Assembly: GCA_951406725.2 (NCBI GenBank)
Contig: OX597830.1
Span: forward strand, 66,712,001 to 66,776,000
Length of the DNA: 64,000 nt
Direction: 5' to 3'
Source: Octopus vulgaris
Lineage: Eukaryota
This document shows positions 1 to 64,000 of this stretch, one piece after another. Under the pieces are notes generated by a model that made no database searches, was not told the origin of the DNA, and saw only the letters and a program-made list of their open reading frames with translations. Position numbers and translations under genes: made by a program. Within the stretch, counting starts at the first letter, position 1. Each line of letters begins with the position of its first letter.

Positions 1-375
1 CCTTTTACTTGTTTCAGTCATTAGACTGTGGCCATGCTGGGGAACTGCCTTCAAGAAGTTTTGATCAGTCGAATTAGCCCAGTACTTTTTTTTGTTTAAG
101 CTGGGTACATATTTTATCAATCTCTTTTGCCAAACTACTAAGTTATGGGGATGTAAGCAAACCAACACTGGTTGTCAAGAAGTGGTGAGGGACAAATACA
201 AAGACACACACAAAGTGTTGAGCTTCATTTAGTTTCCAGCTACCAAATCCACTCACAAGGCTTTAGTCAACCTGAAGATATAGTGGAAGACACTTACCCA
301 AGGTGCCATGCAGTGGGACTGAACCTGGGACCATGTATTTGGGAAGAAAACTTCTTACCACACAACCATGCTTGT
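1..375 (-). mobile_element. Diverged copy of SINE family A
   Basis: Reverse complement of the family A head (tgtggtaagaag...ggttcagtcccactgc) and tail (gactgaaacaagtaaaa). Confidence 0.75.
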
Positions 376-485
376 ACTTTGTATTGTGGACCCAGACAAT
401 TTATTTTGTTACTGGTTTCAACCACTACGCTGTAGCTATACTATATTTTCTGCTTTCCAAACAGCATCTGTGTCTGCTATTTGCG

Positions 486-900
486 TCATGTTAGGTTACA
501 GAAGCTATCAACTATTTCTAGTGAATTGTCCAGGCATTTAAAAGAATCTATTTCTGGTGTTCTTTTAATACTTATTGCTCCACTGCATTTGCTACACACA
601 AAGCTTAGCTTCTCTATCAGTCTACCTGTGATCCTACTACATCTCTTGTGTGTCCATAGATTCCACTGTATACAACATATGGAATTTATACCGAGTCCTT
701 TTCTGCGTATCATACTGGTTGTTTCCTTGGTGATACTAGGGCCTGCCTTTTCTAAGTTTACTGTGATCCCAAGTTTTGCTTGGAATTTCTTTTCTAGTTT
801 CACTATAGATTCATCTAGATTATCAGCATATGGTACTTACCATGGACAGGCAGCCTTAAAATCCTTTGTGGTACACTGTAGGACTGAGAGGACTAAAGAT
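486..900 (-). mobile_element. Decayed RTE-type LINE ORF fragment (Cys-rich segment within the RT region)
   Basis: Translation GLGINSICCIQWNLWTHKRCSRITGRL...FVCSKCSG...LEIVDSFC resembles the C/H-rich insert before the FxYLG motif of RTE-like RTs. Confidence 0.65.
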
Positions 901-1436
901 TGAACGTTGATGCCTCTCCCCACACCTACTGTCATAATAAAATTGGTTTCAAATTTTTGCACAAGGCCAGCAATTTCAGGGGAGGGGCTAAGTCAATGAC
1001 ATCGGCCCCAGTGCTCAAAGTAAACCCAGGCAAAGCTGACTTCAGTGGAATTAGAACTGAAAACATACAGCCGAAATGCCGCTAAACATTTTGCATGGCA
1101 CAAAAACAATTCTACCAGCTCACTGCCTTAAATCAATGTAATATATGGTTTCAAATTTTGGCACAAAGCCAGCATGTTTGAGGGAGGGGGTAAGTCAGTT
1201 ACATTCACCTTCTCCCCCCAGCATTCAACGGGTACTTATTTTATTGACCCTGAAAAGATAAAAGCCAAAGACAGCCTCTGCAGAATTTGAACTCGGGATG
1301 TAAAGACAGCATTTTACCTGGCATTGCAACATTTCTACCAGTTCACTGCCACATAGTGAGAGAGAATTCAAAACCACATGGAAATACACTAAATAAACTT
1401 TACATCCACGACGTACTTTTCAGCTACACATACATA

Positions 1437-1473
<37 letters not shown>

Positions 1474-1520
1474 GTATGGATACTTACGTATCCATACATA
1501 TATGCAATACATATACATAC

Positions 1521-1771
1521 AGCGCAATCACCACAGGAGCAGGGACAGCCGAGGAGGGACGGATTCGGTCAGCAGAGCAGAAACGCCAGATGCGGAAAGC
1601 CAGAGCCGCCTGCACCAGTAGCACGGCCCCTACCCACTTCTGCCCCACCTGTGGGAGGGGCTTCCTTGCCCGGATTGGCCTCACCAGCCACCTCCGGTCT
1701 CATAGCGGCAGTTCCACCAGATGATGTCAGTGGTCATCTTCGAACCCGAAGGACGAACATTATTATTATTA
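1521..1771 (+). mobile_element. 3' end of an RTE-clade LINE (C-terminal C2H2 finger, short 3'UTR, (ATT)n tail)
   Basis: GC-rich island encoding RQMRKARA...CPTCGRGFLARIGLTSHLRSH-stop, then gtcatcttcgaacccgaaggacgaac and ATT repeats. Confidence 0.8.
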
Positions 1772-1868
1772 TATATGTATAGAGTGTTAGGTATGGTGTA
1801 CAGTTATTGAATATTGAGAGAAAAGGTCGCCAGAATTTTGGAAAAAAATCTTTTTATTTATTCATTAT

Positions 1869-1906
1869 TATTAGTACTTTCGTTTGTTTCTTGAACTTGT
1901 CAAATA
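1869..1906 (-). ncRNA. Minimal type I hammerhead ribozyme-like motif (U3-A8 variant)
   Basis: Minus strand reads UAU-UUGACAA-GUU(caagaaaca)AAC-GAAA-GUAC-UA-AUA; 3-bp stem I, 3-bp stem II, palindromic helix III AGUACU. Confidence 0.5.
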
Positions 1907-2470
1907 CCTATATATAGGTATAAATCAATGGCTAGCAAATTTTAACCAACAACATGGATATATCTACAATTTTTATGCCTCTATTAATGTTGGGGGCGAT
2001 GTTGACGATTGATTTAATATTTAATTATTTGAAAAAGTGTTAATGACATTGTCATATGAAAACTATCGCAATCCTTGCGGTTTTTTCTGATGTTTAGTTG
2101 TTCAGATAAAGAAAAAAGATAGAAAACGTGAAATATTTTCGGAACTAAAATAAAAATAAAAAGCTTTGATGAATTAGTAATTTGTTTGAAGAAGTTCAAG
2201 ACCTGAAGTTGAAATAAAATTAATCAATTTAATATTGAAGTGGTATAAGTTGAGGTGGCATTTTTGATCTGAAATGCCATTATAATATATTGAAATATGG
2301 CAGGAATGAAAGACAAAAAAAAAAACATTCAGTGTTCAGGCTGGTATATCTGTAGGCTTCATGTCAAGGGCTGTTGGTTTGCAGTTTGTAATCTTGTTTA
2401 GATCAATACCATTTTTGCTTTTATAATGGAAATATCTTTAGTGGCACCAAACTTTCACAATTAAATTGAT

Positions 2471-2789
2471 TTCTTCTTCTTCTTCTTCTTCTTCTTCTTC
2501 TTCTTCTTCTTCTTCTTCTTCTTCTTCTCCTCCTCCTCCTTCTTCTTCTTCTTCTTCTTCTTCTCCCTCCTCCTCTTCTACCTCCTCTTCTTCTTCTTCT
2601 TCTTCTTCTTCTTCTTCTCCCTCCTCCTCCTCCTCTTCTTCTTCTTCTTCTTCTTCTTCTTCTTCTTCTCCACCTCCTCCCCCTCCTCCTCCCCCTCCTC
2701 CTCCTCCTCCTCCTCTTCTTCTTCTTCTTCTTCTTCTTCTTCTTCTTCTTCTTCTTCTTCTTCTTCCTCCTCCTCCTCCTTCTTCTTCT
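2471..2789. repeat. (TTC/TCC)n polypyrimidine microsatellite
   Basis: About 320 bp of pure pyrimidine triplets. Confidence 0.97.
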
Positions 2790-4350
2790 GACTGATTTTG
2801 TTTTTACATAACAAATCTCAATTAAGAACTGCCAACATCACAAATGGGAGTTGCTATTTTGCCTTTCTTTTCTTTCTTTCTTTCTCTTCTCCTCTATCCC
2901 TCTCTCTAGATCTAGGCACACCATCATCATCGTCATCATCCATTTTCTATGCTGGCATGAGTTGGATGATTTCACAGATGCTGGCTAGCCAGAGAGCTGC
3001 CCAGGCTCCAGTTTTCTGCTTTGGCATTTTTCTACAGCTGGAAGCCCTTCCTTATGCCAACTACTTCACAGAGCATACTGGGTGCTTTTTCTTTTGGCAC
3101 TGGTGTGGGTCCTTTATACATGGCAATAACACAGCTGCTTTATACATGGCACCAGCAGGGGTGATTTACATGTGACACTGGCACAGGTGTTTTATATGTG
3201 ACTTGGTACTTTTTATATGGCACAGGTACTTTTTATGTGGGTGCTTTTCACATGGGTACTTTTTATATGGCACTGACATGGGTGTTTTATTCATTGCATC
3301 AGCATGGGAGCTTTATATGAGTCTCATGCCTTTGGTTTTCCTTTGGTTGGTATTACAACAGTTTTAAAATGCTGAGCACTCATCAGCCATTAATAGAGGT
3401 TTTCCATTAATACATAATTTTCATATCTTACAGAAATATGTCCATACTTCCTAAAATTTGCCAGCTGTACACCTGATGCCCTCATCCCTATTTCTTCTTC
3501 CTTTTTTTTTCTTTCTTTCAGACTTTTTCACTGTTCACTTCCTGTGCATGTTTTATTTACTGTTCACGTAGTTTGGGTTACTTTCTCTGATGAGTTGTAG
3601 TGCACCTGAGCACTGTATACAATAAATTCATTATTATAATTTCCCATAGCTAGATATGTTTTCTATGGAAGACTAGAAATAGATATTACTTGTATAACAT
3701 TGACACTTATTTACAAGGGTAACGCACATATGTACATACATGATGGACTTCTTTCAACTTCTATGTACCAGAGCCACTCACAAGGTTTTAGTTAGCTTAG
3801 GGCCCTAGTAGAAAAAAAGCATATCCAAGATAGCACGCAGTGGGATTGAACCCAAAACCATGTGGTTGGGAAACAAACTTCTTAATCCCACAGCCATGCT
3901 TACACCTACTACAGAACCATATGTATAATTATTTATATGTCATTTTGCACTGAATGTTTGTATAAAATTTAATTCAATGCATACAGATAACTTCCCACTG
4001 GAATTGAGTTTTAAGAATCCACAAAGCCCTGTTGAAAAATCTAATTTTTTTTTCTTTATATTATTTTGACTTTTTCTTTCTCTTTTGGAATCAATGTCTC
4101 TCATATATGTATCTGTGTATCTATGAGTCTGAAATAGCAACCAAGTTTCCCTCAAATCACACCTTACTCGTCACGTATGTATGTATGCATGTGTGTGTAT
4201 ACATACACACACACACACATGTATATATATATATATATTATATGTATGCACATATTTCTTTATATGTGTATATACATATATATATATATACATGCCTACT
4301 AGAAATAGTGGCCAAATCTTTCATAATACATGTGTGTGTGTATATATATA

Positions 4351-4518
4351 TATATATAATTTACAAGATAAGGGCAGAAGAAAAATTCTAATGCCAAATA
4401 TGCCGAAACAAAAAATTGTCGATAACCATTATAATTATAATGGTTATCGACAATTTTTTGTTTCGGCATATCTGGCATTAGAATTTTTCTTCTGCCCTTA
4501 TCTTGTAAATTATATATA
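4351..4518. repeat. Loopless palindrome with 84-bp arms next to (TA)n (Penelope-like inverted terminus)
   Basis: Centre ccattataa|ttataatgg at 4434/4435; one mismatch between arms. Confidence 0.9.
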
Positions 4519-4602
4519 AATTTTACCTTTAAAGGCATTTTTTGATATGCTGGCCATTGATAAAATTTTTTTCCCGAAAAATTTTTTATCCTATATTAAT
4601 TA

Positions 4603-4996
4603 CTAGCAGTATCGCCCGGCGTTGCTCGGGTTTGTAAGGGAAATAACTATATAAGCATTTTTAGAGATGTAAAGTATAATAGCCATCTCAATATGGCTAA
4701 CCACAAAGCGGGGTGTTACTGTAGCTTTTTACGTTCTGAGATTTAATAATACATTTTTAGAGCGTTACTTCCCTTATATAATAGCAAAAAAATGCATTAA
4801 AAATGGGAAAAAATGATGGTAAATTTTTTTAAAATCGTAGACTCATCATAGACGTACACTAATACCCAAAAGGGCTCGATATGAATCCCGACTATAAGAT
4901 ACCCACTTTTGGTTACACTGCACCGCAAAATGTGGGAGTAGTTAGGAATCTAAATCGTAGGAGACAGACACAAAACCTCTCTTTTATATATAAAGA
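4603..4996 (-). mobile_element. Non-autonomous Helitron-type element, copy 1
   Basis: Minus strand begins TC(tttatata) and ends in GC hairpin cccgagcaacgccggg plus CTAG; near-identical copy at 19658-20245. Confidence 0.75.
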
Positions 4997-5032
<36 letters not shown>

Positions 5033-5511
5033 ATATATACATACATACGTAACACACACTCACACATATAAGGAAAATAAGACAAGTTAGAAAATGCTAA
5101 AATAATTTTATCATGAAGAACATTTTAATGCCGGTTTCAGTCTTTGTGACTTTTTCAACTCTAGTTAAGCATGAAAAACAATTAAATTGTGGAAAAATTA
5201 AATGAAAAGTTTCTTCAAGATATTTCCATAGTTTTCAAATGCAAGTGAAATTTTCCTTCTTTTCTGTTTGTCTCTGTCTCTCTTTTTCACTCATGTACAT
5301 ATACATATACATATATGGAGGCACATGGCCTAGTGGTTAGAGCTACGGACTCGCAGTCAAGGGATTGCAGGTTCAAATCTTCATGTGCATATATATTTAT
5401 GTATATATATATTTATATATTCTTTCTTTGTTGTTAGATCGTATGTGATCTTCTTCTAGTGTATGGTTATCCACCTAGTGGTTTAGCCCTAAATATAAAC
5501 ATATATATATA

Positions 5512-5907
5512 TATTTTAAAAATATAAATATATGAAAGAATGGAGCTGAACGACGAATTAACAAAATTCCTTTATTTTCGATATATGTTTCGAAGGCTGC
5601 ATATTCCTAATTGCGAAGGAATAAGGAGTACATTATGCCGATGTACTCCTTATTCTTTCGCAATTAGGAATATGCAGCCTTCAAAACATATGTTGAAAAT
5701 AAAGGAATTTTGTTAATTCGTCGTTCAGCTCCATTCTTTCATATATTCATATTTTTAAAATAAACATGCAAATTTCCACATAAAAGCACGTAATCTATGC
5801 CCTAGGCACGTAACTTCAACCGTGTTTTTTCTGATGTGAATTTGCTACCCAGGTATCGGTTAACTCGAATTATCCTTAATAAGATAATTCATTCAACTAC
5901 TCAAATA

Positions 5908-5910
<3 letters not shown>
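5512..5910 (+). mobile_element. Penelope-like inverted terminus: 122-bp inverted arms plus ~150-nt tail, between (TA)n tracts
   Basis: Arms 5512-5633 and 5641-5762; the consensus of the two arms contains cGAAAC-ATAT-GTC (3' half of a hammerhead). Confidence 0.65.
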
Positions 5911-5943
<33 letters not shown>

Positions 5944-6673
5944 TAGGTATGTATATATATATATATATTTGTATGTATGTATATGTATATAGTGTGTGTT
6001 TTGAGTTTTGAGAGTTGTATTTAATTTTAGTAGCAATGTTTAAACATTCCAGTGAAATTCCTTTGAAAGTTTTTTTTTTTTTATTTCTTGTAAGATTTAT
6101 GTTGTTTCCATTCTAATCAATAATTCATTTGCTTATATTTTTTATTTTTATTTATATTCAGTTCTGGTTTCGGTATTTTGCTGAAACTTCTCAACATTTT
6201 AAACTTTATTTACGATGTTTACTAATGGTAACCATGTATCGACCGCATACTAATGTTATTCCACATACGAAATTTACATCACCAACACATGGGTTGTTTG
6301 ATGGGATTGGCATGGGAAATGTTTTTGATATGTACATTTGGTGAGGGTCTAGAACATAAAACTGACCCCTCTTTCTCTTTCTCTCTCACTCTCTCTCTCT
6401 CTTTTTCTCTCTCTCTCTCTCTCTTTCACACACACACATGCACACTCACATGTGCACATGTTCTCAAAAATAACAACAGCTTACCAAACACACTTTGACC
6501 TCTGGGCACTGATCCGTAGATACACGACCTCTCCTTGCTTACCTTGTCCCTACCACATTAGCCCTTGCTCTTCAGAACTAGCTAATTGCGTTCAGATGTA
6601 CACATTATGTCTGTCTTTTAACTTCACTTCGCCCCTGCTACTCCCCTGCTATGCTACCAGTCCCTGGTGCTAA

Positions 6674-6968
6674 CATCATCGTCATCATCATCATCGTTTA
6701 GCATCCGCTTTCCATGCTGGCATGGGTTGGACGGTTCAACTGGGGTCTGGGAAGCCAGAAGGCTGCACCAGGCTCCAATCTGATCTGGCAATATTTCTAC
6801 GGCTGGATGCCCTTCCTATCGCCAACCACTCCATGAGTGTAGTGGGTGCTTTTTATGTGCCAGGCGAGGCTGGCAAACGGCCACGATTGGATGGTGCTTT
6901 TTGCGTGCCACCAGCACGGAGGCCAGGCAAGGCTGGCAACGGCCGCAATTCGATGGTGCTTTTTATGT
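6674..6968 (-). mobile_element. Family D repeat: LINE/SINE 3' end with (GAT)n tail and internal ~55-60 bp minisatellite
   Basis: catcatcgtttagcatccgctttccatgctggcatgggttggacgg...ctggatgcccttcc. Other copies at about 7621-7860, 8758-9047, 12681-13077, 15404-15895, 35977-36125, 41462-41800 and 59715-60139, and on the opposite strand at 54120-54432. Confidence 0.85.
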
Positions 6969-7861
6969 AGTCCCAGAATATCAATCACCTACTATTCTGT
7001 CTCATGTTAACCCTTTTTCATGACAACTGATAAAAATTTCTAATTTGTCTTCAATAACTTCCACTTTTCTATCTAACTGTCCCCAGAGACCACACTAAAC
7101 CAACCAGACTCTCTCAAGTCATTCTAGAACACACAAGAACTATCACCAAGTCATGTTTTCTATTAAACTATTTCTCTGTAGAAGCTAAAAATTTGAAGTT
7201 ACTTTGCTTGCTGCCCATGCTTACAGTTGAAGATATTTACCTTAGTATCTGCACAGTAGCATGCTGCTAAATAAAATGCAGTGTGCATTTAATATTTCGT
7301 TTTAATGTCTACTTCTCCTGGCTTGCATGCGTCGAATGGAGTTTGCTGAGACACCTCAGGCAAGTGTTTTCTACTGTGGCCCTGTGTTGACCAAAGCATT
7401 GTGAGTGGATTTAGTAGACAAAAGCTAAAAGAAGCCTGTTTCATACATGCATACATATGTGTGTGTGTGCTAGCATGGCTGTGTGGTAAGAAGTTTGCTT
7501 TCCAACCACATGGTTCCAGGTTCAGCCTCACTGTGTGAGACCTCAGGCAAGTGTTTTCTGTTATAGCCTCAGGCTGACCAAAGCATTATTAGTGGTAGGC
7601 AGAAACTGAAAGAGGCACTTCATCATCATTGTTTAACGTCTGTTTTCCATGCTAGCATGGGTTGGATGGTTCGACCGGGGTCTGGGAAGCCAGGAGGCTG
7701 CACCAGGCTCCAGTCTGATCTGGTAGTGTTTCTACAGCTGGATGCCCTTCCTAATGCCAACCTGTCCATGAGTGTAGTGGGTGCTTTTTATGTGCCACCA
7801 ACATAGGGGCCAGTCAAGGCAGCACTGGCATTGACCACGTTCAGATGGTGCTTTATATGTA

Positions 7862-8269
7862 CCTATTTCTTTACTACCCACAAGGGGCTAAACACAGAGA
7901 GGACAAACAAGGACAGACAAAGGGATTAAGTCAATTATATCAACCCCAGTGCATAACTGGTACTTAATTTATCGACCTCGAAAGGATGAAAGGCAAAGTC
8001 GACCTCAGCGAAATTTGAACTCAGAACATAATGGCAGACAAAATACCTATTTCTTTACTACCCACAAGGGGCTAAACACAGAAGGGACAAACAAGGACAG
8101 ACAAATGGATTAAGTCGATTATATCGACCCCGGTGCGTAACTGGTACTTAATTTATCAACCCCAAAAGGATGAAAGGCAAAGTCAACCTCAACGGAATTT
8201 GAACTTAGAACGCTGCAGCAGACGAAATACTGCTAAGCATTTTGCCTGGCATGCTAACGTTTCTACCAG
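7862..8269 (-). mobile_element. SINE family C, head-to-tail dimer
   Basis: Two units about 184 bp apart, each starting cctatttctttactacccacaagggg; B-box-like gagttcaaatt on the minus strand. Confidence 0.85.
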
Positions 8270-9910
8270 TCTTCTTACCACACAGCTATACCTGCTCATA
8301 TAGATTGTGAACTTTTCATAAGCAAACTTTGGCAGATTTACTAAATATAGAATTATAGAATGGAATTTTAGAAGTGATCAGAAGTGATCAGAATGGATTA
8401 AGTTTTAATTATTATATTCTCCTCATTGTTTTATCTTGCAGATAATTGGGTTTTATAAATAATTATAAATGTCATTAAATATATGTACGAATGCTGTGAT
8501 AAGAATTAGAGTAATTCTGAGTGGCACTGGACGTGAAACATTTATATCTCATTTTATTAGCGTTCAGTGGTTGGACATTGAGGAATAATAATATTCCAGA
8601 AGTTTATATTGATGATCATTTATGAGGCACCGGTGTAGTTGTGTGGTAAGAAAGTTGCTTCCCAACTATATGGTTCCGAGTTCAGTCCCACTGCGTGGTA
8701 CCTTAGGTAAAGCGTTTTTTTCCATAGCCTCAGGCTGACCAAAACCTTGTGATTGAAATCATCATCATCATCGTTTAGCGTCCACTTTCCATGCTGGCAT
8801 GGGTTGGACAGTTCAACTGTGGTCTGGGAAGTCAGAAGGCTGCACCAGACCCAGTCTGATCTGGCAATGTTTCTATGGCTGGATGCCCTTCCTAACGCCA
8901 ACCACTCCATGAGTGTAGTGGGTGCTTTTTATGTGCCACCAGCACTGGTACCAGACGAGCCTGGCAAATGGCCACGATCAGATGGTGCTTTTTATGTGCC
9001 ACTGGCACGGGGGCCAGGCAAGGCTGGCAAACGGCTACGATCGGATGGACAGAAACAGAAAGAAGTCCATCATGTGTGTGTGTGTGATTGTCCCCCAGCA
9101 CCACTTGCAACGGGTGTTGTTATGTTTATGTCCCCATAACTTAGCAGTTTGGTAAAGAAGCTGATAAAATAAGTACCAGGCTTTAAAAGAATAATAAGTT
9201 CAAGTCTATATGTCTATATGCTGGTTAGACAAGCTGTCGGCAAGCAGACCAATTCACAAGAAACTTATGGGATGTTCACCTACAAAAAATACCTCCATCG
9301 CTCATCATTTTTGCTCTGCCAGCCACTCCACCTCACACCCCACTGTCTTTGGCCTGGCCTTACACCAAAGATCCACCAACACCAGACTTCGGTTTTCAAG
9401 CGATGTTGGGGGGACAAACACAGACACACAAACATGCACAGACATATATAAATACATATACATATATACAAGGGGCTTCTTTCAGTTTCCGTCTACCAAA
9501 TCCACTCACAAGGCTTTGGTCAGCTCGAGGCTACAGTAGAAGACACATGCCTAAGGTGCCATGCAGTGGGACTGAACCCGGAACTATGTGGTTGGTAAGC
9601 AAGCTACTTGCCACACAGTCCTACACACTGACTATCTTTGCACTCTCCTGTCCCCCAAAACCACTTTCTCTATCTCTTTCCACTTCGGGTCACTTCAGCC
9701 ATGTAACTACACATGTGCTGTTGGTGATATTTCCCCTTCTCTGGAGTTTTCTGCTTTCCTTTCTTATGAAAAGCTTTGCTCAAAAGGTCAAAAAACCTCT
9801 CTTTTTCCCACCTTTACCAAGTGTTGAACTAATATATTCCACATTCACATTAACTTCTTTTTCTTGTTGTTAGTTTTTTAATGTTTGATTATTCAATTTG
9901 ACCATATATA

Positions 9911-9968
<58 letters not shown>

Positions 9969-10095
9969 TATATACACACATACATCTATATATGGCTCGA
10001 AACGTAAAAGACTTGTTTTATTTATATTCCTGAGCGGCATACTAATGTTTGTATTCCACCTGCCTTCGTCTTTTGTTTATTTTCATAAAGCTTCC

Positions 10096-10189
<94 letters not shown>

Positions 10190-10196
10190 ATAAGAC

Positions 10197-10375
10197 TGAA
10201 CACGAAAAGTGGACAGTCAACATGCTAGATATAGACGTCAAATCGCCATTCTCCACAAAGATTATGTTCTCAAATAAAATAAAATTCAGCACAAACTTTT
10301 GAGAACATAATCTTTGTGGAGAATGGCGATTTGACGTCTATATCTAGCGTGTTGACTGTCCACTTTTCGTGTTCA
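10197..10375. repeat. Inverted repeat, 78-bp arms and 23-nt spacer, between (TA)n tracts
   Basis: Arms 10197-10274 and 10298-10375; a single CpG/TpG mismatch. Confidence 0.9.
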
Positions 10376-10537
10376 TTCCTTAATTGGTATATATATATAT
10401 TTTAATCTTTGGATTCTTTTTAATATGCTAGTCCACTGGTTTTAATTGACTAATATCAATTTCTACCCTTAATTAATTTTTAATATATATATATATACAC
10501 ACACATACATATATATACATATATGTCTGTATGTATG

Positions 10538-10573
<36 letters not shown>

Positions 10574-10579
<6 letters not shown>

Positions 10580-10898
10580 TAAATATAATATGTGACAGTT
10601 ATTTGGTAGCCATGATAAAACTCTGAGTTTCGGATGTCAGGGTGGAAGCCCATGCCGCCATCTCTTCAGTTATCTGGCCATCGAAAAAATGCTATGAAAA
10701 AATGGTTTTTCATAGCATTTTTTTGATGGCCAGATAACTGAAGAGATGGCGGCATGGGCTTCCACCCTGACATCCGAAACTCAGAGTTTTATCATGGCTA
10801 CCAAATAACTGTCACATATTATATTTACTGATAAATTCCTCTATTTACATAATATCGAGGTCTCTTTCATTCTTTTGTTGTCTTACCATTTCTATCAA
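10574..10898 (+). mobile_element. Penelope-like solo pseudo-LTR: 128-bp inverted arms plus ~65-nt tail, inserted in (TA)n
   Basis: Arms 10574-10701 and 10706-10833 (one mismatch), loop atgg; each arm contains a hammerhead motif. Confidence 0.75.
10727..10800 (+). ncRNA. Type I hammerhead ribozyme motif
   Basis: UGGCCAGAUAA-CUGAAGA-GAUG...CAUC-C-GAAA-CUCAGAG-UU-UUAUC(A)UGGCUA; about 11-bp stem I with one bulge; predicted cleavage after 10788 (GUU); one extra C before GAAA. Confidence 0.7.
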
Positions 10899-10962
10899 TA
10901 TATATATATATCTATATACACACATATATGTGTGTATATATATATACATACATATACATATA

Positions 10963-12051
10963 CAGGGTGCAAAGGGTAAATTGCAACCATTTTATAATTT
11001 TCATTTCGTGCATACACATTGATTGTTTTTGATTTTGTCGATTACACAGTATAGTAGGGTCAGTTGAGCACCATCTGGGAGAAAGACAGTACCATGATGC
11101 AATTCACTCTACCAGAAACTCTGAATTTGTTGGTGAGATCCAGGCCATGATTGATAATGGTCTCTCCAAGTCAATCAGGTCTGTTGCCAGGGACATGGGA
11201 GTGTCTGAGTTTCTCATCAGGCAGGTAGTGCATGGAAACGTTCAGCATTCCTCATACAAGATGGGAAAGGGCCAGTTCTTATCCCAAGCCATCAAGGACA
11301 AGGAGAAAAACTGCACTACACAACTGCACTACACGACTGAATATGCTTTGGTTTTTCTCATACAAGAAAAATTTCTACCAAGATCAGATGGTGAGCACAC
11401 AGAACAACCATTGGCTTGCCGAGTCCCCAAAACATATACCTAGAGTGATAAAAATCAAACATCCAGTCAACATCAAGGTGTTACAAGTGATCACTAGTGA
11501 TGGTGGCTTTATGCCTCCATTCATCTTCCCACACGACCTCAAACTCAATACAGAGGCCTACATCAAGTGTGTGGAGGCGGTAGTGCTACCCTGGGTCAAG
11601 AGGGTAGCTGCTGGAAGACCCTATGTCTGGCAACAGGACTCTGCACCATGCCACACAAGCAGGAGAACCCAGTCATGGCTGTCAGACAATTTCTGTGACC
11701 ACATAACATCTGGCCACCTAACTCACCAGACTGCAACCCCCTTGATTATTATGTGAGGGATACAGCTGAGTGACTGACCATCATAACTCCTTGAACCAAA
11801 GATAGACTGAAGGGAGAGATTATTGCAGAATTCACCAACTTAAACAAGGAGACTGCCCAGAAGAATTGCAGGAGATTCTGAAATCGTCTGGAAACTTGTG
11901 GTTGAAGGCAATGGCAATTTTATTAAATCAATTTACTCTTTAAGTATTTCAAGATATTTTTATGTAATTTTGGTAAATATATCTGTTAAAATGAGATGTG
12001 TTATTTTCATTTGTTGCCTAATTTTGATGATAATTTATTCACTGCACCTTG
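10963..12051 (+). mobile_element. Decayed Tc1/mariner-superfamily DNA transposon (maT/DD37D-like)
   Basis: TA-flanked degenerate TIR cagggtgca...tgcaccttg; HTH-like SIRSVARDMGVS; WFFSxKKNF; WQQDSAPCHTS; frameshifted WPPNSPDCNPLDYY (third catalytic residue D; a deletion prevents an exact spacing count). Confidence 0.88.
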
Positions 12052-12116
12052 TGTGTGTGAGTGCATGTATGTAGGAATATATAAAACTGGGGGAGAAGCA
12101 CACTCTAAAATGCAGA

Positions 12117-12391
12117 GCAGTTAATATTACAGTGGGGTAGGCCAGTTTATGGCGCTACCCTGGGTTTCTCATTCATAAGGGATCTATCCTTATGGCATAT
12201 CTTCAGACCCCATATTCTGCTGGCCAGAGACCTCTTTAAAATATTTTAAAGAGGTCTCAGTCCAGCAGTGTTTGGGGTCTGAAGATACACTATAAGGCTA
12301 AATCCCTTATGAGTGAGAAGCCCAAGGTAACCCCGTAAACCGGCCTACCCTACTATAATATATATACATATGTATGTATATATTTAACTGC
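12117..12391. mobile_element. Diverged Penelope-like palindrome with a hammerhead motif in each arm
   Basis: Centre tttaaaat|attttaaa at 12242/12243; arm consensus GGGGU-CUGAAGA-...-GAAA-CCCAGGG-UA-ACCCC. Confidence 0.7.
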
Positions 12392-12474
12392 ACCATAATG
12401 GTAAGATCAACAGAAAAAGTACAGTCTCAGTTGAGAAATATATACCATTTAATAAACATGTATTGTGTTTATTA

Positions 12475-12514
<40 letters not shown>

Positions 12515-12609
12515 GCACATATATGTAATATATATTCATAAATACATGTGTTTGTATGTATATATAAATTGTGTGTGTGTGTGTGTGTGTCAGTGTAGAT
12601 GTATGTATG

Positions 12610-12659
<50 letters not shown>

Positions 12660-13301
12660 GAGGGAATATTATTCCTAACTTCATCATCATCATCATCATT
12701 TAGCGTCTGCTTTCCATGCTAGCATTTGTTGGATGGGTCAACTGGGGTCTGTGAAGCTGGAAGGCTTCGTCAGGCCCAGTCAGATCTGGCAGTGTTTCTA
12801 CGGCTGGATGCCCTTCCTAACGCCAACCACCCCATGAGTGTAGTGGGTGTTTTTTACGTGCCACCTGCACAGGTGCCAGACAGAGCTGGCAAACGGCCAC
12901 GAACGGATGGTGCTTTTACATGTCACCGGCACGGGGCCAGGCGATGCTGGCAACGAACACGAACGGATGGTGCTTTTACGTGCCACCGACACGGGGCCAG
13001 ACAGAGCTGGCAAACGGCCACGAACGGATGGTGCTTTTACGTGTCACCGGCACGGGGGCCAGCTGAGGCTGGCAACTTACAGGGGAAAATTCAGTTTAGA
13101 AATACTAAATCAAATTTCACAAACTATAATATATATATAAAAATTAGAAAAAACCACCTTTTATCAATTCAAAATGAACAATTATATTACACCATCTAGA
13201 AAATTACATATAATAGAAATATTAAATATGCAATAATAATAATATACCAATGATTAAGTAATGTGCAAAATAATAAATAAAACGTATATATTTGGTATAT
13301 A

Positions 13302-13597
13302 TATGAGGCTGATTAAAAAGTAAGCAACGCTCTGAAACATGAAATTCATCACAATATATTTCAAAATGCAGAAATTTTATTCATCAAAGTAAGTACCATT
13401 ACAATCTACACATTTTTGCCAACGAGTTACAAGTTTGTTTATTCCGGTTACATGAAAATCTGGAGTTCTGGAGCTGATGAACTCTTTGAGTGCACTTTCA
13501 GCATTGGCTTGATTTTTGAACTCCTTCTCTAGCAGGAGACTATCAAGGTGCTTGAAAAAGTGGCAGTCGTTAGGAGAAAGGTCTGGGGAATAATTTA
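13302..13597 (-). mobile_element. mariner transposase C-terminal fragment with terminal repeat
   Basis: YSPDLSPNDCHFFKHL...GINKLVTRWQKCVDCNGTYFDE, the mariner YSPDLAP-D and RWQKCV motifs. Confidence 0.9.
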
Positions 13598-13600
13598 TGC

Positions 13601-13645
<45 letters not shown>

Positions 13646-13798
13646 CATAAATTGTTATTAATCTAAACAAGTGAAGGAATAAAAGAGTTAAATTTCAAAA
13701 TGGACACAAAATAAATTATAATTAATTAGAATTTAATTATATTTTGAAATACAAGAATTCACTTGACCAGTTTCACATTAGATTTTCAAAAGTGTATA

Positions 13799-14210
13799 GG
13801 TGCGGGAGTGGCTGTGTGGTAAGTAGCTTGCTTACCAGCCACATGGTTCTGGGTTCAGTCCCACTGCGTGGCACCTTGGGCAAGTGTCTTCTGCTATAGC
13901 CCCGGGCCGACCAATGCCTTGTGAGTGGATTTGGTAGATGGAAACTGAAAGAAGCCTGTCGTATATATGTATATATATATAAGTGTGTGTGTTTGTGTGT
14001 CTGTGTTTGTCTCCCTAGCATTGCTTGACAACCGATGCTGGTGTGTTTATGTCCCCGTCACTTAGCGGTTCAGCAAAAGAGACCGATAGAATAAGTACTG
14101 GGCTTACAATGAATAAGTCCCGGGGTCGATTTGCTTGATTAAAGGCGATGCTCCAGCATGGCCGCAGTCAAATGACTGAAACAAGTAAAAGAGTAAAAGA
14201 GTAAAAGAGA
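13799..14210 (+). mobile_element. tRNA-derived SINE family A, full length
   Basis: Head ggagtggctgtgtggtaagtagcttgcttacc...gggttcagtccc (A/B boxes), internal (TA)(TG) tract, tail (gtaaaaga)n; many copies in the window. Confidence 0.9.
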
Positions 14211-14453
14211 GTGTAAGTTGTTGTGTCATGAATTATGTATATTCTGGCCATTGTTATAAAAATAGTTATTTTTAAAGTAGAATGCAGTAGACAGATGGAC
14301 GAACAGACAGACAGATAGATAGATAGATATAGATATATAGATCTTGATATATGCATATATTTACATAAAGGTATGTTAATTCTTTCAGTTTTCAGGTTAA
14401 ATCATTGCTGTATCATTGCATCTTTCAAAATATTCCATTTTTGTTTTTTTCAG

Positions 14454-14503
14454 TTATGTTCCGCTTATATGACAGTGATAACAATGGTTACCTGGACTCC
14501 AAT
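14454..14503 (+). CDS. DGKB: DGK exon (EF-hand 1): xMFRLYDSDNNGYLDSN
   Basis: Acceptor ttttttcag, donor gtaagt; 50 nt, phase 1 to 0; EF loop DSDNNGYLDSN(E). Confidence 0.95.
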
Positions 14504-15321
14504 GTAAGTGTACTTCTGTGATTTCATTGTTTCTCTTCTGATAAATGGTAAAATGATTCACTGAAATAATTACACTAATGCAGATGAGCCACATATTTTT
14601 ATGTTTAATGCTGAAAATAACTGTTTTAAGCAATTACAGAGCTGTAAACAGAATCTGTGTCGGTATCTGGTTTCACATCTTCAGGGATATTGGGAATTGA
14701 TATCATGCCCAATAAAGTGTACTTGTGGGTTCAAAGAATGAATTAATGCTTATTATTCTTATGTTTCTTCATTATTGATACCTAAAAATATTTTTTGGCT
14801 CACTGTATGAAGGAGGTTAGGGAGCCACATAAGTATAAAAATACATACATGCATGATGGACTCCCTCATCAAAGGTGACGTATGAGCATTCAGCTTTTGC
14901 CAAACGACCTGCAAAAATGATTTGTTTATAATGATCAAATGTTTGTGCCACACATTATCTCGCTCCTTCCATCAAATCAACACAGCCTGAACATGTTCAT
15001 GGTGTACCACATGTTTAAGTATTGAAGTGCTCATAGAACAACATGAGAAGAGGTGTTTTGCTCAAGAACACAATGCACTGTCCGGTCTAGGAACTGAAAC
15101 CACGATCTTGTGGCTGTGAGTGCAACACCCTAACCACTAGGCCATCTAATAACAATTAGATAATGGTCAGCACTGAGCCTGAAGGAATGCTTGGAGACAC
15201 ATGGCATGTTATATAAATCTGCCAAATTGTTGTGTTGCTATGGTAGGAAATTATTAGTAGCTCTTTTGTAAATTCTGTGAATAATAAATGCTAAATACAT
15301 ATATATACGTATACTTGTGTA

Positions 15322-15368
<47 letters not shown>

Positions 15369-16215
15369 TTATATATATTTATATATATATATATATATAT
15401 ATATCATCATCATCATCATCGTTTAACGTCCGCTTTCCATGCTAGCATGAGTTGGACGATTTTGACTGAGGGCTGGCGAACCAGATGGTTGCACTAGGCT
15501 CCAATCTTGATTTAGCAGAGTTTCTACTGCTGGATGCCCTTCCTAATGCCAACCATTCCGAGAGTCTAGTGGGTGCTTTTTATGTACCACCAGCACAGGT
15601 GCCAGTAAGGCAACTTTGGTAACGATCACGTTCGAATGGTGCCCTTTTTCGTGCCACTGGCACGGAAGCCAGTTGGCTGCTCTGGCAACGATCACGCTCG
15701 GATGGTGCTCTTGACACCCTACTAGCACGGGCACAAGTGCCAGTAAGGTGACGCTGGTAACGATCACGCTCGAATAGTGCCCTTTAAGTGCCACTGGCAC
15801 GGAAGCCGGTTAACCGCTCTGTCAATTATCACGCTCGTATGGTGCTCTTTGCACCCTGCCAGCACAGACGCCAATCATCGAATTTGATTTTGATTTATAT
15901 ATATAAATGTTTAGAAAGTTGTTTGTTATGGTTGGACAGAGTGACCAATGTGTCTACACTTATAAGGTACTTAGCTATATAGGCAACCTATAGGTGCAAA
16001 ACCAATGGTCACTTTCTGACCGGTCAAAGCAAACAACTTTCTAAATACACAACTGCTGTAATGTTTTAGAGTGTCCTTCTTTTTCAGATACATGAGCAAC
16101 TGACCTCTGTGTATGTGTGTGTGTGTGTGTGTGTGTGCGTGTGTGTGTGTTAGAAAGACCATGAGTATTTAGTTTGACTATTTGAATGTCTAATTGTTAT
16201 TTGTTTCATATTCAG

Positions 16216-16290
16216 GAAATTGATTGTATCATCAACCAAATGATGTCAGTTGCTGAGTACCTTGGTTGGGATGTTTCCGAGCTAAAACCG
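16216..16290 (+). CDS. DGKB: DGK exon: EIDCIINQMMSVAEYLGWDVSELKP
   Basis: ttcag acceptor, gtaagt donor; 75 nt, phase 0-0; matches the type I DGK motif QMMxVAEYLxWDVxEL. Confidence 0.95.
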
Positions 16291-16904
16291 GTAAGTATAA
16301 AGCTTTTCTAAAAAGTTTTCTCTTATGTATTAAATACTTTGAAATACCATATTTTCTAGCAAATAAATTAATGTAGTATATAGTGTATACATGTAGTGTA
16401 ATATTGTTTCCAAATCACATGAAATTTCACATGGAATTTTTGGTTTTCCAAAGTCATCTTGGTGCATAAGCCCACCTACCTTTATTGGGTGTAAATTTTG
16501 GTTTCAAAAGTTCGACTTGTATGCTGGAAAATACAGCAGCAGTTTTTTCTCGGTTTTATCCGTGTCTGAAACAAGTGTGATAATTGTATTGTAGGATTTG
16601 AACTACCTGAAAAGGGAATTATCTCTGTCACTGATCAGCATATTCTAATATGAATTTAGTTTAAACTTGGGTTAGAAATAGCACTAATAAGGAAAATTGT
16701 TGTGTTGTGACCCCCTTCGGTCATGACTGACCATGGGATTGCACCTAGAAAATTACCCTCCGAAGCACAAGTCTGGGCAAAGTTGTTTACGGAAGACCAA
16801 CAGTTACCCATGCATACCAGCCCCCATTCTCCACGCCACCGATGTTATCCAAGGGAAAGGCAAAGACCGATACAGCTTGGCACCAGTGACATCATAGCTC
16901 ATTT

Positions 16905-17216
16905 ATTAACGTGCAAGTGGCTGAGCACTCCACAGACACGTGTACCCTGAACGTAGTTTTGCGGGAGATTCAGTGTGACACAGTGTGTGACAAGGCTGGC
17001 TCTTTGAAATACAGATGCAAACGAAACAGGAAGAAAAAGTGAGAGAAAGTTGTGGTGAAAGAGTACAGCAGGGGTTCACCACCACCTCCTGCTGGAGCCT
17101 CATGGAGCTTTAGGTGTTTTCGCTCAATAAACACTCACAGTGCCCGGTCTGGGAATTGAAACCGTGATCCTACGACTGTGAGTCCACTACCCTAACCACT
17201 GGGCCATTGCGCCTCC
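16905..17216 (-). mobile_element. tRNA-derived SINE family B, tail type 2 (3'-truncated)
   Basis: Head ggaggcgcaatggcccagtggttaggg on the minus strand; body shared with 38346-38728. Confidence 0.85.
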
Positions 17217-19657
17217 ACAATAAGGAAAATAATGATTCCTTAATTGATTGTCAACTTTGGCCTTCACTCATCCGTATAGTTGGTAATAACCATAAGTGCC
17301 ATTGACCCTTTTATTGCAGAAACCAAAATTATCCACTCAAAATTTCATTACCATTATCTTCAGAAACAGAAAGCAGTTTTATGTACAAGTCTATCTTTTG
17401 TTGAAGAATGTTTTGTTTGGAATTTTTTTCTGTTGAGATATGTCAAGTTTATTAGTACCAATTCAGTTTTTTTGGTAAATATTTAAAAATAATATTTAGA
17501 ATAACCGTGAAACTTATTTTCACAGTGACAGGGGTTAATACAGTGTGAACATTGCACTATCTGTTATACTGCTCTATCCCAAGACCTGTAGAGGGATTGT
17601 TAGAAATAGCTACCGAACCCCTCTCAAATTATGCAATGTTGCATTAAATAGTGAAGGACAGACACATTGGTTGCTGTAGTCTGATCTTCTACATCCAGAA
17701 TCTGTCAAAGAAGATAATTTTGTCATTTGATTCTAGTTAAAACTAAAGTTTTTTGTATACTTTGCCAAGATGAAACTGAATTTGTTGGGGTGTGGGGATT
17801 TGTCAAATACCATTGCTTTTACTAAATAGAAGTGAAACTTGAGTATAAACAAAAGTATTGTCAAATAAATTAGAAGTCTTTGAGATACTGACGTATAGAC
17901 AAAAGTAAGCTGGAAATTAATGAAATAATGTTCTTAAATGCGGAAAAATAAATTCTAATATGTCTGGTTGATGCAGAATATGTTCAAATGGCTCTGAAGT
18001 TATAACAGCTGTTGATTGTAAAATTTACTTTCTATAAGTTGTTATACTGCTGGCCATGTCGTTGCATTGCTTGTTGGTTGTGTTTTATTGCATACTGCAT
18101 AGCTGCAGGAGCAGTCTTTGTCACCACTGTGCTATTTGGTTACTGAACTGAGATCACTGCCAATGATTAGCCATACCCATTTATATAACATCACACTAAT
18201 CACTGATTGGCTGAGAAGAATTTATTAGATTACTTCAGCCATCTAGTAAATTTGTTTGAACAAGTTTACATCACTGTCAAACCATAAATAATGTTTTTCC
18301 CTCTTCCAGAAAGATTCAGTGCAAGATATTTGACTAACTAATTGTCTGTATTTGCAACAGCCTTACATCTCACTCTCTTTATTGCTCACTAATGAAGTAA
18401 AGGAAATTTGATTATACTAATCAAAGAGATTGCAAAGAACTGAACATAAGCTGAACCAAAATGCTCCACTGATTTTTTATTAAGTGGTATGTTAAGGATC
18501 AGTGTTTGTATACACATCTTTAAGTGTGCACAACAATGGGAATTTCTCATGGCTGAGTAAGTCACCTGTTTCTGTGTGCATGTGTATGATAAATTCCATA
18601 TGGAATTGACTATTGTATAACAACCATTACATGAGCAATCTGGACCAAAAGCCAGTGACCAGATTCAGTAGCAAGAGATCATTAATAGACCTTGACCCAA
18701 GGTTGAACATTCCAAGATGATTTAGTACAGTCTCCCATCAGGTACTGAAACTATGTACAATAAATTATCTTACTAAGAAACAATAAGATGCCAGACTAAG
18801 ACTTCAGTTCAAGTGCAGATAATCCAATACCCTATCAATTTAATTGTCTCACCTTTACAATGCTCTATAAAATAAATTACTATTTGAGACAATATCCTAC
18901 ATTCTTGGATGGTTAATTAAATCTGTTATCTTGCTTAATACCTTCTAAAAGTCCTTGGACACCTTTAATAGAATCCATTCACTCTTTTGTAAGTATTAAG
19001 GCCAGGCCTCTAGTCTAAGTATGGCTCTCTCATTTCTAGCCCTCTGAGGTTTCAAAGGGGATCGTAAACACAACCCTTCTTCTGACTAATCTATAGAGGA
19101 CAAACAAAAAATTTTTTAAAATTATTTTTTAATAAAGTCTTTGTTTTAGTCGTGAGAGTTCTAAGTGCTATTGATTGTTATTTTCCTGAGAGCAGATTCT
19201 CTTTCAAAACTACAAATGACCAATAAATTAATTGCCCTCTACTTTGAAATTGTTCTTCACTAGAAGCAGATGAAATAAACATCAGAAATGCTTTGCTCCA
19301 TGAAGAAATTGCAGGGGCTACATAGAAGTATTACAAGTTCTTTTTTTCTGAATTCATTGCAAATGTTGGACTCCCTTCTGTATCATAATCAGATATCTTT
19401 GGGTCTCGAGTCTTTTGCCCCTTTACCTATCTGCTTCACCTGGATGGGGCAGCAAGGATTGAATTAATTTTTGCCTGTGAAATGGTTCCATTTGTGGTCA
19501 CTTGTCAATCACAGCCACTTTGAGCCGGTTTCAATATCATTATTAAAAATGAGATTTTATTTAATAATCTGCAAAATTACAACCTCACTTTGCCTCATTA
19601 GAAGCTGTCTTTCTTTCCTGATTGTTCATATCTGCAACAGTTGCTTTATATAGAATA

Positions 19658-20245
19658 CTAGCAGTATCGCCCGGCGTTGCTCGGGTTTGTAAGGGAAATA
19701 ACTATATAAGCATTTTTAGAGATGTAAAGTATAATAGCCATCTCAATATGGCTAACCACAAAGGGGGGGGGGGTGTTACTGTACCTTTTTACGTTCTGAG
19801 ATTTAATAATAGATTTTTAGAAAGCCGCAGCTTGATATTGACATTTTGTAGACGTAGTATGACTGTTCTTATATACTTTTGTATATTGATGAGGTTCATA
19901 AAATAACTATTATTAATTTTATTAAGTGGCTGAAACCAAATAAGCACTAGACTTTTAATCTAGCTATGATTATATAATCCTTAATGGTATTATATTTTAT
20001 ATAAGAAAATTTACTTCCCTTATATATGCCAAAAATGCATTAAAAATGGGAAAAATTGATGGTAAATTTTTTTTTTAAATCGTAGACTCATCGTAGATGC
20101 GTGCTAATACCCAGAAGGGCTCGATATGAATCATGACTATAAGATACCTGGTTTTGGTTAAACTGCACTGCAAAATGTTGGAGTAGTTAGGAATCTAAAT
20201 CGTAGGAGACAGACACTCACACAACCTCACTTTTATATATAAAGA
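19658..20245 (-). mobile_element. Non-autonomous Helitron-type element, copy 2, with ~185-bp extra internal segment
   Basis: Same termini and body as 4603-4996; extra sequence at about 19821-20008. Confidence 0.75.
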
Positions 20246-20662
20246 TTATTAAGTCTTGTTTTGTCTTCTTTTTTTTACCCCTTTATCTTCTCTGCTGTTT
20301 ATACATAAATAAAGACAATCAAAAATGTATTTACATATTGTCTAATTTTGTTGAATAAATTTGTGATTATTACTGTCTTCCTTTTAAAAATGTCACTAAA
20401 ACATAGCATTTTGTACTAATAATACTATCCATATATAGTATTATATATGGATAGCATCAGTGGTGTGAAGAGGAGAGACTGGTATGCATGGGCAACTGCT
20501 GGTCTTTTATTACCTGGATTTGTGCTTTGGAGGGTAACTTTCTAGGTGCAATCCCATGGTCATTCATAACTGAAGGGTGGGGCTTTACTTTTCTTTTTTT
20601 ATATTGCCTTCAACTTCTGTAGAAATCTAACTGCTTTGCCTTGTTATTATGCATATTGACAG

Positions 20663-20782
20663 ATTCTGCAAGACATGATGAGAGCCATTGACTACGATTC
20701 CGATGGAAGAGTGACCCTTGAAGAATGGAAGAAAGGTGGCCTTACAACAATCCCGCTTTTAGTCCTGCTTGGTCTTGATGTT
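20663..20782 (+). CDS. DGKB: DGK exon (EF-hand 2): [40 protein letters not shown]
   Basis: gacag acceptor, gtaagt donor; 120 nt; EF loop [12 protein letters not shown] and the [11 protein letters not shown] motif. Confidence 0.96.
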
Positions 20783-20910
20783 GTAAGTATTCTTGAAATT
20801 TTATGAATTCCTGCACCAAGTAAACCTTGAAAACAATAAAATATATTAAAATGAAAATTCCACTTTCACCTTTCCAGGGTCGATCAAATAAATACCAGTA
20901 TTACAGTGTT

Positions 20911-20981
<71 letters not shown>

Positions 20982-21077
20982 TAAGTACTGGGGCTAATTT
21001 GTTTCAGTAAATGCTGCAAAGTAATGTCTCAGCATGGCCACAGGCCAGTGACTGGAACAAGTAAAAAATAAAAGGCA

Positions 21078-21110
<33 letters not shown>

Positions 21111-21417
21111 ATCAAGTGATCACGTGACCGACCAGGCTATCAGATGTTGTTACACATCGCTGGTCACAATGCGCTTCGCATTGTTTTAGCATTCAAATGA
21201 CGCCACCCTGCTGGCTAAGCGAGCAGGCCAACAGAAGAAAGAGTGAGAGAAAGTTGTGGCGAAAGAGTACAGCAGGGATCGCCACCACCCCCTGCCAGAG
21301 CCTTGTGGAGCTTTAGGTGTTTTCGCTCAATAAACACTCACAACGCCCGGTCTGGGAATCGAAACCGCGATCCTACGACCGTGAGTCCACTGCCCTAACC
21401 ACTGGGCCATTGCGCCT
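21111..21417 (-). mobile_element. SINE family B, tail type 1
   Basis: Reverse complement of 24411-24720. Confidence 0.88.
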
Positions 21418-21782
21418 GCACATATATATGTATATATATATATTTGTGTGTATGTATGTATGAAGGTGCGTGGCCTAGTGGTTAGGCTGTAACACTCATG
21501 ATCACTAGTTCGTGGGCTCGATTCCCTGGCTGGACAACACATTGTGTTCTTGAGCAAAATTCTTTATTTCACATTGTTCCAGTCCTCCTTTGATCAGGAG
21601 GGAATGTTGGCCTGCTTGCCCGGCCAGCGGGGTGGCATCATTTGAAGGCTAAAACAATGCAAAAAATAGCGTGTTGTGACCAGCAATGTGTAACAACATC
21701 TGATAGTCTGATCGATCATGTGATTATGTGATATATAAGTATATATACATAAATATATATATATATTAACATAGATAAAAAA

Positions 21783-22011
21783 GGCAGCGAGCTGGCAGAC
21801 ACGTTAGTGTGCCGGGCAAAATGCTTAGCGGTATTTCGCCTGTCGTTACGTTCTGAGTTCAAATTCCACCAGGGTTGACTTTGCCTTTCATCCTTTTGGG
21901 GTTGATAAATAAAGTACCATTTTCGCACTGGGGTCGATGTAATTGAATTAATCCGTTTGTCTGTCCTTGTTTGTCCCCTCTGTGTTTAGCTCCTTGTGGT
22001 CAATAAAGAAA
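21783..22011 (+). mobile_element. SINE family C monomer
   Basis: ggcagcgagctggcagacacgttag...gagttcaaattcc...aataaagaaata; another monomer at 45487-45717 (-) and many decayed copies at 55100-59670. Confidence 0.85.
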
Positions 22012-22112
22012 TATATATATATATATATACATAGATATGTGTGTGTGTTATGTAAAATATGTACATGTATGTGCATGATGTAAAATATATAAATGTACGT
22101 GTGATATTATAC

Positions 22113-22147
<35 letters not shown>

Positions 22148-22235
22148 TGTCGTGTTTGTGCGTATTCAGGATGTATGTGTGTGCTTGTATTTGTGTGACT
22201 TTTTAAAAATTTAATCTGTAATTTTCTACTTTCAG

Positions 22236-22353
22236 AATGTCAAAGACGATGGTACACATTGTTGGTATCTAAAGCATTTTCGTTCCCAGATGTCTTGTAA
22301 TATGTGTAAATCTGTTTTGTCTGGTATGGGAAAAAAAGGATTATGTTGCCAAT
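22236..22353 (+). CDS. DGKB: DGK exon (C1A, first part): NVKDDGTHCWYLKHFRSQMSCNMCKSVLSGMGKKGLCCQ
   Basis: ctttcag acceptor, gtaagt donor; 118 nt, phase 0-1; H-x12-C-x2-C-x13-C spacing. Confidence 0.95.
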
Positions 22354-22842
22354 GTAAGTCGACAGCTTATTAATTACAAACTTTAACGAACTGTCTGTGT
22401 CTTGCCGAGATGTTTAATTTTAATTGGTTTGTGTTTTTATTGGTTTTTTTTAATTTTTCACTATGTATCTTATTTAAGTTTGGAAAATAATACAAATAAA
22501 TGAACTGACAAATACCAATGTTATGTTGAAAGATATTGTCTAGATGAAGATGTTTACTTTGGCTTAGAGAGTATTTTTTAAAGAAAAGTTAATCTTCACA
22601 GAGGCCTCAAGATTCCAAAGTCTCCAGTCATTGACTTTGGATTCTGCAGCATTATACAAAATGTTAGTCTATCACATGTAGCATAACTTTCCCCAAACGT
22701 TCTATTTCCCTGTTCTTTTGTATGGCTTAATCAGTTATGCCTCATGGAATTAAAATTCTCCCACTCAGAGTATGATACAACTAAAACCTTGCTATGAATT
22801 CAAACTCGTGGATAATAAACAAGTAGGTCTCTTACTATATCT

Positions 22843-23195
22843 TACTTGTACTTGTGGCGACATTCACCCTGGGCGGGTTGAGTCGGCCTCTTCTACCACC
22901 CTCGAAGCATCTCGAACCATGGCAGTGGAAGAAGTTTTGTGGGAATATGAATTTCACAAGCGGTCCCCAACAATCCCGCATGTAGAGACATTGTGTTTGC
23001 CGCAGATCGTTCGCAGACGCAGGGATAGAATGACCGAGGAGCCGCCGGTTGCCGAGACAGACACTCCGACGATTTTCACCAGAGCCCCGTCTGCCAGGTT
23101 TTGGCCCTAATACCACTCGGTGTCAGACCAATCTGCCTTGAGTGGCCCTACCAGGAACCGAAGTTCCCGACGGCCTAGCTCTGACACTACCCGTT
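22843..23195 (-). mobile_element. Short GC-rich non-autonomous RTE-related retroelement
   Basis: Minus strand ends in (caagta)n; its 5' part cctggtagggccactcaaggcagattggtc resembles RTE 5'UTR motifs as I recall them. Confidence 0.5.
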
Positions 23196-23324
23196 GCCAG
23201 CGTCCCCACCACAGTATCTACTGTGCCATTGTGCCATTTTACTCCTAGGCCTACTATGTTTTGTTACTCTATATACCAGAGTATACAGGTTTAAATTATA
23301 TGACATGATTTCATATGATGATTT

Positions 23325-23910
23325 ATCATCATCATTTAACGTTCATTGTCCATGCTCGCATGGGTTGGATGGCTTGACTGGGCTGGCATGCTGGAAGGCT
23401 GCACCAGACTCCAGTCTGATTTGGCATGGTTTTCTACAGCAGGATGCCGTTCCTAATGCAAACCACTCCGAGAGTTTAATGGGTGTCTTTATGTGCCAGT
23501 GGGATGGGTGCCATTTGCATGACACTGGTATCTGCTATGACTGTGATTTTGCTCAGCTTGATGGGTTTTCTTCTCAAGCATAACATAATGCCAAAGGTCT
23601 TGAGTTTTGGGCCTCACAGAGGCAATGACCAAGACCTTTGGCATTATGTCGTGCTTGAGAAGAAGACCCATCAAGCTGAGCAAAATCGCAGTCGTGGCAG
23701 ATACCAGTGTTACACAAATGGAACCCATGCCAGTGGCACATAGAACCACCGATTACACTCTTGGAGTGGTTGGTGTTAGGAAGGGCATCCAACTGTAGAA
23801 AACCATGCCAAATCAGACTGGAGTCTGGTGCAGCCTTCCAGCTTACCATTCCTGGTCAAACTGTCCAACCCATGCCAACATGGACAACAGATGTTAAATG
23901 ATGTTGGTGA
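23325..23910. repeat. Head-to-head inverted pair of RTE/family D 3' ends (about 280-bp arms, 27-nt spacer)
   Basis: Arms 23325-23602 and 23630-23910; both encode DLWHYVxLEKKTHQAEQ and end in (GAT)n-like tails pointing outward. Confidence 0.88.
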
Positions 23911-24046
23911 TATATATCGATGCATATAAATATATATATATATATAAACAATTAAAATGACAAAGGAAAATAAATTATGTCATGAACTTCTTTAACTTAC
24001 AACTGTAAGATGCATTGCAATTTACAGCAGAAACTTCATGTTTGGA

Positions 24047-24125
24047 GCTCTGATGAAGCTAGAGGGTGATACACAAGCATTCAACTATGAGTACATTGCA
24101 TCTTGTAGCGGAAACAGCTGTAAGC
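24047..24125 (+). ncRNA. Minimal hammerhead ribozyme-like motif in a decayed Penelope-like terminus (about 23950-24215)
   Basis: GCU-CUGAUGA-AGCUA...UAGCG-GAAA-C-AGCU-G-UA-AGC; palindromic helix III ACAGCUGU; diverged inverted copy of the downstream part at about 23952-24006. Confidence 0.6.
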
Positions 24126-24323
24126 CAATGCAGTTTATTACAATTTCCTTTCCTTAGTCATTTATTTTCTCATATCTGCTCTGTACTTGACTGACACTTT
24201 ATTCTGAAGCAAATATATATATTGAGTTCTAACACTAGGTTATTAGTATCACTATGCCTAAGCAAAATAATAAAATACAGACACACACACACACACACAA
24301 ACACAAACACACATGCATATCTA

Positions 24324-24398
<75 letters not shown>

Positions 24399-24410
24399 GT
24401 ATGTATGTGT

Positions 24411-24720
24411 GGAGGCACAATGGCCTAGTGGTTAGGGCAGCTGACTCGAGGTCGTAGTATTGCGATTTCGATTCCCAGACCGGGCGTTGTGTGTGTTTAT
24501 TGAGCGAAAACATCTACAGTTCCAGGAGGCTCCGGCAGGGGGTGGTGGCGATCCCTGCTGTACTCTTTCACCACAACTTTCTCTCACTCTTTCTTCTGTT
24601 GGCCTGCTCGCTTAGCCAGCGGAGTCACGTCATTTGAAGGCTAAAACAATGCAAAGCGCATTGTGACCAGCGATGTGTAACAACATCTGATAGCCTGGTT
24701 GGTCACAGTGATCACAGTGA
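24411..24720 (+). mobile_element. SINE family B, tail type 1
   Basis: tRNA-like head tggcctagtggttagggcagctgactcg...ttcgattccc; tail ...ggtcacagtgatcacagtga. Confidence 0.88.
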
Positions 24721-26438
24721 TATATGTATGTCTGTCTGTATGTATGTATATCGAATGCAGCCCACCTGCCTTTTATGGTTCTCATTCATGTGCTATAGAT
24801 CAGCTGGTACTCATTAAAATTCTCCTAACACTGGCTTACTGTTGTCAAACTGTCCTGTTTACCTGACATTCTAGTGGTTTTACTGCTTCTTTGAACTTGC
24901 TGAAACAATATCACGTACATCCATTTTAAATTGACCTTCAGCCCTTTCTTCTGTTTTCACCTCTTAACCTCTCATCTCCCAAACCAAATTTATAAACCAC
25001 AAGAAATTGAATGACGCCAGCTTTTCATAGTGTGAATCGGATGGGAAATATATATGAATAAAAGAGATGTCAACCTGCTGTGAGAAATACACAATAATGG
25101 TTCATACAATCCTTGTGTTATTTGTTCTTTATGAAAAGCTCCTCACAAAAACTGCTTGTCTCAGTTTCTCACAACATGCCAACACATGCCTCTTGTTTAT
25201 ATATTTCTACTTTCTCAACACTTTTCCTAATTCTTTTCTACTCCAGGCACAAGGCCCGAAATTTTTGTGGGATTAGATTGACCCCAGTACGTAACTAACA
25301 ACAATGATGAATTAAAAATTCTGAGAATAAACAAACAACACAGTCTAAGCAGGCACAGAGATTGTTTACATAAATGCTTCTCGGACAGCCTTTTCTATTT
25401 TCTCATAAAGTTTGAAACTTTTTACGTACCAGTCGATTAGATTGACCCCAGTATGTAACTGGTACTTAATGTATCGACCCCCCAAAATGGATGAAAGGCA
25501 AAGTCGACCTCGGCGGAATTTGAACTCAGAATGTAAAGACAGACAAAATACCACTAAGCATTTCTGCCAGATCGCCACCTTTCTCTAATTAAACACCTGA
25601 GATGAGTTTATTATTGATAATTTTGAAGTGACATTGCTGTACTTAAGATTACCTGCCAACCACAACAGAATTGAGATCTTAAAAACAAGATGCCATGTAA
25701 AAAACATTGGTGTGGGTACTGGTACATCATCATCATCATCATCATTTAGCATCCGTTTTCCATGCTAGCATAGGTTGGACGGTTCAACTGGGGTCTGTGA
25801 AGCCGGAAGGTTGCATCAGGACCACTCAGATCTGGCAGTGTACCTTGTAAAAAAACACTGGTGCTGGTGCCATTTAAGAAGTGCTGATGCCAGTACCAGC
25901 ACGGGTGCTGGTGCCACATAGAAAAGACATTGGTGCCATGTAAAGTGGCTAGTGTTAGGAAGGGCATCCAGTTGTAGAGACGAGGCTAAAATAGACAATG
26001 GAACCTGGTGCAGCTCCTGACCTTGCCAGTTCCTCTCAAACCATCCCACCCATGCCATCATGGAAAATGGACATTAAATGCTGCTGCTGATGATGATTTA
26101 ACCTTAATTTTAGCATAATGTTATCATCATCACCACCAACATCACTATCATCATTATTATCAACAACAACAACAACAACCCCTGGACTTTACTGTCTCAA
26201 GTCCTAGGACTTATTAGGCTGGTTTACATGTTTTCCATAACACATAAGATTCCACAACATTTCCATTGAGCAGGATATTAGTCTGTATCAGGGTTAACCA
26301 TTTGCTGCTGAATGGGCTTCTTCAGCTGTTCATTGTAGGTTAACATTGACTGTGCTTGGTCAGGATTTGTCTCCAGCAAGAACACATGTGGGCTACATGG
26401 CCTGCTTTTTAATCTGCAACAGCAATGACATCTGCTGC

Positions 26439-27081
26439 AAGTGAAGCTATTTGATGCATAAGAAATTTGATGCCTCTCATACTGTGCTTGGTCAGGAATT
26501 GTCTCCAGCAAGAACACATGTGGGCTACATGGCCTGCTAAGTGAAGCCATTTGATGCATAAGAAATTTGATGCCTCTCATACTGTGCTTGGTCAGGAATT
26601 GTCTCCAGCAAGAACACATGTGGGCTACATGGCCTGCTAAGTGAAGCCATTTGATGCATAAGAAATTTGATGCCTCTCATACTGTGCTTGGTCAGGAATT
26701 GTCTCCAGCAAGAACACATGTGGGCTACATGGCCTGCTAAGTGAAGCCATTTGATGCATAAGAAATTTGATGCCTCTCATACTGTGCTTGGTCAGGAATT
26801 GTCTCCAGCAAGAACACATGTGGGCTACATGGCCTGCTAAGTGAAGCCATTTGATGCATAAGAAATTTGATGCCTCTCATACTGTGCTTGGTCAGGAATT
26901 GTCTCCAGCAAGAACACATGTGGGCTACATGGCCTGCTAAGTGAAGCCATTTGATGCATAAGAAATTTGATGCCTCTCATACTGTGCTTGGTCAGGAATT
27001 GTCTCCAGCAAGAACACATGTGGGCTACATGGCCTGCTAAGTGAAGCTATTTGATGCAATAAGAGTTGTGATGCCTCTCAT
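26439..27081. repeat. Tandem array of an exact 100-bp unit (6 full copies plus a partial one) inside an RTE LINE relic
   Basis: Units start at 26439, 26539 ... 26939, with a partial unit at 27039; minus strand includes AGHVAHM (RTE WAGHVARM motif). Confidence 0.95.
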
Positions 27082-27330
27082 GTGCTCTTCCATATTCTTT
27101 CTGTTGTTTCTTCTCAATGGCCAGAATTTCAAGCTTCAACAAGTGGCAATTAAAACCATGTGAAACGGAATGTTTTGTTTGTTCAAAAAATGCAGCGCAC
27201 TGCCCAGTCTAAGAATTGATCCTACAATCTTTCTATAATGAGTGCAACACACTAATCTCTAGCCCATGCACTTTCACCATCAATGCGTCACTGCACATTC
27301 ATTAGTTTCTGATTTGTAATTGCCATGGCA

Positions 27331-27731
27331 TACTCTTTTACTCTTTTACTTGTTTCAGTCATTTGACTGCGGCCATGCTGGAGCACCACCTTTAGTCGAG
27401 CAAATCGACCCTGGGACTTATTCTTTGTAAGCCCAGTACTTATTCTATCAGTCTCTTTTGCCGAACCGCTAAGTGACGGGGACGTAAACACACCAGCATC
27501 GGTTGTCAAGCAATGCTAGGGGGACAAACACAGACACACAAACACACACACACACACACATATATATACGACAGGCTTCTTTCAGTTTCCGTCTACCAAA
27601 TCCACTCACAAGGCATTGGTCGGCCCGGGGCTATAGCAGAAGACACTTGCCCAAGATGCCATGCAGTGGGACTGAACCAGCAACCATGTGGTTGGTTAGC
27701 AAGCTACTTACCACACAGCCACTCCTGCGCC
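27331..27731 (-). mobile_element. SINE family A, full length
   Basis: Reverse complement of 13799-14210. Confidence 0.9.
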
Positions 27732-28577
27732 TGTCTTTTTTCTGTGATATGTACTTGGTACATGGTACCAAACTGGATTCAAAATAAGAAAATTAATTTC
27801 TAAACTAAGGGCAATAAATGTGTCCCAGCTCAGATTAATTTTGGTAATACTTGTATATTATCCAGGAATAAAATACACCTGGTGGTGATGGGGGATCAAA
27901 TGTATCAAAATGCAGTATACATGTAAATCTTTTATTGTGTATCTTGTTTCAGTCGTTAGACTGTGGCCAAGCTGGGGCACCCGCTTCAAAGAGTTTTTAG
28001 TCAAACAAACCGACCTTTTATTTGTTTCAGTCATTTGTGTCTGTGTATGTATGTATGTATGTATGTATGTATGCATGTATGCATGTATGTATGTATGTAT
28101 GCATGCATGCATGCATGCATGCATACGTACATTCATTCATACATGTACATACACACATACATACATACATGCATACATACATACATACATTCATTCATAC
28201 ATGTATATACACACACACATACATACATTCATGCATACATGCATACATACATACATACATACATACATACATACATACATACATACATACTTATATGTGT
28301 GCCTTTGTATTTGTCCTCCCACTGCCTCTTGAACACCAGTGTTGGTTTGTTTATGTTCATGTAAATTATCAGTTCAGCAAAATTAGACTTGTAGTAAATA
28401 CCCTACTGAAAAACAAATCAGTTCTGGGGTTGGTCTATTCAAGTGAACCATTCAAGGTGGTGCCCCAGTATGGCCACAGTCCAGTGACTGAAAGATATTG
28501 ATATAAATCTTTGTTATCCCTGTTCATAATCGCTTCCTTACTCACCTTTGTTTTTTTTTCTCTCCTCTCTTTTACAG

Positions 28578-28666
28578 TTTGTAAATATATTGTACATGAA
28601 CGCTGCGTGCAGAAGGCCCCAGCATCTTGTATTATGACCTATGTGAAATCTAAGAAATCTATCCAG
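28578..28666 (+). CDS. DGKB: DGK exon (C1A, second part): [30 protein letters not shown]
   Basis: Pyrimidine tract plus tacag acceptor, gtatgt donor; 89 nt, phase 1-0; C-x4-H-x2-C-x7-C and TYVKS. Confidence 0.95.
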
Positions 28667-28989
28667 GTATGTCTTGGGTTTTTTTTTTTTTTGGTTTTTT
28701 TTTCAAAGAATTTAAACCTAATTAATGTTGCCGATGTTGTAAGAATTTATAAACTGTGAGAGAATGTGAAGTAAACCATTTAACCCTCTAGCATTCGAAC
28801 CAGCCATATCTGGCCAAAATATTTGATTTGTTTTATGTCAAAACTGGCTAGATCTGGTCTCTCCCTTCATCCTTGCAATGTCATTCTGAAACTAAACGAT
28901 TGTATCATCAAAATCTCTCAGCTACAAAATAGCGCATGATTAATTCAAAACAATATAAATGAACAAATAGGCATAGACAAATGGATAGA

Positions 28990-29002
28990 AAGATAGATAG
29001 AC

Positions 29003-29049
<47 letters not shown>

Positions 29050-29050
29050 C

Positions 29051-29093
<43 letters not shown>

Positions 29094-29385
29094 TAGATAG
29101 ATAGATAGATAGATACATACATACATAGATAGATAAATAGATAGATAGACAGACAGATAGATAGACAAACAGACAGACAGATAGATAGACAGATAGATAG
29201 ACAAACAGACAGACAGATAGATAGACAGATAGATAGACAAACAGACAGACAGATAGATAGACAGACAGATAGACAAACAGACAGACAGATAGACAGACAG
29301 ATAGATAGACAAACAGACAGACAGATAGATAGACAGATAGATAGACAAACAGACAGACAGATAGATAGACAGACAGATAGATAGA
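28990..29385. repeat. (GATA/GACA)n compound microsatellite with higher-order periodicity
   Basis: gacaaacagacagacagatagata blocks recur. Confidence 0.95.
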
Positions 29386-30054
29386 GCTACATACATATAT
29401 GTACATATACACACACACACACACACACACATATGATAGGCTTTTAGTTTCCATCTACCAAATCCACTCACAAGGCTTTGGTTGGAGGCACTTGCCCAAG
29501 GAGTCACACAGTGGGACTGAACCTGGAACCATGCGGTTGGGAAGCAAACTTCTTACCTCACAGGAACACTTCTGAATTTTTTTCATTTTTGTTTCTCCTT
29601 TTAGGTAAAAAAATCAACCACACTACACATTTCAATCCACCTTGCAAAAAAAAAAAAAAAAAAAAAAAAAAAACAAAAAAAAAAACCACACAAAAATAAA
29701 ACAAGCACCCCTTCTTTTATCATAGTTGATTGATTCTTCCCATGATAAAGCAAACTGCCGCAAAAACTGACTCAAAAATGTCCAACATCGAGAGTCATCT
29801 TGCTCGCATGCCTACATTTATGTATAACATTCAAAGCTTTTCATTGGAGCAAGTTATGACATAAATTGTTATAATTTGAAAGCAATTAAATAACAAGAAA
29901 GAAATTTTTACCGAAACCAGACAGCTGTACTTTGTCAGTTTTGCAAAATTTATCTTAGGTTCACGGCACAGTGACAATTCCACAGAATAAAACCTATTTC
30001 TAGACTTTATATGTGGCTACAGACAGAAAACTCAGTGTTCATTCTCTGCATCCG

Positions 30055-30060
30055 CTCTCT

Positions 30061-30104
<44 letters not shown>

Positions 30105-31197
30105 TTCTCTTTCTTTCGCTCTATCCCTCACTCTCCCCTCTCTCTCTCTTAATTTGTCATGTTCTCAATCTCTTAGTTTGCCACTGACTCAAATGTCTCT
30201 GTCCCTGTCTCTCTGTCTCTCTCCTTCTCTATCTCCCTCACTCTCCCCTCTCTCTTTTCCCCCTCCTCTCCTCTCTCTCTCACCCTCACTCTCTCCCTCT
30301 CTATCTCCCTCATTCTCCTCTCTCTTTCCCTTGTCCCTCTCTCACCCTCACTCTCTCCCTCTCTCCTCTCTCTCTCCCTCCCCCATGTCTTTCTGTATCC
30401 TTCCTCTTTAACTTTCTCACTCTCTCTAACTCTTCTTTCTTTTAACTTAATCTCTCTATTTACCACTCCCACAAATGTTTTCCTCCTCTCTTTCTTTCTC
30501 CTTTTCTCTCCTCTCTCTCCTCTCTCTCTCTTTCATTTTGCCAATCTCCTTTCCCTCTCTCCTTCTCTCTCTAACTCACTGCTTTTCCTTTTACCACACT
30601 CTCTCTCCTCTTTCTTTAAGTCACTCCCTCTCTCTCACTTTACCACTATCTCTCTTTCTTCCTTTCTCCTCTCTCTTTCCCTCTCAACACACCCACCACA
30701 CCCTCTTCCGTTATGCACAGAGTCACTTAAATGACAGCAATTTACAACAAAATCGTTTTTCAATTTCTTTAATTTTTTTTTTGAAATGATGACGACAATG
30801 ACGATGATGAGATGATGGTGATGATGATGATGATGATGACAATGTTTATGATTATGATGATAACAATGATGATGGTTACAATAACAATGAGATGATGATG
30901 ATGATGATGACAACGATGATGAGATAAGGATGACGGTGATGGGGATCATTATGATGTTGCCACCACCGATGACAACGCTGCTGACAATGATGATGATGAT
31001 GATGACAATAATAAGATGATGCTGACAACGATGATGAGATGATGATGATGATGACAATAATAAGATGATGATGATGATGAGGATGATGATGATGATGATG
31101 ACAATAATAAGATGATGCTGACAACGATGATGAGATGATGATGACTGTGGTAGGGGTCATTATGATGTTGCCACCGCCGATGTCAACGCTGCTGACA

Positions 31198-31231
<34 letters not shown>

Positions 31232-31287
31232 CGATGATGATGACAATAATAAGATGTTGCTGACAACGATGATGATGACAATAATAA

Positions 31288-31322
<35 letters not shown>

Positions 31323-31350
31323 CAATGACAACGGTGCTGCTGCTGATGAC
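30055..31350. repeat. CT-rich low-complexity tract followed by a degenerate (GAT)n tract
   Basis: CT repeats at 30055-30690; GAT/GAC repeats with an internally duplicated block at 30786-31350. Confidence 0.9.
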
Positions 31351-31744
31351 TAGGATAATTACTCGTTGTTAACAAAGAATTGAGATATATCATATTTTCT
31401 TCCTCGAATGACAAGTTTAATTGAAGGTTTCATTTCCTTGTAATCAATAATTCTACTCGTTTGCATTAAAAGGCATTTTGTGAAATTAGAAGAAAATATG
31501 GTTTGTTGCTTCTCAACAGAGATCATCTTTCAATCTTTATTTTTTACTTGTTTCAGTCATTGGACTGTGGCCATGCTGGGGCATCACCTTGAAGAATTTC
31601 TGTATTTATTCATTTTAAGCCTGGTACTTATTTCTTTGGTCTCATTTGCCAAACTGCTAAGTTACAGGAACATAAACCAACTAAAATACCAGTTACCAAG
31701 GAGAGTGGGGTTACAGACACAAAGACACACACACACACACATGC

Positions 31745-31775
<31 letters not shown>

Positions 31776-32968
31776 AGATAGGCTTCTTCCAGTTTCCATC
31801 TACCAAATCCATTCACGAGTCTTTGGTTAACCCAAGTCTAAAACAGAAGACATTTGCCCAAGGTGCCACGCAATGGGACTGAACCCAAAACTTCTTCTCT
31901 CACACACACACATACATACACGAACCATTTGACAACTGATGTTGGTTTGTTTATGTTCTTGTAACTTAGCACCAAAAAAAAAACGTCCCCTGACAAAAAA
32001 AGGGTCTAATAGAATAAATATGAGGCTTAAAAATAAAATAAGTGCTGGGATCAGTTTTCTTAACTAATCCCTTGAAGGTGGTGCCCTACCATGGCTGAAA
32101 TAAAAAAATAAAAGATAAAATAAAATAAAATAGAAGATAAAAGAACAGAAGTGAATAGCAACATTGTGTTATTTTAAATGTGTTTAATAACCAGCCATAT
32201 TGACAATATAGAACTGTTTGGTAAACATACAATAAATATGCAAATTCTATAAGTCTTTGAAGATAGGTCTGCTACAGTTCTTAAACTGATATAATAATCA
32301 TCATCATCATCATCAACAGCAGCGGCAATGACATTCAATGTCTGTGTTCCATGCTGGCATGGGTTGGGCAGTTTGACTGGAGTCTTTGAGGACAGCAAGG
32401 TGCTCCAGGGTCTGCTTCGGTACAGTTTTTACAGCTGGATGCCCTCCCCACCACCACCCACTTTTATCACGTGTCATCATCAGCAGCAGCATCAGCATCA
32501 TCATTTAATGTCCATTTTCCATGCTGGCAATGGGTTGGACGGTTTGACAGGAGCTGGCAAGGCCAGGGGGCCTCACCAGATTCCATATTCTGTTTCTGGC
32601 TTGGTTTCTATAGCTAGATGGCCTTCCTAATGCTAACCGCTTTACAGAAGACCAGTGTGACACCGAATGTGGCCAGGCTATGTGGAAACCTGTTGTGTGT
32701 GTGTGTGTATGTGTGTTTGTGGGTGTGTGTTTGTTCTTTCGTTGCTTGACAACTGGTGTTGGTTTGTTTACATTCAACAAAAAAAATTACCAATAGAATA
32801 AGTATTAGAGTTTACAAAAAATACTGGGATCAATTTCTTTGACCAAACCCTTGAAGGCAGTGTCCCAGCATAGCTGCTGTAAAATGACTGAAACAGGTAA
32901 AAGATGAGAGCTAAAATGAAGTATACAATGACTCCTTTTCATCTCGCATGTTGTTTTCTCTTTCGCAG

Positions 32969-33079
32969 GATATGCAGCATCACTGGATAGATGGAAACTG
33001 TACCAAAAAATGTGATAAATGCAAAAAGTCTATTAAGTCCGGTATCAATGGCAAAACATGTCGATGGTGTAAAGCATCG
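32969..33079 (+). CDS. DGKB: DGK exon (C1B, first part): DMQHHWIDGNCTKKCDKCKKSIKSGINGKTCRWCKAS
   Basis: tttcgcag acceptor, gtaagt donor; 111 nt, phase 0-0; HxWxxGNC...CDKC...CxWC. Confidence 0.94.
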
Positions 33080-33268
33080 GTAAGTTTTTCTTAACTAACT
33101 TTGTATAATAATTATTAGCAACAGAAGCAATATTGATACTCCAAGACTGTCTTTATACCCAACTTATCATGGATGTTTTGTTACAATGCCAAATATTGTG
33201 GCATTCACCCTGAGAGGTGAATATAGACACATGGGGCATAATATAGACACATGGTGCATGCTATAGAT

Positions 33269-33447
33269 CAGTGGTTTTCAACCAGGGTTCCGCAAGAAGT
33301 TACAAAACTGCTAAAATCGGCAGTAATTTTTAAGTCTCCTGTGCAGATATGTGTGCATAAGACTATTAAATTATTGCACAGGGGTTCCTCGAGCCAGTGG
33401 AATGTTTCCTTGGGGTTCTGCTCCAGCAAAAAGTTTGAAAAGCACTG
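33269..33447. mobile_element. hAT (Charlie-type) MITE
   Basis: TIRs cagtggttttcaa / ttgaaaagcactg; 8-bp TSD ctatagat/gtatagat. Confidence 0.85.
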
Positions 33448-34299
33448 GTATAGATACATGGTGCATAAAAGCACACATAATTTTATTGTTAACAGATGAA
33501 CTGCCAGTTCACTTGATTTCAACATACCCCGTCTCCTCAGTGACAGACATCCGTAGCCATATACCAAGCACATCTCACTGCCAACATTATATAGAATTTC
33601 AGTAACTTTATATAATTTTAAAGGTTTTGCTGCTTCTTTTCACTGGCATGGGTTGAACAGTTCTGCAAATATAAATATTTGCGTAAATTGTTGGATGAAA
33701 CGTTTTACAGTTGGACCACTTTACAGCTAAGACAATGTTTAGTGACTCTTAACCTCTTCTTAGCTGTTGTTTAGGAATATCTCTTCATTACATCACTGTC
33801 AATCTTCTGTTTAAATTGAGGAATCTATGTTGCCATTGCTTTCTTTTTTGTGTTTTCTTTTAATTTCATTTTTTATTGTTTTAATGTTTTCTGTTGATTG
33901 CATCTCCTTACAAACGCGTCAAGTTTCAACATTTTTGCTTTCTGGTCACATGTGTGTGCAATCACACACACACACACTTGAACATTTATTAAGCACTGAG
34001 AATGGATTTGGTAGATGAGAACTGAAAGAAGCCTGTTGTATATACATGTGTGTGTGTGTGCCGCTTCATCTCAACATTATGTGATAGCTGTAAATGAGTG
34101 TCACTGTTGTACAAGTGGTGTTATTGGTTTCCAGTCTTCTATGAAAACACATCCATTCATAAGTAAATATCACCTTACTTGGAAACATGTGAAGCTAAGT
34201 GACAAAGAAGGCATTTGGCTGTTAGAAAATCCACCTTGATGATTTCCATCTGACCCATCCAAGTATGGAAAAGTAAATGTTAAAACAATGCTGTTGTTG

Positions 34300-34331
<32 letters not shown>

Positions 34332-34688
34332 GGCAGCGGTGGTGGCAGCAGTGGTGGTGGTCTTTAAATAAGCCATACAATAAATAACCTCTCTTGAGTA
34401 GTTATATAACATTAGAAGCAAGAATATAGTATTGATTTTTCAGTTACACATAATTCCAATTTAATGTTTTCTTATAGGATTTTTAAAGAACACTTTTATG
34501 CAAAAAAAAAAAAAATAATTACTTGGAATAATATTACTAACATATTCAAGAAGTTAGGGGTGAATGGACATGTGCTTAGAATAATGGTACTTAAAGGAGC
34601 ATTGGTTACAGTTATGTTATACATTTTGTATATCATTGTTTCCTTTTCTAGAATGAAACTATTTCCCTTTACTGTAGAATAGTTGGCA

Positions 34689-35090
34689 GGCACAGGAGTG
34701 GCTGTGTGGTAAGTAGCTTGCTTACCAACCACATGGTTCCGGGTTCAGTCCCACTGCGTGGCACCTTGGGCAAGTGTCTTCTACTATAGCCTCGGGCCGA
34801 CCAAAGCCTTGTGATTGGATTTGGTATACAGAAACTCAAAGAGGCCAGTCATATATATGTATATATATATATATATGTATGTGTATGTTTGTGTGTCTGT
34901 GTTTGTCCTCCTAGCATTGCTTGACAACCGATGCTGGTGTGTTTATGTCCCCGTCACTTAGCAGTTCGGTAAAAGAGACCGATAGAATAAGTACTGGGCT
35001 TACAAAAAATAAATCCCGGGGTCGATTTGCTCGACTAAAGGCGATGCTCCAGTGTGGCCACAGTCAAATGACTGAAACAAGTAAAAGAGT
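34689..35090 (+). mobile_element. SINE family A, full length
   Basis: Same head and tail as 13799-14210. Confidence 0.9.
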
Positions 35091-36150
35091 ATAGTATATG
35101 TGAAAGTTTGGCTGTGTTGTTAAGAAGCTTGCGTTGCAAGCATGTCGTTTTGAGTTCAGTCCTGCTACACAGCTTCTTGAGCGAGTGTCTTTTACTATAG
35201 CCCTGGCCACTGATGCTTTTTGAGTGAATTTGGTAGATGGTAACTCAGTGAAAGATCATCATGTATATGTGCATACACAACATACAGCCTGGTCCGGGAA
35301 TCGAACTCACTATCTCATGATTGTGAGCCTGACGCTCCAACCACTGAGTCATATGCTTTCATAACAGACCTAAGCTAAGTAATAAGTGACCAAGTGTTTT
35401 AGGTAAGCTTAGAAAATGAGGGCTAGAAATACTGATTTAGACAATCAACATTTGAGATTGGTTTATTGGCATTAACCATAAAGAAACGTATAGAATAAGA
35501 TAAGAAATGACTCAGCAGAGAGAAGAAAATTGTAAACTAATTGATCTCTGGCTCTTTTATATATCTTTTGAAAGGAAAATCATTTTGTAGATCAAACTCA
35601 TTTGACAGTGCATCAAACTATAAAACCTTTGTTCCAATTATAAAGTGTTGTCATAATCATTCCTTTTATCTGTAACTGATGCGTGACTGGGCATGCTTAG
35701 TTCATGTCACCACGAAAAAAAAATAACAAACAAAACAAACGGAAAAAGACAAAGAAAATAAACAAAATTTAGCATTCGCTGAAACGATCATGCTGATGAT
35801 GATAATGATGGTGATAATGTTGCAAATTTTATTCACAATTTAAAAATACTTAAAATTTTGGGGGGTCAAATTTTATTTCATCTGATGTTAAATTTGTCAT
35901 ATATATATATATATGCATGTATGTTGTGTGTAAAAATATACACACAAACATATGCACACACACGCACACACACATATCATCATCATCATCATCGTCGTTA
36001 ACGTCCGTTCTCCATGCTAGCATGGGTTGGACGGTTCGACCGGGGTTCTGGGAAGCCAGAAGGCTGCACCAGGCTCCAGTCTAATCTGGCAATGTTTCTA
36101 CAGCTGGATGCCCTTCCTAACGCCATTAATATATAATATATATTTTTATG

Positions 36151-36961
36151 CATGTGTATGAATGAGGACAGCTGGATAAAGAAGTGCCAATCGTTGAAAG
36201 TGGATGGTACCTGTGGAAGAGGGAGACCGAGAAAGACATGGGATGAAGTGGTAAGGACTGATCCCAGGATGCTGGGCCCCACAGAGGAAATGACAATGGA
36301 CTGAGATGTTTGGTGATATGAGGTTCTTGAAAAGACCTGCCCATATCAACGAAACTGAGTTCTAGAAGCGCTGTATGTCCCACCCACACATGACAAGAAA
36401 ACTTCTCACACACCCTACCACAAAAAAATCCAAACTACATCTCTACATCACGTCTCTTCCCCACATTTCCACTTCATGCATTGCGCTTACCTCTCACTCT
36501 CCACTCTTGTCCTTTTGGCCCTGTCTCACTGTATCATTGCACTCTGCTAGCCCTCAACCTCTGTGTCCCACCCGCATGTAACACAAAAACTTCTCACTCA
36601 GCCTACCCCAACACGCCAATCTACATCTCTACATCTCTTCTCTTCCTTACACCTCCTCCTTCATGCACTATGCCTACCTCTCACTCCTCAATCCTTTCCT
36701 CACGGCTGTTTCTCTGTATCATTGCTATCCAGTAGCCCTCCCCCCACACACACTCTCCATATCCGGGGGGGGGGGAGGGGTTCACCACTCACCTCCTGTC
36801 ACTTATATTATGACCTTCAAATCTCAAGGGTATGCCCAGGCACTTACCACCATCTATATATCTCTCTCTTCCTTTACTTAACCATCCCCGTTTATATTCT
36901 GATCCCAGTCCCTTGTGAGTATGCCCAGCACTTTGAGACTCCTGCTGTCTCCCACTCTCTC

Positions 36962-36992
<31 letters not shown>

Positions 36993-37435
36993 CACTCACT
37001 CTCTCACCTTGTACCTCCTCTACTGCAAAACTCCCGTTTCTGTCTCTCTGTCTCACTATAACCTTTCATCATTTGACACATGATCACCTCTTCCAATGCC
37101 CCCGCCCTTCTCAAACTTCCTTCTCTTGCAGGTTACTTGGCAACCCTGTCAGCGCAGGTGCCACTTAAAAAGCATCCAGTCTACACTGTAAAGTGGTTGG
37201 TGTTTGGAAAGGCATCCAATTGTAGAAACAGTGCCAAAACTGACCTCACCTGAGCTTGTGCCATGTAAAAAGCACTAAGTTCACTCTACTTGGTCGTTGG
37301 TGTTAGGAAGGGCATCCAGCTATAAAAACCCTGCTAAACAGTCATAGAAGTCTGGTACAGGCTTCTGCCTGGCCAGCTCCTGTCAAACCATTCCACCCAT
37401 GACAGCATGGACGGTGGACATTAAACTATGATGAT
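36151..37435 (+). mobile_element. 5'-truncated RTE-type LINE (ORF end plus ~1.1-kb 3'UTR)
   Basis: MNEDSWIKKCQSLKVDGTCGRGRPRKTWDEVV...VW*YEVLEKT; the 3' end shares gttaggaagggcatccagct and the (GAT) tail with family D. Confidence 0.8.
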
Positions 37436-37454
37436 ATATTTATATATATATATA

Positions 37455-37666
37455 TACTCTTTACTCTTTTACTTGTTTCAGTCATTTTGACTGCAGCCAT
37501 GCTGGAGCACCGCCTTTAATCATGCAACTCGACCCCGGGACTTATTCTTTTGTAAGCCCAGTACTTATTCTATCAGTCTCTTTTGCCGATCTGCTAAGTA
37601 ACGGGAATATAAACACACCAGCATTGGTTGTCAAGCAATGCTAGGGGGACAAACACAGACACACAA

Positions 37667-37703
<37 letters not shown>

Positions 37704-37874
37704 CATATATACGACGGGCTTCTTTCAGTTTCCGTCTACCAAATCGACTCACAAGGCTTTGGTTGGCCCGAGGCTATAGTAGAAGACGCTTGCCCAAGGT
37801 GCCACGCAGTGGGACTGAACCCGGAACCATGTGGTTGGTATGCGTGCTGCTTACCACACAGCCACTCCTTCGCC
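37455..37874 (-). mobile_element. SINE family A, full length
   Basis: Reverse complement of family A. Confidence 0.9.
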
Positions 37875-37926
<52 letters not shown>

Positions 37927-38345
37927 TGTATGTATACATGTATGTGTGTATGTGTCTGTAATATGTATGTATGTATAATTTGGTATGTTTGAATTATTTT
38001 TCCCCCTACTCTTAGAGAAAATGTTCTGCCATTGCCACAAAAACAGGAAAAGAAACTGAATTGAAATGATTCCAGAAATGTGTTAAGCAGATACAGATGT
38101 GGATGTTTTAATGTTAACTAAATCTATTAATTAGATGAGAAGTTTTCGTTACTGTGTAATTATGAAGTCACAGATGCAGAAACATTCCATTTTGCAGTTC
38201 TTCTCTCACCCACAGAAAAGAAAAAGCTAATTCAAAATTGAGTGAGATTTACAAGAGCAAAAAATTACATTCAGTCATATTTTTGACCAGTTAACTCTTT
38301 GTCTTCATTCGCCTAAGCTTGCCCTCACTCAGGTTTTAACAAGAG

Positions 38346-38728
38346 TGGAATGGAATGGAAGCACTCCGTCGCTTACGACGACGAAGGTTCCGGTTGATCC
38401 GAATCAACGGAACAGCCTGCTCGTGAAATTAACATGTAAGTGGCTGAGCACTCCACAAACACGTGCACCCTTAACGTAGTTCTCGGGGATATTCAGCGTG
38501 ACACAGAGAGTGACAAGGCCGGCCCTTTGAAATACAGGTACAACAGAAACAGGAAGTAAGAGTGAGAGAAAGTTGTGGTGAAAGAGTACAGCAGGGATCA
38601 CCACCATCCCCTGCCGGAGCTTTAGGTGTTTTCGCTCAATAAACACTCACAACGCCCAGTCTGGGAATCGAAACCGCGATCCTATGACCGCGAGTCCACT
38701 GCCCTAACCACTGGGCCATTGCGCCTCC
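38346..38728 (-). mobile_element. SINE family B, tail type 2, ending in (TTCCA)n
   Basis: Family B head with a 3' half different from 24411-24720. Confidence 0.88.
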
Positions 38729-39196
38729 ACCATTGCGTATCCAAGAGTAGGATATGGATGGATCAGCTGAGTTATGAGTAAGATGAGTGCAGTATTTACT
38801 ATATTGTCTGGCTTGTATGTTAAAGGTCAAGCTTTGAGTAGACTTTGTTACTGTCATCAATGATGGACAGTGGAGGTCAGTGATGATAATATTTGGTAGT
38901 GTTAAGGTTAGTATTGTAACCTAGCCTGTCATAATAGTTTACCAAATGAATCAGTAACTTTGCAGTCCAGCAAATGATATCAACAGAATAAATACAGAGC
39001 TTAAAAAAATAGAATATAAGTCCTGGGGGGGTCAATTCATTTGACTAAAAATACAAGACGATGCCCCAGCATGGCCAGAATCTAATAACTGAAACAAGTA
39101 AAAGACAAGGGGTAAGAGAAAGATGTGTGTGTGTGCGGTGGGGTGTCTTTGAATCTGAATCTTCCACCCCTCTTGCATTGCTTGACAACCAATGTT

Positions 39197-39779
39197 ATTT
39201 CTTTATTGCCCACAAGGGGCTAAACATAGAGGGGACAAACAAGGACAGACAAAGGGGTTAAGTGGATTACATTGACCCCAGTGCATAACTGGTACTTAAT
39301 TTATTGACCCTGAAAGGATGAAAGGCTAAGTCGACGTCGGCCGAATTTGAACTCAGAACGTAATGGTAGATGAAATACCTATTTCTTTACTACCCATAAG
39401 GGGCTAAACACAGAGGTGACAAACAAGGACAGACAAATGGATTAAGTCAATTAAATCGGCCCCAGTGCGTAACTGGTACTTATTTAATCGACCCCGAAAG
39501 GATGAAAGGCAAAGTCGACCTCGGCCAAATTTGAACTCAGAACGTAACGGCAGACAAAATACCTATTTCTTTACTACCCACAAGGGGCTAAACACAGAGG
39601 GGACAAACAAATGGATTAAGTCGATAACATTGACCCCAGTGCGTAACTGGTACTTATCTAGTTGACCCCGAAAAGATGAAAGGCAAAGTCGACCTCGGCG
39701 GAATTTGAACTCAGAACATAGCAGCAGACGAAATGCCGCTGAGCATTTCGCCCGGTGTGCTAACGTTTCTGCCAGCTCG
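39197..39779 (-). mobile_element. SINE family C, head-to-tail trimer
   Basis: Three units about 183-184 bp apart; only the 5'-most unit has the complete head. Confidence 0.88.
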
Positions 39780-40341
39780 TCACTTGACAACCATTGTTGG
39801 CTTGTTTATGTCCCTGTAAATACTAAACTTGAAAAAAAAAAAAATCACTAGGGCTAATTTTTTCAACTACAAGCCCCTCAAGGCTGTGCTCCAGCGTGGC
39901 CACAGACCAATGATTGAAATAATTAAAACATAAAACTAATTTTGCTACATTTAACACCTAGAATGAGGAGGTAAGATAGTTATAACCTTAACAACAACAA
40001 AAAAATCATCAATTACTGAAAAATTGCTGTTTTGTACAAGATTCACAGGAAGAAATAAAGAATTAATATCGTTTTCATTTGACCAACCACATCGTTCTCA
40101 TGAACCGAATCAATTTCAGAATACTAATAGCTTTTATTCTAATACTAGGTTTTATTTTATGTGTATTTATTTCATTAATAGTATATATTTTAGTAATGAT
40201 TCAAGACCACTCAACAAGATGACTTCAGTAATTGTATGTATGAGTGTGTATCCTATCAATCTGTCTGTCTGTCTATCAATCTATCTATTTATCTATCTGT
40301 CTATCTGTGTTGCTGTCTGTCTGTCTCTATCTATTTATCTT

Positions 40342-40407
<66 letters not shown>

Positions 40408-40427
40408 CCTACCTACCTATATATCAC

Positions 40428-40469
<42 letters not shown>

Positions 40470-40474
40470 GATCG

Positions 40475-40540
<66 letters not shown>

Positions 40541-40566
40541 ATATCTATCTATCTATGTACGTATAA

Positions 40567-40909
40567 GCGTAGGAGTGGCTGTGTAGTAAGGGGCTTGCTT
40601 ACCAACCACATGATTCTGGGTTCAGTCCCACTGGGTGGCACATTGGGCAAGTGTCTTCTATAGGCCTCAGGCCGACCAAAGCCTTGTGAGTGGATTTGGT
40701 AAACGGAAACTGAAAGAAGCACATTGTATATATGTATATATATATTATATATATATGACAACCGATGCTGGTGTGTTTACGTCCCCATAACTTAGCAGTT
40801 CTGCAAAAGAGACCAATAGAATAAGTCCCGGGGTCGATTTGCTCGACTTAAGTCAGTGCTCCAGCATGGCCAAAGTCAAATGACTGAAACAATTAAAAGA
40901 GTAAAGAGA
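40567..40909 (+). mobile_element. SINE family A with internal deletions
   Basis: Family A head and tail. Confidence 0.85.
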
Positions 40910-40954
40910 GTATCCATCCATCTATCCATCCATCTTTCTATCTATCTAGCCATC

Positions 40955-40990
<36 letters not shown>

Positions 40991-41292
40991 TGTCTGTATG
41001 TGTATGTGTGTGTGTGTGTAGAGGTGCGTGGCTTAGTGGTTAGGTTGTTAGTGTCATGATCATAAGTTTGTCGTTTCAAGATTCTTGGATCATGCCATGC
41101 ATTGTGTTCTTGAGCAAGACACTTCACTACATGTTGTCTCAGTCCACTCATCTGACAAAACTCAGTAATCCTGCAATGGACTGGCATGCCATTCTCAGAG
41201 AATATGTAAGTGTCACGGAATCTAGGAAACTGGCCCTATCTGCCTATATGACTCAGAAAGAATTTTAGCCTTTTATATATATATGTATATGC

Positions 41293-41343
<51 letters not shown>

Positions 41344-42282
41344 TATATAATGAATGAAGTAAAAGGAAAGGAAAAATAGTAGGTTTAGACCAATCTTTAA
41401 TTCATAATCCAATGTTTGACATCCTTTTGAAGGATGTTGGTCCTCACCTCTTTAATATATACATCATCGTTTAACGTCCGTTTTCCGCGCTAGCACAGGT
41501 TGGACGGTTCAACTGGGGTCTGTGAAGCCAGAAGGCTGCACCAGGCCCAGTTTGATCTGGCAATGTTTCTACAGCTGGATGCCCTTCCTAACGCCAACCA
41601 CTCCATGAGTGTAGTGGGTGCTTTTTACGTGCCAGACTCGTCTGGCAAACGGCCACGATCGGATGGTGCTTTTTATGTGCCACCGGCACGGGGGCCAGGC
41701 GAGGCTGGCAACAGCCATGAACGGATGGTGCTTTTTACGTGCCACCGGCACGAGGCCAGTTGGGGCAGCGCTGGCAATGGCCACGAACGGATGGTGCTTA
41801 TTTATATGTATATGTATGTGTGTGTGTGTGTGTGTATATATATATTTGTGTATATATGTGTGTGTATGTGTATATATCTTTTGCTAATATCTTTTATCTT
41901 TTACTTGTTTCTGTTATTAGACTGTGACCATGCTTGGGCACTCTGCCTTGAATAACTTTTAATCAAATAAATTGACCCCAGTACTAAAGAGGAACCAAAT
42001 TTTCAAAACATCGCAGAAAACATACTTAATAGGTTGTTTATAAAAACAACACTATGAAATTATAATTCTTAATTTAACAGAAAGGAGCCGGTGGGTACAC
42101 TGGTATAAATCACACTGGTTGTGAAAACACGGTGTTTTTTCTATGAAGGGCTTATTTGCCCCAGTATTAGATTATTTTCTTTAGTCAATACATGGTAATC
42201 ACTTACAACTTTTAAGCTTATAAAATATTGTTATTATTATTATTTACAAAATTGTAAAATTTGGCACCATATTTCAAAAACA

Positions 42283-42319
<37 letters not shown>

Positions 42320-42804
42320 AGATGGACTTCTTTCAGTTTCTGTCTACCAAATCCACTCACAAGACTTTGATCAGCCCAAGGTTGTAGCAGAAAACACTTG
42401 CCCAAGGCGCATGTAGTAGAAGTGAACCTTGGACCACGTGGTTGGCAAGCAAGCATCTTACCACACAGCCACACGCCATTTTATAAATGAAAATGAGCTA
42501 AAGGAGATCAGTATGACCATCGGCTTATATTTGAACAAGAAAGATAAATAAAAGTATATGTTAAAGTATCAGTCAAGATGAATTCGTAATTTATTGAAAT
42601 TATCTCTACTTACAGAGGAAGTAGAATGACCGCTTTGGGCCAATTGGGTCCAACTCCAAATGAGAAAAGTAGATGAGCTTAAGATTTAAGATTTCTCCAA
42701 CACATACATACATGTATATATATGTATACATATATATATGTTTATGCATATATGTGCATGTATATGTGTGTATATATATATATAAAATAAAATGAGACAA
42801 CAAA

Positions 42805-42871
<67 letters not shown>

Positions 42872-42890
42872 GTACATAGCTATACATATG

Positions 42891-42959
<69 letters not shown>

Positions 42960-43048
42960 GTATATATATATATATATGCATTAAATAAAATGAGACAACA
43001 AAGCCATGGCTGTGTGGAATTTTCAGGACATTTATATGGAGAAAGTTA

Positions 43049-43096
43049 GTCTTACAGCTGTTTCTGGGATATTAGGGATAGCTCTTTATCAGAGAC
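43049..43096 (-). ncRNA. Degenerate minimal hammerhead motif (G8 to A)
   Basis: Minus strand GUCU-CUGAUAA-...-GAAA-C-AGCU-G-UA-AGAC; perfect 4-bp stem I and palindromic helix III. Confidence 0.55.
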
Positions 43097-43572
43097 AATG
43101 TGAGATGGTTAAATAGAGGGAAATAGTAGAGTTCAATACAAGGAGTTCTTTTGGAAAAGGATGGAAATATGAAGTATAGGAGCAAATAAGAGAATAAAAA
43201 TAAAAATATATGTAGAATGTTATAGTTGCAGTTCCATTATCCAAGGAAAGTGGTGTAGAAGTGGTAAAAATGCTTCTTGTCCATGGTATGTAAATTCCGT
43301 TTGGAGTTCACATTTTGCCATTACAAATGGAAAGTGTGGAGATGTAGATTCCGTGTGCTGTTCATTCAAAGGGGTTTTGTGGGGGTGAATGAAATTTTGA
43401 GAATGTTGTAGTACTAATAAGCACCTTTCTTTCTTCTTTCCTCACCTATTCCTTTTGACCATTCTCCTCAATTTAACATACACATCTTTTCTCTCTTCTC
43501 TATCTACTTAGAGTTGTGGGCAAACACAAAGGCACACACACACACATTTGTACATTTATATTTACATGTGTA

Positions 43573-43605
<33 letters not shown>

Positions 43606-44479
43606 GTACTTTTCTACTCTAGGCACAAGGCCTAAAATGTTTTTGGGAGGGGGTGGTCACTCGATTAGATCAGCCCCAGTATGCAATTGGTACTTAATTT
43701 ATCGACCCTGAAAAGATGAAAGGCAAAGTTGACCTCAGCGGAATTTGAACTCAGAACATAAAGCCAGTCAAAATACCACTAAGCATTTTGCCTTGTGTGA
43801 TAATGTTTTTGCCAGCTCACCTTGTGTGTGTGTGTGTGTGTGTGTATGTGTGTGTGTGTGTGTATAAGGAGAATGATAAATGAACTGAGAAATAAGGAAA
43901 GCTTCTCACAATGCAGAAAGTTTAAAAGACCTTTACATTTCAGGTGCAAAGGCCTGTCTTCATAGATTGGCCTTTGCATCCAAAATCTAAAGGTTCTTTA
44001 GACTTTCTGCCTTCTTAGAAGTTCCCCTTATTTCTCATTTCATTTACTATTCTATCAAACTACAGTGTTCTTCTTTCATATAGGAGTGGCCCTGTGGTAA
44101 GAAGCTTGCTTCACAACCACATGTTTTTGAGTTCAGTCTCACTGCATGACACCTTGGGAGCAAGTGTCTTCTACTATAGCCTCAGGCCAACTAAAGCCTT
44201 GTGAGTGGATTTGGTTAACAGAAACTGAAAGACGCCCATCATGTGTGTGTGTGTTTGTCCTCCACCACCACTTCGCAACTGGTGTTAGTGTGTTTGCATC
44301 CTTGTAACTTAGCAGTTTGACAAAAGAGACCAACAGGATAAGAACCAGGCTTATGAAATAAAAAAAAATGTACTGGGAGCAATTCATTGTGCTAAAATAC
44401 TGCAAGGCGGTGCCCCAGCATGGCCACAGTCAAATGACTGGATTAAGTAAAAGAATGAATGAGTGTGTGTATATATAAT

Positions 44480-44517
<38 letters not shown>

Positions 44518-44692
44518 AACACAGGCTTCTTTCAGTTTCCCTCTATGAAATACACACACACGTCTTTGGTTATCCCACGACTGTAGTAGAAGACATCTAC
44601 TGAATGTACCATGAAGTGGGGCTGAACCTGCAATAATGTGATTTGGCAGCAAACTTCTTAACCACACAGCCACTATTATATATATATATATA

Positions 44693-45098
44693 GTCGCAGG
44701 AGTGGCTGTGTGGTAAGTAGCTTGTTTACCAACCACATGGTTCCGGGTTCAGTCCCACTGCGTGGCACCTTGGGCAAGTGTCTTCTACTGTAACCTCGGG
44801 CCGACCAAAGCCTTGTGAGTGGATTTGGTAGACGGAAAGTGAAAGAAGTCCGTCGTATATATGTATATATATATATGCATGTGTGTGTTTGTGCGTCTGT
44901 GTTTGTCCCCCTAGCATTGCTTGACAACCGATGCTGGTGTGTTTATGTCCCCGTTACTTAGCGGTTTGGCAAAAGAGACCGATAGAATAAGTACTGGGCT
45001 TACAAAAGAATAAGTCCCTGGTCGAGTTGCTCGATTAAAGGCGGTACTCCAGCATGGCCGCAGTCAAATGACTGGAACAAGTAAAAGAGTAAAAGAGT
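44693..45098 (+). mobile_element. SINE family A, full length
   Basis: Same head and tail as the other copies. Confidence 0.9.
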
Positions 45099-46324
45099 AT
45101 AGTATTTATTGTACTGAAGCCCCAGAGAGATTAATGACCTTGGTTAGATTTGAACTTAGGATATGGATTCACCAAATGAAGTATTTAAAATATGTAGTTT
45201 TGATGATTAGTTATTTACTTCACTTCACCTTCACCTATTGAAAAATTACCAAGGCACCGATGAAAGCTTATTAAAACGCGAGGAACTGAAAGATGGAAAA
45301 TAAATTAGTTGTAACTTCTCTTCCTATGCTTCCTGTTGATGCTGGCAGTGGTAGCATGCATACGTAGAAAACATCCATTTGTAAATAAGCGAGAGATGGG
45401 GAGGTGAGTGTGTGTGTGTGAGCATTTGTATATTTGTACATTAGTTGAGGAAACTTGGTGGTTGCAATGTGCTGTACATATGCGTGTTTCTTTATTGCCC
45501 ACAAGGGGCTAAACATAGAGGGGACAAACAAGGACAGACAAACGGATTAAGTCGATTATATCGACCCCAGTGCATAACTGGTACTTAATTTATCGACCCC
45601 GAAAGGATGAAAGGCAAAGTCGACCTCTCGGCGGAATTTGAACTCAGAACGCAATGACAGACGCAATACCGCTAAGCATTTCGCCCGGTGTGCTAACGTT
45701 TCTGCCAGCTCGCTGCCTGTACATATGTGTATATATCGATGCATATGGTAAGGCATGCTGAGGAAGGTGAGGCTATAATGCCAGTCCAGAAACCAGTCTA
45801 CATGAGTCCAATTACTTGAATATATGCTGAGAGATTGTCTTTGCCCATTTGCCTTCGAACGGTTAATTTCCGTATTTATTATCAGTGTATTTTGGTGATT
45901 TAAATAAGGATTTTAACTGTTATTTCCAGCAAGTCAACATACTTAGTATGTCCTTTGATCAATTTTAATCCTTCAGCTATTTAATGCCTTTTGGGGGCCT
46001 GCAATTGCCTATATTATTGATTGTGTTATTATCATTATTAAATTGTTACACTAAATAATAATAGAGTCAATGACATCTTTGCAAATATTTTCTTCTGAAT
46101 TATTTGCTCCACATTGAAATATATGTGTGTGTGAGTGAGTGAGTGCTGAGAAGCTGATACCAGTAATGTAAGTATGACTGTGTGCTTAAAAGAGGTCTGC
46201 TTTGCAAATGCAACCAAAATGATCATGAATTCAGTTCCATTCCATGGCACTTTGAGCAAGTACCTGCTACTATAGCCCTGGGTTGACCAGTGCCTTGTGT
46301 GGAAGCTCATCGTATATGTGCATC

Positions 46325-46366
<42 letters not shown>

Positions 46367-47121
46367 AGAGTGTGTGTCTCCCATCCATCACTTGACAACT
46401 ATTGTTGGTTTGTTTACATCCCCATAGTTTAATAGATCAGCAAAAGAGACTGTTAAAATAAGAATGAAACTTAAAAACAAGTATCAGAGCCAATTTGTTT
46501 GAGTAAGCCCTTCAAGGCAATGCTCCAGCATGGCTGCAGTTCAATGACTGAAACAAGTAAAAATAAAATTAAAAAACAAAAACAACATATGTGTATTTGG
46601 GAATTCACACATAAGAATGCTCAGTAGTTAGGGTTGGTAGTGTAAATATGTGTATAAACACTGCTGATTCATTTCATATTCCTATATGCATGACATTTAG
46701 ATATCTCCATATCACTGTATCAACCAGACTATCAGATGTAGTTATACACTGCTGGTCACAATGCACTTCCTCAGGTTGTTAAAAAAGTTTTAAACTATTC
46801 CATCCCACTGGTTAGGTGGCCAGACAGGCCATCATTCCCTTTGATGGAAAGTTTATCTGTTGCGGGGTTATCCATTTACAGCTGGGTGGACTGGTACAAT
46901 ATGAAGTGAAGTATCTTGCTCAGAACACAATGCATCACTGGTCTGGGGATTGAAATCACAATTTAGTGATTGTGAGTACAACACCCTAACCACTAGGCTA
47001 TGTGGCTTAGATATAACAGACTTTAACATTGTAACAATCTAACAACCAATGTCACCAAAAAGGGGTTAAAAATATCATTCTTCTTACTTGGTTGTTCCAG
47101 GAATTACTGTATAAATTAGTC

Positions 47122-47375
47122 TGTTGTGTCTGGGGAGAGACATTTTCTTTTTGTGCCTTATAATATAACACACTCACTGGTAAAATTTCCACTTTTTGTT
47201 TTTTCTTATTTTTATTTTCCTAAAATTTTTGTTAGTCAAAACTATTGAAAAGGTTGCAAGACGCAATGAAAATTTTAGGAAAATAAAAATAAGGAAAAAA
47301 AAAAGTGAAAATCTTACTGGTGAATGTGTTATATTATAAGGCACAAAAAGAAAATGACTCTCCCCAGACACAACA
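47122..47375. repeat. Inverted repeat, about 107-bp arms and 39-nt spacer
   Basis: tgttgtgtctggggagag...cctaaaatttt versus aaaattttagg...ctctccccagacacaaca. Confidence 0.88.
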
Positions 47376-48069
47376 AAATATGCTTCAACACACGAACTCA
47401 CATAAAGAATCTTGCAAACCAAATCCCAAAACGAAATGTATAAATTAGATTCTCCTTAAAAGGAAAATAATCAGTCAGGCATAGTATAAGGTGCAGGTGT
47501 GATATAAGGCACAGGCATGGCATAAGGTGCAAGCATGGCATAAGACACAGGTGTGGTTGTATGGTAAGAAGTTTGCTTCCCAACCACATGGTTCCAGGTT
47601 CGCTCCTACTGAGCAGCACCTTGAGCAAGTGTCGTCTACTATAGCCTCAAGCCAACTAAGGCCTTGTGAGTGAATTTGGTAAACAGAAATTGAAAGAATC
47701 TTGTTGTATATATATATATTTATATATGTATATGTATATATCTATGTGTGTTTGTCCCCCACCTCACCCACCACCACCACTTGCTAACCAGTGTTGGTGT
47801 CTTTACATCCCCATAACTTTGGCAAAAGAGGCCGGTAAATGTACCAGGTTTTAAAAAGGAAATTAGTCCTGGGGTTGATCAGTTCAACTAAAATTCCTCA
47901 AGGTGGTGCCTCAGCATGGCCTTAGTCTAATGACTGAAACAAGCAAAATTAACAGTGTAAAAGAAAGTCAATCAGAGTTTTCTTTCCCATTTGGAAGCAT
48001 CTTCTCATACTACATTGTATAAATTGTGCACCAATTTCATATTTTCTTGAAGCAGCATAATTTTCTTAA

Positions 48070-48532
48070 CCCTTTTGTTACTGTATTTATTTTGAGATGC
48101 TCTATGTTTCTTTCAATTAATTTTAAATATAACAAAGAATTTAGTAAAATTACTTGGTTATCATTCAACTAGTGTTAGGAACATAAATTGTAACTAAGGT
48201 TTGGTGAAAGATTTTAATTCAAAACTTATGAAAACAAGACATTTGTATTCAGAGCCAGAGGTAGTTTCAGCCGGGTTGGTAACGAAAGGATTAAATTAAT
48301 CATTTGTTAACCCTTTCGTTACTGTATTTATTTTGAGATGCTCTGTGTTTCTTTCAATTAATTTTAAATATAACAAAGAATTTAGTAAAATAACTTAGTT
48401 ATCATTCAACTAGTGTTAGGAACATAAATTGTGACTAAGGTTCGGTGAAATGTTTTAATTCAAAACTTATGAAAACAAGACATTTGTACTACAGAGCCAG
48501 AGCTGGTTTCAGCCGGGTTGGTAACGAAAGGG
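48070..48532. mobile_element. Two adjacent piggyBac-type MITEs (48070-48290 and 48311-48532)
   Basis: Each is flanked by TTAA with TIRs ccctttcgttac/gtaacgaaaggg; third copy at 50736-50955. Confidence 0.9.
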
Positions 48533-48881
48533 TTAAAACATTAATTCAACTCTCATTCCGTTTATCCTTTCATTTCATGTAAACATAAAGCTATCTCATT
48601 AAATACGAAATTAAACTAGAAATTATTAAAAAGACTAGGACGGAAAAAGAAAGTGTCTGTTTTAGAACCATTAGGGCATGAATTACCAACTTTAAAAACC
48701 ATGAATGGAACATGACAAAATAAAAGTTGCCGTGCAGAATTCATGCAAGCATAATGCTCTTTAACTAGCATGCAGAAACGGTAAAATCATGGAAAATGGT
48801 GTTTAGAGTGGATAGTATGTTATAGTACCATTCACCTCTATATCAAGCCATTATCCAACAAAAGGTGTAAAATATATTTAC

Positions 48882-49828
48882 AGGTGTAGGAGTGGCTGTG
48901 TGGTAAGTAGCTTGTTTACCAACCACATGGTTCAGGGTTCAGTCCCACTGCAGGACACCTTGGGCAAGTGTCTTCTGCTATAGCCTCGGACCGACCAAAG
49001 CCTTGTGAGTGGATTTGGTAGACGGAAACTGAAAGAAGCCGTTCGTATATATGTATATATATATATGTATGTGTGTTTGTGTATCTGTGTTTGTCCTCCT
49101 AGCATTGCTTTTCAACCGATGCTGGTGTGTTTACGTCCCCGTCACTTAGCGGTTCGGCAAAAAGAGACCGATAGAATAAGTACTGGGCTTACAAAGAATA
49201 AGTCCCGGGGTCGATTTGCTTGATTAAAGGCAGTGCTCCAGCATGGCTGCAGTCAAATGACTGAAACAAGTAAAAGAGTAAAAGAGAGAGTAGGCGTAGG
49301 AGTGGCTGTGTGGTAAGTAGCTTGCTTACCAACCGCATGACTCCAGGTTCAGTCCCACTGCGTGACACCTTGGGCAAGTGTCTGCTGCTATAGCCTTGGG
49401 CCAACCAAAGCCTTGTGAGTAGAATTGGTGGATGGAAGCTGAAAGAAGCCTGTCGTATGTATGTATTTATATATATGTATATGTATGTATGTATGTGTGT
49501 GTATATGTTTGTGTGTCGATTTGCTTGACTAAAGGCGGTGCTCCAACATGGCTGCAATCAAATGACTGAAACAAGTAAAAGAGATAGTAAAAAAGAGAGT
49601 ATGTGTGTATATGTTTGTGTGTCTGTGTTTGTCCCCCCAACATCACTTGACAACCGATGCTGGTGTGTTTACGTCCTCGTTACTTAGCAGTTCAGCAAGA
49701 GAGACCGATAGGATAAGTACCTGGCTTACAAAGAATAAGTCCTGGGGTCGATTTGCTCGACTAAAAGGCGTTGCTCCAGCATGGCCACAGTCAAATGACT
49801 GAAACAAATAAAAGAATAAAAGAATAAA
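48882..49828 (+). mobile_element. Tandem cluster of SINE family A (full, internally deleted and headless copies)
   Basis: Heads at 48882 and 49292; three tails. Confidence 0.85.
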
Positions 49829-50575
49829 AATTCAGCATTCAATAATCTGAATTCAGAAGAATTAATGTAAAAAAAAAAAAAAGAAAAAAAGAAAAAAAGA
49901 AAAAAATGGTAAACACTCACACAAACTTACCGACACACATCACATAATTATCATTAGAAATATAAAGCAGCTGAAAAAGTTATTCAAATGTTTGATGCTT
50001 TTGGTGGCTGGTTAGCAAAGTTCAGATATCAATATGTAGTCTGCATATCATTTAGATAACAATGGAAGCAGGAAGTGCTGACATCCTCCAGACTGCATCA
50101 GAAGTTCTAGCATAAGTGAAATGCTTCATAGACACAAGTAAATATACACCAAATATAATTTTTAATCTAATCAGATGTAGATTATTTTGGAAAAGTCTAA
50201 AACTTTTTTGTTATATTATTAGCATGCTCATTAGAACATCAGACAAAATACTTTGTTGCAATTTTCCGGTTCTTTACATTCTGAGTTCCAATATCACTGA
50301 GGTCAACTTTGCCTTTCATCCTTGCAGGGTTGATAAAATGAAGTACAAGTCAAGCACTGTGTTGATGTCATCGAGTTACCCCCCTTTGTCCTATTGCTGG
50401 CCTTATGCCAATAGGACAAAATTTATCATGTTTACTCTCAACTGAAGTAAGACTTTATAACCTCACTACCTCCTCCTGGTCCAATAAAAAACAAAAATTG
50501 AAACTGTTATTTGCGTAGTTATCACAGGATATACAATATCAATGTGATTGGTTCCCCTTAACAGTTTGTTTAAAG

Positions 50576-51327
50576 CAGTGGTTCCCCCAAAGTGGGCAGT
50601 ATTGCTCCCTCGTGGGACAGTGGGAAGTTCCAAGGAGACATTGAAAAATAGTGGCATGATAATATAATTTTTTCCAGAAAATTTTTCTTTAACAGACTGG
50701 TGTTTAATATCGGTTGCTGTAATCAATTAACTTAACCCTTTCGTTACTGTATTTATTTTGAGATGCTCTGTGTTTCTTTTAATTACTTTAAATATAACAA
50801 AGAATTTAGTAAAATTACTTGGTTATCACTCAGCTAATGTTAGGAACATAAATTGTGACTAAGGTTTGGTGGAAGATTTTAATTCTAAACTTATGAAAAC
50901 AAGACATTTGTACTCAGAGCCAGAACCGGTTTCAGCCGGGCTGGTAACGAAAGGGTTAAATATCTCCTACAATCATCATCATCATCGTCGTCAATCATAT
51001 CATCATCATCACCATCATCAACATCTTCATCAACATTGTCTTCATCAATGCCGTTGTCACCACCACCACTTACTGTCTGTTTTTCATGCTGGCATTGGTT
51101 GGGTGATTCATGTAAAAAGTGTGTGTGGGGGGATAATGGAGTAGTGATTCATTTAAAAACAACAAAATAATGGATTTATTAGGTTAGGTTTTATTTGTGA
51201 AATGCAGTTGCTTTGAATTTGCTTCAGAAAGAGGTCTATGTTTGTGATGGTTAGTTGGGTTGGGGGTGCTAGGAATGTGGTCTGGGGGTCAAGGGGGCAG
51301 CAACCTGAAAAAGTTTGGGAACCACTG
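50576..51327. mobile_element. hAT (Charlie-type) non-autonomous element with a nested piggyBac MITE
   Basis: TIRs cagtggttccc / gggaaccactg; perfect 8-bp TSD gtttaaag; TTAA-flanked MITE at 50736-50955. Confidence 0.88.
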
Positions 51328-51539
51328 GTTTAAAGGGTTGTAAACTGATGACTAAAAGAAGGAGGTTTTAGAAATAATTCCAGAAGGTCATCATTATGGG
51401 GGAGAAAGGATTGGGAATAGTGTTGAGAGCAAAAACTTGTTGGTTGGATAGAGTGTAGATGATGAAAGGAGGAGGAGGAGAAGAAGGAGGAGAGATAAGT
51501 AAGTTGAGAGTTTCTGAATGGAGATAGCTTAAGACCAGC

Positions 51540-51830
51540 CAATTCTCATGAGCATAGGCCATAGTAGTAACAGTAGAAAAGGCTGAGAGAGGACACAGCC
51601 TGTCTGTCTTGCACAAGCTGAATAAAAGTGAGTCAAATGGCCTTCCACCGGATGCAGTTATTGATCTCTGTTAGTGCAGTAGCAGTACCATCCCAGATAT
51701 AGAAGCAGTACTCCATTGTGTACCTAACCTAAGCTTTGTAGAGAATGTGCAGTTATTGAGGAAGTAATTTTCTTGTTCTAAACGAAGTACTCGTTGGCCT
51801 TGGAGATGAAGTCAGCTATGTTAAGGAAAT
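51540..51830 (-). mobile_element. Decayed CR1/Crack-group LINE ORF2 fragment
   Basis: Minus strand reads HILYKA*VRYTMEYCFYIWDG, like the LYKAQVRPxMEYCSHIW thumb motif. Confidence 0.6.
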
Positions 51831-51912
51831 TTGTGCTTATGTTCATGAACTCTACACCTCAACAGCAAATAACGACTACAGATATGGTGTCATCCAAATC
51901 TAATCTACTCCT

Positions 51913-51976
<64 letters not shown>

Positions 51977-52373
51977 CTAGCAGTTTCACCTGGTGTTGCT
52001 CGGGTTTGTTTCGACCCTTTAGAATTGGAATTTTTGAAAAGTAAAAATTTTGCATTATGTAGCTTGTTATTCTCTTTAAGTGAACATTTTCTGGTTGAAA
52101 TACACTGAAAAATGGCGACACAGCAATAAAAAAATTGTAAAAAATAAGGATTTTCATAGAAAAAATGCACCTTTTTGATGTAAATAATTTTTGGTGTTAA
52201 CATGGTCCAATTTGAATTTTTTCTTCTACGGAAGGAAGAGCAAGCCTTCTTCTATCAAACTCTCAATTTTGGTCAACTTGCGCTACAGGGTCTCGGAGGA
52301 GATAGTGTTAGTTGAAGGCTACCAAACCTGCCACACACAGACAACTTCAGCTTTATATATATATATATATAGA
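51977..52373 (-). mobile_element. Helitron-type element with termini related to copies 1 and 2 but a different body
   Basis: actagcagtttcacctggtgttgctcgggtttg terminus; acacacagacaac...ctttatatat...aga at the other end. Confidence 0.7.
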
Positions 52374-53189
52374 TAGATAACAGAAAAACTTGGCTTAATT
52401 TACTGAAAGATTTGTTAAGCATTTCTGCATTACTGTCAAATGTTACAGGGAAAAGAATAATTTTGAACTCAAGGCAGTTTTGATTTCAGATAATAATTCT
52501 GGTCATCCTTCATATTTCAATTCATTCCAGGCATGCATTCTGCATTCTCTCATCTTTGACTCATTTTCATTCCACCAAACACAATTTCATTTGTAGAGCC
52601 TATAGTTGAATGAATTATCCCATCACTACCATCTTTACCATCTTCCCTGGTACTCCTACTCACACTTATGTAATGCAGGGTAGCCATGTATCTCCTTTAT
52701 AACAAGACAACCATGCATGTCCCTCTATCATACTGTGGTGGAGCATAAAGCCACCTCCACCACTCTCAAATACACTACCACCAACACAAGGTAGGGAGCT
52801 TTTCTTTTCTTGTATTGCAAGTTACTTTGGTAACCTCACAATTGATACTTACCTGTATCACACAAAAAAAGTACCCAGCATACTCGGTAAGGAAGTTGAT
52901 ATTATGAAGGGTACTCAACCATAGAAACTAAGCCAAAGCTGACATTGGAACTCAACACAGCCCAGCCCCTTGCTGGGTCCTTTCAAACCACCTAACGAAT
53001 GCCAGCATGGACAGCAGACATTAAATGGTGGTGGTGGTGGTGCTGGTGGTGACAACGACATTGATGAAGATGTTGACGGTGGTGGTGATGATGATGATGG
53101 TGATGGTGATGGTGATGATGATGATGATGATGAGGAGGAGGAGGAGGATTGTAGAAGACCTTTAAGTTAGTTGATTACAGCAACTGATG

Positions 53190-53600
53190 ATAAACACCAG
53201 TGTGTTAAAGAAAAATTTTGGAAAAAATTACATTATGCAAATAATGAAAGAAAAAAAAATGTTAAATGCCTGGGAAGAAGTTAATCGTGCCTCATTAGGT
53301 TTCAGAGCTAAAAAAAAAAAAAAGAAAATGAAGGAGGGAAAAAAAATTACATCTAAAATATAATTAAGAAGAACTTTAGGATTGGACGAAACATTTTCAA
53401 TCTGCAATAATAGCTTTGAACAAATGACACAAAAAAGGAGATTTGAAGACATTGATGCAGGAGATATCAATGATTTATTGTAAATTGATAACAAGACCCT
53501 CACCTTTTGGGACATTAAGGAGATAACAGAACTGCAGGCTTGTAGATCAGATAGCAAACAAGAGAGAGGCCTTAGTGAAGCAATGCATACTATGGAGTGA
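53190..53600 (+). mobile_element. Highly decayed pogo/Tigger-like transposase C-terminal remnant
   Basis: FWK...NAWEEV and FEDIDAGDINDLL*IDNKTLT resemble Tigger C-terminal motifs. Confidence 0.5.
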
Positions 53601-53980
53601 ATTTCAAAGATCAGTTCAAATTTTGAACAAAGTATGAAGTTAAAAAGTTGCCAATGGTAGGGCTAAATCTGCTCAATAATAGCAGGAAAGAATCAGGGGC
53701 TTGTGCACTTTTGCCCCAAATTTCTCTCACTCTTTCTTCCTGTTTCTTGAGTAATGCTGCGATGGACTGGTGTCCTGTCCAGCTGGGGGGGGGGGGGGGG
53801 CACATACGCCATAGAAACTGGGAAACCGGGCCCATGAGCCTGGTTAGGCTTGAAAAGGGTGCAAAGAAAGAAAGATGCTGTAATGTAGGTGCTTCAGCAT
53901 CCTTAGTCATTCGTAACAACGATTGAATTTTTTCCTTTATGGTATCACATTGTATTTGGCTGTCTTTATTCTTTTATATG

Positions 53981-54019
<39 letters not shown>

Positions 54020-54396
54020 AGATAGATAAAGAGTTTGTGTTTTTATTTGTAGATTTGAGTGATATGAAGGAATTGCTATCATATTGTATTTAACTGATTT
54101 TTTTTTTAAAGAGTCTCTAATTTGATGTCAAAAGCACCATCCGATCGTGGCCATTGCCATCCTTGCCTGGCCCCCGTGCCGGTGGCATGTAAAAAGCACC
54201 ATCCGACCGTGGCCGTTTGCCAGCCCCGTCTGGCACGTAAAATGCATCCACTACACTCACGGAGTGGTTGGCGTTAGGAAGGGCATCCAGCTGTAGAAAC
54301 ATTGTCAGATCAGACTGGAGCCTGGTGCAGCCTTCTCGCCTCCCAGACCCCAGTTGAACCGTCCAACCCATGCTAGCATGGAAAACAGACGCTAAG

Positions 54397-54434
<38 letters not shown>

Positions 54435-54577
54435 CTTGACGTTTGGCACTTCGTTGCACATATATGCACATGTGTGTGTGTGTGTGTGTGTGCATGTTCG
54501 TGTATTTGCTTACCTGCCTATCTTTCTTGTTAACCTTTCTAAACTTTATTTTTTGTTGTTGTTTATTTTCATTTCAG

Positions 54578-54676
54578 TATCATGAAAAATGTGCTTCGAG
54601 CATAAAACAAGAGTGTGATTTAGGAGAGTTCAGAGAGCATATTTTACCACCGACATCCATTGTTCCAGCAGTTGTG
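54578..54676 (+). CDS. DGKB: DGK exon (end of C1B plus extended cysteine-rich motif): YHEKCASSIKQECDLGEFREHILPPTSIVPAVV
   Basis: atttcag acceptor, gtaaga donor; 99 nt, phase 0-0; CDLGxxxxHILPP motif typical of DGKs. Confidence 0.94.
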
Positions 54677-54774
54677 GTAAGAAGAATCATTAACATAGTC
54701 TCAATAGTTTTTTTTCAAACATCAGTTTTGTCTGATATAAACCCATCACAGTTTGCTACGTAGTCATGCATAAT

Positions 54775-54795
54775 ATATTATTATTATTGTTATTA

Positions 54796-54847
<52 letters not shown>

Positions 54848-55010
54848 CATTATTACTATTATTATTATTATTATTATTATAACACCAAGTATATAGTGCG
54901 TTTGTTTTTATTGGCTAAACTGGCAATATGACCATTCCGAAATATAATAATATCTGTTTCAACACACGACTTCACATAAAAAAAAAATCTTGCACAACAA
55001 ATATTTAAAT

Positions 55011-55107
<97 letters not shown>

Positions 55108-55334
55108 AATTATTATTGTTATTATTATTATTATTATTAAAAACAGTGAGTGACAAAATCATCAGGACACTTCACAAAATACTTAGTAGCATTTGGTCTA
55201 TCTTTACGATCTGAGTTCAAATTCTGCCTTTTACCCCTCTTTGGAGTTGATAACATAAGTATCTGTTGGGTAGTGGGGGACCAACATTACTGACTAGCCC
55301 CTTTCCCCTCAAAAACTGGACCAAAATTTGAAAC

Positions 55335-55406
<72 letters not shown>

Positions 55407-55724
55407 TATTATTATTTTTAAAGACAATGAAATGCCAGAATTGCTAGCTCACTGAACAAAAACCCTTAGCATTGTTTCTTCAGGCTTTACATCCTGAGTT
55501 CAAATTCCACCAAGGTTAAATAACTTTACCTCTCACTCTTTTGGTATTATAAAATAAATGCTAGTAAAAAATACTAGAATCAATATAACCAAATAGCCAC
55601 CTTTCCACCAAATTTTCAGGCTTTGTACCTATAGTAGAAGGATTATTATTATTATTATTATTATTATGATTATTATTATTATTATTATTATTATCATTAT
55701 TATTATTATTATTACTATTATAAA

Positions 55725-55781
<57 letters not shown>

Positions 55782-55787
55782 TATAAA

Positions 55788-55820
<33 letters not shown>

Positions 55821-55850
55821 CATTATTATTATTATTATTACTATTATAAA

Positions 55851-55886
<36 letters not shown>

Positions 55887-55939
55887 CATTATTATTATTA
55901 TTACTATTATAAATATTATTATTATTATTATTATTATTA

Positions 55940-55974
<35 letters not shown>

Positions 55975-56002
55975 AATATTATTATTATTATTATTATTAT
56001 TA

Positions 56003-56037
<35 letters not shown>

Positions 56038-56050
56038 AATATTATTATTG
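54775..56050. repeat. (ATT)n microsatellite cluster, with a ~60-bp higher-order unit marked by tataaa at 55642-56050
   Basis: Direct reading. Confidence 0.95.
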
Positions 56051-56059
56051 TTGTTGTTT

Positions 56060-56460
56060 AACTGCACTACCAAGTATGGCTTTGTGTGTCTTATGTATGT
56101 ACACTGTGTGCGATACCTAGCATTGCTATTTTACGTATGTTATGCATATCTGTAAGTCTTAGGGTTGTGGTTATGTGTTCGTCTACATGTATTTTTATCA
56201 TTCCCAAAGTTCCTATTATTATAGAGATTGTTTCTGTTCTGTTCTCAGACCCCACTTTCAGGTTATTTCTGTTTCCAGATCTTTATATTCCTCGGTTTTT
56301 TTTTTTTTTTTGGTTTTTTTGAGCTACATTATCATCTGTTGGGATTGATATGTTGATTAAGAAATATTTCATTTCCTTTTGGTTCTCATCAACAATATCT
56401 GGTTGAATATCCTTTGATTTCTGTCTGTATATATTGGCATATCCCAGAGTATGGCTGGTT
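56060..56460 (-). mobile_element. Decayed R4-clade (Dong/Rex6-like) LINE, restriction-like endonuclease region
   Basis: Minus-strand frameshifted motifs ILWDMPI..., PDIVD, ISIPTDDNV, YKDLETEI, IIIGTLGMIK; embedded in (TAA)n. Confidence 0.7.
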
Positions 56461-56682
56461 TGCCATTCTTAGAGACCTATCATTATTATTATTCTTTTTA
56501 ACTCAGGTTTTGTTGGAACTCCTGGACTCTTGTATGCATAGTGGCCTTGCTGCCTGCAGCCAGCAGTACTATGCTATCTGTTCTTTTCAACTATCTAATT
56601 ATTTCCTGATCATCATCATTATTATTATTATTATTATTATCATTATTATTATTATTATCATCATCATTATTATTATCATTAT

Positions 56683-57645
56683 TGAGTGAGAGAGCAGTGC
56701 ATGCCATCAAAGTGACACTGGGGTAAAATATACAAAGCCCAGTATGCCCATCATGACTACCTGTCTGATAAGGGTACACCAAGCAAATGCATCACAACCA
56801 TATGTGCATGACACAGTGATCTCATGTCAAGACAAACAGCAAATGACCTTGTAGGTGGAACCCAGTTAGAATTTTCTTCAGCTCAAGTAGCCCAGCCCAC
56901 TCAAAAAGTCCCTGAATAAGGGTGTGTTTAAGGATGTTGAATGAAACACCCATTTTTCCAAAGGTGAATTATCCAAACCCCAAAGAATTCCTCTCAACAC
57001 ATGGCTATGATGCTCCCCCACTACTTCTACTCATGATCAGAGATGCACATATCGTCAGCCACTAAGGGACATGCTTATTATTATTATTATTATTTTTGAG
57101 TGAGAGAGCAGTGCATGCCATCAAAGTGACACTGGGGTAAAATATACGAAGCCCAGTATACCCATCATGACTACCCGTCTGATAAGGATACACCAGGCAC
57201 ATGTATCACAACCATATGTGCGCGACATGGTGATCTCATATCAAGATAAACAGCACATGACCTTGCAGGTGGGGCCCAGTTAGAACTTTCTTCTGGTCGA
57301 GTAGCCCATCCCGCTCAAAAGGTCCCTGAATAAGGGTTGTTTAAGGATGGTGAACGAACCACCCATGTTTCTGAAGGTGAATTACCCAAACCTCTAAGAA
57401 TTCCTCTCAACACATGGCGATGATGCTCCCCCACTACTTCTGCTCGTGATCAGAGATGGACATGTCATTAGCCACTAAGAGACATGGTCAACTGGTTACG
57501 GTCAAACAACTAACAAGCAAATCTGTGGTATTGAGCAGAATATTTGCTGTAGCCCATCTTTTATACCAAGACAAAACAATGTACATGATAACACTTCCAA
57601 TCAGTTAAGATCAGGAGCCAGGAGAGCCACTGCCTGGTACTGCAT
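56683..57645 (-). mobile_element. Two tandem copies of a retroelement 3' end with (AAT)n tail
   Basis: tgagtgagagagcagtgcatgccatcaaagtgacac at 56683 and about 57097; about 390 bp shared; each abuts (ATT)n. Confidence 0.85.
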
Positions 57646-57653
57646 TATTATTA

Positions 57654-57713
<60 letters not shown>

Positions 57714-57964
57714 TATTATTATTATTATGCCAGTTTACATTTTGAGATTGGTGAATTGATAGAGCATCAGGAAAAATGCCTTGAGATATTTTTGGAACAT
57801 TTCACTCTCTGAGTCCAAATCTTGCCAAGGTGAACTTTGCCTCTTGCCCTTTTGTGATTGATACCGATCGATATTTCATGTCAATTCTTTTGTCTCACTG
57901 CATTCAGTATAATTGATCGATCACCTTCCTTTAAAATTGCTAGCCTCATGCATAAATCAGAAAA

Positions 57965-58035
<71 letters not shown>

Positions 58036-60603
58036 TTATTATTACTATTATTATTATTATTATTATCATCGTTATATGATGGCGGCGAGCTGGCAGAATC
58101 ATTAGCATGCCAGCTAAAATTCTTAACCGTATTTCGTCTGCCACTACATTCTAAGTTCAAATTCCACCTAGATCAACTTTGTCTTTCATCCTTTTGGGAT
58201 CAATAAATTAAGCACCAGTTGAGTCCAGGGGTCAATGTAATTGACTTACACCACACTTAAAATTTCAAGCCTTGTACCTATAATAGAAAAGATTATCATC
58301 ATTATTTTTATCATTATTATTATTATTATTATTCATATTTGTATTAGTAGAAGCAGTAGTATTGAAGGTTGTGAGGTGGCAGTATTGTTACTGCACCAAA
58401 ATGCTTAGCAGCAGTTCTTCTGGTTTTATGTTCTGAATTCAAGGTCAAGGTCGACTTAGCTCTTCATCATTTTGAGGCCAATAAAATCACTACCAGTTGA
58501 ATACTAGATTTACGTAATCAACAATCTCCACCCTCGAAATTTCAGATCTCCTGTCTACATTACTATTGTTATGTATTTATATTGATGTTCGTAATTTGAT
58601 CAATGATTTTTCGTTGATTTTAGAAGAGTGGCGATGTACACTAACATCAAGCCACAGGTACTCCTCAGACGTCGCATTGCTTATTTAGATTAGGAACATA
58701 ACTGCATCATACGTTTGTGTCTTGTTGCTTTTTAGAGTGTGCTGAAAATATTTCATGTCAATTCTTTTGTCTTACATAATTTGAACAAATCAAATGTTAT
58801 TTTTAATGTTCTTAACATCAAAATGCTCCTTTTAATGTTCCCTAATATCAAAAGACAAAACAATCTGTAATTCTGATAACAATGTCTGGTCTGTTAATAA
58901 TAGTGGTTTTTATTAATGATGTGAGGATATTTTCCCTCAAGGATGGTATATTGATCATGGCTAGTCACTAGTTTCAAAATGTTCCAGTGCTGTTTGTCAC
59001 TGACTTGTACCCCTAAATGCCTGTACATCTTTCTGATTGATATGTTTGCTAATTTTATATACATTGCTTATGTCTTGTTTCAGGTATCTGAGAATTTTAC
59101 CTTGCATGGGCTGGTGTAATAGTGACCTTATTATTATTGTTGTTGTTGTTGTTATTGTTACTATCGTTATTGCTTAGTCACATTTCTTCCATGTTTAATA
59201 TGTTCGAAGCTAAATCCCACTGAAATCCAAATCTTTTGGGATTGATACAGTAAAGTACCAGTCAAGTACTGGGGTGGATGTAATTGACTTTTTTCTCTCT
59301 CTCTCTTCAAGAAATTGCTGGCCAGAATTAGAAAGAATTATTATTATCATTACTGTTTGGTGGTAATTCTTCTGGCTCTGTATCATTATGAGTTCAAATC
59401 CCACCAGGTTTAAGTTTACCTTACATCCTTTCAGAATCAATAAAACAATGTACCAGTCAAATACTGGGGTTGACATAATCAACCAACTCCATTCCTCTAA
59501 AACTCTTGATCTTGGGCCAAAGTTTGAAACAATTATAAAGATGTCAAGCTGTCAGAATTGCTAGTGTTAGATAAAATGCTAGGTGGCATTTCTACCAACA
59601 CTTCACTTCCTGAGTTCAAATCTCAACAAGGTCGACTTTACTTTTCATTCTTTCAGGGTTGATAAAATAACTGTTTCTATACATCTCCACTGATTATGAA
59701 GTGATTTCTTATGTCATCATCATCGTTTAACGTCCGTTTTCCGCGCTAGCACGGGTTGGACGGTTCGACTGGGGTCTGGGAAGCCAGGGGCTGCACCAGG
59801 CTCCAGTCTGATCTGGCAGAGTTTCTACAGCTGGATGCCCTTCCTAACGCCAACCACTCCGCGAGTGTAGTGGGTGCTTTTTATGTCCCACTGGCACAGA
59901 AGCCAGTCGGGGCGGCGTTGGCTGGCATCGGCCATGTTCGGATGGTGCTTTTTATGTGCCACCGGCACAGAAGCCAGTCGGGGCGGCGCTGGCATCGGCC
60001 ACATTCGGATGGTGCTTTTTATGTGCCACCGGCACAGAAGCCAGTCGGGGCGGCGTTGGCTGGCATCGGCCACGTTCAGATGGTGCTTTTTATGTCCCAC
60101 CGGCACAGAAGCCAGTCGGGGCGGCGCTGGCATCGGCCAATTTCTTAGATTTTTTTTTTGTGTGTTTGTTTTTGTTTTTCTGTTCCATGGTTACAAAATC
60201 TATTTTACAGGCCATGAAGCCTTACAGATTTTTTTTTTCTCTCATTTGGTTTAGTCTGTGTTCTCATTTCTTAATGTCTATCATCTCACACATTTTGTTT
60301 GAAAATAATGGCTACCTTAGAAAGCTATCATAACCTGTTAAAAAGTGTTCCTGTCATTTTGCACTGATAATTACACATTATTAAACTAATTAGTTGTAGA
60401 AACTGGTTCTCAGTGGTTTTACTTTTTTTTTTTTCTGATTTCAATTTCTATAGGAAAAATTCTACAATGCAACCATCATTTTTCTATTTAATGCTATTGA
60501 ATTTGCAGCACTGAAGTCTGGTATTTTATTGATTTTCAGAGTTCTTTCCAAAGACCATATCCCAAAATTGCTTACTTCATTTATTTATTTATTTATCTAT
60601 TTA

Positions 60604-60692
<89 letters not shown>

Positions 60693-61670
60693 AGTACTGA
60701 ATTTTCCATAATTAATAATATAGCAAAGCCCTTTAAAATTCAGAATATAGAAAAAAATCTCTCTAGGGATATACCATTTACTCAACCTTTATGAACTATG
60801 ATATCAACAGAAAAAAATAAATTATATGAAATTAAGCTAACGATGTTAACAATCAGCCCTAGTAATTTGTTAAAAATCATTTCCATTAGCAAGTCATGAT
60901 TATAATCATTTTTTTTTTTTTTTTACTATTTCTATTTCCTATACATCATAGACATGCTTGCTTTTTGATCAGTTGAGAGAAATTATTTTACAAATATATG
61001 CATTTATACAAACATAAATAAAGACTATGCAATAAGCACCAATCTAAAGCAAATAGCCAGCCAGCCTGCAATTAGGGCAATCAAATCTCTCTAAGAAACA
61101 ATTTAGGCAGCTTCCACCTGCTTCATGTTATGTACTGTAATATGTGCACTGAAGTCTTGTCAGCATTCATTCAACACATTTATAATATTGGCTAGAAAAC
61201 TTTAAACACTTTTCTCCAGTCTTGGCACAGAGTATTTTTCTAGATACTTTCAAAGTGTGGGATTTTGATATTGCTGTATCGTCAGAGACAAAAGCCAAAG
61301 ATTATCATGTAACACAGGCAATTGGTTAAAACATGCAGCCTACCACACCATGCTTTAATGAAGGCACACTTCATGTATTTTTTACCAAAGAACAGATTGA
61401 TTTAATATTATTAACTCTTTTGCAATTGTTTTCCTGGATATTTTTTCCCACCAGCTGCATGCATAATTTAAATTTAATTAAGATTTTGGAATTTTCTCCC
61501 CATTTTGGTTATTTGATATTTTGGAGTTGTTGATCCATTTCAGTTTTTGACATTTTTGGTCATCCTTGCTGGCCTTGATCAAACTTTTACATTGTTCTAA
61601 TGATTTCTCTTGGTCAATTAATTCATAGAGAACTTCAATTAACCTAAACATTAAGTTATGTATTGCTGCA

Positions 61671-61713
<43 letters not shown>

Positions 61714-61880
61714 CTAATTGGCGCTCTGTCAGTTATGATTATGTGGTTTCTAGTTGATCCAGAAATTAACATACAAGTGGCTGAGTATATATATATGTGT
61801 TGGAAAAGCCAATATATATATATATATATATGTATGTACATATATATATATTGGCTTTTCCAATGTGCAATAACTAAGTT

Positions 61881-61933
<53 letters not shown>

Positions 61934-61993
61934 TATACATACATATGTATATATATATGATGATGATGATGATGATGATGATATATATGTATG

Positions 61994-62066
<73 letters not shown>

Positions 62067-62844
62067 GTAACTTAGTTATTGCACACTGGAAAAGCCAGTC
62101 TTTATCTTTCTACTTAAATTGTACAAATTTCACTGACAAGATTCCGTGCTGTACAAATTTATAACTTTTGAAAAGTTCTGTCTGTGCACTCTAAGAAGCT
62201 TATTCCTAAGAAAAACACAGCATGTGTTTATTGAAGTAGCAGGCTGTTATTGACCACAGGGGTATAAGTTCAAACCTAACTTCTACATTCACCTAACCTT
62301 GCTTTTATTACTCTAAGTAAAGACACATTACTCTGTATTGGATTAGTCTGTCTGATAAGTTCCTTTCAATTTTTTTTTATTTTTAGTTGTGTAGAGAAAG
62401 TAATTGCTCCAACAATATGCAAATATCAAAATCTTTTAAAAACTCTCTAACTCATATTGACATAGAAGCATGTAAGTGACAAACTAGAAAAATATAACAA
62501 AATATGTTTTGTATGAAAAAAGCAATACACATATTACAGATGTCGATTTTATTTGATATCTTAATAAAATTTGAGGTAATTGAAATATAAGTATTAATAT
62601 TCAGAATTCTTAGACTTTGTTTTTTTACTTAAGTTTTTACGAAATTTTTTTAAGGTGATTTTTTTCTTCTTTTTTTCTTGTCTAATATTTTAGAATTTTT
62701 GAAGTAATGGTCTAGGAATTTTCACAAATTTTAAACTAGTTATTTTTAAAAGTTTTAACACACATCGTTTTACACATACATGCATACGTACATACAAATA
62801 TGTATGTATATGTGTGTGTATGAGTGTGTGTTTGTGTGTGTGTA

Positions 62845-62902
<58 letters not shown>

Positions 62903-63159
62903 TATTTATGAGATTTTTTTTCTATTATTCTAATATTTTAATAAAATTTTCAGAGGTCAGATCAGATTTTAGCAATTCTTTAGATTAAGATTTAGACTGT
63001 AGATTTTGATTGTAATTTTTAAAAAAATTTTTATTTTTATTATTTTTTTTTATATATATTTCTTAACTGCACCAATTATTTTGCAAAAGCTTTTGTTAGT
63101 TTCACTCACCCTCACTTCGACGGAATAGTTTTCCATTCATCTGTCTATCTGTCTTCTAG

Positions 63160-63222
63160 GAGTTAGCACGAAGACGTTCTCTTGTTGGAGAAGAGAGCAT
63201 AAATTTTAAATCTGAAGGAAAC
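63160..63222 (+). CDS. DGKB: Probable DGK linker exon: ELARRRSLVGEESINFKSEGN
   Basis: Pyrimidine-rich tcttctag acceptor, gtgagt donor; 63 nt, phase 0-0, open in frame after ...PAVV; position fits the variable C1B-catalytic linker. Confidence 0.7.
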
Positions 63223-63587
63223 GTGAGTAGTATTTGGTGTTTCCAGATGTTGTGTGCCTCTTCAAAGAGCTGATATATCATCAGTAGAGAATTTTGGCAC
63301 ATTTTGATTTGGTTTCGCCCTACCAATATAAACTAAATGAAGCAAAAATTCACACTATTTTTGATATGTCTTGCTTTATCTAAAACACTGCTATTTTCCT
63401 GTCTCCACCATCCCCCAATTTTTCATCAGTATCACCTATCTATTTCTAGCTATCACTCATGACCTGTCCCTTCCACCAGTGTCAGACCAATACTGATTCC
63501 TGATTCCTTTTAACAGTAATTGATATTAGATGAATACCCAAAGAAATTAGTATTTTCCATATATGTGTGTGTGTATATATCTATCTA

Positions 63588-63631
<44 letters not shown>

Positions 63632-63653
63632 AGTATACATATGTATACATACA

Positions 63654-63723
<70 letters not shown>

Positions 63724-63842
63724 ATATACATGTACCTATATACTCATATATATATAATTAACCTAAGTGGATATATCAGTTACAAATAGTTTCTAAACTA
63801 TTACCTCTCCAATAGTTCACATAACCCTATTTAGTGTATATG

Positions 63843-63932
<90 letters not shown>

Positions 63933-63934
63933 CA

Positions 63935-63976
<42 letters not shown>

Positions 63977-64000
63977 GATGTCATTATTATTAGATGTTAT

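What the first reader, a model, noticed from the sequence alone, without database searches (positions are those of the whole stretch)
10574..10898. Young 128-bp hairpin whose arm is a complete type I hammerhead
The arms differ at only one CpG position, so the inversion is recent or homogenised. The right (sense) arm has CUGAAGA at 10738-10744, GAUG/CAUC stem II, GAAA at 10776-10779, helix III ACU-cag-AGU, a GUU cleavage triplet and an 11-bp stem I (UGGCCAGAUAA/UUAUCaUGGCUA). The left arm encodes the same ribozyme on the minus strand, so either strand's transcript contains a ribozyme plus its complement. One extra C before GAAA is non-canonical.
Basis: partly seen in the sequence, partly recalled or inferred. 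Interest (0 to 1): 0.72.

Follow-up and report, generated by a model that had tools for sequence, protein, structure and literature searches.

The report
Folded-back Penelope retrotransposon end, masked hammerhead
The hairpin is real but ordinary: it is a short head-to-head double copy of the ribozyme-bearing end of a Penelope-like jumping gene that has made hundreds of such hairpins in this genome, and the long stem is predicted to keep the ribozyme folded off.

Summary
Observation confirmed: 128-bp arms (10574-10701/10706-10833), one mismatch at a CpG, all hammerhead parts at the stated positions. The arm plus its 65-nt unpaired extension is the 3' end (pLTR plus tail) of a Hydra-clade Penelope-like element: sister copies run into a 717-aa RT/GIY-YIG-type ORF with the clade's RWK, DKT and CxCx5C motifs, in 2.59-kb tandems. 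Head-to-head hairpins are a family routine: at least 114 in this subfamily, 313 in a young sister subfamily, controls 0. The extra C is family-wide (C or U in 188 of 189 rows), and helix III equals that of published Penelope-3_HM. Either strand is predicted to transcribe the antisense arm first and bury the ribozyme. Two side results: the arms are the most alike of 63 pairs (0/98 versus median 9.2%) yet share 8 of 8 derived changes, so they were likely homogenised or copied from an aged template; and in the young subfamily fold-back junctions pile up just 5' of helix I (313 versus 29 inside, 16 further upstream). Cleavage and transcription untested. The scan noted this kind of insertion before on other DNA.

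The parts
10540..10573 (.). (TA)n left flank, insertion target
   Evidence: 67 of 88 family ends are followed by (TA)3 within about 16 nt
10574..10701 (-). Inverted short copy of the element's 3' end (pLTR part without tail); carries the same hammerhead on the minus strand (core from 10669, GAAA from 10631, predicted cut after 10619)
   Evidence: outer end matches the family's short-arm end cluster, about 10817-10836 in right-arm coordinates
10702..10705 (.). Fold-back junction / 4-nt loop, 21 nt 5' of helix I on each arm
   Evidence: junction zone is a hot spot in the young sister subfamily
10706..10833 (+). Sense arm: 5'-truncated pLTR of a Hydra-clade Penelope-like element
10727..10800 (+). 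Type I hammerhead motif: helix I 10727-37/10789-800, core CUGAAGA 10738-44, long interrupted helix II 10745-74, extra C 10775, GAAA 10776-79, near-palindromic helix III 10779-87, predicted cut after 10788
   Evidence: compared with File S2 of PMC8557442
10834..10898 (+). One-sided 65-nt tail ending at the family's sharp 3' end
   Evidence: 27 of 44 long arms end at 10898; 33 of 44 pairs asymmetric by a strict cut
10838..10860 (+). Small bulged hairpin (4 bp, 2-nt bulge, 4 bp, 5-nt loop) 5 nt behind the short end
   Evidence: weak (-3.7 kcal/mol), letters conserved in 82 old and 14 young rows without compensatory change; lead from earlier scan notes
10899..10911 (.). (TA)n right flank

Best explanation
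This is a 5'-truncated insertion of a Hydra-clade Penelope-like retrotransposon, made of the element's 3' end and an inverted shorter copy of it, likely generated in one reverse-transcription event at a (TA)n target, and its inherited hammerhead is predicted to be folded off here. Shown: family membership, the link to the coding ORF, head-to-head layout, one-sided tail, (TA)n flanks. Inferred: the element's enzyme cuts (TA)n and copies the RNA from two start points about 65 nt apart; copying stops or turns just 5' of hammerhead helix I, leaving two copies head to head. Inferred: in the parent the hammerhead works as a dimer through its near-palindromic helix III, perhaps with protein help. Predicted: any read-through transcript, from either side, makes the antisense arm first and forms a 128-bp duplex, so this copy would not cleave and is at most a dsRNA source. 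The near-identity of the arms is likely due to one arm overwriting the other after insertion (about 45%) or to recent copying of an already aged template (about 40%); an assembly effect is less likely (about 10%).
For: Own-genome search: 2912 first-look candidates, the 40 scored all 91-95% identical apart from self; sharp common 3' end followed by (TA)n. Copies run from that end into an ORF start and from an ORF end into the arm (L077). A young sister subfamily (arm 81% identical) has stop-free frames up to 717-720 aa in about 2.59-kb tandems and inverted pairs; old-subfamily remnants match it at 44-86% per piece. The ORF has RWK(46), DKT(123), CxCx5C(566), CxxC(669), CxH(700), no CX2-5CxxC, no GxKF/Y, the Hydra-clade signature in PMC8557442 section 11, and shares RMRWKAFFFD, FSDKT, QFDIVDFY with Hydra-1_Obim. 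Head-to-head junction patterns: 114 (old, spacer 40-70) and 313 (young, spacer 10-70), reversed-pattern controls 0. Published: inverted 5'-truncated copy and one-sided tail (PMC8557442, PMC3846280); opposite-strand hammerhead pairs 100-700 bp apart and dimer need (PMC4209133); Penelope-13_HM with a hammerhead on both strands and Penelope-3_HM with the same helix III and cut triplet. Folding: whole locus -241.6 kcal/mol, hammerhead pair probabilities at most 2e-18; isolated arm forms helix III at 0.01; helix III self-dimer -9.8 kcal/mol.
Against: No tree with reference PLEs was built; Pfam and PDB searches did not recognise the ORF, so RT/GIY-YIG identity rests on motifs and on likeness to published Hydra ORFs. 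The tail is 65 nt, longer than the published 30-40. No covariation beyond shuffles. No source copy carrying the window's allele set was found, and sharing does not fall off from the loop (0.10, 0.15, 0.19, 0.09), so neither explanation of arm identity is proven. Folding is equilibrium prediction only; transcription was not shown.
Confidence: 0.88

Rival explanations
1. A selected, regulated ribozyme switch or dsRNA/small-RNA gene: the host keeps both arms identical so that editing or partial transcription unmasks cleavage.
For: Arms are the most alike of 63 pairs despite 8 shared derived changes; core intact; coleoid A-to-I editing is extensive (recalled).
Against: At least 427 similar hairpins; core changes no rarer than flank changes (18/780 versus 53/1962); shared changes include CpG decays that break a helix II pair (10754) and turn a U-G into a U-A pair in a predicted misfold (10783); no host gene recognised among 15 of 108 window ORFs scanned.
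Confidence: 0.04
2. A self-propagating non-autonomous hairpin element (MITE-like or retrozyme-like) copied as a unit.
For: Many short hairpins of similar size; arms of one locus share more derived alleles than permuted pairs (55 versus 15.2 +/- 3.6); a few young junctions recur letter for letter.
Against: Junction sequences differ from locus to locus in the listed matches; ends are asymmetric; the 23-mer with the window's alleles occurs exactly only in its own two arms; no tandem units.
Confidence: 0.05
3. The near-perfect arms are an assembly or polishing artefact of a more diverged hairpin.
For: Extreme outlier; no listed contig spans the hairpin.
Against: 62 other pairs in the same assembly keep a median 9% difference; one mismatch remains; exact contigs in runs X3 (10799-10836) and X5 (10788-10847) carry four of the window's minority alleles. 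This concerns only arm identity, not the element's identity.
Confidence: 0.1

Closest known systems
Hydra clade of C-terminal EN+ Penelope-like elements (Craig et al. 2021, PMC8557442), incl. Hydra-1_Obim, Penelope-3_HM, Penelope-13_HM
   Same: Unit under 3 kb, single ORF with RWK, DKT, CxCx5C, CxxC and CxH; (TA)n target; sense-strand type I hammerhead near the 3' end; helix III and cut triplet identical to Penelope-3_HM; inverted truncated copy with a hammerhead on each strand as in Penelope-13_HM.
   Different: A different family from Hydra-1_Obim (other hammerhead sequence); longer helix I and II; a one-nucleotide surplus on the 3' side of helix II; 65-nt tail; the young subfamily has a U4C core.
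[quoted passage not shown]
   Same: Long helix II, small palindromic helix III suited to dimers, dispersed truncated copies, pairs on opposite strands 100-700 bp apart.
   Different: Their extra nucleotide lies between positions 9 and 10.1; here the surplus is on the 3' strand (either an insertion before G12 or a bulge behind a G10.1-Y11.1 pair); helix I is 11 bp.
Poseidon of Anolis carolinensis (Frangieh et al. 2024, PMC11167929)
   Same: AT-rich target, two 3' ends defining a tail, hammerhead in the pLTR that needed protein to cleave and was dispensable for insertion in vitro.
   Different: Other clade; there the hammerhead overlaps the ORF start, here its core lies about 200 nt after the stop codon.
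Template-switch homogenisation of imperfect inverted repeats (passages of PMC13100816)
   Same: One arm overwrites the other, giving shared multi-site changes.
   Different: Described there for yeast arms of tens of bp; not shown for this locus.

Membership tests
Hydra-clade PLE | Short element (<3 kb) with one ORF | tested here: met
   717-aa frame, tandem period about 2.59 kb
Hydra-clade PLE | RWK present, DKG changed to DKT, GxKF/Y absent | tested here: met
   RWK 46, DKT 123, no GxKF/Y (a DKG at 644 lies in the C-terminal part)
Hydra-clade PLE | CxCx5C linker instead of CX2-5CxxC; CxxC and CxH in the endonuclease | tested here: met
Hydra-clade PLE | CCHH motif absent; no IFD | not tested
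   no alignment to canonical PLEs made
Hydra-clade PLE | Insertion in (TA)n | tested here: met
   both window flanks; 67 of 88 ends
Hydra-clade PLE | Phylogenetic placement of the RT | not tested
   reference ORFs were only read in the paper's supplement; shared motifs seen by eye
EN+ PLE insertion unit | Inverted 5'-truncated copy next to the pLTR, tail on one side | tested here: met
   tail 65 nt rather than 30-40
EN+ PLE insertion unit | Target-site duplication | not testable with these tools
   flanks are (TA)n
Type I hammerhead ribozyme | Core CUGANGA, GAAA, NUH with helices I-III | tested here: met
   one surplus nucleotide at the base of helix II, family-wide
Type I hammerhead ribozyme | Covariation of helices | tested here: inconclusive
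   21 hand-picked rows: 92% paired versus 30-51% slid, but no excess over shuffles (234/500)
Type I hammerhead ribozyme | Self-cleavage | not testable with these tools
   predicted blocked in the hairpin and misfolded as monomer
Rfam hammerhead models | Match at gathering score | tested here: not met
Non-LTR retrozyme | Head-to-tail tandem units each with a hammerhead (definition in 10.64898/2026.07.22.740005) | tested here: not met
   single head-to-head pair
miRNA precursor | Rfam family match | tested here: not met
   all miRNA matches below gathering, generic hairpin scores

The most novel reading that the evidence does not exclude
In Hydra-clade elements the 5' edge of hammerhead helix I fixes where copying ends and folds back (junctions 313 just upstream versus 29 inside and 16 further upstream), so the ribozyme region, or an RNA start right in front of it, works as the structural boundary that mass-produces self-silencing hairpins, even in an actively spreading subfamily whose catalytic core carries a damaging U4C change; the finished hairpins then keep exchanging sequence between arms, this locus being a freshly overwritten example.
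Probability: 0.3. Interest if true: 0.55.

Novelty: new member of a known kind. Interest (0 to 1): 0.22.

Why it matters
The locus itself is very likely an inert by-product and matters little. The family does offer a test bed: a young Hydra-clade subfamily with many identical intact frames and hundreds of fresh fold-back insertions lets one map how Penelope-like elements make their inverted ends, which PMC8557442 names as an open mechanistic task, and test whether hammerhead catalysis is needed (U4C core). Arm pairs also give a clock that exposes homogenisation or re-copying of aged ends.

Tried and rejected
Rfam at gathering and at E<=10: no hammerhead family. Pfam on three element ORFs: none; Pfam on 15 of 108 window ORFs and two homologues: none. 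PDB sequence search: one chance hit, E 0.12. Homologue search: 1022 unnamed full-length relatives, best about 50% identical, no names. Search for a source copy with the window's alleles: none; the two 'rare' alleles at 10809 and 10829 recur on other backgrounds, mostly in one arm only, so they do not mark a subfamily. Arm divergence does not correlate with spacer length (rho -0.03, n 63), and sharing shows no gradient from the loop. Tail divergence does not separate the models (window 0 of 51 sites; 5 of 38 tails also 0). Public runs were all Logan contigs: no listed piece spans the hairpin, transcription, editing and empty-site alleles cannot be judged; the RNA label of X1 is a guess and it covered 18 of 30 bins with family-type pieces. 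One search used a mis-registered structure and is superseded; one search crashed and was rerun. A second tail hairpin behind 10898 (lead from earlier notes) was weak or unfolded in 6 read-through copies: not confirmed. Literature searches showed no paper on this family's junction hot spot or on arm homogenisation in PLE hairpins; subscription papers and Repbase are not covered, and bioRxiv supplements were not seen.

Full report
Observation. The hairpin is as described: arms 10574-10701 and 10706-10833, loop ATGG, one mismatch (10683 G / 10724 T) at a CpG. Core, GAAA, helices and GUU triplet lie at the stated positions on both strands, and a descriptor scan of the whole window found only these two sites. 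The last 65 nt of the finding are unpaired. Rfam does not recognise the motif.

It is the end of a repeat family. The genome (2.8 Gb, 227 contigs; likely an octopus, by inference from the element's likeness to Hydra-1_Obim and from earlier scan notes) gave 2912 first-look candidates for 10706-10900; the 40 scored are 91-95% identical apart from self. Copies end sharply at the equivalent of 10898 and pass into (TA)n. Some run on into an ORF start; one runs from an ORF end into the arm (L077). A protein search found a young sister subfamily: 150 of 10791 candidates were scored, most with the same score, with stop-free frames up to 717-720 aa, in tandems of about 2.59 kb and in inverted pairs. 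Its arm is 81% identical to the window's.

The family is a Hydra-clade Penelope-like element. PMC8557442 (passages, section 11, supplement parts 1-2 and a motif search) defines the clade by RWK, DKT, a CxCx5C linker, CxxC and CxH, size under 3 kb, (TA)n targets and canonical hammerheads. The ORF has these motifs and lacks CX2-5CxxC and GxKF/Y. It shares long motifs with Hydra-1_Obim, whose hammerhead differs, so this is another family. Pfam and PDB did not recognise the ORF and I built no tree.

The layout is routine. A pattern for two cores head to head found 114 loci in the window's subfamily (spacer 40-70) and 313 in the young one (spacer 10-70); reversed-pattern controls gave 0. Of 44 pattern-chosen pairs, 27 long arms end at 10898 and most short arms near 10817-10836; 33 of 44 pass a strict asymmetry cut (some short ends are overcalled into (TA)n). 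This is the published inverted 5'-truncated copy with a one-sided tail (PMC3846280 passages; PMC8557442), and opposite-strand hammerhead pairs were reported in PMC4209133 (parts 1-2 of 4 read). A second hammerhead hairpin of another family lies 1.3 kb away (12124-12361).

The ribozyme. Position 10775 is C in 143, T in 45 and a gap in 1 of 189 rows, so the 'extra C' is inherited; it can be read as an insertion before G12 or as a bulge behind a G10.1-Y11.1 pair. Helix III and the cut triplet equal those listed for Penelope-3_HM. On 21 hand-picked rows 92% of cells pair (30-51% when slid) but covariation does not exceed shuffles. In old copies the core changes as often as the flank (2.3% versus 2.7%): descent, not selection. 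Predicted: the isolated arm pairs CUGA with UCAG and forms helix III at 0.01, while two helix III strands can dimerise (-9.8 kcal/mol); in the whole locus the hammerhead pairs have probability at most 2e-18. Because the copies are head to head, a read-through transcript from either side makes the antisense arm first (from the sequence). Published PLE hammerheads are weak alone (PMC4209133) and, in Poseidon, protein-assisted and dispensable for insertion in vitro (PMC11167929, parts 1-2 of 4). All 24 young rows carry U4C, a change said to lower activity considerably in vitro (passage of PMC3088659).

Why the arms are so alike. Over the 98 sites compared (11 sites fixed by the search pattern left out), the window has 0 differences, the lowest of 63 pairs (median 9.2%); yet both arms share 3 rare and 5 CpG-type changes, while in the other 62 pairs such changes are mostly on one arm (460 single, 75 shared). 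In the 44 pattern-chosen pairs mates share 55 derived alleles against 15.2 +/- 3.6 in 2000 permutations; at that share, 8 of 8 has odds near 1e-7, before allowing for the locus having been picked as near-perfect. No source copy with this allele set was found (nearest other row 92%). So either one arm overwrote the other (template switching, passages of PMC13100816) or an aged copy missing from this assembly was recently re-copied. Sharing has no gradient from the loop, the tail does not decide, and contigs of public runs confirm four alleles but do not span the hairpin. 'Young' is therefore unproven; 'homogenised' is slightly preferred.

Junction hot spot. In the young subfamily three patterns of equal gap width gave 29 junctions inside the 3' half of the hammerhead, 313 centred 5-35 nt upstream of the anchor at the 3' end of helix I's 5' strand and 16 centred 65-95 nt upstream. 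The 5' half of the motif was not sampled and the anchors differ, so this is a three-point profile, not a census. It points to an RNA start or an RT stop at the 5' edge of the ribozyme. Three of the 29 fold exactly at the predicted cut, a weak hint only.

Verdict. Real feature, known kind: a truncated, folded-back end of a Hydra-clade element, likely inert. Earlier scan notes describe the same kind of insertion elsewhere in this and other genomes (none matched this sequence); I had reached this reading before opening them. Interest 0.22.

Noticed in passing
window 12124-12361: Older (84%) fold-back of a second repeat family (622 first-look candidates) whose arms also hold a type I hammerhead, CUGAAGA...GAAA-CCCAGGGUA with a GGGGU/ACCCC helix I; this copy has GAAG on the right arm. 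Coding parent not traced.
   Followed up: partly
window 10174-10400, 4348-4521, 5512-5762, 15910-16045, 23327-23906, 43870-44053, 47122-47375, 61830-62119: Further fold-back palindromes in the window; the motif scan found no intact hammerhead core in them.
   Followed up: partly
L080-L091 (G000, e.g. C3:37221500-37240500, C5:53448000-53457900): Young, near-identical Hydra-clade subfamily with 717-aa frames in tandem and inverted arrays; its hammerhead has a U4C core in 24 of 24 rows, which is predicted to weaken both catalysis and the CUGA/UCAG misfold (helix III probability 0.3 versus 0.01).
   Followed up: partly
L209 (G000:C2:44676839-44676872) and two more loci: Three perfect palindromes fold exactly at the predicted cleavage site, as expected if a self-cleaved RNA was the template; 3 of 29, weak.
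   Followed up: no
several loci: Repeated junctions at the helix III palindrome, as expected for snap-back priming.
   Followed up: no
L172:1435-2264 (G000:C9): Three copies of the arm; two face tail to tail across a long microsatellite and share otherwise rare alleles, suggesting a secondary inverted duplication or transfer.
   Followed up: partly
L024, L028, L130, L103: Other hairpins whose arms are closer to each other (97-99%) than to any other held copy (95-96%): further candidates for homogenisation or young insertion.
   Followed up: partly
window 10964-11756: A high-copy repeat with two overlapping open frames begins right after the right flank (high depth); no Pfam match; not identified.
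   Followed up: no
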